Part shown: positions 1 through 64,000 of the stretch, in pieces
How positions within the stretch are numbered: position 1 is the first letter of the stretch
How the letters are laid out: every line of letters begins with the position of its first letter
NCBI GenBank assembly: GCA_009840135.1
Contig: VXOH01000159.1
Coordinates: 2,095 to 66,094, forward strand
Direction: 5' to 3'
DNA from: Chloroflexota bacterium
Lineage (GTDB): Bacteria > Chloroflexota > Dehalococcoidia > Lucifugimonadales > UBA3495
DNA: 64,000 bases
Translations under genes and position numbers: made by a program
The notes under the pieces: model-generated
Told to the model about the DNA's origin: nothing
What the model saw: the letters and a program-made list of their open reading frames with translations, nothing else
Databases searched by the model: none

Positions 1-1
1 C

Positions 2-742
2 CTCACCACCGAAGAGAAAATCCGGCTGTACGGCGAAATCAAGGACGCCGTGGGCGACCGGGGCGCCGTCGTGGCCGGCACGGGCAACTACAGCACCGCC
101 GAGAGCATCGAGCTAAGCATGGAGGCGGAGAAGGCCGGGGTGGATGGCCTGCTGCTGGTGGTCCCCTATTACAACAAGCCTCCCCAGGAGGGCCTGTACC
201 AGCACTTCAAGGCTATTGCCGGCCACGTCAACCTGCCCTGCATGCTCTACAACGTGACCAGCCGCACCAGCCTGAACATGACCCACGACACCACCATACG
301 GCTCAGCCATGTGGACAACATCGTCGGGGTCAAGGAAGCCGGCAGCGACATGGACCAGATTACCCGAATTATAGAGGGGTCACGGGATGGGTTCCGTGTC
401 TGGAGCGGCAACGACAACGAGACCTTCTACATCATGGCCACCGGCGGCTACGGCGTGGTCAGCGTGGCGTCCCACCTGGTGGGCAACCAGATCAAGCAGA
501 TGATGGGGTTGCTGTTGGAAGGCGAGGTGGAGCAGGCCGCCGCCGAGCATCGCCGCCTGCTGGAGATATTCAAGGTGCTGTTCATCGTCTCCAACCCCAT
601 TCCGGTGAAGCATTCCCTGAACCACGTGGGCTTCAACGTGGGCAACCCCCGTCTGCCGCTGATACCGGCGGACGAAAAGTCGGCAGCCCAGATAGAAGAA
701 GTCCTGGCGCGGTACGAGATGGATATAGTGGCGCCAGCGTAG
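2..742 (+). CDS. dapA: 4-hydroxy-tetrahydrodipicolinate synthase, 5'-truncated by window edge
   Basis: Frame stays open back to nt 2 (LTTEEKIRLYGEIKDAV...). Blocks GTGNYST, VVPYYNKP, YNVTSRT and VGVKEA (Schiff-base Lys) are typical of DapA. Confidence 0.9.
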   Translation, partial: LTTEEKIRLYGEIKDAVGDRGAVVAGTGNYSTAESIELSMEAEKAGVDGLLLVVPYYNKPPQEGLYQHFKAIAGHVNLPCMLYNVTSRTSLNMTHDTTIRLSHVDNIVGVKEAGSDMDQITRIIEGSRDGFRVWSGNDNETFYIMATGGYGVVSVASHLVGNQIKQMMGLLLEGEVEQAAAEHRRLLEIFKVLFIVSNPIPVKHSLNHVGFNVGNPRLPLIPADEKSAAQIEEVLARYEMDIVAPA

Positions 743-778
743 GGGCGGGGTCGGAGTAAACGGTTGTCATAAGTTCAG

Positions 779-812
779 GGGCGGGCTGGAAGGGCCCGCC
801 CTTCTTTTGTTT
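779..812 (+). terminator. Rho-independent terminator candidate after dapA
   Basis: Stem GGGCGGGC (779-786) / GCCCGCCC (794-801), 7-nt loop, followed by TTCTTTTGTTT. Confidence 0.6.
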
Positions 813-1067
813 AGACCTCTTAAGTTAGGGCGGGAAATCAGCCAATCTGCAAAAGCTATGGCCCCGTGATTTCAAGAATCTGCGGAAGGGCATACTAGAA
901 ACCTTGTGTTGCCAGGTATTGTGTGAAAACACAACGCAAATATAATGGGAATTCAGGCACCAGGAAGAAGTAGAGTCGGCTCGTCTTTGGACGGTCCTTC
1001 ATGTATCGAATACCAGCAAGTTCATGGTTATTAGGCTAGGCCAATGTTCATGTAAGGCGGGAACCGA

Positions 1068-1286
1068 ATGCTCAACAGGCCCAGCATCAGAAGAGATATC
1101 GTCCTGATACTCATCGGTACCGCTATAGGGACTTTATTCGGTATTTTTGTTGCCTACCCTGAGTTGCTGGCAAATTCCCGAGAGAATTCTGCTAGGATAG
1201 AAGGCAACAGGTCGCAAATCGAGTTGCTTTGGGAAGCTCATGAAGTGGAACACGTTGGCTCAGATCTGAAGGAGGGAAGCCGATGA
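1068..1286 (+). CDS. small hypothetical single-pass membrane protein
   Basis: 72-aa ORF in an AT-richer islet. One hydrophobic helix (IVLILIGTAIGTLFGIFVAY). Its stop overlaps the next start (ATGA). Confidence 0.4.
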   Translation: MLNRPSIRRDIVLILIGTAIGTLFGIFVAYPELLANSRENSARIEGNRSQIELLWEAHEVEHVGSDLKEGSR

Positions 1287-1462
1287 GCAATGCGATCTTT
1301 ACTATAGCAAGCGCTATGTTCGGAATCCCGCTCGTTTTGATGTTGGCGCTTGCTATAGTGTGGGAAATACCGTCCCTGGTCCTTTTTGTCGGGGGATGGA
1401 GTATGGCGTTCGGTGTTGTTGTGGCCGGACTCGGTGCTGTAATAGCTTGGTATGGAGGCTGA
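1283..1462 (+). CDS. small hypothetical 2-TM membrane protein (59 aa, below the ORF-track cutoff)
   Basis: ATG at 1283 preceded by GGAGGG 7 nt upstream. Translates MSNAIFTIASAMFGIPLVLMLALAIVWEIPSLVLFVGGWSMAFGVVVAGLGAVIAWYGG*, TGA at 1460-1462. Confidence 0.45.
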   Translation: MSNAIFTIASAMFGIPLVLMLALAIVWEIPSLVLFVGGWSMAFGVVVAGLGAVIAWYGG

Positions 1463-1542
1463 GACACGGCGCAGAGCGCATCAAAGCCTGTAGGTCCTAA
1501 AAATCACTCTAATTTGCCATAAGTATAGTCTAATGGCGTTGC

Positions 1543-2202
1543 TCATCTTGACTTTGCAGATTCTCCAACACCCCCAAACCCGTACTCCCCCCGGTACTCC
1601 TCCGGCAACTGGTAGGCTATGCGCTGCATTATCATTTCCAGCACCGCCTCGGCCGCCACTCGAGTCTGGCCTCCCTCCAGCACCGGCGGCGTGAAGGGCT
1701 GTCCTATATTCAGCCGGAACCGGCACAGGGGGAAGGGCATCCGCTGGTGGGGAAACTTCTCCGTGCCAGTAATGCCGATGGGCAGCACCGGCGCCTGGGA
1801 CTTCATGGCCAGGTAGGCGGCGCCGGCCATGCCCTTGATGAGCTTCTGCTCCGGGCTGCGCTGGCCCTCGGGGAAAACCATCACCGCTTCATCCCGGGCC
1901 AGCAGCTCCAGGGCCGCCCGCACCGCACTTACCCCAAAGGAACGATCCACGGGATAGACCCGGAAGGACCGGAACAGCCATCCTTTGGCGGCGGGCTCGA
2001 ATAGCTCCTGCTTCCCCAGAAAGGACACAGGCCGAGGCATAGCGGCGGCCACCGACGGGGGATCGTTGTAGGAGAGGTGGTTGGCCACCACTATCAAGGG
2101 GCCGTAGGGGGGCACGTTTTCCCGGCCGATAACTTCCATCCGCCCGAAGACGTTGAAGCAGAAACGGGCCAGGGCTCGCCCGGGGTAGTAAAGCGTCGTC
2201 AT
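1543..2202 (-). CDS. plsC: 1-acyl-sn-glycerol-3-phosphate acyltransferase
   Basis: HX4D motif (ANHLSYNDP) and FPEGQRS block. 4-nt overlap with upstream cmk. Confidence 0.85.
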   Translation of the reverse strand: MTTLYYPGRALARFCFNVFGRMEVIGRENVPPYGPLIVVANHLSYNDPPSVAAAMPRPVSFLGKQELFEPAAKGWLFRSFRVYPVDRSFGVSAVRAALELLARDEAVMVFPEGQRSPEQKLIKGMAGAAYLAMKSQAPVLPIGITGTEKFPHQRMPFPLCRFRLNIGQPFTPPVLEGGQTRVAAEAVLEMIMQRIAYQLPEEYRGEYGFGGVGESAKSR

Positions 2203-2900
2203 GCCGCACTTCCGTCGGCCTTGCGGCCCAGCCGCTCCAGAATTCTGGCCACCACCTGCTCTATAGTCAGGTCGCTGGTATCCAGAAGGAAGGCATCGGG
2301 CGCCTGGGCCAGGGGCGAGTCCTTGCGCTGGGAGTCTATCCGGTCCCTGGACAGGGCGTTGGCCAGTACCTCGTCGTAGTCGGCGGGCATTCCCTGGGCA
2401 ATCAACTCGTCGTAGCGGCGGCGTGCCCTGACTTCGGGCGAGGCAGTCATAAATACCTTGAGGCCGGCGTCAGGCAGGACCACCGTTCCGATGTCTCTTC
2501 CCACCATTACTATGCCTCCCATGTCCTGGCACGACCGTTCCGCAATGCTCCGCTGCTGCCTTACCATATCCCGCCGCACCCCCGAAACCGTGGACACCGG
2601 AGAAACGTGACGGTCAACTTCCGCCGTTCGCAGTTCGGGGCCCAATTCCCTGCCGCCCAGCAGGATGGTTCGCCCCTCCAGGTCATTGAGCTGCATGGGA
2701 GTGCCTTGCGCCAGTTGGGTCAACGCGTCGGAGTTGTCAATGGACACGGCTTCCTGGAGGGCGAGCCAGGTGACGGCCCGGTACATGATGCCGGTATCCA
2801 GGAAGGGACAGCCCAACCGCCGGGCCAGTTCCCTGCCCACCGCCGTTTTACCGGAGGCGACCTGGCCGTCAATGGCTATGGTTCCCGCTCGCTGGGTCAA
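2199..2900 (-). CDS. cmk: cytidylate kinase
   Basis: P-loop IAIDGQVASGKT, then FLDTGIMYRA. Start placed at TTG 2900 behind GGGAGAGG. The ORF stays open to 2960, so the start is uncertain. Confidence 0.85.
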   Translation of the reverse strand: MTQRAGTIAIDGQVASGKTAVGRELARRLGCPFLDTGIMYRAVTWLALQEAVSIDNSDALTQLAQGTPMQLNDLEGRTILLGGRELGPELRTAEVDRHVSPVSTVSGVRRDMVRQQRSIAERSCQDMGGIVMVGRDIGTVVLPDAGLKVFMTASPEVRARRRYDELIAQGMPADYDEVLANALSRDRIDSQRKDSPLAQAPDAFLLDTSDLTIEQVVARILERLGRKADGSAA

Positions 2901-3124
2901 GACCTCTCCCTGACAGCAATTCAGCCGGTATCGGACAGTTCCCCGGGGCACGTAGCCCAAATAAGAAGACGCCCAAATGAGAATGCTCCCTTAATTGGGA
3001 TGACAGTCTCACCAGGCGCAGGCAGTATAGCATAGGCGCTGCGGCCGCTCGGTACGGGGTGAGCCCCCAGCGGGCCTGCTGGTACACTGGGCGTGAAGCG
3101 CAAACCCCAACTTCACAATAGCGG

Positions 3125-3808
3125 TTGGTATCAATCAAAGGGGAGAATCTCACAGGCATGCTGTTTTCTTGCCGGAATGTGCTGCCCTGCGTTCTGGTTA
3201 CCATTACCCTCGCCGCAATCATCCTGGCCTGGGTCTATCCTGTTTGGCCCGGCGACGAGGAGATTCTATTAGCGATTCGGGAGTGGCGGAACCCCTTCCT
3301 TGACGGCGTGTTCCGAGCCCTGTCTTACCTGGGCTGGTATCCCGTGGCCACTACTCTTTGCCTGGTCGCCCTGCTGGCGCTTCTGGCGTTGCGACGCTGG
3401 CGGGACGGCCTGCTGCTGGCCCTGGTGGTTCTGTCGGCTGCCCCCGCCTACGGGCTGAAGGGGCTGATAGGCCGGGCCCGGCCTGATTACGCCATAATGG
3501 TTCCCACTCCCGACAGTTTTGGCTTCCCCAGCGGGCATGCCGCCTTCGCCATGCTGCTGGGCGGCTTCCTGATTTGCATGGCCTGGCAGCATGTGGGAAT
3601 TCCCTGGTTGCGGTGGGGGATTGCCGCCGGCTTGGCCCTTCTGGTATTGGGGGTGGGGACGTCCAGGATTTATTTGGGTGTTCACTGGCCCAGCGATGTT
3701 GCCGGAGGGTACCTGTACGGCGCCGCCGTATTGGCTGTGGCATTCAGGTTCAACGACGCTGTCAGGAATCGGATCGGCAGAATGCTGCGGGAAGACAACA
3801 CATTGTGA
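3125..3808 (+). CDS. PAP2-family membrane phosphatase
   Basis: All three PAP2 motifs present: KGLIGRARP, PSGH, SRIYLGVHWPSD. Multiple TM helices. Confidence 0.8.
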   Translation: MVSIKGENLTGMLFSCRNVLPCVLVTITLAAIILAWVYPVWPGDEEILLAIREWRNPFLDGVFRALSYLGWYPVATTLCLVALLALLALRRWRDGLLLALVVLSAAPAYGLKGLIGRARPDYAIMVPTPDSFGFPSGHAAFAMLLGGFLICMAWQHVGIPWLRWGIAAGLALLVLGVGTSRIYLGVHWPSDVAGGYLYGAAVLAVAFRFNDAVRNRIGRMLREDNTL

Positions 3809-3908
3809 AAATTGGTATATAATACGGTCAGACTCAGCATAACCCCCGGTTCCCCAACTCCCGGTTTCCCGACTTTGCACGTTTGGCGAGAAGGCCAATC
3901 CAGGTGAG

Positions 3909-4520
3909 GTGACGGTGGCTGGACAGGACCAAACCGGTCAATCCGTAGCGGATAAGAGTGGCCTAGGCTCCAATGGCCACCACCCCGAGGTGTCAACCGA
4001 CCGTGTCTTGAGTTCGCCGGTGCTGGTGTTGAACCTCAACTATGTTCCCATAAACGTATCCACCGTTCGTCGGGCCATAATCCTCGTCAGCAAGGGCAAG
4101 GCCGAACTTCTGGAGAACCACCGGGGCGAAGTCCGGACCGTATCCGCCATCGTTGAAGCTCCCTCTATCATCCGACTTGTTTACCTGGTAAAACGCCCCT
4201 TCGCCCCCCGCAAGCTCTCCAAGAAGGAGATATTCCTGCGGGACCAGTACACCTGCCAATACTGCGGGAAGAAGACCCAGGAACTGACCCTGGACCATGT
4301 GGTGCCCCGGCGGCAGAAGGGAGCCCATACCTGGGAGAACGTGGTGGCGGCCTGCAGCCGTTGCAATCTACGCAAGGCAGGACGCACTCCCGAAGAGGCC
4401 AACATGCGGTTGAAGACCCAGCCCCGGGTGCCGCAACCCAACCCCTACCGCATCCTTCAGAACCGCACCATCCTCGACGAGTGGCGGCCTTACCTGCCGT
4501 GGACGGATGACGATGACTGA
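3909..4520 (+). CDS. HNH endonuclease family protein
   Basis: CQYCGKK...LTLDHVVPRRQKGAHTWENVVAACSRCNLRK is a CX2C...DH...N...CX2C HNH core. Confidence 0.8.
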   Translation: MTVAGQDQTGQSVADKSGLGSNGHHPEVSTDRVLSSPVLVLNLNYVPINVSTVRRAIILVSKGKAELLENHRGEVRTVSAIVEAPSIIRLVYLVKRPFAPRKLSKKEIFLRDQYTCQYCGKKTQELTLDHVVPRRQKGAHTWENVVAACSRCNLRKAGRTPEEANMRLKTQPRVPQPNPYRILQNRTILDEWRPYLPWTDDDD

Positions 4521-4657
4521 ATGAGGTCTTTACGGCCCGGGGGAGGATTCTGTAAATAGTTGAGGGCAGGCGCCAACCTGCCCTCTCGGTATTATGATGA
4601 TTGGGGGAAACGCGGGAACCGGCATTCTGCCAACAGTAAGGCTTGCGGGGAGTAGTT

Positions 4658-5116
4658 CTATGGTTTGCCGTAGTCCCCGTCGCCGTTACTTGCGCCGTTG
4701 TCTGAACCTGGAGGAGGGGGCCACTCTTCCTGGGGCTTGTCCTTGATCTGGTCCAGCCAATGCTGCCAGATTACATCTCGCAGCGAAGCACCCTCTTCCC
4801 GGCCCTCTTCACGGCCTTTCTCGCGGCTCTTAAGCGCAGCATCTTCCACTTGCTTCTTGTTGGCCCGAAAAGTGAATATCATGTACACCACCTCCGAGGT
4901 AAGCTGGGTGGCTATGACCGCCCAGGTGAATACCCCAATGGCGTTACCGCCGATTCCCTGCCAGATATCGAGCCACCAGGGCTGTTGGGGAGCCCCCAGT
5001 TCTCGTATAAAAGGGGCGCTAATGGTTAATGACCAGAAGACGGCCCACGCCGCCACTATTAAGGGCTTGGGCAGTGCCGGTATCCAGAACCACCACGTTG
5101 TCCGCTCTTCTCCCAT
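4658..5116 (-). CDS. hypothetical membrane protein with GREEG-repeat tail
   Basis: Trp-rich TM helices, then KSREKGREEGREEG and an acidic/Pro tail. Same architecture as the 43030-43500 ORF. Confidence 0.5.
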   Translation of the reverse strand: MGEERTTWWFWIPALPKPLIVAAWAVFWSLTISAPFIRELGAPQQPWWLDIWQGIGGNAIGVFTWAVIATQLTSEVVYMIFTFRANKKQVEDAALKSREKGREEGREEGASLRDVIWQHWLDQIKDKPQEEWPPPPGSDNGASNGDGDYGKP

Positions 5117-5193
5117 CCATAGTGAATTCTAACCTGTTGAAAGTAACACGGAAATACCTCGCATCACCAAATCACTACCCATAGATAGGCCAT

Positions 5194-6369
5194 TTATGCC
5201 AGTGGAAGCCCCAACATCAGGACTTCCAGCGTGAGGCGGGGATTGGCGTTGGCATCCAGGGCTTCCAGGGTGCGGTTAAGGCGCTTGATGAAGGCTGTAA
5301 CCTGTCCGGTGGTAAGCCTGGTGGCCTGCAAGCGCAGGGGAGCAACGTGGTCGTAGTTGTGGAGGTACTCCTCGGCTCCTTCCTTGATCAGGAGCAGGTC
5401 CCGCCACCACCGCAGCCACAGGTAGAGCAATTCCTTGGCAGCGTCCCGGTCACGGTTGAAACGGGTGGCCAGTTCTGCGGCGTAGTCGAAACGCATGTCC
5501 AGGCCCCCCTCGCAGACTTCCTGCAGTCGCTGCAGGTCCGCTTCCCGTTGTTCCAGGGCCTCCGGGTCCCGCAGGGCGTTTACCGCCTGGCCAATGCAGC
5601 CCCGGGATATGCGGGCCACCCGTTCGGCTAATTCGGGATCGGCATTGTAGTCCCTGGTCAGCCTCTCCTGCAATTCGGACTTGGCCGCCGGCTTCAGGTA
5701 CAAGGCGCTGCAGCGGGAGCGTATGGTTGGCAGCAGGGCATCTTCGCTGGCGGTCAACAGCAGGAGCAGCGAATTCCCGGGTGGTTCTTCCAGAGTCTTG
5801 AGCAGGGCATTGGCCGCAGCCGTATTCATCAGCTCCGCCCCGTCCACGACCACGACTTTGCAAACCCCTTCATAGGGGGTCAGGTTAAGGAAAGATTCGA
5901 TATCCCGCACCTGTTCTATGCGTATGTCGCGGCGGTTGACGTTTTCGTCGTCTCCCGTTCCCACGCCGATAATTCGCACGTCCGAGTGCAAACCCTGCGC
6001 GACACGCTGGCACTGGGAACAGTCTCCGCAGGGTACGTCCCCGGATTGAGACGGGACTTCTTCCCCGGGGCCCGACGCATACTGACCGGAGTTTTCCAGG
6101 AGACGGTTAGACGCTGGCCCCGGCGTAGCGTCATCCAGAGCGAACAAGCCGGCGGCCGGTTCTAGGTCAAGTGAACGCTCCGGCGCCGGTTGGCGTGCAG
6201 CATTGCTCTCGCCGGCCAGGCAGTTGACTGCCTGGGCCATGTTGATGGCCAGGCTCATCTTGCCCACGTGGGGAGGCCCCACCAGCAGGTAGGCGTGGGA
6301 CAGCCGGTCCACCTTGATGGCGGCGTCCAGTTGGCGGGTCAGGTGGTCCTGTCCGTAGATTTGCCACAT
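5194..6369 (-). CDS. holB: DNA polymerase III delta' subunit
   Basis: HAYLLVGPPHVGKMS Walker-A-like block, Zn module CGDCSQCQRV, VVVVDGAELMN, LKTLEEPP. Carries a low-complexity insert between the P-loop and the Zn module. Confidence 0.85.
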   Translation of the reverse strand: MWQIYGQDHLTRQLDAAIKVDRLSHAYLLVGPPHVGKMSLAINMAQAVNCLAGESNAARQPAPERSLDLEPAAGLFALDDATPGPASNRLLENSGQYASGPGEEVPSQSGDVPCGDCSQCQRVAQGLHSDVRIIGVGTGDDENVNRRDIRIEQVRDIESFLNLTPYEGVCKVVVVDGAELMNTAAANALLKTLEEPPGNSLLLLLTASEDALLPTIRSRCSALYLKPAAKSELQERLTRDYNADPELAERVARISRGCIGQAVNALRDPEALEQREADLQRLQEVCEGGLDMRFDYAAELATRFNRDRDAAKELLYLWLRWWRDLLLIKEGAEEYLHNYDHVAPLRLQATRLTTGQVTAFIKRLNRTLEALDANANPRLTLEVLMLGLPLA

Positions 6370-6542
6370 ATTGCGGGCTCTTACCTCCGGCCCCTTGCCC
6401 GTGGTGGGGAAAGAAGTCGCTCACTCTTCAGGATTGGCCGGCTTCCTTCGTCAGGCTCAGGCGGAGCGGCTATGAACAGTAGCCCCGAAATTTATCGCTG
6501 CCCTCACCTATCCCACGAGTAGACGGCGATGGGCGAGGGTTG

Positions 6543-7859
6543 TTAAACGTCGCACAGCATCATGTCCGCATAGCTTTCGCGGCGGCGGATGATGCGGCTC
6601 TGCCCCTGGTTGACCAGCACCATGGGCGGGCGCGGGTTCAGGTTGTAGTTACTGGCCATGGACGGGCAGTAGGCGCCGGAGGCCGGAATGGCAATGATGT
6701 CCCCGGGCTCGGGAGTGGGCAGCATAATGTCCGAGGCCAGCACGTCCCCGGATTCGCAGTACTTGCCGGCGATGGTGACTTTTTCCTCGTTAGTGACGTT
6801 GGCCTTTCCGGCTGACAGCACCTCGTAGGCAGCCTGGTACAGGGCGGGGCGGATGTTGTCGCCCATGCCTCCGTCCACGCTGACGTACTTCCGTACGCCG
6901 GGGATGTCCTTGATGGCCCCGATGCGGTAAAGGGCAACACCGGCCGGCCCGACTATGGAGCGGCCCGGCTCAATGAGCAGGGTGGGTATGGCCAGGCCCA
7001 GTTCGTCGCAGGTGGCCTTCAGGGTGGAAACGATGGTCTCGGCGTACTCGCCAATGGCTGGCGGCTCCTGGTCCCGGGTATAGGCAATGGCAAAGCCTCC
7101 GCCGGGACTGAATTCCTGCAGGTCCAGGCCCTCCTCGCGGAACCCGGCGGCGAAACGCAGCACCAGGTCGGTGGCGGCGGCGTAGGGCTCCAGCTCAAAG
7201 ATGGGCGACCCCAGGTGGAAATGCAGCCCCTTCAGGTTCAGGTTGGGCGCGGCCAGGGCATGCCGTATGGCGTCGGCGGCGTGGCCCGTCTGGATGGAAA
7301 AGCCAAACTTGGAGTCTATTATTCCGGTGGTGGTGTAGGCATGGGTGTGGGGGTCAATGCCCGGGGACACGCGAATGAGTATGTCCTGCGCCCGGCCCGC
7401 ATCACCGGCGATCTGGTTCAACACCTCCAGCTCGTGGAAGCTGTCCACCACCACTCGACCGATGCCCTGCTCCACCGAGTAGGCCAGTTCGTCGGGGGTC
7501 TTGTTGTTGCCGTGGAAATAGACCTTGTCCAGGGGAAACTGGGCAGCGGCGGCCACGGCCAGCTCGCCGCCGGACACTACGTCCAGGCCCAGGCCCTCTT
7601 CGTTGAAAATCTGGGCCAGGGCCGGGTTGATGTAGGCCTTGGAGGCGTAGAGCACCTGGGCTCCGGGGCCCGGATTTGGGCACCGCTGCTCGAACTCGGC
7701 GCGGTAGCTGCGGCAGCGGTTGCGCAGGGTGGCCTCGTCCAGCACGTAAACCGGCGTGCCGTACTCCTCGGCCAGGTCCAGTGCAGAGCAGCCGCCGATA
7801 ACCAGCCGTCCCTGCCCGTCAATTTCAGCGGAATCGGGAAAAACGTTCTGGGGGAACAT
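6543..7859 (-). CDS. lysA: diaminopimelate decarboxylase
   Basis: PLP-Lys block YASKAY, plus HFHLGS, EPGRSIVG and CESGD. Confidence 0.9.
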   Translation of the reverse strand: MFPQNVFPDSAEIDGQGRLVIGGCSALDLAEEYGTPVYVLDEATLRNRCRSYRAEFEQRCPNPGPGAQVLYASKAYINPALAQIFNEEGLGLDVVSGGELAVAAAAQFPLDKVYFHGNNKTPDELAYSVEQGIGRVVVDSFHELEVLNQIAGDAGRAQDILIRVSPGIDPHTHAYTTTGIIDSKFGFSIQTGHAADAIRHALAAPNLNLKGLHFHLGSPIFELEPYAAATDLVLRFAAGFREEGLDLQEFSPGGGFAIAYTRDQEPPAIGEYAETIVSTLKATCDELGLAIPTLLIEPGRSIVGPAGVALYRIGAIKDIPGVRKYVSVDGGMGDNIRPALYQAAYEVLSAGKANVTNEEKVTIAGKYCESGDVLASDIMLPTPEPGDIIAIPASGAYCPSMASNYNLNPRPPMVLVNQGQSRIIRRRESYADMMLCDV

Positions 7860-7999
7860 GGGTATAACCTCTACATTTGAATGAGTTTGGCTGCGGGTAT
7901 GATAGGGCGGGAGGGGGTCAGGCGCAAGTTGAGGGAGCGGAGTAGAGCATGATGGGTGATATAATTCGTCAGCCGGAGCTTCAGACGGAGAGTGCCTGC

Positions 8000-8290
8000 A
8001 TGGACGTGAAGGAAGCGGTCCAAGTGGCGAAAGATCATGTGGTAGATATTTTTGGTGATGAGGAAATTGAGAACGTTGGCCTGGAGGAGATAGAGCGTGC
8101 TGGCAGTCCGGGTGGCCCGCCAGCGTGGAAAATCACCATCGGTTTCTCCAGGCCATGGGAACGAACCGGAACTGCCGGCATTGTCCTGGGGCAGACCCAC
8201 CTGAGACGTTCGTACAAGGTTCTTATTGTTAACGACGAGAGCCGCGAGGTAGAGTCGGTGAGAGATCGCATATTGGTAGAAGCTACCTGA
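8000..8290 (+). CDS. small hypothetical protein, PepSY-like pattern (tentative)
   Basis: ATG 8000 behind GGAGAG. MDVKEAVQVAKDHV...VGLEEIE...WKITIGF...YKVLIVNDESREVESV resembles the PepSY helix plus beta-sheet layout. The ORF stays open to 7949. Confidence 0.35.
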   Translation: MDVKEAVQVAKDHVVDIFGDEEIENVGLEEIERAGSPGGPPAWKITIGFSRPWERTGTAGIVLGQTHLRRSYKVLIVNDESREVESVRDRILVEAT

Positions 8291-8293
8291 CCC

Positions 8294-8758
8294 ATGCCTC
8301 CCGCCGGCTATTTCGTAGATACAAACCTTCTGCTCCTCTACATTATTGGGCAAGAGGATCCCCAGATCATTGCCAAACATCGCAGGTTGGAAGACTACTC
8401 CGAGCAAGATTACACCACTCTGATGGATCTCCTTGCCCAGGCAGGGCAGCTATTCGTCACGCCAAACACATTGACCGAAGCTTCGAATTTGCTTGGACAG
8501 CACGGAGAACCTGAAAGGTCTCGCTTGTTTCGGCGGTTTCAGCATATTATCAGGCTTAGCAACGAAATCACCGTTGCAAGCATCCAAGCCTCTTCCCATC
8601 GTGTGTTTGTTAGGTTGGGACTAGCTGATGCTGTGCTTTGGGAGGTGGCTACTGCAGAAACACCGCTTATAACCGTGGACCTGAGTCTGTACCTGGAGCT
8701 GATAGCCAAGGGAGGCGTGGAAACAGCGATCAACTTCAATCCGTTGAGAGCATTGTGA
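8294..8758 (+). CDS. PIN-domain (VapC-like) protein
   Basis: Acidic PIN residues at the expected spacing: FVDTN, LTEASN, GLADAVL, LITVDLS. Start lies 3 nt after the upstream stop. Confidence 0.6.
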   Translation: MPPAGYFVDTNLLLLYIIGQEDPQIIAKHRRLEDYSEQDYTTLMDLLAQAGQLFVTPNTLTEASNLLGQHGEPERSRLFRRFQHIIRLSNEITVASIQASSHRVFVRLGLADAVLWEVATAETPLITVDLSLYLELIAKGGVETAINFNPLRAL

Positions 8759-8887
8759 AAGCGGACTGGAAATAGGTCTGGGCTCTCGCGTCTCCACTTT
8801 TCAGCATTCGTCAAGCGCAATTGCCTATTGGTCGCAGGTCTTTATTTTGCACGGTAATGACCAAAACTTTCTTTACGAGCCCGAGCA

Positions 8888-9265
8888 CTACTCATTAGGC
8901 AGGTGGCCCGTTTCCCGGGCCCACGCCTGCAGGCCCCGGCGGAAGGCCAGGGCGCCCATGGGGGCAATGACCGCCTGCAACGCTTCCAGAATTTCCGTCG
9001 GCGTTGCTCCGGACTCTAGGGCTACCCGCACGTGGGCCTGGATCTGCTCCACGTCGGCTTTCAGCGCCGCTTCCACCACAATCTGCAACAGTTCCTTGGT
9101 CTTGCGGTCCAGGGTACGCTGGCCGGTATAGGTCGCCTCGATAAACGCGCCGTAGGTCTTGGCCCATTCCAGGTCAACCTCGGCCATGATCCGGTGCATC
9201 TCCAGGGAATAGCCCCGGTTCTGGGCCTGGGAATCGAGAAATGCCTGGGTTTCGTCGGTGGACAT
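8888..9265 (-). CDS. carboxymuconolactone decarboxylase (AhpD-like) family protein
   Basis: TLDRKTKELLQIVVEAAL...HVRVALESGATPTEILEAL is the CMD-family pattern. Start at ATG 9265 behind AAGGAG. Confidence 0.6.
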   Translation of the reverse strand: MSTDETQAFLDSQAQNRGYSLEMHRIMAEVDLEWAKTYGAFIEATYTGQRTLDRKTKELLQIVVEAALKADVEQIQAHVRVALESGATPTEILEALQAVIAPMGALAFRRGLQAWARETGHLPNE

Positions 9266-9313
9266 TGTTTGCTCCTTTTGCTGGTCTGCAATTTCCAATG
9301 AAAATTGAAACAT

Positions 9314-9415
9314 ATCCCCTCTCCACTGGCGGGAGAGGGTTAAGGTGAGGGGGACTGGTCAATCTACAGCTTTCACCCCCATCCTATCCTTCCCCCATCA
9401 AGGGGGAAGGGACTT
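9314..9415 (+). repeat. composite double-hairpin interspersed repeat (copy A)
   Basis: CCCCTCTCC..GGGAGAGGGTTAAGGTGAGGGGG ... CCCCCATCCTATCCTTCCCCCATCAAGGGGGAAGG. Same architecture at 37864, 55467(-) and 57367. Confidence 0.8.
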
Positions 9416-9428
9416 ATGCAGAGATTCC

Positions 9429-10571
9429 CTAAAGGTTGTAATGGACCCGCGCCGCCGCCTGTTTCGGGTTGTCCTGCTGGAACAAGTCGGGATGCTTCCC
9501 CCGCTGCAGGGCCAGGTGGTAGGTGAATAGCTGCAGGGGCGCCACGCAGGCCAGGGGACTCCATATTTCCGGTACGGGCTTCATGGGAAAGCTGGCCGAT
9601 GCCAGGGAAGACAGGTCCTCGTCTCCGGCCTGGACCAGGGCCCACACCGGCGCTCCCGCTGCCGCTGAGGCCCGGGCTATGTCCAGCGACCGCTCATATC
9701 CCGGTCCTGGCGGGGCAATCAGCGTTACCAGGCAACTGTCGTCCAGGGAGCAGAAGGGACCGTGGAGCAGTTGCTCCACCTGCAAGCCCTCGCAGTCCGA
9801 GGCGCTGGTCTCCTTGATTTTCAACGCCACCTCGTAGGCGTTGCCGGTGTTGGGGCCCCAGCCCACGGAAATGAAACGCTGCCGGTTGGCAAACCGCTCC
9901 GCCACCGCCGCTATATCGGCCTCCCGGTCAGTAATGTCCGCAACAGCGGCGGGGACATCCAGCAGGCTGTCCTTCAATCTTGCCGCATCACCTGCTCCGC
10001 CGCCGCCACCAGCGGTAATACTGCCCGGAGCCTCGCCCGTAATTTCCCCCAGGTCCGAGGCCAGCAGGGCCAGCACCGTCAGCGCCGTAGTGTAGCTGAT
10101 GGTAAAGGCGGAGGACCGTTCGGGGGAGACGGTATGGAAGGATACATCGGCCACCTGCAGTCGGGGTCCGGGGTCGGTGGAGGTTACGGCCACGGTGTAG
10201 GCGCCCCGCTCCCTGGCCAGTTCCAGGGCCAGGAATGAGTAGGTCTTGGTGCCGCGGTGGCTGATGATGACAACCGCATCCTCCGGCCCCAGCGCCGGGG
10301 GGTAGCTGCAAAATTCGAAGGAGTGCCAGCCCTGGACCTGGATCCTCTGGCCGGCAAAGCGGCGGAACCAGTGTTCGGCTACCAGGACGGCGTGCCAGGA
10401 CGTTCCGATGCCGACGATGTAGATGTTCCGCCTGGATGCCAGGGACTCGGCAACTTCGCGGGCACCGACGGCGTGCCGTTCCAGCATCAGGGCCATGGCC
10501 TCGGGCTGGCCGGTTATGGCGTCGTACATGAAATAGGGGTGTTCCTGGCGGGTTTCCGGTGCAAGGGTCAT
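9429..10571 (-). CDS. SIS-domain sugar-phosphate isomerase/aminotransferase-like protein (GlmS isomerase-domain/AgaS/FrlB type)
   Basis: Two SIS-like halves. IYIVGIGTSWHA and VVIISHRGTK blocks. Confidence 0.65.
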   Translation of the reverse strand: MTLAPETRQEHPYFMYDAITGQPEAMALMLERHAVGAREVAESLASRRNIYIVGIGTSWHAVLVAEHWFRRFAGQRIQVQGWHSFEFCSYPPALGPEDAVVIISHRGTKTYSFLALELARERGAYTVAVTSTDPGPRLQVADVSFHTVSPERSSAFTISYTTALTVLALLASDLGEITGEAPGSITAGGGGGAGDAARLKDSLLDVPAAVADITDREADIAAVAERFANRQRFISVGWGPNTGNAYEVALKIKETSASDCEGLQVEQLLHGPFCSLDDSCLVTLIAPPGPGYERSLDIARASAAAGAPVWALVQAGDEDLSSLASASFPMKPVPEIWSPLACVAPLQLFTYHLALQRGKHPDLFQQDNPKQAAARVHYNL

Positions 10572-10698
10572 TGTCTTTCCTTTCTCGGCCTGGTCTTGAT
10601 GGCCGCTTTAGCTACCCACGAATATACACGAACCGGGATAGCTGCGAAATGGAGGCTGGCTGAAATGTTAAGGGGGAATGTAGGAGTCTTCATAACAA

Positions 10699-10765
10699 CG
10701 TCGTTCCGGACTTGATCCGGAATCCGGGGGCCGGCCCATAGATTCCGGCTTGCGCCGTAACGACG
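10699..10765. repeat. palindromic MITE-like repeat (TTCCGGA..TCCGGAA type)
   Basis: CGTCGTT ... AACGACG termini enclose TTCCGGACTTGATCCGGAATCC. Related short hairpins at 28877-28894 and 49690-49709. Confidence 0.55.
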
Positions 10766-10839
10766 GTGTGGTGGGGCCGATGGTGACATAATCAACGGTA
10801 CCCAACTGTCCTCATGCCCCAATTGGCGACGCATTCCGG

Positions 10840-12105
10840 TCACCCCAGGGCGCCCTGGTCCCGCCATTCCTGAATTTCCCCCTCGCCGAAGCCAAGCTCC
10901 TCCAATACTTCCCCGGTGTGTTGCCCCAGGGCCGGGGGATGCGTTGCTTCCAGAGGGGTTTCGCTGAACTTGGCCAGGGGGCCCACCATGCGCAGCGGGC
11001 CCACTTCCAAGTGCTCCAGCTCCGAAACCAGGTCGTTGGCCTGCACCTGCGGGTCGTCGAAGACCTCCTCAATGAAACGCACCGGCCCAGCGGGAATGCC
11101 CCGTTCGTCCAGCAGGGCCAGCCAGTCGGCGGCGGTGCGCTGCAGGAACGTTTCCTCCGCCTGCCGGACCAGCTCCGCACCAAAGGCCACCGATTCTTCG
11201 CTGCGCGGGTCGTAGCCGGGGTCAAAGCGAATGTCGGTCAGATTCAGCGTATCCAGCAGTCGCTGGCGCAGCGGGTCACTGAGGCAACCAACGGAAATCG
11301 CCCCGTCGGCGGTCTGGTAGCTGCGGTAGTAGATATTGCCCGGCGTAACGGGATGGTCCGATTCGTAAATCTTCAGGAGTTCGTCGTAAGGTATGCCCGC
11401 CCCGCGCATGGCGGCCAGAGATTCCAGGGTAGCCTGAAAATTTTCGCGGTCCAGCGACTCCACCTCGACAAAGCGCATACCCAGCAGGGCTATGGCCATC
11501 CCCAGCAGGGTGGTCTCCACCTTCTGGCCTTTTCCCGTCCGCTCCCGGTGGAACAGGGCGGCGCAGACGCACCAGGCCAGGCAGATGCCGGCGGAGGTGT
11601 CCACCATGGGTGAAGAGACGACGTGGACCGGAACGCCGTTGCTGGTCTTGCTCTCGGAGGTCATTATGCCGGACATCGCCTGCAGGATCAGGTCATAGCC
11701 CGGGCGGTAGGAGTCGGGGCCTTGCCGTCCGAAGGCGGTGTTTTCGCAGTAAATCAGCCGGGGGTTCAGCGCTGCCAGTGATTCATAGTCCACCCCCAGC
11801 TTGGCTGCCACGTCGGGGCGGTAGTTGACGATAGCCACGTCCATCTGCGGAATAAGGCGGCCCAGGATATCCCGTGCGGCTTCGGTAGTGAGGTCCAGGG
11901 TGATGCTGCGCTTGCCCCGGTTGTAGGCGATAAAGACGCGGCTCTCGGTGGGAGATATGGGCTGGGTGCCCCGCCAGGGATCGCCCCACGGTGGCTCCAC
12001 CTTGATAACATCGGCGCCCATATCGGAAAGGAGCATGCCGGCGAAGGGCCCGGCAATAATCTCGGTGAACTCGACAACCTTGACGCCGTCCAGCGGCCCG
12101 GGCAT
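10840..12105 (-). CDS. family III CoA-transferase (CaiB/BaiF)
   Basis: VKVVEFTEIIAGPFAGMLLSDMGADVIKVEPP N-terminal signature. Start ATG 12105 behind GGAGG. The ORF stays open to 12213. Confidence 0.85.
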   Translation of the reverse strand: MPGPLDGVKVVEFTEIIAGPFAGMLLSDMGADVIKVEPPWGDPWRGTQPISPTESRVFIAYNRGKRSITLDLTTEAARDILGRLIPQMDVAIVNYRPDVAAKLGVDYESLAALNPRLIYCENTAFGRQGPDSYRPGYDLILQAMSGIMTSESKTSNGVPVHVVSSPMVDTSAGICLAWCVCAALFHRERTGKGQKVETTLLGMAIALLGMRFVEVESLDRENFQATLESLAAMRGAGIPYDELLKIYESDHPVTPGNIYYRSYQTADGAISVGCLSDPLRQRLLDTLNLTDIRFDPGYDPRSEESVAFGAELVRQAEETFLQRTAADWLALLDERGIPAGPVRFIEEVFDDPQVQANDLVSELEHLEVGPLRMVGPLAKFSETPLEATHPPALGQHTGEVLEELGFGEGEIQEWRDQGALG

Positions 12106-12280
12106 GGCGAACCTCCGGGAAAATCTTGTCCCAGCATTGTACCCCCTGGGCGGTATGATGTCTTTGGCCGTGGGATTCCCCCAACTGAAAATCGGGGCTG
12201 GCAGGACTCCCATGCAGGTATCCCGACTGATATAATCATGCCTCGTGCTTTTTAGCTAATTAGTATCAGGAGAGAATCGA

Positions 12281-12622
12281 ATGAACAAGTACGTAGTCCT
12301 TTACTATGCGCCCATATCGGCCCTGGAAATGGTGCAAAATGCCACGCCTGAGGAAGTGAAAGCGGGCATGGAACCGTGGATAGCGTGGATGGCTCGCTGC
12401 GGGGATGCCCTGGTTGATCCGGGCGCGCCCCTGGGCGGAGGCTTGAATGTGTCTGCATCCGGGAGTTCGCCCAGCGACAAGAAAGTCACCGGGTACTCGA
12501 TACTCCAGGCGGACAATATGGAGGCAGCCCAAGCTCTGCTGGAGGGACACCCTCACCTGGGCTGGATGGATGGTTGCGAGGTCGAAGTACACGAGGCCAT
12601 ACAAATGCCCGGCCAGGAGTGA
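12281..12622 (+). CDS. YciI-like (dimeric alpha/beta-barrel) small protein, paralog 1
   Basis: MNKYVVLYY... and GYSILQADNMEAAQALLEGHPHL...CEVEVHE match the YciI-type N and C ends. AGGAGA RBS. Confidence 0.5.
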   Translation: MNKYVVLYYAPISALEMVQNATPEEVKAGMEPWIAWMARCGDALVDPGAPLGGGLNVSASGSSPSDKKVTGYSILQADNMEAAQALLEGHPHLGWMDGCEVEVHEAIQMPGQE

Positions 12623-12811
12623 GAAGTGTCGTGCTTTCTACGCAGGGTTTCGGGCCGGAAATCGTTTCAGGCTGCAATTTACCCGGTTGAGGTTGCACTG
12701 AAATTGCAGGGCCGGCCCTTGCGGCTGCCCTGGCTGATTCCGGCCTTACTTCCCGAAATGGAGCAACGCCGCGAATTGGTTGGCCTTTCTTTTCGGCGAT
12801 AGCGTTACACG

Positions 12812-12837
12812 CAGGGGCGGTTCGCGAACCGCCCCTG
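12812..12837. repeat. REP palindrome (variant core)
   Basis: CAGGGGCGGTTCGCGAACCGCCCCTG, a perfect hairpin. Confidence 0.8.
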
Positions 12838-12943
12838 ACCGTTGCGTTGTCCCTTTGTTCTCCTACTCTTTAACTTCAAAAGCCTGAACTGTAATATATG
12901 CAGGCCGGCTGCCAACCCCCTGATTTGCCGGCCGGGAGAAATT

Positions 12944-13291
12944 ATGAGCAAGTTCATAGTCATGTATCATGCGCGGGCCCCCTATATGCAGATGATGCAG
13001 GAAATGGGCGCTACCCAGGAGGATATGCAGGCCCAGATGCAAGCCTGGATGGAATGGGCGGGCCGCTGCGGCGACGTTTTGCCGGAAATGGGTGGCCCCA
13101 TGGTTGGAAATCTCAAGCTGACCAATGCAGGCAGTTCCGCCAGCGACAGGAATGTGGTCGGGTACTCGATACTGGAAGCCGAAAACATGGCAGGAGCCCA
13201 GGCTATTCTGGAAGACCATCCTCATTTCAAGCTGGACCCTTCCTGTGAGATAGAGGTCCACGAGGTAATGAATATGCCGGGCCAGGGCTGA
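12944..13291 (+). CDS. YciI-like small protein, paralog 2
   Basis: MSKFIVMYH...GYSILEAENMAGAQAILEDHPHF...CEIEVHE is colinear with the 12281 ORF. ATG 12944 behind GGGAGA. Confidence 0.5.
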   Translation: MSKFIVMYHARAPYMQMMQEMGATQEDMQAQMQAWMEWAGRCGDVLPEMGGPMVGNLKLTNAGSSASDRNVVGYSILEAENMAGAQAILEDHPHFKLDPSCEIEVHEVMNMPGQG

Positions 13292-13386
13292 TCGACCCGA
13301 CCTGATTTCCACCTGGGGCTGGCCACCCGGAAGTTCACGTGGCCTTGTAGCGGAATACCCTGTATGTTATCCTGATTACCTGTTGT

Positions 13387-13463
13387 CGGGGCGTGGCGCA
13401 GCCCGGAAGCGCACCTGCATGGGGTGCAGGGGGTCGCCGGTTCAAATCCGGCCGCCCCGACCA
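13387..13463 (+). tRNA. tRNA-Pro (anticodon GGG), CCA encoded
   Basis: Hand-folded cloverleaf: acceptor CGGGGCG/CGCCCCG, D-arm GCGC-AGCCCGGAA-GCGC, anticodon arm CCTGC-ATGGGGT-GCAGG, T-arm GCCGG-TTCAAAT-CCGGC, discriminator A, CCA. Confidence 0.9.
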
Positions 13464-13479
13464 TCTACAGTTACTACTT

Positions 13480-13671
13480 ATGCCCTCCATCAAAGTCCGT
13501 GAAGCCATTCGAATCGTTGAGCAAGATGGGTGGTTTCAAGTACGTATTAGCGGAGACCACCGCATCTTCCACCATCCTGTTAAACGAGGAAGTGTAACTA
13601 TCCCCGGAAGGCTGGGAGGTGATCTGGATGCATGGCTGTGGTCCAGTATTCGCCGTCAAGCCCAGATGTAG
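13480..13671 (+). CDS. hicA: HicA-family mRNA interferase toxin
   Basis: 63 aa. EQDGWFQVRISGDHRIFHHPVKRGSVTIPGRLGGDL is the HicA (YcfA) signature, including the catalytic His. Confidence 0.8.
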   Translation: MPSIKVREAIRIVEQDGWFQVRISGDHRIFHHPVKRGSVTIPGRLGGDLDAWLWSSIRRQAQM

Positions 13672-13681
13672 GATCAATGAG

Positions 13682-13936
13682 ATGAAGTACGCCATAGTCT
13701 TGGTTCCGGGACCTGAGAACTGGGGAGCTTTTTCTCCAAATGTGCCAGGGTGTGTGGCGATTGGCGATACGCCGGAAATGGCCTTGGGGAGTTTTAGGGA
13801 AGCCTTGGAATTTCACTTGGAAGACCTCAAGGAGCAGGGCCTTCCAGTTCCTGAAGAGTACACCAGTCCCGAAGAAGAGCATCCTGACGGGGTATACCTG
13901 CCGTGGGCCAGGGTGGATACCGCGGTAAAAGTGTAA
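13682..13936 (+). CDS. hicB: HicB-family antitoxin (short form, no obvious DNA-binding domain)
   Basis: MKYAIVLVPGPENWGAFSPNVPGCVAIGDTPEMALGSFREALEFHLE is the HicB N-terminal fold pattern. Confidence 0.75.
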   Translation: MKYAIVLVPGPENWGAFSPNVPGCVAIGDTPEMALGSFREALEFHLEDLKEQGLPVPEEYTSPEEEHPDGVYLPWARVDTAVKV

Positions 13937-13959
13937 GATACAGACCCAGGTGATGGACA

Positions 13960-13992
13960 GTGAAAGGCCGGTCGACTTGACCGGCCTTTCAC
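13960..13992. terminator. bidirectional terminator hairpin between convergent hicB and ADH genes
   Basis: GTGAAAGGCCGGTC-GACTT-GACCGGCCTTTCAC, a 14-bp perfect stem. Confidence 0.6.
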
Positions 13993-14044
13993 TCCGTGCG
14001 GGCTCTTGGTGACGGCTACGAGCTAACTATAGTTTTTGCGAGGT

Positions 14045-15079
14045 TCATGCTCCCGACTGCAGCACAATTCTCCCCAGCGGCGGGCTTTCCCTCAGTTTAG
14101 CCAGGGCCTGTTCCACTTCCTGCAGCGGGTAGGTTTCCGACACCACCGGCTTAATTTTCCCCTGTTCCACCAGCTTGACCACCTCCACCACGTCCTGCAG
14201 GTTGGAGGCCCGGGTGCCCAGGATGCTCCACTGGCCGTAGATCAGGTCCGCTGTGTCCACCGCCAGGGGGATGCCGTAGTTGTAGCCCAGGATCACCAGC
14301 CTGCCGCCCAGCTTCAGGCAGGCCAGGCTGTCGGGCAGGACGGCGGCCACCGCCTCGCCGCCTACTCCTTCAACCACCACGTCGGCCCCAAGGCCATTGG
14401 TCAATTCCCTCACCCGCTCGGGCAGGCTTTCCGTCCGGCTGTTGACGATAACGTCGGGGTTGAACTGCTCGGCGCCGAGCAGCTTGTCAGGCACTACATC
14501 GGCGGCGATGACCCGGGCGCCCATGAGGCTGGCCATCTGCATGGCGTGGATGCCCAGGCCGCCAATGCCGATGATGACCACCGTTTCCCCGGGCTGGACC
14601 CTGGCCCGGTGGGTCAGGGCATGGTACACGCTGGCCATGGCGTCGGGGATGATGGCCGCTTCTCCCCAGGGGACTTCGGGGGAAATCTTGACGGCGTTGC
14701 GGCCCGACACCCGCATGAACTCGCTGAAGCCCCCGTTAATCTCAAAGCCGGTGCGGGGCGCGGTGACGCAGTAGTTCTCCATGCCCTTGCGGCAGTAATC
14801 GCAGAAACCGCAGCCCTCGGTGGGGTAGCAGGTTACGTGGTCACCCTGCTGCAGGCCCGGAACCTCGGCCCCGACCTCTACCACCTCTCCGGCTGCCTCG
14901 TGGCCGGGTATATGTGGGAGGGGCACCGTGGGAACCAGGCCGCCGGTAATCTTCAAATCGGTGGCGCACAGCCCGTTGGCCACCACCCGGATCAGCACGT
15001 CCGAGGGCCCGATTTCCGGTTCCCGCACGTCTTGCCAGTTCAGGGGAGCGTTGTGTTGCTCCAGTACCATTGCTTTCAT
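14045..15079 (-). CDS. zinc-dependent alcohol dehydrogenase (MDR family)
   Basis: GLCATDLK, GHEAAGEVVEVG, CDYC structural-Zn region, GIGGLG NAD fold. Confidence 0.85.
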   Translation of the reverse strand: MKAMVLEQHNAPLNWQDVREPEIGPSDVLIRVVANGLCATDLKITGGLVPTVPLPHIPGHEAAGEVVEVGAEVPGLQQGDHVTCYPTEGCGFCDYCRKGMENYCVTAPRTGFEINGGFSEFMRVSGRNAVKISPEVPWGEAAIIPDAMASVYHALTHRARVQPGETVVIIGIGGLGIHAMQMASLMGARVIAADVVPDKLLGAEQFNPDVIVNSRTESLPERVRELTNGLGADVVVEGVGGEAVAAVLPDSLACLKLGGRLVILGYNYGIPLAVDTADLIYGQWSILGTRASNLQDVVEVVKLVEQGKIKPVVSETYPLQEVEQALAKLRESPPLGRIVLQSGA

Positions 15080-15155
15080 CTGGGTGGTTTCCTTTGGTAG
15101 TGGTTAATGGTTTCCAGCCTTCTTGACGGCAAATGCTATTTCAATCTGCTTGCCA

Positions 15156-15665
15156 CCGCTCATCCTGAGCTTGTCGAAGGATTACATTGCAGGGAAGGTG
15201 TAGACGAAAGAGACTCCTGTCCCGCTCATCCTGAGCTTGTCGAAGGATGCCCTCCATACTACGTTCTGTCTTTCCTGCCTCGTGACAGCTGAACCAGAGT
15301 TTTCCAACTTCCTTCGATCAATGCTTCTTTCTTGGCCCTTGACCAGCCCTTGATTTGCCGCTCTCGTTGGAAGGCTTCCTCCCGGGTGAAAAACTGGTCC
15401 GAAAACACCAAGGATACCGGGCGCCGGGAAAAGGTATGGCCGCTCACTTCACCACGGTTGTGGCCTTCAAGACGGGCTTCTAGGTTGTCCGTATGCCCGG
15501 TGTAGTATGAACCATCTGAGCATTTCAGGATGTATACGTAGAAGGCCAATGTCCTGACTCCATTTCACATCCTTCGACAAGCTCAGGATGAGCGGGTATG
15601 TGGTGGGGACTGTCTCTTGTTTGTCTGAGTTTCCTGCCATCCTTCGACAAGCTCAGGATGAGCGG
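15156..15665. mobile_element. GIY-YIG gene cassette bounded by nested perfect 27-bp inverted repeats
   Basis: CCGCTCATCCTGAGCTTGTCGAAGGAT at 15156-15182 and 15222-15248. Its exact reverse complement lies at 15569-15595 and 15639-15665. Confidence 0.7.
15259..15549 (-). CDS. GIY-YIG nuclease family protein (UPF0213/YhbQ-like)
   Basis: FYVYILKCSDGSYYTGHTDNLEARLEGHN...RERQIKGWSRAKK. TTG start with GGAG 7 nt upstream. Confidence 0.8.
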   Translation of the reverse strand: MAFYVYILKCSDGSYYTGHTDNLEARLEGHNRGEVSGHTFSRRPVSLVFSDQFFTREEAFQRERQIKGWSRAKKEALIEGSWKTLVQLSRGRKDRT

Positions 15666-15707
15666 TGAACGTTTTTTCCACACATGGCGAGAATGCCAGA
15701 GCTCCCC

Positions 15708-17612
15708 CTAATCCTCCAGCGTCGTAATATCTCCCGGGTCCAGGCCCAGTTCGTTGGCTTTCAGCAGGCGGCGCATGATTTTGCCCGAGCGCGTCTTGGG
15801 CAGGGCTGGAGTGAACTCGATCTCGGCAGGGACGGCGATGGGGCCCAGGACGCCGCGGACGTGGTTGCGCAGGGTGTCAATCATCAGGTCCGACGGGTCA
15901 TTGCCTACTCGCAGGGTTACGAAGGCTTTTATCACCTCGCCCCTCAGTTCGTCGGGCTTGCCGATTACCGCCGCCTCGGCTACCGAAGGGTTGGACACCA
16001 GGGCGCTTTCCACTTCCGCTGAACCGATGCGGTGGCCGGCCACGTTGAGCACGTCGTCGGCGCGGCCCACCACCATGTAGTAGCCGTCGGCGTCACGGAG
16101 GGCCACGTCGCCGGAGGAGTACACGCCCGGAATCTGGTTCCAGGTGTCGTTGTAGCGGTCGGGATCGCCCCATACGGTGCGGGAGAAGTGGGGGAAGGGA
16201 CGCCGGATGACCAGGAAACCGCCCTTGTCCGGTTCTTCAATGGGCTGGCCCTCCCGGTCCACTATGTCCATCAGCGCGCCAGGCAGGGGTTTTCCCACGC
16301 GCCCGGGGCGGGTTTCCATGGTGGCCATGGTGCCCAGGCAGGGGCCGCCGGTCTCGGTCTGCCACCAATTGTCCACGATGTGCGCCCACTCGCCGCTGCC
16401 GCAGATGTGCTCGTTGGCCCAGCGCAAAGCCTCGGGATTGAGCGGTTCTCCCGCGCAGGTAAGGAAGCGCAGGGAGCGCAGGTTGTACTGTTTGGCCGGT
16501 TCCTCGCCGTAGCGCATGAGCATCCGCACGGCGGTGGGGGCAGTAAATATGACGTTGACTCCGTACTTCTCGATGATTTCGTAGAAGACGGCGTTGTGGG
16601 GGTAGTCTGGGGCGCCCTCGCGGAAGACGGTGGTGGCCCCGGCCACCAGGGGCGCGTAAACGATGTAGCTGTGGCCCACCACCCAGCCGATGTCGGACAT
16701 GCACCAGAAGACGTCGTTGTCCTTGACGTCCCAGAAGTTCTTGAAGTGGTAGTGGGTGCCCACCATGTAACCGCCGTGGACGTGGACCACACCCTTGGGC
16801 TTGCCGGTGGTGCCGCTGGTGTACAGGATGTAGAGGGGGTCTTCGGCGTCCATAACCTCGGCTTCGCAATTGATGGACTGGCCGGCCAGCAGTTCCTCGA
16901 AGTCCACCTGCCCGTCCTTCAGGTCCTCGCGAGCCATTTCCCTTCGCCAGACCAGTACGGAAGTCAGGGAGTCGCAGCCCTCCACCGCCTCGTTGGCGAT
17001 GCCGATGAGGTCAACCTTGTTGCCGCGACGATAGCCCACGTCGCCGGTAATCAACAGCTTGGCCGCCGCGTCCTGGATGCGGTCCCGCAGGGAGCCGACG
17101 CTGAAACCGGCATATACCACGCTGTGGATGGCGCCGATGCGGGCGCAGGCCAGCATGGTAATGGCCCCCTCGGGGGTCAGGGGCATGTAAATGACGACGC
17201 GGTCGCCCTTGCCAATGCCCAGGGACTTGAGCCCGTTGGCGCAGCGGTTCACCTGCTGGGCCAGGCGGGCGTAGGTATAGACCTGCTCCGTGCCGTCCTC
17301 GCCCAACCAGATGAGGGCCGCCTTGTTGCGACGCTCGGTGGCCAGATGGCGGTCCAGGGCGTTATAGCAGATGTTGGTCTGCCCGCCGACGAACCACCGG
17401 AAGTTGGGGTATTCCCACTGGAACACCTGGTCCCAGCGACGGAACCAGTGGAGCCCCTCGGCGGCCTCGGCCCAGAAGCCCTCGGGGTCCTCGATGGAAC
17501 GGGCGTAAGTAGCGTCGTAGTCCTGCAGCGCCGCCTGCGCCGAAACATGGGGCGGCGCGGGTATTTCGCCGGATTCGCGAAGAAGGTTGTCAATCTGGCC
17601 TTGCTGAACCAT
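15708..17612 (-). CDS. acs: acetyl-CoA synthetase
   Basis: YTSGTTGKPKG AMP-binding motif and full-length Acs-like colinearity (WWQTETG, SGHRIG-type block, PKTRSGKIMRR). Start ATG 17612 behind AAGGAG. Confidence 0.9.
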   Translation of the reverse strand: MVQQGQIDNLLRESGEIPAPPHVSAQAALQDYDATYARSIEDPEGFWAEAAEGLHWFRRWDQVFQWEYPNFRWFVGGQTNICYNALDRHLATERRNKAALIWLGEDGTEQVYTYARLAQQVNRCANGLKSLGIGKGDRVVIYMPLTPEGAITMLACARIGAIHSVVYAGFSVGSLRDRIQDAAAKLLITGDVGYRRGNKVDLIGIANEAVEGCDSLTSVLVWRREMAREDLKDGQVDFEELLAGQSINCEAEVMDAEDPLYILYTSGTTGKPKGVVHVHGGYMVGTHYHFKNFWDVKDNDVFWCMSDIGWVVGHSYIVYAPLVAGATTVFREGAPDYPHNAVFYEIIEKYGVNVIFTAPTAVRMLMRYGEEPAKQYNLRSLRFLTCAGEPLNPEALRWANEHICGSGEWAHIVDNWWQTETGGPCLGTMATMETRPGRVGKPLPGALMDIVDREGQPIEEPDKGGFLVIRRPFPHFSRTVWGDPDRYNDTWNQIPGVYSSGDVALRDADGYYMVVGRADDVLNVAGHRIGSAEVESALVSNPSVAEAAVIGKPDELRGEVIKAFVTLRVGNDPSDLMIDTLRNHVRGVLGPIAVPAEIEFTPALPKTRSGKIMRRLLKANELGLDPGDITTLED

Positions 17613-17650
17613 GGTGTTGCTCCTTTGGGGGATTCTTTGGTTACTTGCGA

Positions 17651-18226
17651 TTATGTTTTGCTCGATTGGGGATTCAGTTCGTCTTGGGCCCATTCCAGGG
17701 GGTTGTTGACGATGTATTTTCTTATGGTATCAAGTTCGGTTTCGTTGCGAATGATGCGTTCGTAGTAATTGCGTTGCCAGACAGGTTGGCTTGGAGTGCC
17801 CCGCATCAGGTTGATCTGTTTGGTTGCGGCGGACTTGAAACCGGCGATTATGGAGCCAAGAGATTTTGGTGCTCGACTGATGCCTGTTGGGCGTTTGTGG
17901 GGTAGGGGCGCACGGCCGTGCGCCCCTACGTGGGCAGCACTGGCGCCTGCACCATTTCCCGTAATCACGATTATGCCGTGGATATGGTTGGGCATTACTT
18001 GAAACACATCCAACTCTATCTCTTGGCGTATCTGGGAGGTTCGGGTCCATTCTTCAAACACAGTCAGCCCGAAGCTGTTGAGGATCATTGTACCGTCCAC
18101 GATCTCACCAAACAGACACGTCCTATTCTGTGTGCAAATGGTAACGAAATAGGCCCCTGCCTGCGCGTAGTCATAATTCCTCAGGCGAATGGAACGGCGG
18201 CGGCGGTCGTTGCTGTGAATGTTCAT
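17651..18226 (-). CDS. REP-associated tyrosine transposase (RAYT, IS200/IS605-like Y1 HUH)
   Basis: HUH motif MPNHIHGII and catalytic-Tyr block WQRNYYERIIRN. The ORF stays open to GTG 18250. Contains a REP copy in frame. Confidence 0.75.
   Translation of the reverse strand: MNIHSNDRRRRSIRLRNYDYAQAGAYFVTICTQNRTCLFGEIVDGTMILNSFGLTVFEEWTRTSQIRQEIELDVFQVMPNHIHGIIVITGNGAGASAAHVGAHGRAPLPHKRPTGISRAPKSLGSIIAGFKSAATKQINLMRGTPSQPVWQRNYYERIIRNETELDTIRKYIVNNPLEWAQDELNPQSSKT
17902..17929. repeat. REP palindrome inside the RAYT ORF
   Basis: GTAGGGGCGCACGGCCGTGCGCCCCTAC, translated as VGAHGRAPLP in the RAYT frame. Confidence 0.85.
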
Positions 18227-18240
18227 ATTGGCTGGGGCCA

Positions 18241-18266
18241 GGGCAGACACGTAGGTCTGCCCCTAC
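18241..18266. repeat. REP-like palindrome (GCAGAC core) at the RAYT 5' end
   Basis: GGGCAGAC-ACGTAG-GTCTGCCC-CTAC. Confidence 0.6.
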
Positions 18267-18454
18267 CGATGGGTGTTTTCATTTACCAGCGTTGCATCTG
18301 TAGCAACGGCGCCTATATTCTAACCTTGCCTTACGGGTGGGACAATGTTTGGATGACACAGAGAATGATATATGGCATTCTATGGTAACGAATTGCGCCA
18401 CGCATTGATTGGTAAATATTCCAATAGCGGGTGCATGAGGACGGGAGCGTAACC

Positions 18455-18497
18455 ATGCCGTTAGATGACTTGGTCAAGGTAATCGAAACCCTCCAGC
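18455..18497 (+). pseudogene. 5' fragment (codons 1-14) of a transposon-disrupted restriction-endonuclease-like gene
   Basis: ATG 18455 behind GGGAG encodes MPLDDLVKVIETLQ, then runs into the transposon IR. Confidence 0.8.
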
Positions 18498-18522
18498 GGT
18501 TCCGTTGAGTTAGTGTTGGGTA

Positions 18523-19596
18523 GTGTATAATGCCCCTGTGGTATCTAGCAACTACATACAAGTTACCCGGCAAGCGGTTAGCTGTCCATATTGTGGCCAC
18601 TCCAAGATAGCGAAGTGGGGCAGCACGAAAGGCGGCAACCAGCGTTACCGGTGTTCCTCGAAAGAGTGCGGTCGGTCGTTCCTCGACACCGGGGCATTGA
18701 ACGGTTACCGGGTTCCCGCCGAGCAAATCGGTGCGGCAATCGGAATGTACTACCGGGGGATGTCCTACAAGCAAATCGGCGAGCAAATGGCCGACGCCTA
18801 CGATATGGACGAACCCGACAAGCGGGCAATTTATGAATGGGTGAGAGACCATTCGGAGGTTGCCGCCGAAGCAATGAAGGATTACCCGGCCCATACATCG
18901 GGCAAGTGGGTTGCCGACGAAATGCAGGTCAAGGTTGGCGGAGAGAACCTCTGGAACTGGAACGTAATGGACGCCGATACAAGGTACGTGCTGGCATCTC
19001 ACCTTTCCCCCAACCGAGACCAGATGGCAGCCGTTGCCGTGATGGAGAAGGCCGCCGCCGCCGCCGATGGGCCACCCAAGTCAATCACCACTGACAAGCT
19101 GCGCAGTTACGGGCCGGCCATTAAGAAAGTCTTTCCCCAAGCCGAGCATATCCAGTCCGAGGGACTGAAGGCCGAGATAAACAACAATATGTCGGAACGG
19201 CTGCAAGGAACCTTCCGGCAACGGGAAAAGACGTTGCGGGGTCTGGAAGGTCTGGAATCGGGGCAACGTTACCTTGACGGCTGGGTAGTCAATTACAATC
19301 TCTTCAAGGAACACGAAGGCGTTGATTACCAGACCCCGGCGGAAATGGCAAAGGTGAAGCCGCCCTTCACGGAATGGGCGGACGTGGTGAGAAATGCGCC
19401 GGCCTTGCAGGAAAGCAGGAAGGGCAAAGCGACTCCCTCGCTGGCCGATGTTGCCGACAAAGCGGCCCGGCCGAGCCCGGCTACCGCCCCAAAGACTACC
19501 TTTTTCATTCCCGATTCAACGGCCCGGCGCAGGCCGAAAGGCGAGAGGGAATCGGACGACCCGGACGACTTGCCTTTCTTATTCCGGCCCCGGTGA
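18523..19596 (+). CDS. DDE transposase, IS6/IS26-like with N-terminal zinc finger
   Basis: CPYCGH...RYRCSSKEC finger. DDE blocks ADEMQVKVGGENLWNWNVMDADTRYVL, SITTDKLRSYGPAI, NNNMSERLQG. Exact start uncertain (GTG 18523 or 18538). TTGAGT-15-TATAAT lies in or next to IRL. Confidence 0.7.
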   Translation: MYNAPVVSSNYIQVTRQAVSCPYCGHSKIAKWGSTKGGNQRYRCSSKECGRSFLDTGALNGYRVPAEQIGAAIGMYYRGMSYKQIGEQMADAYDMDEPDKRAIYEWVRDHSEVAAEAMKDYPAHTSGKWVADEMQVKVGGENLWNWNVMDADTRYVLASHLSPNRDQMAAVAVMEKAAAAADGPPKSITTDKLRSYGPAIKKVFPQAEHIQSEGLKAEINNNMSERLQGTFRQREKTLRGLEGLESGQRYLDGWVVNYNLFKEHEGVDYQTPAEMAKVKPPFTEWADVVRNAPALQESRKGKATPSLADVADKAARPSPATAPKTTFFIPDSTARRRPKGERESDDPDDLPFLFRPR

Positions 19597-19847
19597 GGGC
19601 ATTGCCAGTGGCTACCGAGCAACCAACCCCGGTCAAGGTCGCTGTGTCTTTCGACACTCCCCCGCCGGCCAAAGTATCGGGATTGTCGAAGCAAAGGCAA
19701 CGAGGCCCGGGGCTGGCAACTACAAAGACAAAGCCGGCCAAGCGGAAGGGCGGCAGACACCCGTTCTTTGGCCGGAAGGAAAGGCGATGATGTTGGCCAG
19801 CCTCGCTTTTTGCCTAATCCTTGTCGTGTTCCTGCTGGCCTTTTTCG

Positions 19848-20030
19848 TCAGCATACAAACAGCACGATTAAGGTCAACAGAACAAACACTCCGGCTGCTG
19901 ATATTCCAGCTCCGAAACTGCCAGTGCCAAACATTGCCCCATACCCCGCCACAGTCGCAGCAGATAAGGAACCGAGTATTACGATGGTTTTTGGAACCAA
20001 CCCGATAACGGTACAGAAGGCGTCAATCAC
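19848..20030 (-). CDS. small glycine-zipper membrane protein (tentative)
   Basis: GTG start overlaps the upstream stop (GTGA). Contains GYGAMFGTGSFGAGISAAG between hydrophobic segments. A competing + strand ORF from 19787 exists. Confidence 0.3.
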   Translation of the reverse strand: MIDAFCTVIGLVPKTIVILGSLSAATVAGYGAMFGTGSFGAGISAAGVFVLLTLIVLFVC

Positions 20031-20359
20031 GCCGTACCATTTTCATCATCGGTAGGTGGGTCTTGGTAGAGGTCAATGAGCAAAGCAATCCTGTCGAAAA
20101 CGCTGGTGTATGCCCTTCCTGCGGGGCCGCCCTCCATCCCGTCAATGAGCGCTTCCGGCAGCACGTTGAGAATATCCTGCGCCCGAACCCTCGCATTCTC
20201 GCTTTCATCCGCCGCAAGGAAGCGGAGCGCAAGAATAAGTTTGGCGATGATGTCCTCTAAAGCTACTTGCCGGGCTGCCCTCACATCTTGCCCGTCCGAT
20301 CCCCACAGTTCTTGGGTTTCGTAGTCATTATCAGGTTCCTGGTCATCTTCAAATGGCAT
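20027..20359 (-). CDS. acidic hypothetical protein (transposon cargo)
   Basis: Strong RBS GGGAGG 4 nt upstream of the ATG. Asp/Glu-rich termini (MPFEDDQEPDNDYETQE..., ...PPTDDENGTA). Confidence 0.6.
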   Translation of the reverse strand: MPFEDDQEPDNDYETQELWGSDGQDVRAARQVALEDIIAKLILALRFLAADESENARVRAQDILNVLPEALIDGMEGGPAGRAYTSVFDRIALLIDLYQDPPTDDENGTA

Positions 20360-20425
20360 AGTTCCTCCCTAATGTCCCCGCCGGTCTAGCTTCCACACTT
20401 TCGCCGGCGGGGATGTTCTTTGTTC

Positions 20426-21939
20426 CTATTGCCGCCTTCTCCTCCGCCGGCCCTCGGCCCGGCCCATCCTCAAGTTAGTGTCATCCTTCATCCAACCGTT
20501 GGCCCGGTTGTGTGTCTGTAGCCCTATCAGCGTGTACCTATCTCGCTTTTCCTTGTTGCACGGTGGGCAGAGCAGAGTAAGGTTTTCGTAAGCGTCAGTG
20601 CCGCCCTGGGAGCGGGGATTGATGTGGTCCACTTCCAATACCCTGGTATCAAACTGGTAGTTTGCCCCGCAACCCTGACAGAAAGGCCCAATGTCGGCCA
20701 GCAAGCGGTTATGGTGGGTTCGGGGCGGGGGAAGGCGCAAAGCGCGGCCCGTTGGAGTTCGGAGGGTCAGCGTGGCCGGCTCCCCGCCGTCTGTGCGCCG
20801 GGGTGGGCGAGTAAGGTAATGCACTTCGGGATTGGAGTCCACCAGCAATTGCCGGTTTTCCTGCATCCGGCGAATGACTTGACCATGCGCCCCGTCCCAA
20901 ATGTCCATGCCAACCCACTGCCGGCCCGAAAGCTCGGCGGCAACCGGGGTTGTGGCGCAACCACAGAACGGGTCTAAAACCAAGTCGCCGGGGTTGCTGC
21001 TGGCCTGAATGATTCTTTCGTAGAGGGGCAAGGGTTTCTGGGTGGGGTAGCCTGTATCCTCATTGCCTTTGGTCTCATTGATGTCGTCCCACAGTGTATT
21101 CCTAATCCGCCCCGCTTTTGGGCGGATTTTGCGCCACAACTTCCCGTCTTCCTCCACCAGCTCCCCGGCATTGTCCAGCTCCACCATTCGCTTCTGTCCA
21201 ACTTTCCAGCCTGAAGGATGGGGGGGGTGAATCCTCGGTATTCGTAGCACAAGTTAGGGCGTGGACTTGCGCTTGGCCGATTGTAGGCTAGGTCAAGGTA
21301 GTAAGGCCCGGTAGAGTCTTCGTGCCGAAAGGCCCGCATATAGTCGTGGGCGTAAGGTTCGAGTACACGGGTTTGGTCAAAGAATGAATCATCGGTCTTG
21401 CCGTAAAACAGCAGGGTATCGGTGTTGGAGTTGTACCGCCTTGCCTTGAATTGGGAACCTTTGAATCCCCGCCGGGTTCGTTTCCACACAATCGCATTTC
21501 GGAAGTTCTGCCGCCCAAAGATGGCGTCCAATAGGCACTTGCCCCACGCCCCTGCGGTATCATCCATGTGAAGGTAAATGCTGCCGTCCTCGGCAAGCAC
21601 CCGGTGCATTTCCAGCAGCCGGACACCCAGCCAACAAAGGTAGGCGGCCATATCATCACCATAAGCAGTCTTGGCAGCAGTAATGACCGCCCACACTTCC
21701 GGCTGGTCTCTCTGAATGGCAATCAGCCAATCATCGTGAACGTCCTCATCCCACCGCCAGCGGTCTTGAAACTGGGCGCCACTGGCCAGACTGTCCGGGG
21801 TAGCATGAAAATCCCGTCCTTTGTTGAAGGGCGGGTCGGTGGCAATTAGGTTGACCGTCCCGGAGTTCATTCCCCGGAGAAACTCAAGGTTGTCTCCGTG
21901 GTAAAGAGTGCGGTTATCGAAGTTGCGGGTTGGCGGCAA
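20426..21939 (-). CDS. beta-class N6A/N4C DNA methyltransferase fused to a C-terminal HNH nuclease, interrupted by a frameshift at a C8 tract
   Basis: ORF 21939-20974 carries motif IV (IATDPPFNKG). ORF 21250-20426 carries GYPTQKP, motif I (VLDPFCGCATT) and HNH (DHINPRSQGG...NLTLLCPPCNKEK). The frames switch at G8 (21220-21227). Confidence 0.75.
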
Positions 21940-21941
21940 AA

Positions 21942-21976
21942 TAGTCTCCCCAGTTCTGCTAAACTGGGGAGACTAT
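21942..21976. promoter_or_regulatory. perfect 15-bp-arm palindrome covering the methyltransferase RBS
   Basis: ATAGTCTCCCCAGTT-CTGCT-AACTGGGGAGACTAT. The minus-strand GGGGAG RBS and TTG start (21939) lie in or next to one arm. Confidence 0.45.
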
Positions 21977-22016
21977 AGCACAGGGGCCAACACTAACTCA
22001 ACGGAACCCCTCCAGC

Positions 22017-22930
22017 AGCGCATCCGCGACCACGGCGATTCCCTGCGCCAATACGAAGCTCGCACTCGCGTGGCCCTGATTGATCCATTGCTGACGGCGC
22101 TGGGATGGGACGTGGCGAACCCCGGGTTGGTTACTGCGGAGTACCAAGTCGGTGGTGGTAGAGCGGACTATGCGCTACTGTCTGATGATGGGAACCCTAA
22201 GGCTTTCGTTGAAGCCAAGCGCTTGGGTGAACCATTAGAGGCAATAAAGTATCAGGAGCAAGTGTTTACCTACGCATTGATCCAGCAGGTTAGATATGCG
22301 GGTTTGACTGATGGCAACTTGTGGGTTCTCGACAATGTTGCGGAATTTTCCGGCGGTGAGCGCCGCAAGCTGGAAGTTTCAATCGCTCTAGAACCAGCAT
22401 TTCAATGTGCTCTGAAGCTCTTGCTGCTTTGGCGGCCCAACCTTGCCTCGGGGAGGCCGGTGGAGGCAAATAAGCCGATTTTGTCCGATGGCCCTAGTTC
22501 GGAACTTGACAATGGTGGTGGCGCAACAGTTTGCCCTCCTCCCCCTCCACCCTCTGGAGATTGGAAACCTCTTGGCATACTACAGCATGTAACCGGTGGT
22601 CCCCAACCCACAGCAATTCGGTTCTCCGACGGTGAAGAGCGGGATACGTCCTATTGGTGGCACATCCTATTTTATACTGCAGAGTGGTTGGTGCAGAATG
22701 GCAAGCTCACACCTCAACATTGCCCAGTTAAATTGACTAATGGGCAGAGATATACTGTCAATCACCAGGCTGTCCACGCCGACGATAAGCCTTTCACTGC
22801 TCCCCGACCCTTGTCTAATGGCCTTTTCTGTGAAAGCAACTTCAACGCTGTTAACAACTTGACCCACACTAAGCGGCTGTTAGAGTATTTTGAAGAAGAC
22901 TTGGAAACAATCCTTCTCCGATTCAGTTAG
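22017..22930 (+). pseudogene. 3' part of the disrupted restriction-endonuclease-like gene (HSDR_N/Mrr-type PD-(D/E)xK N-domain plus unknown C-domain)
   Basis: QRIRDHGDSLRQYEARTRVALIDPLLTALGWDV...GGGRADYALL...AFVEAKRLG matches the type I R-subunit N-terminal nuclease pattern. In frame with the 18455 fragment once the element is removed. Confidence 0.7.
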
Positions 22931-22977
22931 AATTTCGTTGCAGCCCGAAAGAAGAGCCACCAGGAAACAAGAACAAC

Positions 22978-23331
22978 ATGGGAACTTTCAGCGTTGACGT
23001 GGAAATAGGCGACCCGGAGGGACGGGAATTCGTCGTTGTTAACGCGTTGGTGGACACTGGCGCCACCTATACCGCCTTGCCGGAGAGTTTGCTACAAGGG
23101 CTGGGAGTTCTGCCCCGTACCAGCCGCCGGTTCCGGCTGGCCGATGGGCGAGTCATGAGGCTACCGCTGGGGGCAACTGTCATGCGCCTGGCGGAAGAGG
23201 AAATGCCCGTACCGGTGATTTTTGCGCCGGAGGACGCTAGCCCCCTGCTGGGGGCCACGGCATTGGAAGCCTTCAGCCTTATGGCGGATCCCAATGAGGG
23301 CAGGCTGGTTCCCGTGGATGCGTTGCTGTAG
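22978..23331 (+). CDS. retropepsin-like aspartic protease (clan AA), paralog 1
   Basis: ALVDTGATYTALP active-site block and LLGATALEAF flap/dimer region. 117 aa. Confidence 0.7.
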   Translation: MGTFSVDVEIGDPEGREFVVVNALVDTGATYTALPESLLQGLGVLPRTSRRFRLADGRVMRLPLGATVMRLAEEEMPVPVIFAPEDASPLLGATALEAFSLMADPNEGRLVPVDALL

Positions 23332-23581
23332 GTTTTGGGAATCTCGTTCTATACGATACCCCATACCCTGTTCCCAAAGAAAGGCGTCTATGGCAAAGAG
23401 AAAAGGATATGGCCAGGCGCCGCCGAGGTCGCCCCGATTCCGCACCTCGTGCAAGCGATTCGCCCCCAACTGTTGCGCCCCGGAACGCTCCCAGATGAAC
23501 CGTTGGCACCGTCAAGCCAACAAACGCTTCTGCCGAGACTTCGACCACGAGTAAATCAGGCCCACAGGAAAAGGATTCAGA

Positions 23582-24712
23582 ATGAAAGTCTACTACTTCA
23601 GCGAATTTCCCTACCATGAATACCCTGATGAAGAGGGCGAGAAGTATCCCTCCCTGCGGCTGACCTTTCCCAATACTTACTTTGAGCCGGAAACCGCATC
23701 CGACCTGTTCAAGCGTTACTTTGACGAGTGCGTTTACGTGGACGAGATGGGGTTCGACGGCATAATGGTCAACGAGCACCACAACACGCCGTCGTGCATG
23801 AACGCCTCCTGCAACCTGTCCGCCGCCGTCCTGGCCCGCACTACCAAAAACGCGAAAATACTGTTGCTGGGCAACATTCTGCCCATCCACGACAACCCGG
23901 TGCGCCTGGCCGAGGAAATCGCCATGATTGACGTCATCTCCGGCGGGCGGGTTATTTCGGGCATGGTACGGGGGACCGGCGTGGAAACCCTGTCCACCAA
24001 CGGCAACCCCATGTACAACCGGGAGCGGTTCGAGGAGTGCCACGACCTGGTAATCAAGACCTGGACCGAGCCCGGTCCCTTCCGCTGGGAGGGCAAGCAC
24101 TACAACTTCCGGGTGGTCAACCCCTGGATGGTCCCCGTGCAGAAGCCCCACCCGCCGGTGTGGGTGCCCGGCACGGCCAGTCCGGAAACCGCCCAGTGGG
24201 CCGCCGAGCATGGCTATACCTACGTGGCCTTTCTGACGCCCCTGGACGTTACCGAGGACCTGTTCCAGATTTACCGTACTACCGCCGCCGAGAAGGGCTA
24301 CGAACCCACCCCCGACAATTTCGGCTACCTGCTGTGCTGCTACGTGGCGGACACCCAGGAGGAGGCCGACGAGCAGGCCCGCCACTTCATCTGGCGGATG
24401 GGCACCACCACCCGCGGTCCCCGCGAGTACATGAACCCGGTCGGCTACCGCTCCCAGCAGGGCGAGCAAGTGGCCGCCCGGCGGGCCATCCGCCCTCTCA
24501 TCCAGCAGAGCTACGAGGAACTGAACGAGAATTACCACATCGTGGCTGGCACTCCCGACACGGTGCTGGAGAAAATCCGGTACCTGTACGACCGCCTGGG
24601 CATGGACCACCTGATCTTCTACGGCCAGGAGTCGAAGATGTCCCACGATGCGACGATGAAGAACATCGGGCTGTTTGGCAAGGAAGTGCTGCCGGAAATA
24701 CAGAAGTGGTAG
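23582..24712 (+). CDS. LLM-class (luciferase-like) flavin-dependent oxidoreductase
   Basis: GFDGIMVNEHH, RLAEEIAMIDVISGGR and overall LLM colinearity. Confidence 0.8.
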   Translation: MKVYYFSEFPYHEYPDEEGEKYPSLRLTFPNTYFEPETASDLFKRYFDECVYVDEMGFDGIMVNEHHNTPSCMNASCNLSAAVLARTTKNAKILLLGNILPIHDNPVRLAEEIAMIDVISGGRVISGMVRGTGVETLSTNGNPMYNRERFEECHDLVIKTWTEPGPFRWEGKHYNFRVVNPWMVPVQKPHPPVWVPGTASPETAQWAAEHGYTYVAFLTPLDVTEDLFQIYRTTAAEKGYEPTPDNFGYLLCCYVADTQEEADEQARHFIWRMGTTTRGPREYMNPVGYRSQQGEQVAARRAIRPLIQQSYEELNENYHIVAGTPDTVLEKIRYLYDRLGMDHLIFYGQESKMSHDATMKNIGLFGKEVLPEIQKW

Positions 24713-24745
24713 GGAAGAACGCTGTCAACAGTTGAAGCAGTTGAA

Positions 24746-24766
24746 GGCCCGGGTATGCCCCGGGCC
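24746..24766. terminator. hairpin between convergent genes
   Basis: GGCCCGGG-TATGC-CCCGGGCC. Confidence 0.4.
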
Positions 24767-24843
24767 GATTTGTCCCTGAATTGTCCTGTGCGGAATGGGC
24801 CAGGATTTCCCCTACGCCCCTACATCTCTACACCCCTGCGTTC

Positions 24844-26778
24844 CTACGGCGCCCTGTGGGCGTACACGCTGTTGTTGGGGCCGGCGGAGTACACCACCCC
24901 ATCTTTAACCGTGTAGCCTCGCAGGTCAGAAAATCCGCCTTTTTCGAAGACCCACATGGCGGCGCCGGTCCTGGCGTCTGCGGCGACAAGTTCTCCGCTG
25001 CTCAATTCGCCGTACAGGATGCCGTCCACCACTGACAGGGCATTCGTTGTGAAGTCCTCGGTGGTCTCGGCCCAGAGCTCCGCGCCGCTGGTCGCATCCA
25101 GGGCGAAGATATACTCGGCGTCGCCGGAAGCTCCGTAGAGTACTCCATCGGCCACCACCGGCGCCGTGGACAGCATGAATGACTCGTAGCTCCATACTTC
25201 GTCGCCGGTAGCCGCGTCGAGGGCGTAAACGTTGTTGCTGGGAGCGAGGTAAAAAACGCCCTCAACCACCAGGGCCGGGAAGTCGCGAGCGGGAAACTCC
25301 TCGGTGTTGACTTCCCAGATGACTTCTCCCGTTTCTTCCCTGAAGGCGTAAGCCCGGTTGACCACCGTCAGGTACACCACGCCATCCAGCACGGTGGGCT
25401 CGGACTCGACGTAGCCGCCAACCTCGGCCTGCCATGCCACCTCGCCGGTGGCGGCATCCAGGGCGTAGAATTTTCCGTACTCGGCGCCCGGGGCATAAAC
25501 CTTGTCTCCTATGAACGTCGGTGAGTGCTCCGCGCCGATGGGGAAGGGGTGTTCAGCCACCCACACCACTTCGCCGGTGGCGGCATCCAGGGCATGTACC
25601 CGTCGGTCTCCTTCCGAGTAAGCCCCGAAGTATACTTTGCCTCCGCCGACTGCCGGAGAGTGCTGGACCCACTCCCCGGTGTCGAACTTCCAAATCTCCG
25701 TTCCGTCGCCCGCATCCAGGGCGTATATGTGGTTGTCGTTGGAACCGAAGAAGACCCTGCCGTCAACGACGGTGGGAGTTGAACGAATTACGTCGCCTGT
25801 GCCAAAGCTCCATGCCAGTTCCCCGGCGTCGGCGGTCAGGGCGTAGAGGCTGTGGTCGTCGGAACCGGCATAAACCATCCCATCAACCACGGCAGGGGCT
25901 GTAATCACCCACCCTCCGGTGGTGAAACTCCACAGGAAGGAAGGGTCCTGGAACGTGGCCTCACCGCCCATGCCGTTCCCACCGGGCTGCCCGCCGCCCA
26001 ACTCTCCGCCCAGCTCGGGCACGCAGGCTACCATGCCCAGGCCGAAGGACAGCAGCAATAGCGCCTGCTCTTGATCGGGCTCCGCGCCACCCAGGGCCAT
26101 TGCCAGGTCCGATGGACTGAAGGTGCCCAGCAACCCCCTCAGGCAGACTTCCTGCTCATCGGTCAGCCCGCCAAACTGGGCGGCCATATTGACCAGCAAT
26201 ATCTCTCGGGCTGCTTCCTCGGATATGCAACTCAAAACGGCTATGGGTTCGTCTTCCAGCCCTTCCAGGGCGAAGGGCAGTCCCAGCAGTTGGTTCAGCC
26301 GCTCCTCACCCATTTCGCTCCGAATGCAGGACTGCTCCTCTTCGGAGAAGGAGCTAAACACGTCACCCCACGTAGCGGCGGAGCTAATCGCGGAAGGATC
26401 AGAGTCGACGGGCGCCGGAGGGGCGATGTCGACCGCTGGCGGAGCAGGCGGCTGGGGGGCTTCAACTGGGACGGCGACCTGCGCCTGCGTTGGTGATGGC
26501 ATCACCACCAGGGGCGTCGCCGCGGGAGGCGCTGTCGGTGCCGGTCCTGCCGGTGGAGGAGGAACAGCGGGAGCCTGGGCGGGTTCGGCCACAACTACCG
26601 GTTGCTGGGCAGGGGGCCCAGATTGGGTAGCGGCGTCAACAGCGCTCGCGGAAGCTTCCGGGGAAACGGCTTCCGGTTCAGAACCGCATGCCGCCAATGC
26701 AATGGTCATCAGCAGCGCCAGCGCCGCCATAATTACAATCCTGCAAATTCCGTTCGCGATTCCTGGTCGGTGAGACAT
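24844..26778 (-). CDS. PQQ-like beta-propeller repeat lipoprotein
   Basis: Lipobox LAAC|GS, a long Pro/Ala linker, then repeated DG.VY....dg.lyALDA.TGe..W blades. Confidence 0.75.
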   Translation of the reverse strand: MSHRPGIANGICRIVIMAALALLMTIALAACGSEPEAVSPEASASAVDAATQSGPPAQQPVVVAEPAQAPAVPPPPAGPAPTAPPAATPLVVMPSPTQAQVAVPVEAPQPPAPPAVDIAPPAPVDSDPSAISSAATWGDVFSSFSEEEQSCIRSEMGEERLNQLLGLPFALEGLEDEPIAVLSCISEEAAREILLVNMAAQFGGLTDEQEVCLRGLLGTFSPSDLAMALGGAEPDQEQALLLLSFGLGMVACVPELGGELGGGQPGGNGMGGEATFQDPSFLWSFTTGGWVITAPAVVDGMVYAGSDDHSLYALTADAGELAWSFGTGDVIRSTPTVVDGRVFFGSNDNHIYALDAGDGTEIWKFDTGEWVQHSPAVGGGKVYFGAYSEGDRRVHALDAATGEVVWVAEHPFPIGAEHSPTFIGDKVYAPGAEYGKFYALDAATGEVAWQAEVGGYVESEPTVLDGVVYLTVVNRAYAFREETGEVIWEVNTEEFPARDFPALVVEGVFYLAPSNNVYALDAATGDEVWSYESFMLSTAPVVADGVLYGASGDAEYIFALDATSGAELWAETTEDFTTNALSVVDGILYGELSSGELVAADARTGAAMWVFEKGGFSDLRGYTVKDGVVYSAGPNNSVYAHRAP

Positions 26779-27000
26779 CTCCCCCTCCTCCCCTGCAAAA
26801 ACTTGCCCTCAATTTCACGTTAACATATAAACGCCTATATTTCCTACGATGCACGCAAGCGTTTTGGTCGTTCCGATATCACTAAAGGAGGCACGTTTAC
26901 CTGTTTGACAGCCCCTGGGGGCAGGGTTAGGCTTTATTCAGTATGTGGTAACTATGGCAGGGGTCGGATTTACCGGTGTACCAAGCCCGGAGCATTTGCT

Positions 27001-27336
27001 ATGAAGCTAAGCAATGACGAACAGGCATGGCTGGACGAGTATCGGGTTACGTTGGACAAGGAATACCCGGGCCTGGTGGAAGATATAGTGATCTTTCGTT
27101 CGGACGAAGGCCGGTTTTACCTCCCGGAATACTCATTGAACACCGTCGTTATCCTGAAAAAAGGCGACCGACGAACCGGTAAAGACGTCGAGTTTATGGG
27201 GCACTATTTGGCAGTGTTGTCAGAAGCGTTCCCCTTTATTTGGGCCTACACTCAGGACGAATGGAAACTTCATAGGCGAAACGAAACCCTTCCGTACAAA
27301 GGGGATGGATTGTCTGTATGGTCACGCCAATCTTAG
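27001..27336 (+). CDS. degenerate minimal nucleotidyltransferase (MNT)-like protein, putative HEPN partner
   Basis: Position and size fit an MNT antitoxin. The expected FGS...SDxD blocks read FRS...SLNT (VEDIVIFRSDEGRFYLPEYSLNTVVIL). Confidence 0.4.
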   Translation: MKLSNDEQAWLDEYRVTLDKEYPGLVEDIVIFRSDEGRFYLPEYSLNTVVILKKGDRRTGKDVEFMGHYLAVLSEAFPFIWAYTQDEWKLHRRNETLPYKGDGLSVWSRQS

Positions 27337-27734
27337 ACAGGGAATGGCGTCGAGCTCAAGAATGTCTAGGCGCCGCTAGCCTTTGCCGGGATCACGGTTT
27401 CCATGCCGATGCCGTTTCTCGTGCCTATTACGTCATTATGCACGCCGCTAAGGCGGCGCTGGCTTATTGCATTGCTACTAGAGTTGAGGCTGGGGAGGAT
27501 GTTCTGCCTCAATCTCACGATGGCGTAATGAACCGATTTGGCTTACGTTTAGTAAACTCCGGAGATGTTGACCGGATTTGGGCAGCTGTTCTTCGTGAGA
27601 TGTATCAAAAGCGCATTCTTGCTGACTACGACGTTAGTACTTCCCTTACCGAAAACGACTCGCGTGAAGCGGTTGAACGGGCTACTTCTTTCCTGACCCG
27701 TATGCAGTTGCTGTGGGGAGGCGCCCAAGCCTGA
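27318..27734 (+). CDS. HEPN-domain protein
   Basis: SRAYYVIMHAAKAAL, QSHDGVMNRF and RILADYDV blocks are typical of the HEPN family. Overlaps the upstream ORF by 19 nt. Confidence 0.65.
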   Translation: MVTPILDREWRRAQECLGAASLCRDHGFHADAVSRAYYVIMHAAKAALAYCIATRVEAGEDVLPQSHDGVMNRFGLRLVNSGDVDRIWAAVLREMYQKRILADYDVSTSLTENDSREAVERATSFLTRMQLLWGGAQA

Positions 27735-27772
27735 CCCTATCACGAGGTATTACGATACTGAAAGGAACCCCC

Positions 27773-28816
27773 ATGACCACCACCTCCACCAGGAAAATAG
27801 CCGTGGTTGGCGCCGGCGGCACCGGCAGCGTTATCGGCGGCATGCTTACCGTGGCCGGCCACGACGTCGTCATGATAGACCAGTGGGGCGCCCACGTTGA
27901 GGCCATGAAAGCCAACGGTCTCCACATGTCCATTGCGGGCGAGGAGTTCACCTCGCCGGTACGCGCCCTGCACCTGTACGAAGTCTGCAACCTGGAAAGC
28001 GGCTTCGACATCGTCTTCCTGGCCTGCAAGTCCTATGACACTCTTTGGCTTACCCAGCTCATCCTGCCGTACCTGAAGGACGACGGGGTGCTGGTCTCCA
28101 CCCAGAACAGCCTCAACGACGAGTGGATCGCCCCGGTAGTGGGCCCCACCCGGGACATTGGCTGCGTCCTCACCATGTCATCCGAGGTCTTCGAGCCGGG
28201 CCACCTCAAGCGCAACACCGCCATGGACCGCACCACCTTCGTCCTGGGCGAACTGCATGGCCGCATCACTCCCCGTCTCCAGGAGCTGCAGTCCATTCTC
28301 AGCGCCGCCGGCAAAACGGAGCTGACCACCAACCTGTGGGGCGCCCGCTGGTCCAAGCTGGTTTTCAACAGCATCGTTGCCCCCGTCTGCGCCCTGGCCG
28401 GCGTGGGGCCGGCCCACCTGACCGAGGCGCCCGAGCGCATTCGCGTGTGCCTGGAGCTGGGGCGGGAGGCATTGCTGGTAGGCCAGGCCCAGGGTTACAG
28501 CATGGAGCCGGTATTCGGCCTGTCCATGGAAGAGGCCGCCGCATCTCCGGAGGCCCTGGTGGATAACCTGGTCAAGGCTTCGCAAGCCGAGGGCAGGGAG
28601 GCCCGCTCCTTCTTCCACCAGGACATCCTCAAGGGCCGCAAGACCGAGGTGGACTATATTAACGGCCTGGTGGCCCGCAAGGGGACCGAGAGCGGGGTAC
28701 CGACCCCGTTCAACTCCGCCGCCGTAACCATGATCAAAAAGCTGGAGCGGGGCGAGATGGGCCCCGACCCGGTAAACGTAGGCAAACTGGAAGGGCTGGC
28801 CCAGGGAGAGGAGTAA
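27773..28816 (+). CDS. 2-dehydropantoate 2-reductase family (PanE/ApbA) oxidoreductase
   Basis: KIAVVGAGGTGSVIGG Rossmann start and NSLNDEW, KLVFN blocks. ATG 27773. Confidence 0.7.
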   Translation: MTTTSTRKIAVVGAGGTGSVIGGMLTVAGHDVVMIDQWGAHVEAMKANGLHMSIAGEEFTSPVRALHLYEVCNLESGFDIVFLACKSYDTLWLTQLILPYLKDDGVLVSTQNSLNDEWIAPVVGPTRDIGCVLTMSSEVFEPGHLKRNTAMDRTTFVLGELHGRITPRLQELQSILSAAGKTELTTNLWGARWSKLVFNSIVAPVCALAGVGPAHLTEAPERIRVCLELGREALLVGQAQGYSMEPVFGLSMEEAAASPEALVDNLVKASQAEGREARSFFHQDILKGRKTEVDYINGLVARKGTESGVPTPFNSAAVTMIKKLERGEMGPDPVNVGKLEGLAQGEE

Positions 28817-28914
28817 GACGGGAAGGGTCATAACAGGTCACTTTCTCGCGCTTCTTCGTTCGCTGGCACGCCAGCGTGATTCGTTCCCGCGAATCTGACG
28901 TACCGGTGTATTAC

Positions 28915-28941
28915 GCAGGGGTGGATTTCAAACCTGCCCCT
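28915..28941. repeat. REP-like imperfect palindrome
   Basis: CAGGGGTGGATTTCAAACCTGCCCCTG. Preceded by two small hairpins at 28861-28876 and 28877-28894. Confidence 0.5.
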
Positions 28942-29105
28942 GGATCGCAGTCGTTGCTGATCAAGGCTTCTTGAACTGCATAGGATTGACGGTTGCAGCT
29001 AAGGCTGGTTAGGCTCCCACAATTCCCTCCTCGGTTTGATTCCCACCTCCAAAGAAGGCCAGCCCCTCCACAGAGGCTGGCCCTTTTCTGTATTTGCCCA
29101 AATAC

Positions 29106-29133
29106 TTTACATCAATGCCTGCTATGCTATAAT
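29106..29133 (+). promoter_or_regulatory. sigma70-like promoter candidate
   Basis: TTTACA-16 nt-TATAAT in an AT-rich tract, about 85 nt upstream of the 29217 start. Confidence 0.5.
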
Positions 29134-29142
29134 TATTATATA

Positions 29143-29160
29143 TTAGTTAGAGATAACTAA
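29143..29160. promoter_or_regulatory. palindromic operator candidate
   Basis: TTAGTTA-GAGA-TAACTAA, immediately downstream of the -10 box. Confidence 0.35.
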
Positions 29161-29216
29161 TAATTGCTCTCAATGTCATGGAATAGCCTTAAATACCAGC
29201 AGAGGGAGGTGGACTG

Positions 29217-30443
29217 ATGGAATGGACTATTACCAGCGAGGATTTGTCTCATCCGGAGAAAAGTGGAGTAGTTCAGTTCATAGAACGCATGGAACGGGAA
29301 TTGCGGAACGGAGGCACTCCCATAGAGGGGTTCCAGTTCCTGAATTCGCCCCTGGACATGCTGAAGTTCAGCAGGGAGATCGAAGACGAGGCCATGGCCC
29401 ACCCGGTAGAGGCCGACCTGTATGTTGGCTTCCAGAACTCCCAGAAGCTGATCGGCGAAGAACATAGATACCGCAAAATCCTGAGCTCCGGGGTGCGGGT
29501 CTTTGGCTTTGGCGAGGGGGATGCGCCGGCTTTCCTGGCCGATACTTCCGCCGAGTGGGTGTCCCTCCCCGGCAACCGGTATCCACTGGTCAATCAATGG
29601 TTCCTCGTATCCACCGCGCCGGCGCCCATCGCCTTTGTTGGCTGGGATACCTCTCCCGATGACCGGTTCGGCATGGATGGCGTCTCGGCGCCCGGCAAGA
29701 GCTTCGAGGGTTTCGTTACCGAAGATCCCCGCGTTATTTCGGCGCTGGTGGAATACCTGGACCAGGTAAGGGCCGGCGCCAATATGCCCGACCTGGCCTC
29801 GGACGGTAAGCCCTGCCATTTGCCCGGCGCCATTTACTTTGGCGTGGAGGACGATTCGGTACCGGTGATGATGGGCTCTGACCATTCCGGTCTCAAGCTG
29901 GATATCCCCATCAGGCGAATTATGGCAATAACGGATCTTCATGGGTCCGAAGAATTCAAGGCGCTGCGGGGTTGGGCCACCGAGCTGGCCATCGCGAATG
30001 CCAGTCAATTGGTGTTGTTCGAAATGTCGGCGGCTTCCTACCTGGTAACGCCCTATCCCGAAGAGCAGCGCCAGCAGTGGAAGCGGGTGCTCAACTGGCG
30101 GGAACTGCTGCCGCTGGGGCGCGCGCCCCTCGCACGGCAACTGGCCCGGATTCAGGCCAGGGGCGTGGAGGCCGGCGCAATATTGCCTTCCTCCCACGGT
30201 TTCAAGCACCTGGCCCAGTGGGCCGATGAGGCGGACATTGATTTGATCCTGCTGCCCACATCGCTGGTACGGCCCGGCCTGCTTTCCCGTCTGCGGGGCT
30301 ACAGCCTGGATACGCTACTGGAGCATACCCGCCGGCGCGTCCTGGTGGTGTCGGACAACGGCACGATGTGCCCGGCCAGCCTGGAAGGCGAACTTCCCGA
30401 CTCGGGCTCGTACCACCGGCTTGTCGAGGGCCTGGTGGCTTGA
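29217..30443 (+). CDS. two-domain sensory-type protein (DICT-like N-domain plus USP-like C-domain, tentative)
   Basis: Strong RBS GGGAGG. The N-half pattern (LYVGFQNSQKL...YRKIL..GVRVFGFG...EWV...WFLVS) resembles DICT. The C-half (IMAITDLHGS...DLILLPTS...RRVLVV) resembles universal stress proteins. Confidence 0.35.
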   Translation: MEWTITSEDLSHPEKSGVVQFIERMERELRNGGTPIEGFQFLNSPLDMLKFSREIEDEAMAHPVEADLYVGFQNSQKLIGEEHRYRKILSSGVRVFGFGEGDAPAFLADTSAEWVSLPGNRYPLVNQWFLVSTAPAPIAFVGWDTSPDDRFGMDGVSAPGKSFEGFVTEDPRVISALVEYLDQVRAGANMPDLASDGKPCHLPGAIYFGVEDDSVPVMMGSDHSGLKLDIPIRRIMAITDLHGSEEFKALRGWATELAIANASQLVLFEMSAASYLVTPYPEEQRQQWKRVLNWRELLPLGRAPLARQLARIQARGVEAGAILPSSHGFKHLAQWADEADIDLILLPTSLVRPGLLSRLRGYSLDTLLEHTRRRVLVVSDNGTMCPASLEGELPDSGSYHRLVEGLVA

Positions 30444-30563
30444 GTTTCGGCTGAGACCGGGTAAAGGCCGACAGAAAGGGGGGCCAGGCCGGTACGCGCC
30501 CTCGGTACCGGTCACCCCTCTTGCCATACCGCCCGGCAGATTTGCCGGGCGGTTCCACGTTAC

Positions 30564-31151
30564 CTATTCAACCTCGGGGTTTCTGTTCGGAAGCGGCAGC
30601 CAAATTACTTCACGGCTGGCGATAAGCTCCTCTACCTGGTTCTCGTTTCTTACGCTGGCTACCGCCGCGTGGCATGGTTCCTGGGTAACCAATGTTATGA
30701 ACGCGGCGTTCTGTATAGCCCTGGTGGTGTCGCGGGCCGAAGCAGTGTATGAAATTTCAGTGGCGATGTAAGCGGGGGCGCCATCCCGGTCGGTGACTCG
30801 CATTACCAGGTCCGCCGCTACAAAGCTCAAACGTTCGCCGCCTGCCAGGCGATTTCCTGCCAGCACGCGCAGCTGCTCTTTGTCCAGGATTTCCTCCAGC
30901 TTGTACCCCAGGAATTCTGGCAGGTCAGCGGCGCCTTCTATTACCTGGGTTCGCATGTAGTAGCCTTTGAGGTCGCCTATGTCGCTACTTATCCGGTCCA
31001 GGCGGCGGCTGGTGTTGTCCCTGAATCTGCTGAAATCTTCGGGCATATTCTGCAGGCCGCTGCTCAGGATCCTGCTTCTGAGAGCTTCCGCCCATTCCGG
31101 CTTCTCATCAAGAACATTCAGGAGTTCCTCGAAGGTATTGATGGTGGTCAT
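30564..31151 (-). CDS. hypothetical protein
   Basis: 195-aa ORF with a helical N-half. The C-half ADLVMRV...YIATEISYTASARD is loosely PD-(D/E)xK-like. No firm motif. Confidence 0.3.
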   Translation of the reverse strand: MTTINTFEELLNVLDEKPEWAEALRSRILSSGLQNMPEDFSRFRDNTSRRLDRISSDIGDLKGYYMRTQVIEGAADLPEFLGYKLEEILDKEQLRVLAGNRLAGGERLSFVAADLVMRVTDRDGAPAYIATEISYTASARDTTRAIQNAAFITLVTQEPCHAAVASVRNENQVEELIASREVIWLPLPNRNPEVE

Positions 31152-31296
31152 TGGGTAGCCCTCCTTGTCTCTGGCGGCCCTGCGGCCATTATACTCTGCA
31201 TCCGGTTTCCCTGGTTATCAGCAAGGGTAGTCCCTTTGGAGGCTCATAGACTGCCGGCAAGCCACCGGTGTCCCCTGTGATACAATTTCCGCAGAT

Positions 31297-32112
31297 ATGG
31301 CTCAAAACAGTAACGCCACCATCATCGCCAATTCCCCCTCAGCTCTCTCCCCAGGGCAGTACCTGGGGCCGGACGCATTGCTGCGGTTGCTGTCCAGCAC
31401 GTCTCCTGATCCGCCCGACTCCGGCCACGAGGATATCGGCACTCTCTGCCTGACTCCCGGGGGACTGTCCCGCTGGCCCGAAGCAAGGGATGCCGCCTTG
31501 CGGGAATGGCGCAGTTTCCTGGGCCCGGTTCTGGACGGCCCCGGCGGTGACTCCCTCCTGAAGTCTGACACCGGCCTGGTGGCATTGCGTGTCGGTGACC
31601 GCGGTCTGGCCGTGGCGCCGCCCTTTCCCGTGAAAAGAGAATCGGCCGTCGAAACGTGGGATGCCGGGCACCTGCAGGAATTGCTGGTTGCTGAATACAC
31701 CGTGGGGGTGGTGCTGCTCCGCCTGGGCCGCTACATGGTGGCCGTGTTTCGCGGGACCCAACCGGTGGTGACCAAGACCGACACCCGCTACGTAAAGGGC
31801 AAGCACCACGCCGGCGGCACCTCCCAGCTGCGGTTCAAGCGCATTCGGGAGGGGCAGATGCGCAAGCTGTTCGACGAGGCCTGCCAGGTAGTGGGCAGCC
31901 GCTTCGAGCCCCATGACCGGGAGTTGGACTACATACTGCTGGGCGGCGAGAAGTTGACCCTCAACGGATTTCTGAAGGTGTGCCCCTACCTGCAGCGACG
32001 GCAGGATATCATCCTGGACCGGCGCCTGAACATACGAGACCCCAAGCGCGACACCCTGGACACCGTGTCCGGTATGCTGCGCCAGAGCCGGGTATGGGCT
32101 GTCGCCCCGTGA
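31297..32112 (+). CDS. Vms1/VLRF1-like (eRF1-fold) peptidyl-tRNA hydrolase family protein
   Basis: VGVVLLRLGRYMVAVF...KGKHHAGGTSQLRFKRIREGQMRKLFDEA...YILLGGEK. The GG(S/T)SQ catalytic-Gln loop and flanking blocks match the VLRF1 domain. Possible extended -10 (TGATACAAT, 31278-31286) about 10 nt upstream of the ATG. Confidence 0.6.
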   Translation: MAQNSNATIIANSPSALSPGQYLGPDALLRLLSSTSPDPPDSGHEDIGTLCLTPGGLSRWPEARDAALREWRSFLGPVLDGPGGDSLLKSDTGLVALRVGDRGLAVAPPFPVKRESAVETWDAGHLQELLVAEYTVGVVLLRLGRYMVAVFRGTQPVVTKTDTRYVKGKHHAGGTSQLRFKRIREGQMRKLFDEACQVVGSRFEPHDRELDYILLGGEKLTLNGFLKVCPYLQRRQDIILDRRLNIRDPKRDTLDTVSGMLRQSRVWAVAP

Positions 32113-32155
32113 ACAGTGAGATTACAACATCCGTGCAAAATCAGTTCGGTGAAAC

Positions 32156-34954
32156 TTGAACAGCAACCTGGATAGTGCGGCTTTGACCGACGGCTTTGGC
32201 GGCTTTGAACAGTCCCTGCACCTGCTGGAATTCGACCAGATAAGGCACAGGCTGGCCGGCTTTGCCCGCACCCAGCTGGGCAAGGACCTGGCCCAGACCC
32301 TGGAGCCGGTCGCCGATGCCCTGGAAATCGGTTCGCGCCTCCAGGAAACTGACGAGGCCCGTTTCTTCCTGGACTCCGGCGGCAGTCTGGAGTTCGGGCC
32401 CGGCGCCGACCTGCGCGAGTACGTCCACCGCGCCATGCTGGGCGGCTCACTGCGGGGCGAAGAGCTGCACGAAATTCGCCTGTTGGCCGGGGCTGCCAGC
32501 TTCAGCCGGGACGCTCTCCACCGCCGGGAGGACCTGCCCCTGCTGTCCGGCATAGCCTCCAACATCCCCAACCTGTCGGGCCTGGAGCAGGCCATTGCCC
32601 GGGCCATCAGCCCCGCCGGAGAGATCCTGGACGACGCCAGTCCCGACCTGCGCCAGTTGCGCCGCGACTCCAGGTCAGCCTATCAGCAACTTAACGAGGT
32701 GATGCAGCGCAGCCTCCGCCGCTACCAGCGGCGCGCCGTCGTCCAGGAACCTATAATCACCCAGCGCAATGGGCGGCTGGTGCTTCTGATTAAGGCCGAG
32801 CACAAGTCCCAGACACCGGGCATCGTCCACGACGTCTCCGACAGCGGGGCCACCGTCTTCATTGAGCCCCTGCCTGCCATTGAGACGGGCAACCGCTGGC
32901 GCGAGACCCGCCTGGCCGAGGAACGGGAAGAGGAGCGGGTGCTCCGGACCCTGGCCTCCCAGGTAGGGGAGGCCGGCGACGACCTGCAGCTGGCCCTGGA
33001 CTTGCTGGCCCGGCTGGACCTGGCCATGGCCAAGGGCCGTTACTCCGCCGACCGGCGGGCGGTGGCGCCCTCCGTAAAGGCCGTAGCAACATCCTTCGAC
33101 AAGCCCCGGCCCGGGGAGAGTCGAGGCACAAGACACATCAGGGGTGATGAGGAAAATAGCCCTCCACCTTCCCCTTCTCCGTCCGCTTCCGCCTCTGCCC
33201 CCGCTCCCGCTTCTCCCCCCGCTCGTGGTGAGCCCGTCGAACCACGCCTCCGCATCGTCGGGGCCCGCCATCCCCTGCTCACCGACCGGGTGGTGCCCAT
33301 CAGCCTGGACCTGGGCGGTGGCAACCGGGTGATGGTAATTACCGGCCCCAATGCCGGTGGCAAGACGGTAGCCCTCAAGACCGTCGGCCTGCTGGCCCTC
33401 ATGGCTCATGCCGGCCTGCACGTGCCCGCCGAAGCCGCTGATTTTCCACTGCTGGACGGTATTTTTGCCGATATCGGCGACCAACAGAGCATTGAGCAGT
33501 CGTTGTCTACCTTCAGTTCTCATATCCAGAATTTGCGGTCCATTCTGGACCGGGTTACCTCGGACTCCCTGGTATTGATTGACGAGCTGGGAACCAGCAC
33601 CGACCCCGAGGAGGGAGCCGCCCTGGCCCAGGCCATCCTGGGGCGCCTGCGCTCCCTGGATGTGATGACCATCGCCACCACCCACCACCGGGGCGTGGCC
33701 CGCTACGTGCAGGAACAGTCCGGCATGGTAAATGCCAGCGTTGACCTGGACCCGACCACCCTGGAGCCCACCTACCGGATTACCCTGGGCCTGCCGGGTC
33801 GCAGCTATGCCCTTACCATCGCCGACCGCCTGGGCCTGGATGCGGAAATCCTGGATGAGGCCCGCTCCCTTATCGCGCCCTCCCAGCGGGCCACCGACGA
33901 TCTCGTACAGGAGTTGCAGGAAGAACGGGCGGTGGTGGCCCGTCTGAGGCAGGAATCCGAGGATCTGTTGTCCCGCGCCCGCGTCCAGCAGGCCGAGACC
34001 GAGGCCAGGCTGGCCACCGTGGAGGCCTCCCGCCTGGAGCTGGTGGAAGAAGCCCGACAGGACTTGCAGAAACGCATCGGCGGGCTGCTGACCCAGCTGC
34101 AGCAGGCCGAGCGCGCCGCCGAACATGCCGAGGCGGAGCAGGCGGCCCGCCGATTGATGCGCCCGTCCCCTGGCGCTCCTGCCCGTGACCCTGCCCGTGA
34201 CCCTGGGAGAGATTCGGGCAGCAGTTCCAACCGGGGCTTGGGCAGAAACCCCGGCAATACTCCCGGAGCAGAGCGTTTTCGCGCCTACCAGGAGGATTTG
34301 GCCCAGTTCCAGAAAGAATTGAGCTCCACCCAGTGGGAACCGATAGAGGTGGAACGCCCCCCCTGGCAGCAGGAGTTAAGTAGCGGGGATCGCGTATACA
34401 TCAGGGGCATCCCCCGTCCCGTGGAGGTGATCTCGCCCCAGGACGAGGATGAGCATATCGAGGTGCTGCTGGGTACCATGCGGGCCCGGATTCCCGTTTA
34501 TCAGCTGGAACGCCCCGCCGACTCCGGCCTGCCCCAGGAGTCCGGACAGACTCAGGGAGCCGGACAGCCTGTGGGCACGGCGGGCCAGCGACCCGGGACC
34601 GAATCCCTTGAATCATTGCCGCCTGCGGGAGGATTGGACCCCAATTCTCCCGGGGTGCGGTTCCGTCACAACCGCGACGCCGGAGTCTATTACCGCCGTC
34701 CCTCCCTGCGGCAGGTCAAGACCGACCTGGACCTGCGGGGTAATCGGGTGGACGAGGCCCTGGACAAGGTGGAAACTCTCCTCAACGAAGCTGCCCTCAG
34801 CGGCGTGCCTGAAGTACGCATTATCCACGGCCAGGGCACCGGCGCCCTGCGGCGTGCCGTACGGGAGTTCCTCCGCGGCCACCCCCTGACCTCATCATCG
34901 GGCCCCGATCACGAGACCTCCAACGACGGGGTCACCATAGTCGAGCTGAAATAA
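32156..34954 (+). CDS. mutS2: endonuclease MutS2 (MutS domains, ABC ATPase, KOW-like region, C-terminal Smr)
   Basis: LLEFDQIRHRL start, ARHPLL, Walker A ITGPNAGGKT, LIDELGTSTDP, Smr block LDLRGNRVDEAL...IIHGQGTGALR. Two low-complexity inserts. Confidence 0.9.
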   Translation: MNSNLDSAALTDGFGGFEQSLHLLEFDQIRHRLAGFARTQLGKDLAQTLEPVADALEIGSRLQETDEARFFLDSGGSLEFGPGADLREYVHRAMLGGSLRGEELHEIRLLAGAASFSRDALHRREDLPLLSGIASNIPNLSGLEQAIARAISPAGEILDDASPDLRQLRRDSRSAYQQLNEVMQRSLRRYQRRAVVQEPIITQRNGRLVLLIKAEHKSQTPGIVHDVSDSGATVFIEPLPAIETGNRWRETRLAEEREEERVLRTLASQVGEAGDDLQLALDLLARLDLAMAKGRYSADRRAVAPSVKAVATSFDKPRPGESRGTRHIRGDEENSPPPSPSPSASASAPAPASPPARGEPVEPRLRIVGARHPLLTDRVVPISLDLGGGNRVMVITGPNAGGKTVALKTVGLLALMAHAGLHVPAEAADFPLLDGIFADIGDQQSIEQSLSTFSSHIQNLRSILDRVTSDSLVLIDELGTSTDPEEGAALAQAILGRLRSLDVMTIATTHHRGVARYVQEQSGMVNASVDLDPTTLEPTYRITLGLPGRSYALTIADRLGLDAEILDEARSLIAPSQRATDDLVQELQEERAVVARLRQESEDLLSRARVQQAETEARLATVEASRLELVEEARQDLQKRIGGLLTQLQQAERAAEHAEAEQAARRLMRPSPGAPARDPARDPGRDSGSSSNRGLGRNPGNTPGAERFRAYQEDLAQFQKELSSTQWEPIEVERPPWQQELSSGDRVYIRGIPRPVEVISPQDEDEHIEVLLGTMRARIPVYQLERPADSGLPQESGQTQGAGQPVGTAGQRPGTESLESLPPAGGLDPNSPGVRFRHNRDAGVYYRRPSLRQVKTDLDLRGNRVDEALDKVETLLNEAALSGVPEVRIIHGQGTGALRRAVREFLRGHPLTSSSGPDHETSNDGVTIVELK

Positions 34955-34991
34955 CGAAACGGAACACTGCAAGTAAGGTGGTGGAAGCAAA

Positions 34992-35783
34992 TTGGCAGAA
35001 GAACCTTTGACCCCGTTGCAGCGACGCCAGAGGGCGCTGGTCAGGTTGGAAGAAGGTAGGCAGGCCCTGCGAAAATCCCTGGAAGACCTGGACGCCGAGG
35101 ATGCTTTTCTCGGGTCTCGCTGGTCGGTGTGGGAGGTGCTGAAGCACCTGGACGCCGAGAGTTTCGTCGAGGCCCTGGAGAAGATTGCCGTCGGCGAGAT
35201 GGAGATGCTTCCTCCCTTCACCAGCCGCGAAGACAGGTTGCGCCAGGACATTGAGCACCTGGAGACGACTTATGACCGGATGCGGAACGTCATCGCCGGC
35301 CTCACCGAGGAACAACTGCTCCAGCCCGTTACTCCTCCCAATCCCGTCAACTCCTTCCCCGGCCTGTCCATGCTGGAACTGGTGGAACGGTCCTCCGGAC
35401 ACGCCGCCTCTCACGCCCGGCAAATCGAGCTTACCCGCAAGTACGTGGCCGAGTTTAACGCCAGGGAGAAGTCCGTCACCGTAATTGCCCTGGGCGATGG
35501 CGCCCAGGATTCGGTGCCCATGCGGGCCAGAGAGCTAATTGCCTTTGCCGACTTTACGGCCGGAGACGCCGCCGCCCTGGACCTGGTGCGTCCCTGGATT
35601 CGGGGCCTGGAGGCGGAAATCCGGGCGGACAATACCGAGGAAGTGGTATCCCGCATGGCCCGCGAGGCCCGCGCCGGTCTCTGGACCGTTATCTGCGTTC
35701 GGGGAAACAACCCCGAAGGAGATTGTCCTGAGTTGATGAACCTGGCTCGGCGGTACTGCGACAAGGTGGTGGTTCTGCGCTGA
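34992..35783 (+). CDS. DinB-like domain protein with uncharacterised C-terminal domain
   Basis: WSVWEVLKHL...ELVERSSGHAASHARQI has four-helix DinB-type His spacing. The C-half is unassigned. Confidence 0.4.
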   Translation: MAEEPLTPLQRRQRALVRLEEGRQALRKSLEDLDAEDAFLGSRWSVWEVLKHLDAESFVEALEKIAVGEMEMLPPFTSREDRLRQDIEHLETTYDRMRNVIAGLTEEQLLQPVTPPNPVNSFPGLSMLELVERSSGHAASHARQIELTRKYVAEFNAREKSVTVIALGDGAQDSVPMRARELIAFADFTAGDAAALDLVRPWIRGLEAEIRADNTEEVVSRMAREARAGLWTVICVRGNNPEGDCPELMNLARRYCDKVVVLR

Positions 35784-35962
35784 AGGCTGTTACCGAATTC
35801 CCCCCAAAGGCCCTTCCCCTGTCGCGGGGATGGTCAGGGTGTTGGTGAACGGGATGCAGGCGATTCGTTTAAGCGCAACTTGCCTGTTTTGAACCAGTAT
35901 CCGGCTGCCATCGTCCCCCGCGCCGATACAGGGCCTTTTCAAAGTTGGGAAAAGCGGATTTG

Positions 35963-36034
35963 CCCGCTCATCCTGAGCCTGTCGAAGGATGCCACCGAAC
36001 CGGGAGATGGTTCGACAAGCTCACCATGAGCGGG
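35963..36034. repeat. gene-less hairpin (MITE-like) derivative of the GIY-YIG-cassette inverted repeat
   Basis: CCCGCTCATCCTGAGCCTGTCGAAGG (35963-35988) faces GGTTCGACAAGCTCACCATGAGCGGG (36009-36034). Confidence 0.75.
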
Positions 36035-36127
36035 TGACAGTTGACTTTGGAAAGACTCCCGCCCCGCCAGGGCCGCCATTGATACCCGACGGTCAGGAAT
36101 GTTATTCTTGGGAAACTGGGAACGGCG

Positions 36128-37684
36128 GTGTTGGCGGCGTATTCTCTTGGACAGTTCGCAAATAAATTGGCAAGGTTATCATCCTGGCTGACGCTCTTAA
36201 TGGCGGCGGGGGTATTTGCGGCCCTGTCAGCCCTGGCAGGCTGCGGCGGGTTACCGTCTCTCAATCCCTCCCCTACCGTCACCTCCGATACTCCGGCTGC
36301 TGACATTTCCCGTGACCCCGCTGCAAAAGCAGAACAACCCGACTCGTCCACAGGAGCGGCATTCAACGTGAATGACGTCAGCGTTGATCGCATCGCATAC
36401 ATCGGTCCCTACGGTGACCTGTTCACCATCAATCCGGACGGCAGCGACCGGCGGCGGCTTACGGGAATCAGTAGAGTCCGCTCCGATTCGCCGGAGCCAG
36501 GCGTGCCGTCCGAACCCTCCGAACCCTCCGAACCCTCTGATCCGTCCCGCTCCGGCGACACGGCCGCCTTCTATACAGTCCAGGACCTGGATTTCAGCGA
36601 GACCCATGCCTGGCCTACCTGGTCGCCCGACGGCTCCCAAATTGCGGTATCGCGGGTGCAACTGACCCCCAATCGTGCGCTCGAGGTGTCGGTGCAGGTC
36701 GTGGACGCGGCCACCGGGGTCAGCAGGGTCGTTTACCAGAACGACGTGCCCGCCCTGGTAGCCGACGGCGCTCCCCACTACCTCTATTGGTCCCCCGATG
36801 GGGAGTATCTCTCCTTCCTGGCCACCACGCGCCAGGGACTAACCCTGTTTGCGGTAAACCCCAATAGTGGCGACGGCGCCGTAGCCCTGGAACGGGGCGC
36901 GCCCCTTTATTTCAGCTGGGGCGGCGACGGGCAATCGCTTATAGTCCATTCCAGGGAAGAGGTAAAGTTGCTGGACAGGCCCCTGCTTCCCGAAAGAGCG
37001 GTCCTGCTGGCCAACGCCGCCGGATTTCGCACCCCCGCCCTGTCTCCCGATGGCCAACGCTGGGCCTATTCTTCCGGCGATGCCTCGGCCAGCGTCGTCA
37101 GCATAGGCGACAGGACTGCCCCGGCCTCGCCCAGAAACCTGCTGGATACCGGCCCTTTGGTGGCGTTCATGTGGTCGCCCGATGGTGGCATGCTGGCCGT
37201 GGCCGACAACACGGACCCCCAGGGACGGATTTTCCAGCGCCTACGGGTGGTGGCAACCGACGGCGCCGGGGTGCGGACCCTGGTGGAGGAACCGTTGCTC
37301 GCCTTTTATTGGGCCCCCGGCGGCGAGCGCCTGGCCTGGGTGGGTGTTGACGCGGATGAGCAGGTTTTTGAGTGGAAAGTAACTCCGGTTATTCGGGAAG
37401 GTCAGGGTACCGGTTCTGAGGGCGCGTCCCGGGAGATTTTCCGGTTCAGGCCCAGCGGCGAAGTATTTACCATGCTCAGCTTCTTCGACCAGTACGCCTA
37501 CTCCCACTCCCCCTGGTCTCCCGATGGTACCCGCCTGGTGGTGGCCGGCTCTCAGGGTCCGGTGGCCGAACGGCGCAACGGCCATACACCCACGGGAGCC
37601 CGTATCTACGTGCTGGACGCCGTTGGGGACGCCGAGCCAACGGAGATCGCCCAGGGCAACGTGGCTTTCTGGTCGTGGAATTAG
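36128..37684 (+). CDS. TolB-like/PD40 beta-propeller lipoprotein
   Basis: Lipobox LAGC|GG. Repeated WSPDG blades (WPTWSPDGSQIA, LYWSPDGEYLSF, MWSPDGGMLAV, SPWSPDGTRLVV). Confidence 0.75.
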   Translation: MLAAYSLGQFANKLARLSSWLTLLMAAGVFAALSALAGCGGLPSLNPSPTVTSDTPAADISRDPAAKAEQPDSSTGAAFNVNDVSVDRIAYIGPYGDLFTINPDGSDRRRLTGISRVRSDSPEPGVPSEPSEPSEPSDPSRSGDTAAFYTVQDLDFSETHAWPTWSPDGSQIAVSRVQLTPNRALEVSVQVVDAATGVSRVVYQNDVPALVADGAPHYLYWSPDGEYLSFLATTRQGLTLFAVNPNSGDGAVALERGAPLYFSWGGDGQSLIVHSREEVKLLDRPLLPERAVLLANAAGFRTPALSPDGQRWAYSSGDASASVVSIGDRTAPASPRNLLDTGPLVAFMWSPDGGMLAVADNTDPQGRIFQRLRVVATDGAGVRTLVEEPLLAFYWAPGGERLAWVGVDADEQVFEWKVTPVIREGQGTGSEGASREIFRFRPSGEVFTMLSFFDQYAYSHSPWSPDGTRLVVAGSQGPVAERRNGHTPTGARIYVLDAVGDAEPTEIAQGNVAFWSWN

Positions 37685-37863
37685 GGATCGCCCGCTCGGC
37701 TCAGGCGGGTTGCTTCCAGTGCTCCTGTTTCTGACACCCCAATAGGGAAGGCCAGGGGTGCGGCGGTTTTCTGACGGGATGCAGTTCCGGCATTCTTCCC
37801 CAATTCCTCGCAGGAAGAACACGAAAGGTTGGTGGCCCAAATGCTTACTGGAAGTCTGAATAA

Positions 37864-37966
37864 ATCCCCTCTGCCCTGGCGGGAGAGGGTTAGGCTGAGA
37901 GGGAAATCGTCCCTGGCAACCTGTCGCCCCCACCCTAATCTTCCCCAGTCAAAGGGGAAGAGACTT
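37864..37966 (+). repeat. composite double-hairpin repeat (copy B)
   Basis: ATCCCCTCTGCCCTGGCGGGAGAGGGTTAGGCTGAGAGGG...CCCCCACCCTAATCTTCCCCAGTCAAAGGGGAAGAGACT. Confidence 0.8.
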
Positions 37967-38002
37967 GTTCAGAAGTTCCCTGGGCTTCGTTCCTGCCTGG
38001 GA

Positions 38003-38704
38003 ATGATGATGTTGTTGTCGGCCCTGGCTGTGTCCCTGTCCTTGTCGTCGGCATGCGGTTCCGCCGGGACTCCCACGCCCGAGCCCAGTTCTCTGCCCGA
38101 TCCGCAGATTTTGCTGGACGGGGCGGTGGAGCGCCTGCAGGCCCAGCAATACTTGAGCTTTGTTTTTGACCATCCCGTGGGCAACACCCCCCTGGCTCCG
38201 GGGGTGGCCCTGACCAGGGCCGAGGGAGTAGCCGAGCTGCCCGACCGGTACAAGGTGGAAGTGAACATGGAGTCCAGGGGCACGGCGTTGCGTCTGGGCA
38301 TTATCTCTACCGGGGAAGCTGCCTATGTCACCAATCCCATGAGCGGAGAGTACATGCCGGCGGCATCGGCTGAATCGGTCCCCTTCCAGTTCGAGTACGT
38401 AACGACCCTTGTCATCGCCATGGTGGGCGGCCTGACCGACCTGGAGCCGGTTACCGAGGCCGACCTGGACGGCAGCCAGGTCTATTTCATCCGGGGATCC
38501 ACTCCCACGGGAGCGCTGGGTCAGGTGATTCCCGGGGCCATGCCCGACGGCCAACTTCCGGTGGAAGCTTGGGTGAATCCCGATACCGGCCGGCTGATCC
38601 AGGCGCAAATGTCCGGAACGCTGGTCCCTGGCGAGGCGGAGGACACGGTAAGGTTGCTTCGCCTGGAGTACCTGGCTGAACCGCCGGATATTTCCGCGCC
38701 CTAG
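38003..38704 (+). CDS. LppX/LprAFG (LprG-like) or LolA-like lipoprotein
   Basis: Signal plus lipobox MMMLLSALAVSLSLSSAC|GS. Size and beta-rich pattern fit this family. The track ORF start (37829) runs through repeat copy B and is rejected. Confidence 0.45.
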   Translation: MMMLLSALAVSLSLSSACGSAGTPTPEPSSLPDPQILLDGAVERLQAQQYLSFVFDHPVGNTPLAPGVALTRAEGVAELPDRYKVEVNMESRGTALRLGIISTGEAAYVTNPMSGEYMPAASAESVPFQFEYVTTLVIAMVGGLTDLEPVTEADLDGSQVYFIRGSTPTGALGQVIPGAMPDGQLPVEAWVNPDTGRLIQAQMSGTLVPGEAEDTVRLLRLEYLAEPPDISAP

Positions 38705-38706
38705 TA

Positions 38707-38836
38707 GGCCCTTCCGCCAGAGGCGGATTGTGACGGTGGGAACGGGAGTCCGTTCGTGGTGAGCTTGTCGAACCATGAATGGGCGGCCCTTCGACCCGCC
38801 AGAGGCGGACGTTCCGCAGGCTAAGGGTGAGCGGAA
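38707..38836. repeat. composite repeat related to the GIY-cassette IR family, with CCGCC-AGA-GGCGG hairpins
   Basis: GTGAGCTTGTCGAACC...CCTTCGAC...AGGCTAAGGGTGAGCGG. CCGCCAGAGGCGG occurs at 38714 and 38797. Confidence 0.6.
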
Positions 38837-39023
38837 CATAACCCATCATTTCAAAGTTGCCGGACTACTGGAAGCTGTTTCAAATTCCCTTCTCCGATAA
38901 TTTGGGAAGGTCAGGCCGGGGACGAAGTCCTGCCGAATTCCGCCTCCGCCGGCATCCGACGAGGCTGAAAGCCTCTTTGCGGCGGCTTTCCGTCGATTCG
39001 CCCACGGACGATAGCCAGGATTA

Positions 39024-40559
39024 GTGGTTAGACCGGACAACATATCCATGCCCGAGTCTCCCGCCAGGTCAACCTGGCTGGTGCTGGCCATTATTGGCTT
39101 GGGGGCCTTCTTCACCGCCCTGGACCAGACCGTCGTGGTGACGGTGCTGCCGGCGGTGATGCTGGACCTGCGCGTCCCCATCAGCGAGCTGGACAAATTG
39201 ACCTGGGTGGTTACGGCCTACCTGCTGGGCTACACCGCCTTCATGCCCCTCTTTGGCCGCCTGGCCGACGTTTACGGCTACCCCCGTCTCTACATCGTGG
39301 GCCTGGGCATTTTTGCCCTGGGCAGCATTCTTGTGGCTCTTTCCCGCACCGTGGAGGAGCTTATCGGCGCCCGGGTTATCCAGGCCATCGGCGGGTCGGC
39401 GGCGGTGCCCATCGGTTTTGCCCTGGCCGTCAGCGCCGTGCCGCCGGAACGCCAGGGGTTGGCCCTGGGCATCGTGGGAGGCGCCGCCGAGGCCGGTTCC
39501 ATGCTGGGGCCCGCCTACGGGGGCGCGATAGTGGAACTGGCCAACTGGCGTTGGCTCTTCTGGCTGAACATACCCCAGGTACTGATGATTGCCCCCCTGC
39601 TGCTGCTCCTGCCCAATCGCCGGCAGACGGGAGTGCGGGTGGACTATCTGGGCGGCGCGCTGGTTCTGGTGACCTTGCTGGCCCTGTCCCTGGGCCTGTC
39701 GCAGAAGGGACTGTTCAAGCTCGACACTGCCGTGCCCTTCGGCCTGCTGGGGGCGGGCGTCGTCCTGGCGGTGGGGCTCGCCTTCTGGGAACGCCGCGCC
39801 GAGCAGCCCTTGCTGCTGCCCCTGCTCTTTCGCACTCTGAACTTCGTCACTGCCAACCTTACCCAGGTACTGGTGGGTGTCTCCCTGGTAATCGCCCTGG
39901 TAACGGTGCCGTTGATGGCCAACACGGTGATGGGCAAAGACCCCTTCACCGGAGCCCTGTGGCTGCTGAGGATGACTTGCGCCATTCCCGTGGGCGCGGT
40001 GGCCGGGGGATTGCTGCTGTCCCGGGTGGGAAACCGGCCTGTTATCGCCGTCGGGCTGCTGCTGATCGCGCTGGGGTTGTTCCTGGTGAGCGGCTGGCCT
40101 CTGGATGTGGGCGAGCCCCAGTTGACCCTGCACCTGGTGGTGGCTGGGCTGGGCTTCGGCCTGGTGATTGCGCCCATCATGGCCCAGGCATTGAACGCCG
40201 CGCCCCGGGAGTACCACGCCACCGCCTCCTCCATGGTGGTCGTCTCCCGCCTGATGGGCATGACGCTGGGACTGGCGGCGCTGGCGGCCTACGGTATTGA
40301 ACAGTTCCAGACGCTTACCACGGGCTTGCTGCTGCCCCTGCCCATAGCCGGTGAGACTGCCGCCGAGACCTCCGCCAGGGTTGCCGCCTACGCAACTGAG
40401 TTGCAGAACGCCGGCCTGACCCTGTTCCAGAGGTTCTTCCGCATCGCGGCGGCGGTGGCCCTGCTCGCCCTGGCGCCCGTGGTCCTGAAGCGGGAATGGA
40501 TTTCAGGGATAATTTCTCGGAGAAACAGGCAAGCCCCTGAAGGGGAGGCAGGGGACTGA
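39024..40559 (+). CDS. MFS transporter, DHA2 (14-TMS, EmrB/P55-like)
   Basis: LGAFFTALDQTVVVTVLP start, about 14 hydrophobic segments, 511 aa. Start is GTG 39024 or ATG 39048. Confidence 0.8.
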   Translation: MVRPDNISMPESPARSTWLVLAIIGLGAFFTALDQTVVVTVLPAVMLDLRVPISELDKLTWVVTAYLLGYTAFMPLFGRLADVYGYPRLYIVGLGIFALGSILVALSRTVEELIGARVIQAIGGSAAVPIGFALAVSAVPPERQGLALGIVGGAAEAGSMLGPAYGGAIVELANWRWLFWLNIPQVLMIAPLLLLLPNRRQTGVRVDYLGGALVLVTLLALSLGLSQKGLFKLDTAVPFGLLGAGVVLAVGLAFWERRAEQPLLLPLLFRTLNFVTANLTQVLVGVSLVIALVTVPLMANTVMGKDPFTGALWLLRMTCAIPVGAVAGGLLLSRVGNRPVIAVGLLLIALGLFLVSGWPLDVGEPQLTLHLVVAGLGFGLVIAPIMAQALNAAPREYHATASSMVVVSRLMGMTLGLAALAAYGIEQFQTLTTGLLLPLPIAGETAAETSARVAAYATELQNAGLTLFQRFFRIAAAVALLALAPVVLKREWISGIISRRNRQAPEGEAGD

Positions 40560-40593
40560 ATAGCCTCGTTTCCTGCTGTTCTACTGCTTTGGA

Positions 40594-41445
40594 ATGGATG
40601 GCAGTAATCCTTGTCGTCATTCCGGCTCCCGGGGGCCGTCGTGGTACAATCCCCGCACCGATTTCCGACGCCATGCCCGTCAGGGCAAATACGCCGGACC
40701 GACGAACGCGATTAGTCCGCCGAACAATCAAGGTTCGCGGGAGATTCCGCCCGGTCCAAGGAGGCCCCTTACGAGTTCGCCTTTTCTCCAGTTTCCTCCC
40801 TTCCTGCCCGAGTATTTCGGGCGGGAGGATGAGAGCGACGACAGTAATTTCTATGTCCAGCCGCGCCTGGTGGTCCACATAGACGACGGCGCCATCGCCG
40901 CCGTGGGCAACGTATTCCGCAGCATGATTCCGCCGGATGCGGCGGTGCTGGACCTGATGAGCAGTTGGCGGTCCCACTGGCCAGCCGACCACCCCCGGGC
41001 CCGCCTGGCCGGCCTGGGCATGAACGCGGTGGAGATGCAGGAGAATCCGGACCTGGACGATTATCTTATCCAGGACATCAACAAGGACCCCGTCCTGCCC
41101 TACGAAGACGATACTTTTGACGCGGTGGTAATAACCGTGTCCGTACAATACCTGACCAGCCCCATAGAGGTGTTTCAGCAGGTCAACCGCATCCTGAAAC
41201 CCGGTGGAGTCTTCATAGTCACCTTCTCCAACCGTATGTTTCCCACCAAGGCGGTAAAAATCTGGAGGTACACCACCGACTGGCGGCACATTGATCTGGT
41301 GGCCGCCTACCTGGAGGAGGCCGGCGACTACGAGGAAATTCGGGGCGGCTTCGTCAATCCGGACGCCAGCCCCCCCGGCGACCCCCTGTTTGCCGTGGTT
41401 GCCAACAAGGCGTCCGGCAAGGCACCCAACCAGGCGTCCGGGTAG
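40594..41445 (+). CDS. class I SAM-dependent methyltransferase (start uncertain)
   Basis: VLDLMSSW, FDAVVITVSVQYL and LKPGGVFIV motifs. The conserved part seems to begin near PEYFGRED (about 40810), with no canonical start codon nearby. Confidence 0.65.
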   Translation: MDGSNPCRHSGSRGPSWYNPRTDFRRHARQGKYAGPTNAISPPNNQGSREIPPGPRRPLTSSPFLQFPPFLPEYFGREDESDDSNFYVQPRLVVHIDDGAIAAVGNVFRSMIPPDAAVLDLMSSWRSHWPADHPRARLAGLGMNAVEMQENPDLDDYLIQDINKDPVLPYEDDTFDAVVITVSVQYLTSPIEVFQQVNRILKPGGVFIVTFSNRMFPTKAVKIWRYTTDWRHIDLVAAYLEEAGDYEEIRGGFVNPDASPPGDPLFAVVANKASGKAPNQASG

Positions 41446-41477
41446 AAACGGGTCCCAGCCCGCCACTTTCCGCGGCG

Positions 41478-42272
41478 TTGAGAGAGGAGAACTTGGAATA
41501 CAGCAATATTCGACTGGAAATCTTGGACTCCGTTGCCACCATCCGCCTGGACCGGCCCGATGCCCTGAACGCCTTGAGCATGGAACTGTTGGCCGAGTTT
41601 TCCGACGCCGTGGCCACCGTGGAGCGGGACCAGGGCGTCAAGGCGCTGGTGGTACGGGGCGAAGGCCGGGCCTTCTGCGCCGGGGCCGATCTGCTGTTCT
41701 TCGACACCGTATTTTCTGAAATCTCCCTGCTGCCTCCCTACGTTGAGTTGCTGAACCGGTGCTTCCATCAATTGGAACAGCTGCCTGTGCCGGTCATTGC
41801 CCTGGTCCACGGTTTCGCGCTGGCCGGGGGACTGGAGCTGTTGCTGGCCTGCGACATGGCCCTGGCGGCGGAAGATGCCCGCATCGGCGACCAGCATGCC
41901 AACTTCGGGTTGATGCCCGGCGGGGGTTCCACCCAGCGCCTTCCCCGGCGCGTCGGCATGCAGCGGGCAATGGAGTTGCTGACCACCGGGCGCTGGCTGT
42001 CCGGGACCGAGGCGGTGGAGTGGGGGCTGGCTTTGCGGTCGGCGCCCCTGGAGTCCCTTGATGAAGAGCTGGAAACCCTGTTGAGCCAGCTTCGGGGCAA
42101 GAGTCGTACCGGGCTGGGGTGGATCAAGTCCGTAACCCGGCAGGGAGAAGAACTGCCGCTCCGGGCCGGTCTCGACCGGGAAGGAATGGCCTTTGTCCAG
42201 TACTTTGCTACCTCCCCCCATCCGCAAGAAGGCATACAAGCCTTCAAGGAGAAGCGGCAACCCGAGTTTTGA
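41478..42272 (+). CDS. enoyl-CoA hydratase/isomerase (crotonase) family
   Basis: FCAGADL and ALVHGFALAGGLELLLACD oxyanion-hole blocks. Confidence 0.85.
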   Translation: MREENLEYSNIRLEILDSVATIRLDRPDALNALSMELLAEFSDAVATVERDQGVKALVVRGEGRAFCAGADLLFFDTVFSEISLLPPYVELLNRCFHQLEQLPVPVIALVHGFALAGGLELLLACDMALAAEDARIGDQHANFGLMPGGGSTQRLPRRVGMQRAMELLTTGRWLSGTEAVEWGLALRSAPLESLDEELETLLSQLRGKSRTGLGWIKSVTRQGEELPLRAGLDREGMAFVQYFATSPHPQEGIQAFKEKRQPEF

Positions 42273-42333
42273 TGGCAATTCAAGGCAAAATGTAAACTAA
42301 ATGCTAACAAATGGCATTTGTGAAAATCCGCAC

Positions 42334-42361
42334 TTGACATGTGAAGAAAATCAGCTAGACT
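42334..42361 (+). promoter_or_regulatory. promoter candidate for the selenoprotein gene
   Basis: TTGACA-16 nt-TAGACT in an AT-rich spacer. Confidence 0.35.
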
Positions 42362-42400
42362 ATATAGAACTTCTGACAGTTACCAGATAAGGAGGAACTT

Positions 42401-42685
42401 ATGGAAGGGAAAGTCCAAATAGAGATTACGTACTGCGTTCCTTGACAGCACCACGCTACCGCCACGTGGATGGCGAATGAATTCTTCCGAACCTACGGCC
42501 CGGATGCGGCGATAACCATTTCCCCGCGCGGCCAGGGCATCATGGAAGTATTTGTGGATGGCGAGAAGATCTTCGACAAGAAGGCCGAAGGTAATTCTTA
42601 CCCCGATCTGGCCCGGGTCCGCAAGATGAAGGAAGTCATCACCGAGCGGATTGCCAGCTTGGAGCCTGTCCCCGCTGACAATTAG
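42401..42685 (+). CDS. SelW-like/Rdx-family selenoprotein (in-frame UGA = Sec at codon 15)
   Basis: ATG 42401 behind AAGGAGG. MEGKVQIEITYCVP-UGA(42443-42445)-QHHATATWMANEF... gives the Rdx C-x-x-U motif. The remainder equals the 42470 track ORF (GIMEVFVDGEKIFDKK). Confidence 0.7.
42454..42475 (+). promoter_or_regulatory. candidate bacterial SECIS hairpin
   Basis: CGCUACC-GCCACGU-GG(A)UGGCG stem-loop starting 9 nt after the UGA. Hand-folded only. Confidence 0.35.
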
Positions 42686-42733
42686 TTTAATCACGCCGGT
42701 CGCCTCGGCAACCGGCGCCCAACTGGGAAAGAA

Positions 42734-42769
42734 AACGCCCCTCCCAACCAGGAGGGGCGTTGCTTTTTG
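42734..42769 (+). terminator. Rho-independent terminator
   Basis: AACGCCCCTCC-CAACCA-GGAGGGGCGTT followed by GCTTTTTGT. Confidence 0.75.
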
Positions 42770-43029
42770 TCCTTGACGTGCCTACAAAGCCGGGCATCCG
42801 TCCGTTTCGGATCAGGTGGGAGACTTCCATGTCGGGGATTTCCTTAACCACGGCGGCGCATGGTTGCAGAGAAATTTTCTGCGTAACTCCGCGCGCTCGG
42901 TCCTTCCGCGGCGAAAGATGGTAGATGGTAGATGTAAGTTGGGTTAATTCGCTATGAACTGATTAGTGGCCTTGACATATTTGGGTCACATACATATTAT
43001 TCCAGGTGCCTGCTATGCTGGGGAAATGA

Positions 43030-43500
43030 GTGGGGAGGGACAGGATTCTAAACTGGCTTGCCAATGTCGCCGGAGCTATAAGCGACTCCATACGCGAAAA
43101 TGTCAGGACTATTGGGGGTGCATTCTGCGGTCTGTTTGTCTCCTCGTTTGTAGTTTGTTCCTTGGCTATTGTATTCTGGAACGAGGACAAATGGGACTCA
43201 CAGGGACCAATTGGGGTAGTCGCTGATATTTCGGGCACATCTTTTGCCGCCGCTGTCGTCTTACTCAGTTTTGGGAGAGTAGCTATGTCCGGGAATAGAA
43301 TATTCAAAAGGAAAGAAAGAGAGCAGGGCCGAGAGGAAGGCCGAGAGCAAGGCCACAGGGAAGGTCGGAAGGAAGGCCGAGAGGAGGGTCGCAGAGAGAC
43401 AGTGAACGAATACACCGAGGCTGATGCCAGTCGTCAACCGGGTGAAACCCTGCAACAGGCGGTAGATAGGTTGAGGAAGCAGAAAGCGAATAGCGGATAG
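43030..43500 (+). CDS. hypothetical membrane protein with (E/K)GREEG-repeat tail
   Basis: Two hydrophobic helices, then KRKEREQGREEGREQGHREGRKEGREEGRRE. An internal in-frame ATG at 43285 carries its own GGGAGAG RBS. Confidence 0.45.
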   Translation: MGRDRILNWLANVAGAISDSIRENVRTIGGAFCGLFVSSFVVCSLAIVFWNEDKWDSQGPIGVVADISGTSFAAAVVLLSFGRVAMSGNRIFKRKEREQGREEGREQGHREGRKEGREEGRRETVNEYTEADASRQPGETLQQAVDRLRKQKANSG

Positions 43501-43695
43501 CCTTTTTGGGAGAGTAGCTATGTCCGTAAATATAATCTTCAAGAGGAAAGAAAGAGAGCAAGGCCGAGAGGAAGGTCGCAGAGAGACAGCGAATGAATAC
43601 ACCGAGGCTGACGCCAATCGTCAGCCGGGTGAAACCCTGCAACAGGCGGTTGATCGGCTAAGAAATGAGAAGGCAAAGAACGGATAGCCTTTTTC
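43266..43695 (+). repeat. tandem duplication (two units plus the start of a third)
   Basis: Unit heads are (C)TTTTGGGAGAGTAGCTATGTCCG at 43266 and 43501. Both units end ...AACGGATAG/AGCGGATAGCCTTTTT. Confidence 0.75.
43520..43687 (+). CDS. small GREEG-repeat protein (55 aa, below the track cutoff)
   Basis: GGGAGAG RBS. MSVNIIFKRKEREQGREEGRRETANEYTEADANRQPGETLQQAVDRLRNEKAKNG* parallels the tail of the 43030 ORF. Confidence 0.4.
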   Translation: MSVNIIFKRKEREQGREEGRRETANEYTEADANRQPGETLQQAVDRLRNEKAKNG

Positions 43696-43830
43696 ACATA
43701 GCCGCCGTGTCTATTGATTGCAAACCCCATCTTCAATAAAGGATGGGGTCAATTTATGCGGGAGCCTGTTGACCATAATCGGTCCGAGGGGCTTTGTATA
43801 AGTTGGGTGACCCTAGATAAATTCCGTGAT

Positions 43831-44571
43831 TTAAGCGCCTTGGGGCCAGAACTCCCCCTGGGGGACGGACTGCTTCACGTGATCAGGTACGACTTCCATA
43901 ACGGCATCCAGCGCCTTCTCCACTTCCTTCCAGATTTCCCAGCCAATGGCTTCCACCGACTGTCCCGCGTCTACGATTCTCCAGCTCTCTGGAATAGCCT
44001 TTGCCTGCTCCAGGAACCCTTTCCTCGCCCGGTGATGGAACTCCAGGTCCAGCTCTTCGAACCTTGTGCCTTCCTGGGTGCGACTGAGCAGGGCCAGGTC
44101 TCCGCCCGTATCAAGGGTAAACGCCATCTGGTGGCCCATGGTGCGCTTCAGCCCCTCTTCAGGATCAAGGTCGAGAAGAAAGGTAAGGTGGGGATTAATG
44201 CCTTGGGCGGCAAAGGAGTTCATTGAGGCGATTACTTCCAGGTCTATGCCGCGCCCGTGCCCCTGGTAGGCAATGGTGGAACCATAAAACCGGTCGGCAA
44301 TTACAGCGCTGCCGGACTCCAGGGCAGGGCGAAGCCGGGACGTAACCAGCTCCACTCTGGCCGCTTCAAACAGCAGCAGTTCCGCTTCCGGCGCCAGGGG
44401 CCGTTCGCTCTTGAGGTAGCCCCTTAAATACTCGCCCAGTTCGGTGCCGCCCGGTTCCCGCAACAGCAGGTAGGGAATTTCCAGTCCGGCCAGTCGATCG
44501 GCCAGCAACCGGGACTGAGTTGTCTTCCCGGCCCCCTCACCGCCTTCAAATGCTATGAACAAACCGGCCAC
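43831..44571 (-). CDS. tmk: thymidylate kinase
   Basis: FIAFEGGEGAGKTTQ P-loop, REPGGT and DRF.ST blocks. Confidence 0.9.
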   Translation of the reverse strand: MAGLFIAFEGGEGAGKTTQSRLLADRLAGLEIPYLLLREPGGTELGEYLRGYLKSERPLAPEAELLLFEAARVELVTSRLRPALESGSAVIADRFYGSTIAYQGHGRGIDLEVIASMNSFAAQGINPHLTFLLDLDPEEGLKRTMGHQMAFTLDTGGDLALLSRTQEGTRFEELDLEFHHRARKGFLEQAKAIPESWRIVDAGQSVEAIGWEIWKEVEKALDAVMEVVPDHVKQSVPQGEFWPQGA

Positions 44572-44684
44572 TGATTACCTCTGGGATTCTGCGACTTCCC
44601 GTACTTTACGAACAAGCACGAATGCCCACTAAATATACCCATTGGTGAACATTCGCGCCTGTGAGTGCCTGATCTATTCCTTCC

Positions 44685-46490
44685 TTAAGGCCGGTAAATC
44701 AACACCGACCGTTCCGGCTCCCGGCCTCGGCTGGTGGAGGCCAGGTTGAACCGCTGGGCCAGCAAATGCTGCAGACGCCGTACGTAGGCTCGTTGCGGGT
44801 TCAGCTGCACGCTGAATTCGCCTCCCATAACCCGCTGGGCCGCATCTTCGGCCTCCAGCATGGCCTGGTCCAGGGTTTCCCTGGAGCCCGTCTCTGACCC
44901 CGCCTCGCCCCGCTGCCGTCCGCCCCGCACCTGAATCCCCTGCTCTTTCGCCAGAGCTCTCAAAAAGTCCATCACCTGGGGCATTGTATTCTTGCGCAGA
45001 ACGTAAACGGGCGTGCCCGTGGCCTCGGCAGAACGCACCAGTTGGGCGCCCCGGCGGTAGTGAGTCTTGGTGGTCAATACCAGCGAAGCCCGTCGCAGTT
45101 CATTAACCACGTTCACGTTCAGTCCCATCTCGGCCTGGGCTGTTTCCAGCTTGTCGCGGCTTACACCGAACAGAAATACCTGGGCCTCCAGGGTACGGCC
45201 GTCGCCGCCCTCGCCGGGGTTGAGAGTTCCATTGCCTCCGGCGATCTCTCTCCCGTCCTGCCCCAGGCCGTCCGCGCCGCCATCACCCGGAAGCTCATCC
45301 ATGAAGCCGCGCTGGTACATCGCCTGGGGTACAGCCGGCTGTTCCATGTTCCGGTCTGGATTCCGGTCCAGGTTCCTGCCCTGGCGGCGGTCCGAACGTC
45401 GCCCTCCGTTCCCGTAATCGCGGTTACGGCCGCCAAGATCCTGGGTCCAGGGCGCCGGCGGGTCTGCGTTGGGGCGCGGGTCGCCCTGCCGTTCCACTAC
45501 CTCCCCCGCCTCGTCCATGCTGCGGATAACCGGCAGGATCGGGTAGCCCCGCAGCCACTGGTCAACCACCTGGGCCACGCCGTCGTGGACGGCCACCTGT
45601 TCCCAGCTCTGGATTTCCACCACCACGTCAAAGGTAGGCGGCGCCTTCCGTTCCAGCACCGTCTTCTGGGTGCCCCGGTACCGAGCTTCCTGGTCGCCCA
45701 GCGTCACCGACTGTATGCCGCCCACCAGGTCCGAAAGGGTTGGGTTAAGCACCAGGTTGTCCAGGGTGTTGCCGTGGGCGGTGGCAATCAACTGAACGCC
45801 CCGCTCCGCGATGGTTCGGGCGGCGGCGGCCTCCTCTTCAGTGCCCATCTCGTCGATGATAATCACCTGGGGCATGTGGTTTTCCACCGCTTCTATCATT
45901 ACCGCGTGCTGGCGGGTGGGTGTTGCAACCTGCATCCGGCGGGCGTGGCCTATGGCCGGATGTGGCACGTCGCCGTCGCCGGCAATTTCGTTGGACGTGT
46001 CCACGATAACCACCCGCTTGCGGGCTTCGTCGGCCAGGACCCGGGCCACCTCCCGCAGCATGGTGGTCTTGCCCACGCCGGGCCGCCCCAGCAGCAGGAT
46101 GTTCTTGTTGGCGAAGGCCAGGTCTTCGATGATTTTGATGGTGCCAAACACTGCGCGGCCGGCACGGCAGGTTATTCCCACCACCTGCCCCTTGCGGTTG
46201 CGAATGGCGGAGATGCGGTGCAGGGTACGCTCCATGCCCGCCCGGTTGTCCTCGCCGAAATCTCCTATCTGGCGGACCAGGTAATCCAGGTCGTCACGGC
46301 TGACCTCGCGGTCGTCAAGGATCACGTCCCCGGAAGGGAACCGGGCTTCCGGCAAGCGGCCCAGGTCCAGCACCACCTCCAGCAGGTCGGTCAGGTTGTC
46401 CTGCTCCAGCAGGCTTTCTTTGACCCGCGGGGGAAGTATCTCCATCAGGCGTTCCATTTCTTCCTGGACCAGCTCTTGCGCCGCTACCAA
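44685..46490 (-). CDS. AAA ATPase with C-terminal R3H domain (Ycf45/SpoIIIAA-like)
   Basis: LLLGRPGVGKTTML Walker A, VIIIDEMG Walker B, C-terminal R3H/Jag-like block (QRAYVRRLQHLLAQRFNLASTSRG). Confidence 0.7.
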   Translation of the reverse strand: MVAAQELVQEEMERLMEILPPRVKESLLEQDNLTDLLEVVLDLGRLPEARFPSGDVILDDREVSRDDLDYLVRQIGDFGEDNRAGMERTLHRISAIRNRKGQVVGITCRAGRAVFGTIKIIEDLAFANKNILLLGRPGVGKTTMLREVARVLADEARKRVVIVDTSNEIAGDGDVPHPAIGHARRMQVATPTRQHAVMIEAVENHMPQVIIIDEMGTEEEAAAARTIAERGVQLIATAHGNTLDNLVLNPTLSDLVGGIQSVTLGDQEARYRGTQKTVLERKAPPTFDVVVEIQSWEQVAVHDGVAQVVDQWLRGYPILPVIRSMDEAGEVVERQGDPRPNADPPAPWTQDLGGRNRDYGNGGRRSDRRQGRNLDRNPDRNMEQPAVPQAMYQRGFMDELPGDGGADGLGQDGREIAGGNGTLNPGEGGDGRTLEAQVFLFGVSRDKLETAQAEMGLNVNVVNELRRASLVLTTKTHYRRGAQLVRSAEATGTPVYVLRKNTMPQVMDFLRALAKEQGIQVRGGRQRGEAGSETGSRETLDQAMLEAEDAAQRVMGGEFSVQLNPQRAYVRRLQHLLAQRFNLASTSRGREPERSVLIYRP

Positions 46491-46491
46491 A

Positions 46492-47517
46492 TCACGCCTC
46501 CACCGGCGCCATTCCGTAGCGGAAGGCCGGAACGGCCACCATTTTGACCATCAATGTATATTCGGCAACCCTTCTAAACCCCCGGTTTTCCAACCGGGCG
46601 CTGACCGCTTCCTGGTAGCTGGGCACCAGCCATCGCTGGATTCCCGGCTGGGCCAGGGCGTAATCCATGGCCGGATACAGCGCCTCCGGGTGGTCCGGAT
46701 GGGTCATGGTCTGTACGTCAACAATTACCCACCGGCGGGTGATTCTCAGCCAGCCGGCCAGTCGTTCCGGCCCGTCTGTCACCCACTCTTTATAACCGGC
46801 GGGTTTGAAAAGACCGGAGCCCGTTTCCCTGTGTTCCTGCCATTGGTCGAAAGTTAGCCCCAGAACCTCCCGGGCCTTGGCCGGGGCGCTGGCGCAATAG
46901 AGTTGAAACAGGCCGTATTCATCCGGAGGATCAACGGGACGCATTCCCTGCGGGCCTTCCTTGGTCTGCGGCACGCCTCCGGCATCACCCCCGTAGCCCT
47001 CCAGCAAAGTTTCTGTAACGCCGGCGGTGAATCCGCTGCGTTGCGCCAGGGTCAGGGCGGGGCTGTTGGCCGGGAGCCGGAGGTAAACGCGCTGGGCGGC
47101 GCGGCAGCCTGCAGCCGTATTCAACTGTTCCAGCAGTTCCAGCCCTGCATCCTCGGCGGAAAAGTCTTCGTACCAGCCCAGGTCCCAGCGTTCTTCAAAG
47201 CTACCGTAATCCCAGTATTGCAGGGACGGCCAACTGCCGTACAGGTAGAGCCGGTCTATTTCCCATGAGTTGCGCCCCTGCCTGCTGCGACCCGACACCA
47301 TGCCCCGCAGTTTCTTGCCGTCCCAATAGCCCAGGGACACCCGATTCTTCGATTTCACCACGGCATCCTGCCAGATAACCTCGCCGGGCCAGTTGGAGGC
47401 CGGACCGACCACCCGTTCCCTGGGACTGGCCAGGTTGGGGCCGCTGGGCGCGCCGTTCCAGGTGCAGCGCAGGGCGTCGGCGATGCGGAAGCTTTGCACG
47501 TTTTCCAACTGGTTCAT
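46492..47517 (-). CDS. hypothetical protein, possibly tandem GNAT-like folds
   Basis: Weak GNAT-like ends (RVYLRLPANSPALTLAQRSGF, SARLENRGFRRV). 1-nt gap to the downstream gene. Confidence 0.3.
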   Translation of the reverse strand: MNQLENVQSFRIADALRCTWNGAPSGPNLASPRERVVGPASNWPGEVIWQDAVVKSKNRVSLGYWDGKKLRGMVSGRSRQGRNSWEIDRLYLYGSWPSLQYWDYGSFEERWDLGWYEDFSAEDAGLELLEQLNTAAGCRAAQRVYLRLPANSPALTLAQRSGFTAGVTETLLEGYGGDAGGVPQTKEGPQGMRPVDPPDEYGLFQLYCASAPAKAREVLGLTFDQWQEHRETGSGLFKPAGYKEWVTDGPERLAGWLRITRRWVIVDVQTMTHPDHPEALYPAMDYALAQPGIQRWLVPSYQEAVSARLENRGFRRVAEYTLMVKMVAVPAFRYGMAPVEA

Positions 47518-47540
47518 CGGCGTTATCCTGGGTATCAGCC

Positions 47541-48200
47541 CTACTGACCGGTTACCGGTTCGGTGGCCGGGTCTGTTCCCTGCCCCGGCCCCGGATCTGC
47601 GGCAGGGGAGGCTGCCAGATTCAGGAAGTATTGATGCAGGCGATTGTCGTTGGTCAGTTCGGGATGAAAGGAGGTTGCCATCAGGTTGCCCTGCTGCACG
47701 GCCACTGCCTTGCCGTTGGGCAACATAGCCAGGGTCTTTACGCTGTCTCCTACGCGGATAACCACCGGGGCGCGGATGAAAATTGCGTGGAAGAGGCCAG
47801 GTTCCAGTCCAGCGGGTTCCAGCCCGTCCAGTTCATGGATTTCCAGGTCCTGTTCAAAGCTGTCAATCTGCCGTCCGAACGCGTTGCGTTGAACTCCGAT
47901 GTCCATGAGTTGCAGGGGGACGGGGTCGGCCTCGGTAATCTCGTGGGCCAGCATGATCATGCCCGCGCAGGTGCCCCAAACAGCCTTGCCGGCCTTGGCC
48001 ATGGCTGCAACCGGCTCACGAAGGTGGTAGATGCTCATCAAGCGGCTGAGGGTGGTGCTTTCTCCGCCGGGGACAATGAGGCCGTCGATGCCCTCGAGTT
48101 GTTCCGGCAGGCGGACCTCCTGGCATTCGACGTTGAGTCGCCGCAAAACGGCGATATGTTCGGCAAAGTCACCCTGTACGGCTAGTACCCCGATTTTCAA
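47541..48200 (-). CDS. pdxT: pyridoxal 5'-phosphate synthase glutaminase subunit
   Basis: MKIGVLAVQGDFAEH, GLIVPGGESTT, GTCAGMI (catalytic Cys), FHPE. Confidence 0.9.
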   Translation of the reverse strand: MKIGVLAVQGDFAEHIAVLRRLNVECQEVRLPEQLEGIDGLIVPGGESTTLSRLMSIYHLREPVAAMAKAGKAVWGTCAGMIMLAHEITEADPVPLQLMDIGVQRNAFGRQIDSFEQDLEIHELDGLEPAGLEPGLFHAIFIRAPVVIRVGDSVKTLAMLPNGKAVAVQQGNLMATSFHPELTNDNRLHQYFLNLAASPAADPGPGQGTDPATEPVTGQ

Positions 48201-48281
48201 TGCAATTCTGTCCGGCGTTTAGTTGTAAGAAGCTATTTCACAATCCCCGTAGCAGCTTGGAAGCGCTTTTCCAGGTATTCC

Positions 48282-48641
48282 CTAAATTGTCCGGGCGCGC
48301 AAGGGCTTTGCAACCAGTTTTTCTTCCGCCGGATCAACCATAAGATTAAAGATCTGCAGGGTAGTCGCCCCCAATAGAAACTGGTCCTCGGACCCAAAAA
48401 TTACAGGACAAGGGAACTCACGGCCTTCGTAAGAAAAGCGAGCTATTCCGTAACCGTATTCCACTTCACTGCCGTCTGCGATGCTGTAGGGCCGGTATTC
48501 CAAGGGCGACAGACCGAGGCGCTTCAGCAGGGATTCCGGCATAACGGAGTGGGCCGCCCCGGTATCAACCAGCGCCCCTATGGTGGCCGTTTCGTCGGTG
48601 CCCATCCGGCCTACACCTACCTGTACTTCAAAAAGTCCCAT
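48282..48641 (-). CDS. retropepsin-like aspartic protease, paralog 2
   Basis: ALVDTGAAHSVMPESLL and FLLGATTLQIF are colinear with the 22978 ORF. Sits between pdxS and pdxT. Confidence 0.7.
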   Translation of the reverse strand: MGLFEVQVGVGRMGTDETATIGALVDTGAAHSVMPESLLKRLGLSPLEYRPYSIADGSEVEYGYGIARFSYEGREFPCPVIFGSEDQFLLGATTLQIFNLMVDPAEEKLVAKPLRARTI

Positions 48642-48653
48642 GTCTCGTGTGCC

Positions 48654-49544
48654 CTAGATACTGCGGGGAGCCAGCAATTCCTCTTGCGGGATGGATCGGG
48701 CGCTGATACCCACCATCGGCTCACCCAGGTCCTTGGAAACGTCGGCCAGAATCTTGGGGTCTTTGTAGTGGGTAACCGCCTGAACTATGGCGTATCCCCG
48801 CTGGGCCGGGTCGCCGGACTTGAAGATGCCGGAGCCCACAAACACGCCGTCCGCGCCCAGCTGCATCATCAGGGCCGCGTCGGCCGGGGTAGCCACACCG
48901 CCAGCGGCAAAGTTCACCACCGGCAGGCGACCCTGTTCGCGGGTTTCCTGCAACAGTTCCAGGCTTACGCCCAGGTTGCGGGCTTCCACCACCAGCTCAT
49001 CCTCGGGCATGTTCTGCAGCTTGCGGATGGCGTCCTGCACCGCCCGCATGTGGCGCACCGCCTCCACCACGTCGCCGGTACCGGCCTCGCCCTTGGTCCG
49101 GATCATGGCCGCGCCCTCGGAGATGCGGCGCAGGGCCTCGCCCAGGTCGCGACAGCCGCAGACAAAGGGCACCTGGAAGTCGTGCTTCCACACGTGGTGT
49201 ACCTCGTCGGCCGGCGTCAGCACTTCGGACTCGTCAATGTAGTCAATCCCGATGGCCTCCAGCACCTGGGCCTCCACGAAGTGACCGATGCGGCACTTGG
49301 CCATAACCGGAATGCTCACCGCGTCCATGATTCCCTGGATGATGGCGGGGTCGGTCATGCGGGCCACGCCGCCGTCGGCGCGGATGTCCGCAGGCACCCG
49401 CTCCAGGGCCATAACGGCTACGGCGCCCGCCTCAGCGGCTATCATCGCCTGCTCTGCGTTCACCACATCCATTATTACGCCGCCCTTCAGCATTTGGGCG
49501 TGTCCCGATTTCACTGTAAAAGTTCCGGTTAAAACGTCAACCAT
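48654..49544 (-). CDS. pdxS: pyridoxal 5'-phosphate synthase lyase subunit
   Basis: [23 protein letters not shown] and [12 protein letters not shown] blocks. Confidence 0.92.
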
Positions 49545-49737
49545 TTTCCATATCCTCCCGTTGGGGACAGTGTTCCTGTTCAGAGCTTTATTCGACAGTA
49601 TTATACGGCCTGCCGCGTCCTGTTATCAATTATCAATTGCCCGCTGTAACTGTTCAGACTTAGTGTGTTACCAGACTGGAAAATCCGTCGTTCCCGCGCA
49701 GGCGGGAACCTCGAACCTGTGCAAATCGTGGGGTGGG

Positions 49738-49765
49738 TAGGGGCGCATGGCCATGCGCCCCTACG
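49738..49765. repeat. REP palindrome
   Basis: GTAGGGGCGCATGGCCATGCGCCCCTAC. The GTTCCCGC-GCAG-GCGGGAAC hairpin lies just upstream (49690-49709). Confidence 0.85.
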
Positions 49766-49866
49766 ATGTCGAGGGTATGACGGGTGTAGAGGCAGGTAAT
49801 TCCCTCAATTCTAAACAGTTACTGCCCGCTGTGCCGGTCCAGGATGATTGCAAAGTCATGCCAGGA

Positions 49867-49932
49867 GTCCCTTCCCCCTTGATGGGAACGGAATCCGCCT
49901 GAGGCGGACCTATGTCGGGGGCGAGGGGACTC
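49867..49932 (-). repeat. double-hairpin-family repeat variant with a CCGCC..GGCGG insert
   Basis: GTCCCTTCCCCCTTGATGGGAACGGAATCCGCCTGAGGCGGACC...GGGGGCGAGGGGACTC. Confidence 0.6.
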
Positions 49933-50045
49933 TGCGATGGCCCCACGCAGGACCGGAAGCCAATGGTTTTCGGTCTATGGTTCCACTATAATCCCCGTTA
50001 CCGTAACCCTGTGGTTAGACCCCTGGTGAAATAAAGAGAAAGGCG

Positions 50046-51026
50046 GTGACTGCTATGGCAAAGGATTACAGTATTTGCGTGGGAGCCGTAGGCTTCGGCG
50101 GCGGCGTCTGGTACAGCCCCGATACCGGCGAAAGCTGGAACCGCATCCGCGACCCCTTCGTCCTGGGCGCCGATGTCCGGGCCCTGGTAGCCTACCCCGA
50201 CAATCCCAACCGCATCCTGGCCGGTTCTAACCAGGGCATATTCCGCAGCGAGGACAAGGGCGCCACCTGGGAGAAGCTGTGGTCGCCCATGGAGGGGGTG
50301 CCCATCTGGAACATCGCCATTGACCCCGTGGATACCGGCACCATCTACGTGGGCATCAAGCCGGCTGCCCTGTTCCGTTCCCGGGACGACGGCCGGAGCT
50401 GGACCAAGTTGCCCGTGGATATGGCCCAGTATTGCCCCATCGGCCCGCCCATGGTTACCGCCCTGATGGTGGACCCCAGGGACCACAACACCGTCTGGGC
50501 CGGCGTGGAGGTTGACGGCGTGTACCGCAGCCTGGACGGCGGGGACACCTGGACCCATATTACGACCGGCGTCCACCCCGATATTCACGGAATGGCCATC
50601 AGCCCGGGGGATGAGCATAAAGTCCTGTTCAGCACGCCCCGGGAAATCTACTATACGACCGACGTGGGCGAGAGTTGGGAATCGCTGAACACCACCAATG
50701 ACCTACCCTTGCCCTACAGCCGGGGCATCGCCTTCAAGGCCGACGATCCCAACGTGCTGTTCTCGGCGCTGGGCGAATCGGCCATCAGCAGCCAGGGGGC
50801 TCTCCGACGTTCCAACGACGGCGGGCAGACCTGGGAGAATCGACCGCTGCCCGTGGAGCCCAACTCCAATATCTGGGGCTTCGTTACCCACCCGGCCGAC
50901 CCCGACTTCATTCTGGCCTCCAGCCTCTTTGGCGAGGTCTATACCAGCGAGGACGCCGGAGATTCTTGGAGCAAATTGAAGCGCGAATTCACCGAGGTGG
51001 GCGCCATGGTCTGGGTGCCCAACTAG
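50046..51026 (+). CDS. BNR/Asp-box repeat beta-propeller protein (Ycf48/sialidase-like fold)
   Basis: Seven SxDxGxxW boxes: SPDTGESW, SEDKGATW, SRDDGRSW, SLDGGDTW, TTDVGESW, SNDGGQTW, SEDAGDSW. Confidence 0.8.
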   Translation: MTAMAKDYSICVGAVGFGGGVWYSPDTGESWNRIRDPFVLGADVRALVAYPDNPNRILAGSNQGIFRSEDKGATWEKLWSPMEGVPIWNIAIDPVDTGTIYVGIKPAALFRSRDDGRSWTKLPVDMAQYCPIGPPMVTALMVDPRDHNTVWAGVEVDGVYRSLDGGDTWTHITTGVHPDIHGMAISPGDEHKVLFSTPREIYYTTDVGESWESLNTTNDLPLPYSRGIAFKADDPNVLFSALGESAISSQGALRRSNDGGQTWENRPLPVEPNSNIWGFVTHPADPDFILASSLFGEVYTSEDAGDSWSKLKREFTEVGAMVWVPN

Positions 51027-51073
51027 CAGCCTGTCGCCCCTGCATTCATGGCTAACCGGAAAGGTCGTTCGTG

Positions 51074-51101
51074 GTAGGGGCGCACGGCCGTGCGCCCCTA
51101 C
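51074..51101. repeat. REP palindrome
   Basis: GTAGGGGCGCACGGCCGTGCGCCCCTAC. Followed at 51111-51149 by a half copy of the 38707-type repeat (GGGCGGCCCTTCG...CAGGGCGAGCGG). Confidence 0.85.
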
Positions 51102-51225
51102 GGGTCCAACCATCAACGGGCGGCCCTTCGGCAGTCTCAGGGCGAGCGGAAAATCGCCCGTCAGACCTGATGAATTGATTCCTCAGGAACGCTTTTACGG
51201 AGCCCACTAGCGGCCAAGGAGGGTT

Positions 51226-52440
51226 ATGCCCCGGAGCCCCAGGAAAATAGCAGTCATCGGCGCCGGTATCCTGGGCGCCGCCATCGCGTGGCGCCTGGCC
51301 CCGCGCGGCGTCCAGGTCACGCTGGTTGATAAGGCGCAACCCGGGCACGGCGCGTCCAGCCACAGCTTCGCCTGGATCAATGCCGGCGCCAAGGAACCCG
51401 TTGGCTACCATAACCTGAACCGCCGTTCGCTGGAAATGTGGGAGCGCTTTGCCCAGGCTATCGGCGACGATGGCGACCCAGGCAGCGTTGGCCTCCGCTG
51501 GGGCGGCAAGGTCTCCTGGGAAGCGGAGCCTGTGGCGGCGGAAAAGCTGGTCGCCCGGGTAAGGCAGCTACAGGCCTGGGGCTATCCCTCCCGGCTGATT
51601 GACGCCGCCGAACTGAAGGACCTCGAACCGGCCCTGGACCTGGGGCCGGTGGCCGCCGCCGAATACAGCCCCAACGAAGGTCAGGTTGAACCCCAGATGG
51701 TGGTGGACGCCTGCCTCCGCCGCCTGCGGGAGATGGGTTGCGACATTCTACCCGACACGGAAGTCGCCGGATTTGAGCAGAACGGCGATGGTCGTATAGT
51801 CAGCCTGTTAACTTCTGCCGGGGATGTGGGCCTGGACGTGAACCTGGACCTGGACGTCGTGGTCATGGTGGCCGGCACGGAAACCACCCGGCTGGCGGCC
51901 CTGGCTGGCGTCAACGTGCCCCAGGCGGAGAGCCCCGGCGTGGTGCTTCGCACCAACTCCCTGCCGCCCCTGCTTCATAACGTGCCGGTGGTGTATGCCC
52001 CTGCCCTGGGCGACGGCCGCCGGGAGATTCACATTCGCCAGTGCGCCGACGGCAGCATGATGATTGGCGAAGGGGACCAGGAGAGCCTGGCCGAGGACGA
52101 TTCCCAGGCCCACGCCGACGATCTTCTGGCCCGGGCCTGCCGGTATCTGCCCGGTATTGGCGGGGCGACAGCCATGCCCGTTCCTGTCGGCTGGCGGCCC
52201 ATGCCCCTGGACGGTTACCCGGTCATGGGGTTCGCGGAGGAGGCTCCCAACCTCTACGTGGCCCTCACCCACAGCGGCGTCACCCTGGCCCCGGCCCTGA
52301 GCCAGTTGGCTGCCCAGGAAATCTGTGACGGCTCGCCGGCGGACGCAGTGCTGGGTCCCTACCGTCCGCAACGCTTCGCCGGGCTCACCGCCGAGGATGT
52401 GGCGGCGGCCAGCCACCCGCGCTTCGCCAAGCTGGGATGA
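51226..52440 (+). CDS. FAD-dependent oxidoreductase (DAO/glycine oxidase-like)
   Basis: KIAVIGAGILGAAIAWRL dinucleotide fold and DAO-family length. Confidence 0.75.
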   Translation: MPRSPRKIAVIGAGILGAAIAWRLAPRGVQVTLVDKAQPGHGASSHSFAWINAGAKEPVGYHNLNRRSLEMWERFAQAIGDDGDPGSVGLRWGGKVSWEAEPVAAEKLVARVRQLQAWGYPSRLIDAAELKDLEPALDLGPVAAAEYSPNEGQVEPQMVVDACLRRLREMGCDILPDTEVAGFEQNGDGRIVSLLTSAGDVGLDVNLDLDVVVMVAGTETTRLAALAGVNVPQAESPGVVLRTNSLPPLLHNVPVVYAPALGDGRREIHIRQCADGSMMIGEGDQESLAEDDSQAHADDLLARACRYLPGIGGATAMPVPVGWRPMPLDGYPVMGFAEEAPNLYVALTHSGVTLAPALSQLAAQEICDGSPADAVLGPYRPQRFAGLTAEDVAAASHPRFAKLG

Positions 52441-52461
52441 GGAAAGGATATGGAAAACAGC

Positions 52462-52489
52462 GTAGGGGCGCACGGCCGTGCGCCCCTAC
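52462..52489. repeat. REP palindrome
   Basis: GTAGGGGCGCACGGCCGTGCGCCCCTAC. A second, GCAGAC-core copy lies at 52505-52530. Confidence 0.85.
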
Positions 52490-52546
52490 CATGGCACTAA
52501 CTCCGTAGGGGCAGACACCCAGGTCTGCCCTGGCCTTACATCCCGG

Positions 52547-53602
52547 CTACCGGAACCGTGGCATAACTTCCTCGGCAAACAGCTCCATTGACCGCATAAC
52601 CCTGGCGTGCTCCATGCTGCCGAAGGACATGCTGGCGCCGAAGTAGCCGATGCCGTGCTCGTCCCTCAGCCTGGCGATTCGCTCCACGCATTGGTCCGGC
52701 GTGCCGAAGTAGCAGGTAGTCTCCAGTTCCGACTCGTAGCTGGCCGGTTCGACGGTGCGAACCTGGCGCCAGTGGTCCAGGTCCACGTTGATTTCGTCGC
52801 CGTGGGTAAGGGTGCGCCGGTAGCCGCCCAGGTCCCGCACCCACGTCAGGGACTCGCGGGGGTATTCCCGGGCTGCTGCCTCGTCCTCATCCAGGTACAC
52901 AAACCGGAAGTAGGGCATCTCGGCCACGGCCAGCGTCTTGCCGGCGGCGGCGCACCGTTCGGCGTAAAGGGAGAAGAGGCCCAGGTTGTCCACTTCGGGG
53001 GTGGAGAAGCTGGTCAGGATGGGCAGGTCCCGCTCCACCGCCACGTCAACGCTGGCCGGGGTACGGGATACGGCCAGGTACACCGGCGGATACGGGTCCT
53101 GCACCGGCTTGGGGGCAATGGTCAAGTCCTTCACCTGGTAGAACTCGCCATCGAAGCTGAAATCATCCTGCGTCCACAGCCCCAGGATAATGTCCAGGGC
53201 CTCCTGGGTGCGCACGTCCCTGGTATCGAAGTCAATATTGAAGTTGCCGTACTCGTAGTCCGCCGAGCCCCGGCCCACGCCGAAATCCAGCCGGCCCTGG
53301 CTCAGCACGTCCAGCATGGCGGCCTCTTCGGCCAGGAAAATAGGGTTGTGGAAGGGCAGGACGCTGACACCGGCACCCAGCCGTATCTTGCTGGTGCGGG
53401 CGGCAATGTGGCTCAGCAGCGGCATCAGCGAAGGGCATATCCCGTACCGGCTGGAGTGGTGCTCGGCAATCCAGATGGAATCGAAGCCCAGCTCCTCGGC
53501 GTACTCCACTTGCTCCATCATCTCGCCGAAAATACGGCTCTGGGCGTTGGTCTCGGGCTCAGTCCAGGAGCCCAGTAAAAACAGGGCAAACTTCATGCTC
53601 AT
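52547..53602 (-). CDS. LLM-class flavin-dependent oxidoreductase
   Basis: GFDSIWIAEHH and FLAEEAAMLDVLSQGRLDFGVGRG. Start ATG 53602 behind AGGAGG. The upstream part of the track ORF is rejected. Confidence 0.8.
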   Translation of the reverse strand: MSMKFALFLLGSWTEPETNAQSRIFGEMMEQVEYAEELGFDSIWIAEHHSSRYGICPSLMPLLSHIAARTSKIRLGAGVSVLPFHNPIFLAEEAAMLDVLSQGRLDFGVGRGSADYEYGNFNIDFDTRDVRTQEALDIILGLWTQDDFSFDGEFYQVKDLTIAPKPVQDPYPPVYLAVSRTPASVDVAVERDLPILTSFSTPEVDNLGLFSLYAERCAAAGKTLAVAEMPYFRFVYLDEDEAAAREYPRESLTWVRDLGGYRRTLTHGDEINVDLDHWRQVRTVEPASYESELETTCYFGTPDQCVERIARLRDEHGIGYFGASMSFGSMEHARVMRSMELFAEEVMPRFR

Positions 53603-53706
53603 GATCGAATAGTGCCTCCTCTTTGTAGCCGGCGCCAAGGCCGTTGACCAAGGAATATTGCTGGCTGGCTGGCCGCGTCCTTCCAGGTTCGTAGCTGCCT
53701 GCCCTT

Positions 53707-55149
53707 CTACACCGACGTCTGCGCAACCACCCGCGGGGCCACTTTGCGGGAGAGCCAGCGGCCATCCGTGGGGCTGCCCAGCAATTCCCCGTCCCTGACT
53801 ATAACCTTGCCCCGCAGCAGGGTCATAACCGGGTATCCCTCGCACTCGAAGCCGTCCCAGATGGAGTAATCGGAATCGGCGTGAAGTTCGTCCACGGTAA
53901 TGGTCTTCTTGAGATTCGGGTCGAAGATTACGATGTCGGCGTCGCTGCCCACGGCGATGGCCCCCTTCTGGGGGTACATGCCGAGAATCCTGGCGGCGTT
54001 GGTGGAGGTAATAGCGGCGAACCGCTGCAGGTCTATGCGCCCCGTGGCCGCCAGCTTGGTGTAGGTGACCGGCATGCGGGTCTCGATGCCGTTATGCCCG
54101 CCGCAAAGGGTGCGGATGGTGTCCCCGGCCAGCTTGATGTTCTTGTAGGTGGTCCATTCGTCGGTGGCGGTGGTGCAGATGGGGCCGTCCACCAGCCCCT
54201 GCTGCAGCGCGTCCCGGTCGTCGGAAAACTTGATGGCCGGGTAGGTGTGGATGGCCAGCCCTTCCGGCTTCAGGTAGTCGTCGCAGGTAAATTCGAGGTA
54301 GTTGTGCAGGGCCTCGCCATATACCGGCAGCTGCGCCGCCCGGGCTTCGGCGATGGCCGTCACGCCCTCCTTGGCCGTGGTGTGGACGAAGTAGACGCCC
54401 GTTTCCGTTTTTTGGGCCAGCCGCACCACCTTGCGGAAGGAAATGTCCTCGGAAATATTGTTGTGGGCCAGGTGCAGGTTGGAGCCGTGGTCGCGCCCCT
54501 CCCGCTCCAGCTTCTCCTCCATGTAGGTGACGATATCGTCCTCTTCGGCGTGAACGGCCATGATGCCGCCCTGCCGGCCCACCTCCTGGAATATTTCCCA
54601 CAGGTGCCCCATGGGTACCCGGGCGTGGAAGGTGGTGAAAATCTTGAAGCTGGCGACGCCCGACTGGATGGCCTCGCCTATCTCGCCAATGGTGCTGGGC
54701 GGTACGGCCCCGGCGAGAATGTAGTGGAAGGTGTAGTCAATATAGGAGTGCCCGGAGAAGGTGTTGCGGCGCGTTTCTATCTGCCTCATTATCGGGTCCG
54801 CCGGCGGTACTGCGCCCGGCGTCAGGGGCAGCGCTCCGGCAAAGTCCACGTAGGTGGTCACCCCACCGAAGGCGGCGGCGCGGCTGGCGGCCTCCGGTGG
54901 CTGGGTAAATACCCCGTCATCGCCGCCGGCCCAGTAATCGGGCACCGGTACGTTGATGTGGGCATGGGGCTCGATTCCGCCCGGCAGGACGATCATGCCG
55001 GTGGCGTCAATAGTTTCGCCCGCCCCCGTCTGTTCCAGTACTCCCGGGGCGGCTATTGCCACTATGTGCTCGTCCAGCACTCCCACGTCCATCAGGCCCA
55101 CGCTGTCGGGAGTTACGACGGTTCCACCCTGGATAATCAAGTCCAACAT
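53707..55149 (-). CDS. dihydropyrimidinase/D-hydantoinase-type cyclic amidohydrolase
   Basis: LPGGIEPHAHI (HxH metal site), FKIF (carboxylated-Lys region), AVHAE, SDADIVIFD. Start ATG 55149 behind GGGAGG. Confidence 0.8.
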   Translation of the reverse strand: MLDLIIQGGTVVTPDSVGLMDVGVLDEHIVAIAAPGVLEQTGAGETIDATGMIVLPGGIEPHAHINVPVPDYWAGGDDGVFTQPPEAASRAAAFGGVTTYVDFAGALPLTPGAVPPADPIMRQIETRRNTFSGHSYIDYTFHYILAGAVPPSTIGEIGEAIQSGVASFKIFTTFHARVPMGHLWEIFQEVGRQGGIMAVHAEEDDIVTYMEEKLEREGRDHGSNLHLAHNNISEDISFRKVVRLAQKTETGVYFVHTTAKEGVTAIAEARAAQLPVYGEALHNYLEFTCDDYLKPEGLAIHTYPAIKFSDDRDALQQGLVDGPICTTATDEWTTYKNIKLAGDTIRTLCGGHNGIETRMPVTYTKLAATGRIDLQRFAAITSTNAARILGMYPQKGAIAVGSDADIVIFDPNLKKTITVDELHADSDYSIWDGFECEGYPVMTLLRGKVIVRDGELLGSPTDGRWLSRKVAPRVVAQTSV

Positions 55150-55308
55150 GATAGCCTCCCGCATTGACGACTTCTGCTAACCGCGCTGTGGAGGTTTCCG
55201 AGGGAAAGCCTGGTTTTGTGGATTATAACTTAAAGGACAGGGCCGGCTACCCGGGCGCAACCTTTCAGCCTGTAACTATGCAGAGTTGAGGGATATGCCC
55301 TCCTTCGC

Positions 55309-55335
55309 CGCAGGGCGCATGGCCATGCGCCCCTA
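55309..55335. repeat. REP palindrome (one arm shortened)
   Basis: GCAGGGCGCATGGCCATGCGCCCCTAC. Confidence 0.75.
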
Positions 55336-55420
55336 CGGGGGTGACGGGTCGGGGCAGGGGAATGGCGTCTCAAGTCAATGCCTTCATGAGGGCCCACGCC
55401 TGTCAACCTGAGGGCCCATG

Positions 55421-55447
55421 CCTGTCATCCTGAGTGAAGCGAAGGAT
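55421..55447 (+). repeat. variant of the GIY-cassette IR
   Basis: CCTGTCATCCTGAGTGAAGCGAAGGAT versus CCGCTCATCCTGAGCTTGTCGAAGGAT. A partial duplicate lies at 55398-55412. Confidence 0.55.
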
Positions 55448-55466
55448 CTAAGGAACCTCTGAACAA

Positions 55467-55569
55467 ATCCCTTCCCCCTTGACAGGGGAAGGTAAGGATG
55501 GGGGTGATACCTTGCCAAAGACCATTTCCCCCTCACCCTAACCCTCTCCCGCCAGGGGCGAGGGGACTT
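55467..55569 (-). repeat. composite double-hairpin repeat (copy C, inverted)
   Basis: ATCCCTTCCCCCTTGACAGGGGAAGGTAAGGATGGGGG...CCCCCTCACCCTAACCCTCTCCCGCCAGGGGCGAGGGGACT. Confidence 0.8.
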
Positions 55570-55713
55570 TGTAATCGTCCTATGGCGGAAGGGACAAAAC
55601 GCCCTGTTACAATATGCGTGGCTCACTCCATTGCTCTGAAGGGGCCCGCAGCCCCTGCCACAGTTCAACAAACCGCGGTTGTTGAATGTCGCCAATAAGA
55701 AAATATCTCGATA

Positions 55714-55750
55714 GTCCCCTCTCCCTCTGGGAGAGGGTTAGGGTGAGGGC
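55714..55750 (+). repeat. half copy (hairpin 1 plus arm) of the double-hairpin repeat
   Basis: GTCCCCTCTCCCTCTGGGAGAGGGTTAGGGTGAGGGC. Confidence 0.7.
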
Positions 55751-55854
55751 GAACATGTAAGGTGGATAGCCTGTTAGGACAGCTAACACCGGTTTTGAAA
55801 TGGTTACTAATCTGGCATCCCGTTGACCCCAAACCGGCAAAGAGGAGACTTATC

Positions 55855-57090
55855 ATGACTAACCAACCCGGCCCGGCAAAGGACGACTTGGCAACGCGTT
55901 CCAACTCGACCATCGAGAATTCCAGGCGGGAGTTGTTCGATCTTTCCCTGGACGTTCATGCCCACCCGGAGTTGAACTACGAGGAATATTACTCCTCCAA
56001 CGCCCTGGCCGGGTTCCTGGAAAGCCGGGGCCTGCCGGTGGAGCGGGGCATTGGCGGGGTGGAGACGGCCTTCCGCGCCACCATTCCCGGGGGTGGCGGT
56101 GAAGGCCCCACCGTGGCCGTACTGGCGGAATACGACGCGCTCCCCGAAATCGGCCACGGCTGCGGGCACAACCTCATCGCCATGGCAGCCATGGGTGCGG
56201 CCTTGGGATTGCAGGCCAACGCCCAGAGCCTACCCGGCCAGGTGGTGGTCATCGGGACGCCGGCGGAAGAGGGCGGCGGCGGCAAGATAAAGCTGCTGGA
56301 GGCCGGCGTTTTTGACGGGGTGGACGCCACCCTGTCGTCCCATCCCTTCTCCAACCGGACCCTGATACCCGCCACCGCGGCGCGAGGCGAAAGCTGGAGC
56401 CTGGCCATGGTCGGGTACCGGTATATGTACCACGGAAGGGCCGCCCACGCCGCCGCCGCTCCCGAGGCCGGCGTCAACGCCCTTAACGCCGTCATTCATC
56501 TTTTCACCGGCATTGACGCCCTGCGCCAGCACCTGCGGGACGACGTTCGCATTCACGGCGTAATCACCGATGGCGGCATGGCCCCCAACGTGGTGCCCGA
56601 ATTCGCCGCCGCCAACTTCATGCTGCGGTCCAGGGATGGCCGCTACCTCAGCGACGAGGTGGTGGGCAAGGTGTTGCAGGTGGCCGAAGGGGCCGCGGCC
56701 ATGACCGGCGCCCGCCTGGAGGTGGAGGAGTTCTATCCCTGCTACGAAAACGTCCAACCCAACGTGACCCTGGCCCAGGCCGTGGGAGCCAACGCCCAGG
56801 CCCTGGGCTTCAAGCTGGACGAGCCGGTGGCCGGCCGCCCGGGCAGCGGCGCCTCCACCGACTTCGGCAACGTCAGCCAGGTAATGCCCGCCTTCGAGCT
56901 ACGGTACGCCGTCAGCGAGACCCCGGTGCCGTCGCACACCAGGGACATGTGCGCCACCGCCACCACCGACCTGGCCCTGTCCAACGCCCTCGTCGTTGCC
57001 AAGGCCCTGAGCCTGACCGCCACCGACCTGCTTCGCGATGCCTCGCTGGTAGAGGCCGCGAAAACGGAGTTTGCCGAACGCTCCAATTAA
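55855..57090 (+). CDS. M20-family amidohydrolase/peptidase (M20D-like)
   Basis: EYDALPEIGHGCGHNL metal-site block, GTPAEEGGGGK, HAAAAPE. ATG 55855 behind AGAGGAG. Confidence 0.8.
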   Translation: MTNQPGPAKDDLATRSNSTIENSRRELFDLSLDVHAHPELNYEEYYSSNALAGFLESRGLPVERGIGGVETAFRATIPGGGGEGPTVAVLAEYDALPEIGHGCGHNLIAMAAMGAALGLQANAQSLPGQVVVIGTPAEEGGGGKIKLLEAGVFDGVDATLSSHPFSNRTLIPATAARGESWSLAMVGYRYMYHGRAAHAAAAPEAGVNALNAVIHLFTGIDALRQHLRDDVRIHGVITDGGMAPNVVPEFAAANFMLRSRDGRYLSDEVVGKVLQVAEGAAAMTGARLEVEEFYPCYENVQPNVTLAQAVGANAQALGFKLDEPVAGRPGSGASTDFGNVSQVMPAFELRYAVSETPVPSHTRDMCATATTDLALSNALVVAKALSLTATDLLRDASLVEAAKTEFAERSN

Positions 57091-57178
57091 CGGTGGTCGG
57101 CATTGCAGAACCTGCTGGCAGGTTCCTTGGCATCAACCGGCAGGGGGTAGCATTCCAATTCCGGTGGTATCAATGCCC

Positions 57179-57206
57179 GTAGGGGCGGTTCGCGAACCGC
57201 CCCTAC
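57179..57206. repeat. REP palindrome (TTCGCGAA core)
   Basis: GTAGGGGCGGTTCGCGAACCGCCCCTAC. Confidence 0.85.
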
Positions 57207-57366
57207 GCTTGGCCCCGATTGCGGTCCCATCTGCAAACCACCTCAAAAGGGAACGCAGCCCGTAGAAAGTTGTGCCTTGACCTGGAAGATTGGCGAAGTC
57301 CCATGCCCGGTGGAATATGGGCGACACATTACATGCCGCATACTCATCCAGGGAGAGTCTTAACAT

Positions 57367-57490
57367 GTCCCCTCTCCCCTGGCGGGAGCGGAACGTCCGC
57401 CTGTGGCGGTAGGGTTAGGGTGAGGGGGATTGGCCAGTTTCAAGCTATCGCCCCCATCCTAACCTTCCCCCATCAAGGGGGAAGGAGCTT
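57367..57490 (+). repeat. composite double-hairpin repeat (copy E) carrying a nested CCGCC..GGCGG insert
   Basis: GTCCCCTCTCCCCTGGCGGGAG[CGGAACGTCCGCCTGTGGCGGT]AGGGTTAGGGTGAGGGGG...CCCCCATCCTAACCTTCCCCCATCAAGGGGGAAGGAGCT. Confidence 0.8.
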
Positions 57491-57514
57491 GTGTAGAGGT
57501 TCCCCTACGAAGCC

Positions 57515-57961
57515 ATGATGTTTAGCGCCCTTCACCTTCCCCTCATGGCCTTCCTGGCGGTCCTGTTCGCCCTCCGCGTATTGGCCCAGCTGGTCCAGGC
57601 CGTTTACGAAGTGCCCTTCCTGCCGCCCTTTGCAGCGTGGCAGGGTAGCGGCCTGCCCTATCCCGTCCTCCTGGGGTCGCAGGTGGTCATCCTGGTCTTG
57701 GTGGGCCTTGCTCTCGGGCAGGTAAAGCGGGGAACCATTTCTCCCCGACCGTGGCAGTACCTGGGTTGCTTCGCGCTGGGGGGCGTTTACTTCACGGTGA
57801 TGGCCTTTCGCCTGGTAGCCGGCCTCACATTTCTGGCCGAAAACGAATGGTTTGCCAGCGGCATTCCCGCGCTGTTTCACATTATACTGGCGTCCCTTAT
57901 ACTTACTTTTGGACATTATCTATTGACCCAGGGCAATGGGAAGGGACGGAAGTCGGGCTGA
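57515..57961 (+). CDS. hypothetical polytopic membrane protein
   Basis: 148 aa with four hydrophobic segments. Lies directly upstream of the hydroxylase gene. Confidence 0.45.
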   Translation: MMFSALHLPLMAFLAVLFALRVLAQLVQAVYEVPFLPPFAAWQGSGLPYPVLLGSQVVILVLVGLALGQVKRGTISPRPWQYLGCFALGGVYFTVMAFRLVAGLTFLAENEWFASGIPALFHIILASLILTFGHYLLTQGNGKGRKSG

Positions 57962-58021
57962 AGGCAGCGCCGCTTTCGCCGGTCCATCCGGCTGCCGACA
58001 GCGATAGAGCTTTCACGGGGA

Positions 58022-58918
58022 ATGCGGGAAGCTGAGGAGGGGAACGTGAATTCAGCCAGGCTGGCGGAGGTAGGCTCTTACCCCGTTATCATCGCGCTGG
58101 GGTTTGCCCTCTACATGGTTCTGGTACGCGCGGACGTGGACGTAAGGCTGGCGTCTTACGGCGCGGCCTTTGCCGGCGTGATATTCATCGTCCTGCACGA
58201 AATTCTGTTGCCCTACCGCAGCGACTGGCGTCCCCCCGCCGAGGATGTCCGCTCCGACACCCTCTTCCTGGTCTTCGTGCAGGTTGCCCTGCCCTACCTG
58301 CTGGCCATCACCGTGGTCATTGGCCTGGCCAGCGCCCTGCAGAACGCCGGACTGACCGTTGATATCTTCTGGCCGCACAGCCTTCCGGTGGTTGTGCAGG
58401 TTGCCATCATGCTGCTGGCGGCCGATTTCATGCGTTACTGGCTGCACCGAGCCTTTCACCGGTATCCAACCATGTGGCGGCTCCACGCCGTGCATCACTC
58501 GCCGCCCCAGCTTTATACCATCAACGTGGGCCGCTTCCACCCCGTCGAAAAGTCCATCCAGTACGCCTTCGACACCCTGCCCTTCGCCCTGGTGGCCGTG
58601 TCCCCGGAGGTGCTGGCCGCCTACTTCGTCTTCTACGCGCTTAACGGTTTCTTTCAGCACTCCAACTGCCGGGTGTACCTGGGCCCATTGAACTACATCG
58701 TGGCCGGGCCCGAGCTGCACCGCTGGCACCACTCCCGCCGGGCCCGGGAAATGAACAGCAACTTCGGCAACAACCTCATCGTGTGGGACACCCTGTTCAA
58801 GACCAGGTTCTTCCCCGCCGACCGGGATGTGGAGGAGATTGGCATTCGCAACCGCCGCTACCCCAGGGGCTTCTTCGTCCAGATGAAGAGTCCCTTCGTT
58901 CGGGAGTTGCTGCCTTGA
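58022..58918 (+). CDS. fatty acid hydroxylase/sterol desaturase family membrane di-iron enzyme
   Basis: His boxes HRAFH, HAVHH, HRWHH. N-terminal TM helices. Confidence 0.8.
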   Translation: MREAEEGNVNSARLAEVGSYPVIIALGFALYMVLVRADVDVRLASYGAAFAGVIFIVLHEILLPYRSDWRPPAEDVRSDTLFLVFVQVALPYLLAITVVIGLASALQNAGLTVDIFWPHSLPVVVQVAIMLLAADFMRYWLHRAFHRYPTMWRLHAVHHSPPQLYTINVGRFHPVEKSIQYAFDTLPFALVAVSPEVLAAYFVFYALNGFFQHSNCRVYLGPLNYIVAGPELHRWHHSRRAREMNSNFGNNLIVWDTLFKTRFFPADRDVEEIGIRNRRYPRGFFVQMKSPFVRELLP

Positions 58919-60627
58919 CCTCTCCGGGCGGCCAAGCCGCAGTCAACGGGGTGAGCAGCTTGCCGCACGGCGCCAGCTACGCCCTCTTGCGGGCCGGCCT
59001 CAACCTGACTCAGTTGCGGCGTTACCGTCGCCTGATGGAGGGGGCCCAACGCCCCCGGGATGTCCAGCTGGCCCTGCTGCGCCGGATTATGGCGGACAAT
59101 GCGGATACCGAATTCGGCAGAAGGCATTCCTTCTCCGGCGTTGCCGACGCCGACGACTACCGGCGGGCCGTCCCGGTGCAGTCCTACGAAGACCTGCGCC
59201 CCTTGATCGAGCGGCAGGAGCTTACCGGCGAGCCGTGCCTTACCAGGGAGCGGCCCGTTTACTACCACCGCACCAGCGGTACCGTGGGCGCCGCCAAGAA
59301 CATACCCGTCACCCCCTCGGGCCTGGGTCGGATGAAGGGCGACCAGAAACTGTCGGCCTACGTCTGGTCGCGGGATTCCCACGTTCTGCGGGGCAAGGGA
59401 TTTGCCATCAGCGGCCAGGCCGTGGAGGGCCACATGGAGGGCGGGACTCCCTACGGTTCCGCTTCGGGCCTGCTCTACCTGGGGCAGTCCAGGTTCGTGC
59501 GGTCAAGGTACGTGCTCTCCCCCCAGGTTGCGGACATTGAAGACTACGATCTGCGCTACCTGGTGACGGTCATCTTCGGTCTGGCGGAGCCCCACGTTAC
59601 CGGCATCGCCACCGCCAATCCCTCAACCTTCCTCCGGCTGCTGTCGGTGGCGGACCGTCACTCCGACACTATTCTGGACGCCATTGCCACGGGCCGGCTG
59701 CCATCGGCGGAGTCGTTGCCCGGCCCGGTCCGGCAGGCATTGAAACCCGACCCGCAGCGCGCCAGGTACCTGTCCAGCTGCCTGGAAGGGGCCGGTCGCT
59801 ATACCTTCACCGACATCTGGCCCCATCTTCAGGGCATTGTCACCTGGACGGGCGGCAGTTGCGGCACTGCCCTCAACAGCTTGTCCGGGCTGATTCCGGA
59901 GGGCATACCCATCATTGAGCTGGGCTACCTGGCCAGCGAGTTTCGGGGGACACTCAACATAGATGCCAGGCATAACCTTTGCCTTCCCACCCTGTTCCAG
60001 ACCTATTTTGAGTTTGTTGAGCGGGAGGCATGGGAGTCGGGAAGCTCCGGGTTCCTGGGTCTGCACGAGCTGGAACAGGACGCTGAATACTACGTCTTCG
60101 TCACCACGCCCGACGGCCTGTATCGCTACGACATGAACGACATTGTGCGGGTCAGCGGCAGGGTTCACGAAACTCCCACCCTGGACTTCGTGCAGAAGGG
60201 CAAGGGCACCACCAGCATTACCGGCGAAAAGCTCACCGAGTCCCAGGCCCTGGACGCGGTGCCGTCCATCCTTGCCAACCGGAATGTTCAGCACCAGTTT
60301 TTCATCGTCATTGCCGACGAGCAAACGGCGGGATATACCCTGTTCGTTGAATCCGGCAATCACGGAGGGCAACACCTGGGGGACAGCAACGCCATTGCGG
60401 CAGAGGTTGACCTCAAGCTCTGCGAGCTCAATGTGGAGTACGAGGCCAAGCGAAAGAGCGGCCGGCTGACTCCCCTGGAAGTCCGCTGGCTCCGGACCGG
60501 CGCCGGCGACCAGTACCGGGCGGTTTGCGTCAATTCCGGCCAGCGGGACACCCAGTTCAAGTACCTGCACCTTCAATATGCCCGCGAGTGCAAGCTTGAT
60601 TTCGCCTCCCTGGCCCAGGCCGACTGA
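58915..60627 (+). CDS. GH3-family acyl-acid amido synthetase-like adenylating enzyme
   Basis: FGRRHSF...YRRAVPVQSYEDLRPLIER and YHRTSGTVGAAKNIPVT (GH3 P-loop-like motif). Start set at TTG 58915, overlapping the upstream stop (TTGA). Start uncertain. Confidence 0.7.
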   Translation: MTSPGGQAAVNGVSSLPHGASYALLRAGLNLTQLRRYRRLMEGAQRPRDVQLALLRRIMADNADTEFGRRHSFSGVADADDYRRAVPVQSYEDLRPLIERQELTGEPCLTRERPVYYHRTSGTVGAAKNIPVTPSGLGRMKGDQKLSAYVWSRDSHVLRGKGFAISGQAVEGHMEGGTPYGSASGLLYLGQSRFVRSRYVLSPQVADIEDYDLRYLVTVIFGLAEPHVTGIATANPSTFLRLLSVADRHSDTILDAIATGRLPSAESLPGPVRQALKPDPQRARYLSSCLEGAGRYTFTDIWPHLQGIVTWTGGSCGTALNSLSGLIPEGIPIIELGYLASEFRGTLNIDARHNLCLPTLFQTYFEFVEREAWESGSSGFLGLHELEQDAEYYVFVTTPDGLYRYDMNDIVRVSGRVHETPTLDFVQKGKGTTSITGEKLTESQALDAVPSILANRNVQHQFFIVIADEQTAGYTLFVESGNHGGQHLGDSNAIAAEVDLKLCELNVEYEAKRKSGRLTPLEVRWLRTGAGDQYRAVCVNSGQRDTQFKYLHLQYARECKLDFASLAQAD

Positions 60628-60647
60628 GCAGGGCGGAGCCAGCGACT

Positions 60648-61769
60648 TTGCGCATCCGGCGGTTGGAAATATCCAGTTTCCCCGTACCCTTCCGGGTGGT
60701 CTTCAAACACGCCTCCGCCAGCCGGGCCCAGGCGGAAAACATCATCGTCGCCGTCTGTTCCGATGATGGCGAGATCGGATACGGCGAGGGCTGCCCCCGT
60801 CACTACGTCACCGGGGAGACGGTGGAGAGCGCTGCCTCCTTCCTTCGCCTGTACTCCGACTCCCTTGTTGGCAGCGTCACCGACGTTAGGAGTTTGCGGG
60901 CATGGACCGATTCCCACCGGGAGATAATTGACCGTAATCCGGCGGCCTTCTGCGCCGTCGAAATTGCGCTTCTTGACCTGCTGGGCAAAGCCAGCGGGGT
61001 TTCCGTCGAGGAATTGCTGGGCCTCCCCCCTCTTGCCGGCAGGTTCCCCTATACCGCCGTGTTGGGCGACTCCCCCTATCCCGTTTATTGGTGGCAGTTC
61101 CGCCGCTACCGGAAACGGGGGTTCTGCGACTTCAAGGTCAAAGTATCCGACGACCTGGAGCGCGACCGCCGCAAGCTCCGCCTGTTCAGCAACCGGAAGG
61201 ACGCCAGGCTGCGGGTGCGCCTGGACGCCAACAACCTGTGGGTCTCGGCCGAAGAATGCGTCCGCCACGTCGCGTCGCTTCCATACCCCGTGTACGCCAT
61301 AGAGGAACCGTTGCAGGAAGGCGACCTGGAGGGGTTCCGGCGGGTGGGAGAGGAATGCGGGGCAAGAATCATCCTGGACGAGAGCCTGCTCCGGGTCGAG
61401 CAACTGGATACGCTGGAAGACCCGGAACTCTGGATACTGAACTTGCGAGTCTCGAAGATGGGCGGCATCATTCGTACCCTGGACGTGGCCCACCGCGCCG
61501 CCGACCGGGGACTGGGCGTTATAGTGGGAGCGCAGGTTGGCGAGACCAGCATCCTCACCCGCGCCGACCTGACCGTGATGCACGCCGCCGGCGCCAATCT
61601 CGTGGCCTCCGAGGGCGCCTTCGGCACTCACCTGCTGAAGCGCGATTTGACCACGGAAAGCCTGATGTTTGGAGACGGCGGGGCCATAGACATTGGTCGA
61701 ACCGGCATTGGCGGCAACCCCGGTCTTGGGCTTAAAATACGGAACGACGAACTGGTATCCCTCAAATGA
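60648..61769 (+). CDS. enolase-superfamily enzyme, MLE subgroup (dipeptide epimerase/N-acylamino-acid racemase/OSBS-like)
   Basis: KxK (DFKVKV), metal ligands in RLDANN, AIEEP and ILDES, second catalytic Lys in LRVSKMGG. Confidence 0.8.
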   Translation: MRIRRLEISSFPVPFRVVFKHASASRAQAENIIVAVCSDDGEIGYGEGCPRHYVTGETVESAASFLRLYSDSLVGSVTDVRSLRAWTDSHREIIDRNPAAFCAVEIALLDLLGKASGVSVEELLGLPPLAGRFPYTAVLGDSPYPVYWWQFRRYRKRGFCDFKVKVSDDLERDRRKLRLFSNRKDARLRVRLDANNLWVSAEECVRHVASLPYPVYAIEEPLQEGDLEGFRRVGEECGARIILDESLLRVEQLDTLEDPELWILNLRVSKMGGIIRTLDVAHRAADRGLGVIVGAQVGETSILTRADLTVMHAAGANLVASEGAFGTHLLKRDLTTESLMFGDGGAIDIGRTGIGGNPGLGLKIRNDELVSLK

Positions 61770-61779
61770 AAGTCAAAAC

Positions 61780-61810
61780 AAGTCCCCTCTCCCAGAGGGA
61801 GAGGGGACTT
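61780..61810. terminator. perfect 13-bp-stem hairpin (a solo arm of the double-hairpin repeat), probable terminator
   Basis: AAGTCCCCTCTCC-CAGAG-GGAGAGGGGACTT, 10 nt after the stop codon. Confidence 0.5.
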
Positions 61811-61870
61811 GTCAGATTTTCCTCAAAAAATCTCTTACACGGAAAAATCCTGAAATAAGGAGCATCAGTT

Positions 61871-62968
61871 ATGGCAGACAAAATTCGCCTCGGTTTCGTG
61901 GGGGCCAACGTAAACTCCACCTGGGCCGGGCAGTCCCACTTTCCGGCCCTGCTGGCCAGCCCCGATGTGGAATTCACCGCCGTTTGCACCACCCGCCCCG
62001 AAAGCGCCGAGGAGGCCCGCCAGGCCTTTGGCGCGAAGCTGGCCTTTCACGATTTCCGCGAAATGGCCGCCTCTCCCGACATTGACGCGGTGGCCGTGGT
62101 GGTGCGCGTTCCCGCCCACTACGAACCTACCAAGGCCGCCATCGAAGCCGGCAAGCACGTCTATACCGAGTGGCCCCTGGGCCGCAATACTGCCGAAGCC
62201 GTGGAACTGGCGGACCTGGCGCGGGAAAAGGGAGTCCATACCGCCGTCGGGCTTCAGTCCAGGGTCAGCCCCGCCCTGATGTATATCAAGGAACTCATCG
62301 AGAGCGACTACGTGGGCGAAGTCCTGTCCTGCAGCCTCACCACCATGCGCGACGGTACCCTGGCCCGTCCTTCCAGCCGCACCTGGCAGCGGGACGCCAG
62401 CTTGGGCGCCAACACCCTTACCATTGCCAACGGCCACGTCATTGACGCCCTGCGCTTTGTGGCCGGGGATTTTGCACGGGTGGCCTGCATGGTCAGCACC
62501 CAGGCCCCCCAATGGTACGAGACCGACACTGAGGAGTACGTGGAGGTTACCTCTCCCGACAACGTGCGGGTCAGCGGTCAACTGGAAAGCGGCGCGGCTG
62601 CCTCGGTACACGTGGGAGCGGCGCCCTGGGCCGGCAGCGGCTACCGCATGGAAATTTACGGACGGGAAGGCACCCTGGTAGCCACCGGCAGCGTTTCATC
62701 CCAGCGGGGCGAAATGCTGCGGGTCCAGGGAGCCCAGCGAAGCCACAACCTGCGGGACCTGGAAATACCCGACCGCTTCGTCCACGTTCCCGCCGACTTC
62801 CCCCGGGGAGATCCCTTCAACGTCGGGCAGATGTATTCCTTGTTTGCCGATGCTATCCGTACCGGCGAGAACCGCCTGCCCACCTTCGACACGGCGGTGG
62901 ACCTGCACCGTTTCATAGATACCATCCAGGAAGCCTCGGACACGGGCCGCCTGTTGCCGGTAGGATAG
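61871..62968 (+). CDS. Gfo/Idh/MocA-family oxidoreductase
   Basis: IRLGFVGAN... Rossmann start, EWPLG (EKP-type motif), family-typical length. Confidence 0.8.
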   Translation: MADKIRLGFVGANVNSTWAGQSHFPALLASPDVEFTAVCTTRPESAEEARQAFGAKLAFHDFREMAASPDIDAVAVVVRVPAHYEPTKAAIEAGKHVYTEWPLGRNTAEAVELADLAREKGVHTAVGLQSRVSPALMYIKELIESDYVGEVLSCSLTTMRDGTLARPSSRTWQRDASLGANTLTIANGHVIDALRFVAGDFARVACMVSTQAPQWYETDTEEYVEVTSPDNVRVSGQLESGAAASVHVGAAPWAGSGYRMEIYGREGTLVATGSVSSQRGEMLRVQGAQRSHNLRDLEIPDRFVHVPADFPRGDPFNVGQMYSLFADAIRTGENRLPTFDTAVDLHRFIDTIQEASDTGRLLPVG

Positions 62969-62997
62969 CCGACAAACCAACTCCGCAGGGCAACCCC

Positions 62998-63024
62998 GTA
63001 GGGGCGCTTCGCGAAGCGCCCTGC
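62998..63024. repeat. REP palindrome (imperfect)
   Basis: GTAGGGGCGCTTCGCGAAGCGCCCTGC. Confidence 0.7.
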
Positions 63025-63120
63025 CCTGCCACCAAACCACCAGGAAGACATTGGCCGCCCCGGCCGGATACCTCCAGCAAAGGCCGGGCGTCTTGGTGGG
63101 ACCGGGGACCAGCCAAACCA

Positions 63121-63152
63121 GCAAGGGGGCGCACAGCCGTGCGCCCCCTTGC
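63121..63152. repeat. REP-related palindrome
   Basis: GCAAGGGGGCGCAC-AGCC-GTGCGCCCCCTTGC. Confidence 0.75.
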
Positions 63153-63182
63153 TCTTCTGTGATAGTCGGATGCGCTGGAACC

Positions 63183-63944
63183 TCAGGCCGTCGCCTTCGC
63201 CGGTTCGTGGGTCTTCAGAAAGCGCCGCGCATGGGCAACGGTCTCGTCTATGTGTTCCTGCGTGTCCTTCCAGGGAAACATCGTTACCTCGGAATTGGGG
63301 GCCAGGCTGGCTACCTCCATGGCCACCTCGTAGGGGTGGGCCGGCACATTGTCCGGAGCAATCAGAATGGGCGTCTGCAGGTTTCGCACGAAATCCCGGT
63401 CCACGGTGAAAACGAAGTCAGCCCGGTTGGTGTACATGCTGGTCAGGAAGTCGTGCACCATCTCCATGGTCACGTCCGGCCGCTTCTCGCAAAGGGGCGG
63501 CCCCCAGCCGGTAATGTTGTTCTGGTAGAACAGGTTCGGCATCTCCGGCCTGAAACCGCTGGGCTGCATCATCGCCGCCGCCACTACGCGCTCCGGCGCC
63601 CGCCGCAGCAGGTTGTGGATCATGGGCCCGGCAATACAAAAGCCTATTACCAGAAACCTGTCAATTCCCAGGTGGTCCATCAGCCCCAGCTGGTCGTCCG
63701 AGTGCATGTCCCACGGCTCTGCGATCTCCAGGGGGCCGCTAGACTGGCCTCCGTTGGCGTTCCGCAGGTCGGCGGCAATGCACCGGAAATCGTCCCTGTA
63801 AGTTTCCAGGGGGTTGAACGGGTGGGAAGTCCTGAGGCCCTCAATGGTGGAATTCAGGCCACCGCCCGGGATAATCAGCAGGGGAAATCCCGAACCAACC
63901 TCTTCGTAATAGATGCGTGCTTCGCCTCTCTCGTAAAACGGCAT
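63183..63944 (-). CDS. alpha/beta-fold hydrolase family protein
   Basis: YYEEVGSGFPLLIIPGGG N-terminus and FLVIGFCIAGP elbow region, with Cys where the usual Ser sits. Confidence 0.5.
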   Translation of the reverse strand: MPFYERGEARIYYEEVGSGFPLLIIPGGGLNSTIEGLRTSHPFNPLETYRDDFRCIAADLRNANGGQSSGPLEIAEPWDMHSDDQLGLMDHLGIDRFLVIGFCIAGPMIHNLLRRAPERVVAAAMMQPSGFRPEMPNLFYQNNITGWGPPLCEKRPDVTMEMVHDFLTSMYTNRADFVFTVDRDFVRNLQTPILIAPDNVPAHPYEVAMEVASLAPNSEVTMFPWKDTQEHIDETVAHARRFLKTHEPAKATA

Positions 63945-64000
63945 GTCAAATCTCCTCTCGCAAAAATGGAAGCCGGACTATTGCCCGTGTTGGTGTCGAA

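What the first reader, a model, noticed from the sequence alone, without database searches (positions are those of the whole stretch)
31297..34954. Vms1/VLRF1-like peptidyl-tRNA hydrolase directly upstream of MutS2: candidate bacterial ribosome-collision rescue pair
The 271-aa ORF has the eRF1-fold VLRF1 signature, including the catalytic-Gln loop (KGKHHAGGTSQLRFKRIREGQ). It ends 44 nt before the same-strand mutS2 gene, which has an ATPase, a KOW-like region and an Smr nuclease domain. Established knowledge: eukaryotic Vms1/ANKZF1 releases nascent chains from 60S-peptidyl-tRNA during RQC. Bacillus subtilis MutS2 has been reported to sense and split collided ribosomes upstream of RqcH. Bacterial VLRF1 families were defined only computationally. 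A VLRF1-MutS2 operon would supply splitter and releaser in one unit. To my knowledge this has not been shown experimentally. The possible extended -10 (TGATACAAT), about 10 nt before the ATG, hints at a near-leaderless transcript.
Basis: partly seen in the sequence, partly recalled or inferred. Interest (0 to 1): 0.7.

Follow-up and report, generated by a model that had tools for sequence, protein, structure and literature searches.

The report
Vms1-like release factor–MutS2 rescue operon
A bacterial relative of the eukaryotic Vms1 nascent-chain release factor sits in a conserved operon with the ribosome-collision splitter MutS2 in many Dehalococcoidia, which makes it a testable candidate for the dedicated release step that bacterial ribosome quality control has so far lacked.

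Summary
ORF 31297-32112 is an acVLRF1-family protein (Pfam PF18859), has an eRF1/Vms1 fold, and carries an invariant GGTSQ loop. It lies 43-70 nt upstream of a full-length mutS2 on the same strand. That MutS2 has Walker A/B motifs, a KOW-like MSSS domain, and an Smr domain of the non-nuclease DLR + HGxG type.

The adjacency is not a quirk of this genome.
- 75 of 78 informative species-level Dehalococcoidia/SAR202 genomes keep VLRF1->MutS2. The median gap is about 60 nt and many gaps are 3 nt, while the genes on either side of the pair differ widely.
- A distant Dehalococcoidia clade (32-36% identity) has the reverse order, MutS2->VLRF1, with overlapping stop and start codons.
- Other acVLRF1 clades stand alone.

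The proposed extended -10 (TGATACAAT) is conserved at a fixed distance from the ATG in all 14 close relatives compared, which supports a near-leaderless transcript.

A DinB-like gene (34992-35783) often travels with the pair.

No paper in the searched library reports the link. The 2019 defining study called prokaryotic VLRF-1 'standalone'.

Function is inferred. The most likely reading is that MutS2 splits collided ribosomes and VLRF1 then releases the nascent chain. One caveat is that some MutS2-linked clades lack the catalytic Gln. RqcH presence or absence in these genomes could not be tested.

The parts
31274..31287 (+). Conserved extended -10 promoter element CCTGTGATACAATT. TG is at 31278-79 and TACAAT at 31281-86. 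It ends 10 nt before the ATG, which implies a 5' leader of only a few nucleotides.
   Evidence: The motif lies at -19 from the ATG in 13 of the 14 closest loci and at -18 in the other, and the DNA upstream of it is unrelated between loci. It is the only match in the window at up to 2 mismatches. No -35 element was found. The transcription start site itself was not measured.
31297..32112 (+). acVLRF1-family (Vms1/ANKZF1-like) gene, 271 aa. An N-terminal alpha/beta domain spans about residues 18-120. An RNase H-fold eRF1-M-like domain spans about residues 125-270.
   Evidence: PF18859 at 85.6 bits. AF2 model and Foldseek matches to aRF1, eRF1 and Vms1. 811 homologues were found, and NCBI names some of them 'Vms1/Ankzf1 family peptidyl-tRNA hydrolase'. 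Homologues begin at the same start position.
31813..31827 (+). Codons for G173-G174-T175-S176-Q177, the GGxSQ putative catalytic loop. It is followed by the invariant Arg residues R179, R182 and R184.
   Evidence: These residues are invariant in the 24-sequence alignment A1. GGxSQ is the motif given for acVLRF-1 by Burroughs and Aravind 2019. The GG aligns with the GG of aRF1's GGQ. The loop has low pLDDT, as expected for a flexible loop.
32113..32155 (+). VLRF1-mutS2 intergenic spacer. It is 43 nt, or 70 nt if mutS2 starts at TTG 32183. A GGTGA Shine-Dalgarno-like motif lies 4 nt before TTG 32156.
   Evidence: No terminator-like site was found. Across 75 loci the median spacer is 56-73 nt and 66-67 are 150 nt or shorter. 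The Shine-Dalgarno-like motif was read directly from the sequence.
32156..34954 (+). mutS2 (rqcU-type), 932 aa. The alternative start is 32183. It is colinear with B. subtilis MutS2, apart from lineage-specific low-complexity inserts.
   Evidence: TIGR01069 at 727 bits. It aligns with B. subtilis MutS2 chains from ribosome complexes 7qv3, 8qpp and 8r55 over residues 20-306, 365-647 and 854-932.
33332..33871 (+). MutS domain V ABC-type ATPase (residues 393-572). Walker A is GPNAGGKT and Walker B is LVLIDELG.
   Evidence: PF00488, E 4.7e-35. Walker A is identical in 70 of 70 clade members. The motif residues are invariant in alignment A4.
34385..34498 (+). MSSS (KOW/SH3-like) domain, residues 744-781.
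   Evidence: PF20297 scores 20.9 bits in the window protein, below its cut-off. It is detected in 19 of 21 clade members, best E 1.5e-6. The region is highly conserved in A4.
34727..34954 (+). Smr domain (residues 858-932) with DLR and HGQG motifs. This is the B. subtilis MutS2 type, not the DxH nuclease type.
   Evidence: PF01713, E 1.2e-20. DLRG occurs in 66 of 70 clade members and HGxG in 70 of 70. The motifs are interpreted following Park et al. 2023.
34992..35783 (+). Candidate third gene, 263 aa, starting 37 nt after mutS2. It has a DinB_2 four-helix-bundle domain with invariant H52, D54, H137 and H141, followed by a domain with the fold of the N-terminal half of tetrapyrrole/RsmI-type methylases. 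Whether it belongs to the system is uncertain.
   Evidence: Pfam hits. It lies within 8 kb of the pair in 52 of 80 loci, in two arrangements: downstream of mutS2, or divergent upstream of VLRF1. It has only 390 homologues, named 'DinB family protein'.

Best explanation
The window carries a co-transcribed ribosome-rescue module.

Transcription (inferred). An extended -10 promoter drives a near-leaderless mRNA. That mRNA encodes VLRF1, then MutS2, and in this lineage probably the DinB-like gene as well.

Splitting step (inferred by homology to B. subtilis MutS2). MutS2 recognises collided ribosomes through its KOW-like and DLR-type Smr domains. Its ABC ATPase then splits the lead ribosome into a 30S subunit and a 50S-peptidyl-tRNA complex.

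Release step (inferred by homology to Vms1/ANKZF1 and eRF1). The VLRF1 protein has no NIKS stop-codon-reading motif and none of the eukaryotic accessory domains. It is proposed to bind the vacant A-site side of that 50S complex and insert its long GGTSQ loop into the peptidyl-transferase centre. This would free the nascent chain. The chemistry could be hydrolysis of the ester bond or, as argued for Vms1, cleavage of the tRNA 3' CCA end.

If so, VLRF1 provides a dedicated termination step, a role that Pth fills in B. subtilis.

Shown here:
- family membership of both proteins;
- fold of the VLRF1 protein;
- conservation of the motifs;
- operon-like, order-independent, conserved adjacency;
- conservation of the promoter motif.

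Inferred: every biochemical step and co-transcription.
For: Family and fold of VLRF1. The GGTSQ loop and the Arg residues after it are invariant.

MutS2 is full-length, has intact ATPase motifs, KOW-like and Smr domains, and is colinear with the ribosome-bound B. subtilis protein.

Adjacency:
- 75 of 78 informative species-representative genomes have VLRF1->MutS2 on the same strand.
- The median spacer is 56-73 nt. At least 12 loci have a 3-nt spacer.
- No terminator-like site lies between the genes.
- At least 18 different ORF families lie directly upstream of the pair and at least 26 directly downstream, so the pair persists through many rearrangements.
- In L079 the pair is separated by an ORF that reads like a transposase (not searched against any family library), which suggests an IS insertion.
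- A distant clade has the order MutS2->VLRF1 with ATGA overlap.
- A further lineage has VLRF1->MutS2 with a different Smr motif.

The promoter motif is conserved.

Literature context:
- MutS2 splits collided ribosomes.
- RqcH is missing from about 74% of Chloroflexota, and RqcP/YlmH are essentially absent from the phylum.
- 35 of 41 Chloroflexota genomes have mutS2 but only 26 have rqcH.
Against: - No experiment exists on any acVLRF1 protein.
- All linked loci come from one class, Dehalococcoidia, so part of the conservation reflects shared ancestry.
- Most other acVLRF1 clades are not next to mutS2. Only 2 of 80 loci in a second scan were, and five of the six further clade representatives looked up were not. 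The sixth lies between rsmI and metG.
- Three VLRF1->MutS2 loci and all three MutS2->VLRF1 representatives have GGSSA in place of GGxSQ. In those lineages either the Gln is dispensable or the partner is not catalytic.
- The window protein falls below NCBIfam's acVLRF1 cut-off (105.5 against 125).
- MutS2 also has a published DNA-recombination role.
- rqcH and pth status in this genome is unknown.
Confidence: 0.5

Rival explanations
1. VLRF1 is an A-site partner of MutS2 on the intact stalled 70S ribosome, by analogy with eRF1 or Pelota working with the ABC ATPase ABCE1. It would enter the empty or blocked A site. With the Gln it would release the peptide. Without the Gln it would act as a non-catalytic wedge. 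Either way it would help the MutS2 ATPase drive the subunits apart. Release would then come before or during splitting, rather than after it on the 50S.
For: - The fold is shared with eRF1, Pelota/Dom34 and Balon, all of which bind the A site of whole ribosomes.
- The N-terminal domain aligns at profile level with the aRF1 N domain.
- MutS2 is an ABC-type ATPase.
- Gln-less variants (GGSSA) remain tightly coupled to MutS2, with an ATGA overlap. This fits a role that does not need catalysis.
- Burroughs and Aravind note that Gln-less aeRF-1 families are likely non-catalytic ribosome binders.
Against: - The window clade keeps GGTSQ almost without exception, in roughly 75 of 80 loci. That argues for catalysis in this clade.
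- B. subtilis MutS2 splits disomes in vitro without such a partner.
- The VLRF-1 clade's long loop was proposed to suit a subunit-free peptidyl-transferase centre.
- No C-terminal eRF1 domain is present to contact a GTPase or ATPase.
Confidence: 0.25
2. The adjacency is inherited synteny with no functional coupling. VLRF1 would be a stand-alone specialised release factor, as proposed in 2019, that merely happens to neighbour mutS2 in part of the Dehalococcoidia.
For: - All linked loci belong to one class.
- Within subclades the synteny around the pair is extended.
- Several acVLRF1 clades are stand-alone.
Against: - The pair survives while both flanks turn over: at least 18 ORF families directly upstream and at least 26 directly downstream. 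The window's own upstream genes are conserved in 12 loci or fewer.
- Two opposite gene orders exist, at 32-38% protein identity, with translational-coupling overlaps.
- Spacers are as short as 3 nt.
Confidence: 0.12
3. MutS2 in these organisms acts on DNA, suppressing recombination through Smr nicking as described for Helicobacter and Thermus. On this view the VLRF1 and DinB-like neighbours belong to a stress or DNA-damage cluster unrelated to ribosomes.
For: - A DNA role for MutS2 and Smr has been published (PDB names them 'Endonuclease MutS2').
- The third gene is a DinB-family protein.
Against: - The conserved partner has a translation-factor fold.
- The MutS2 has the KOW-like domain that binds uS10 in B. 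subtilis and a DLR-type Smr domain.
- DinB_2 proteins are metal-binding four-helix bundles, typically thiol transferases (Pfam DinB_2, MST), and are not DNA enzymes.
- No defence-system or phage family matched.
Confidence: 0.05

Closest known systems
Eukaryotic Vms1/ANKZF1 (eVLRF-1), the release factor of ribosome-associated quality control
   Same: - It has the VLRF-1/eRF1-type RNase H-fold catalytic domain.
- It has a long Gly-x-small-Gln loop followed by conserved Arg residues.
- It has no stop-codon reading.
- The structural match to Vms1 on the 60S has the best TM-score relative to query length and the lowest rmsd of the long (about 190 columns or more) alignments.
- It is proposed to act on large-subunit peptidyl-tRNA after ribosome splitting.
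   Different: - It is only 271 aa.
- It has no Rei1 zinc finger, ankyrin repeats, VIM or treble-clef domain.
- The motif is GGxSQ rather than GxuQ.
- No sequence-level hit to Vms1 was found in the PDB; only aRF1 and eRF1 were hit.
- By sequence profile it belongs to a different family, acVLRF-1, not to the bVLRF-1/eVLRF-1 lineage.
- Its gene partner is MutS2, not Cdc48, Ltn1 or Rqc2.
Bacillus subtilis RQC (MutS2/RqcU - RqcH - RqcP/YlmH - Pth)
   Same: MutS2 has the same architecture, the same Walker motifs, a KOW-like domain and a DLR + HGxG Smr domain. The presumed first step, splitting of collided ribosomes, is the same.
   Different: - In B. subtilis release is carried out by the general enzyme Pth after Ala-tailing by RqcH and RqcP, and no dedicated release factor is known.
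- Here a Vms1-type gene is fused into the mutS2 operon.
- RqcP and YlmH are essentially absent from Chloroflexota, and RqcH is present in only about 26-63% of genomes, depending on the survey.
- Whether Ala-tailing occurs in these organisms is unknown.
acVLRF-1 family as defined computationally (Burroughs and Aravind 2019; Pfam PF18859; NCBIfam NF041024)
   Same: It matches the Pfam model, has the GGxSQ motif, has conserved Arg residues in the helix that follows, and occurs in Chloroflexi.
   Different: - The family was described as stand-alone, with no link to other RQC components. This clade is operonic with mutS2.
- The window protein scores below the NCBIfam cut-off.
- Its N-terminal region aligns with the aRF1 N domain, which does not fit a description as an unrelated 'short extension'.
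- About a quarter of the family representatives lack the Gln.
eRF1/Pelota with ABCE1 in archaea and eukaryotes
   Same: An eRF1-fold A-site factor is paired with an ABC-type ATPase that separates ribosomal subunits. Both catalytic (Gln) and non-catalytic versions exist.
   Different: - MutS2 belongs to a different ABC lineage, the MutS family.
- VLRF1 lacks the eRF1 C domain that contacts ABCE1 and the GTPases.
- No evidence of physical interaction was obtained here.

Membership tests
[quoted passage not shown] | Match to the family profile above the curated threshold | tested here: met
   Pfam PF18859 scores 85.6 bits against a cut-off of 27.1, over residues 135-266 and covering profile positions 2-129 of 130.
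[quoted passage not shown] | Match to NCBIfam NF041024 (acVLRF1_NCBI) above its cut-off | tested here: not met
   The score is 105.5 bits against a cut-off of 125. The clade is a divergent branch relative to that model. NCBI nevertheless names close homologues 'Vms1/Ankzf1 family peptidyl-tRNA hydrolase'.
[quoted passage not shown] | GGxSQ loop with a conserved Gln, and Arg residues at the start of the following helix | tested here: met
   GGTSQ at residues 173-177, and R179, R182 and R184, are invariant in 24 sequences. Three MutS2-linked relatives have GGSSA.
[quoted passage not shown] | RNase H-fold eRF1-M-like catalytic domain | tested here: met
   The AF2 model has pLDDT 85. Foldseek matches: aRF1 at E 1.7e-10; the eRF1 M domain (2hst) at rmsd 5.0 over 119 columns; Vms1 (6r84_R) at rmsd 4.5 over 192 columns.
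[quoted passage not shown] | Loss of the stop-codon-binding function and of the eRF1 C domain | tested here: inconclusive
   The protein is 271 aa with no C domain. No NIKS motif appears where aRF1 has one in the profile alignment. However, residues 18-105 do align with the aRF1 N domain, so the domain may be degenerate rather than lost.
[quoted passage not shown] | Release of nascent chains from large-subunit peptidyl-tRNA complexes | not testable with these tools
   This needs biochemistry. No experimental paper on a bacterial VLRF1 was found.
MutS2 (RqcU) ribosome-collision ATPase | Equivalog profile match and full-length colinearity with B. subtilis MutS2, without the MutS I and II mismatch domains | tested here: met
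   TIGR01069 scores 727 bits against a cut-off of 400. Three colinear stretches align to 7qv3 and 8qpp. No MutS_I or MutS_II Pfam hits were found.
MutS2 (RqcU) ribosome-collision ATPase | Intact Walker A and Walker B motifs | tested here: met
   Walker A is GPNAGGKT and Walker B is LVLIDELG. They are invariant in the clade and align to the B. subtilis motifs.
MutS2 (RqcU) ribosome-collision ATPase | KOW-like (MSSS) domain before the Smr domain | tested here: met
   The window protein's hit is below the cut-off (20.9 against 26.8). The domain is found in 19 of 21 clade members, and the region is highly conserved.
MutS2 (RqcU) ribosome-collision ATPase | C-terminal Smr domain with an HGxG motif | tested here: met
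   PF01713, E 1.2e-20. HGxG occurs in 70 of 70 clade members.
Active Smr endonucleases (SmrB/Cue2 type) | DxH catalytic motif | tested here: not met
   The window has DLR, as do 66 of 70 clade members. One related lineage (L168) has DLH. The criterion is from Park et al. 2023.
MutS2 (RqcU) ribosome-collision ATPase | Binding and ATP-dependent splitting of collided ribosomes | not testable with these tools
   Inferred from B. subtilis only.
B. subtilis-type bacterial RQC pathway | RqcH (NFACT) and RqcP/YlmH (S4) encoded in the genome | tested here: inconclusive
   None is found among the annotated ORFs of the 64-kb window. At phylum level, 25.7% of Chloroflexota have RqcH and about 0% have RqcP or YlmH.
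Eukaryotic Vms1/ANKZF1 proteins | Accessory domains (Rei1-type zinc finger, ankyrin repeats, VIM, treble clef) | tested here: not met
   Only acVLRF1/eRF1-type Pfam hits were found. The 271 aa are fully accounted for by two domains. The architecture is described.
Operon (co-transcribed unit) | Same strand, short spacers, no internal terminator, arrangement conserved across species | tested here: met
   and for the reversed order with overlap. Co-transcription itself was not measured.

The most novel reading that the evidence does not exclude
VLRF1-family proteins are the missing dedicated partners of MutS2 in bacteria that lack the RqcH/RqcP tailing machinery. On this reading the operon is a self-contained, RqcH-independent quality-control module: a collision sensor and splitter plus a Vms1-type releaser. 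The Gln-less clades would have converted the releaser into a Dom34-like non-catalytic partner of the MutS2 ABC ATPase, mirroring the eRF1/Pelota-ABCE1 split in archaea and eukaryotes. The DinB-like/half-methylase protein would be a third, unknown component.
Probability: 0.25. Interest if true: 0.85.

Novelty: new variant of a known kind. Interest (0 to 1): 0.7.

Why it matters
Bacterial ribosome-associated quality control currently has a splitter (MutS2) and a tailing machine (RqcH with RqcP or YlmH), but no dedicated release factor. In B. subtilis the general enzyme Pth does that job. Bacterial Vms1 homologues have been known only as orphan, 'standalone' predictions since 2019.

A conserved and in some clades translationally coupled operon joining the two gives the first genomic-context evidence for what bacterial VLRF1 proteins do. 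It also suggests how lineages that have MutS2 but no RqcH deal with 50S-peptidyl-tRNA. The hypothesis can be tested directly with recombinant proteins on existing B. subtilis or E. coli 50S-nascent-chain and disome substrates.

It bears on the evolutionary origin of the eukaryotic RQC release step as well. The Gln-less, MutS2-coupled clades offer a natural experiment on whether the Gln is needed at all.

Tried and rejected
- Literature searches for 'acVLRF1' and for 'VLRF1' together with 'MutS2' returned nothing, because the papers hyphenate the name. Searching 'VLRF' anywhere in a word found the defining paper.
- The sigma-70 consensus scan missed the promoter because there is no -35 element. 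Cross-species alignment of the upstream DNA was used instead.
- Two other TGNTACAAT sites in the window (40642, 55605) are not sensibly placed relative to start codons and were dropped.
- Enoyl-CoA hydratase 'synteny' in 54 loci is at 30-37% identity. I took these to be paralogues, so it was not used as evidence.
- Single-linkage grouping of the loci by shared flanking genes chained almost everything into one group and was uninformative. It was replaced by counting the ORF families at the two positions that flank the pair.
- An attempt to get class-level RqcH data failed. The supplementary table of Takada 2024 is truncated before Chloroflexota, so only phylum totals could be used.
- The anti-phage defence and phage-origin readings were rejected. 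PADLOC gave only marginal generic hits to the ATPase region (E about 4e-4, 18 bits) and PHROGs gave nothing. GC content is typical of the window.
- Gene 3 against an RsmI that neighbours a VLRF1 in L180 gave no profile similarity.
- No VLRF1-MutS2 fusion proteins appear among the listed homologues; the longest is 358 aa.

Full report
**1. Observation**

The two ORFs exist as described. ORF 31297..32112 (+) is 271 aa with an ATG start. ORF 32156..34954 (+) is 932 aa with a TTG start. The quoted loop is residues 167-187. The spacer is 43 nt. Gene calls on identical public contigs begin mutS2 at the in-frame TTG 32183, which gives 923 aa and a 70-nt spacer. Homologues of the first ORF begin at the same Met.

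**2. The first gene**

Sequence searches:
- Pfam places it in acVLRF1 (PF18859, 85.6 bits against 27.1), with weaker hits to baeRF_family10 and eRF1_2.
- NCBIfam's acVLRF1 model hits at 105.5 bits, below its 125 cut-off.
- Sequence search of the PDB finds archaeal aRF1 (E 1e-5). The GG of GGTSQ lies on the GG of GGQ.

Structure:
- An AF2 model built on 24 homologues is confident (pLDDT 85, pTM 0.82) and has a disordered loop at residues 168-172.
- Foldseek against the PDB returns aRF1 and eRF1 (E down to 1.7e-10), the bacterial eRF1-like hibernation factor Balon, and Dom34/Pelota.
- It also returns yeast Vms1 bound to the 60S (6r84_R). That match has the best TM-score relative to query length (0.42) and an rmsd of 4.5 A over 192 columns.

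Conserved residues: GGTSQ, R179, R182 and R184 are invariant in the clade. GGxSQ is the motif that Burroughs and Aravind (2019) give for acVLRF-1.

A profile search also aligns residues 18-105 with the N domain of aRF1. Nothing in that alignment corresponds to NIKS. The N-terminal part therefore looks like a degenerate eRF1 N domain rather than an unrelated extension.

**3. The second gene**

- TIGR01069 (mutS2) scores 727 bits against a cut-off of 400.
- The protein aligns colinearly with B. subtilis MutS2 from ribosome complexes 7qv3, 8qpp and 8r55.
- Walker A (GPNAGGKT) and Walker B (DELG) are invariant.
- The KOW/SH3-like MSSS domain is weak in the window protein but is detected in 19 of 21 clade members.
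- The Smr domain carries DLR and HGQG. DLRG is present in 66 of 70 relatives and HGxG in 70 of 70.

Park et al. (2023) show that the DLR-type Smr domain of B. subtilis MutS2 recruits the protein to collided ribosomes and does not cleave mRNA.

**4. Is the adjacency conserved?**

A scan of one genome per species (GTDB) returned 80 loci. All are Dehalococcoidia, SAR202 or Chloroflexota MAGs, with VLRF1 identity of 47-74% to the window.

- In 75 of the 78 loci that have downstream DNA, mutS2 follows on the same strand.
- The median spacer is 56-73 nt, 66-67 of 75 are 150 nt or shorter, and at least 12 are 3 nt.
- The exceptions are explained by local events. In L079 an ORF that reads like a transposase (not searched against any family library) lies between the genes. 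L014 has an inserted small gene. L021, L022 and L060 are rearranged.
- The window's upstream genes are conserved in 12 loci or fewer.
- Across the set, at least 18 different ORF families lie directly upstream of VLRF1 and at least 26 directly downstream of mutS2.

The pair has therefore stayed together through many rearrangements.

**5. How far does the link reach?**

A metagenome scan seeded with distant family members gave 80 loci from a clade at least partly from SAR202. Only 2 of them had mutS2 next door. Their conserved neighbours are an SDR and RpiB.

Individual look-ups showed the following:
- No mutS2 beside P0466, P0430, P0127, P0134 or P0136.
- P0241 lies between rsmI and metG.
- P0123 (VLRF1 loop GGRSQ) has VLRF1->MutS2 with a 92-nt gap. 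Its MutS2 has a DLH Smr motif.
- All three representatives looked up from a distant clade have mutS2 directly upstream of VLRF1. This clade has 32-36% VLRF1 identity and 35-38% MutS2 identity to the window proteins. Two of its representatives are named Dehalococcoidia.
- In that clade the stop and start codons overlap (ATGA) or lie 1 nt apart.

Two opposite gene orders with coupling-type junctions in divergent lineages are hard to explain by inherited synteny alone.

**6. The Gln is not universal**

All three reverse-order representatives read HRQGGSSANRF or a close variant. Three VLRF1->MutS2 loci (L051, L076, L078) read GGSSA. Among the 149 newly returned representatives of the family at 50% identity, 39 lack GGxSQ, although some of these are fragments.

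There are two ways to read this. The Gln side chain may be dispensable; from my own knowledge, Gln substitutions in class-1 release factors retain partial activity, whereas Gly substitutions do not. Alternatively, these clades may use the protein non-catalytically. This is the main reason the mechanism is scored at 0.5 and the eRF1/Pelota-ABCE1-like rival at 0.25.

**7. Transcription**

No terminator-like site lies between the three genes. The element CCCCTGTG[A/T]TACAATTTC sits at -19 from the ATG in 13 of the 14 closest loci and at -18 in the other, although the DNA further upstream is unrelated between loci. More distant loci carry TGGTACAAT at -22 to -33.

The hexamer ends 10 nt before the ATG, so the leader would be only a few nucleotides long, and there is no Shine-Dalgarno sequence. 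mutS2 has a GGTGA motif 4 nt before TTG 32156.

**8. A possible third gene**

ORF 34992..35783 starts 37 nt after mutS2. Its domains and structure are as follows:
- It has a DinB_2 domain with invariant H52, D54, H137 and H141.
- Its C-terminal domain has the fold of the N-terminal half of tetrapyrrole/RsmI-type methylases.

Its distribution is as follows:
- It has only 390 homologues, named 'DinB family protein'.
- It lies within 8 kb of the pair in 52 of 80 loci.
- In those loci it lies either downstream of mutS2 (the window and its close relatives) or divergent upstream of VLRF1 (the more distant relatives).

A single inversion would convert one arrangement into the other. Its function is unknown.

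**9. Literature**

- Burroughs and Aravind (2019) defined acVLRF-1 and stated that prokaryotic VLRF-1 members are standalone and independent of other RQC components. They do not mention MutS or Smr.
- Park et al. (2023), which includes the same comparative genomicists as authors, does not mention Vms1 or gene neighbourhoods.
- Takada et al. [quoted passage not shown]
- Their survey finds RqcH in 25.7% of 1306 Chloroflexota, RqcP/YlmH in about 0%, and RqcH in 0% of Actinomycetota.
- Callan et al. (2024) find mutS2 in 35 and rqcH in 26 of 41 Chloroflexota. Actinobacteriota have neither gene. In the FCB group, mutS2 is in 1781 and rqcH in 404 of 1956 genomes.
- No paper in the searched library links VLRF1 with MutS2. 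Subscription-only papers were not searchable.

**10. Rest of the window**

The remaining genes are ordinary SAR202-type metabolism (luciferase-like monooxygenases, CoA transferases, enoyl-CoA hydratase and similar), together with an IS element, a DNA methylase and a HEPN gene. There is no NFACT or S4 rescue gene and no tmRNA, and there is one tRNA-Pro. GC content around the operon is typical of the window. No defence-system or phage family matches convincingly.

**11. Verdict**

What is new relative to published knowledge is the conserved, order-independent operonic coupling of a bacterial Vms1-type factor with MutS2. It is a new variant of a known kind of system. The biochemical steps remain inferred.

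Noticed in passing
window 34992..35783 (+): A 263-aa protein with a DinB_2 domain followed by a half tetrapyrrole-methylase-fold domain. It has an invariant His/Asp/His/His set. It travels with the VLRF1-MutS2 pair in 52 of 80 loci, in two arrangements. It has only 390 homologues and its function is unknown.
   Followed up: partly
L172:123-3229, L177:2540-5762, L174:3-1357: A distant Dehalococcoidia clade has the reversed order, MutS2->VLRF1, with ATGA stop/start overlap. Its VLRF1 lacks the catalytic Gln (HRQGGSSANRF).
   Followed up: partly
acVLRF1 family at large (proteins P0121-P0269): 39 of the 149 newly returned family representatives lack the GGxSQ motif; some of these are fragments. 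Typical variants read GGSSA or GGSSS. The 2019 family description gives GGxSQ as the motif.
   Followed up: partly
L168:5001-8319: A related VLRF1->MutS2 pair in which the Smr domain keeps the nuclease-type DLH motif and the VLRF1 loop is GGRSQ. The Smr active site therefore varies among the linked MutS2 proteins.
   Followed up: no
L180:4138-7701: In another Dehalococcoidia lineage (GCA_009692665.1) a GGWSQ-type VLRF1 lies between rsmI (a 16S rRNA methyltransferase) and a small RH3-domain gene followed by metG. This is a translation-gene context without MutS2.
   Followed up: no
window about 33086..33244, 34145..34285 and 34520..34690 (within mutS2): Three Pro/Ser/Ala/Gly-rich low-complexity inserts make this MutS2 932 aa, against 785 aa in B. 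subtilis. They fall between the aligned domains and are not conserved in the clade consensus.
   Followed up: no
window 31348..31611 (VLRF1 residues 18-105): The N-terminal domain aligns at profile level with the stop-codon-recognition N domain of archaeal aRF1 but has nothing corresponding to NIKS. It looks like a degenerate N domain rather than an unrelated extension.
   Followed up: partly
window 30564..31151 (-); L014:8965-9699: A 195-aa ORF upstream of VLRF1 matches no family in Pfam, NCBIfam, PADLOC or PHROGs. An ORF with a visibly similar N-terminus (by eye; not aligned) is inserted between VLRF1 and mutS2 in L014, which might indicate a small mobile or repeated gene.
   Followed up: no
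L079:8992-10383 (-): A 463-aa ORF that reads like a transposase (not searched against any family library) lies between VLRF1 and mutS2, making a gap of about 1.8 kb. It looks like an IS insertion splitting the pair.
   Followed up: no
window 18523..19596, 20974..22930, 26905..27734, 3909..4520: Scattered mobile or defence-type genes: an IS240-type DDE transposase; an N6/N4 DNA methylase next to an ORF with a below-cut-off HSDR_N match; a HEPN-domain gene overlapped by a 143-aa ORF with no family match; and an HNH endonuclease.
   Followed up: no
window 44685..46490 (-): A 601-aa protein that combines a SpoIIIAA-like AAA ATPase, a PTPase-like domain and a C-terminal R3H nucleic-acid-binding domain.
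   Followed up: no
window 13387..13463 (+): A tRNA-Pro(GGG) gene. It is the only RNA gene detected in the window.
   Followed up: yes
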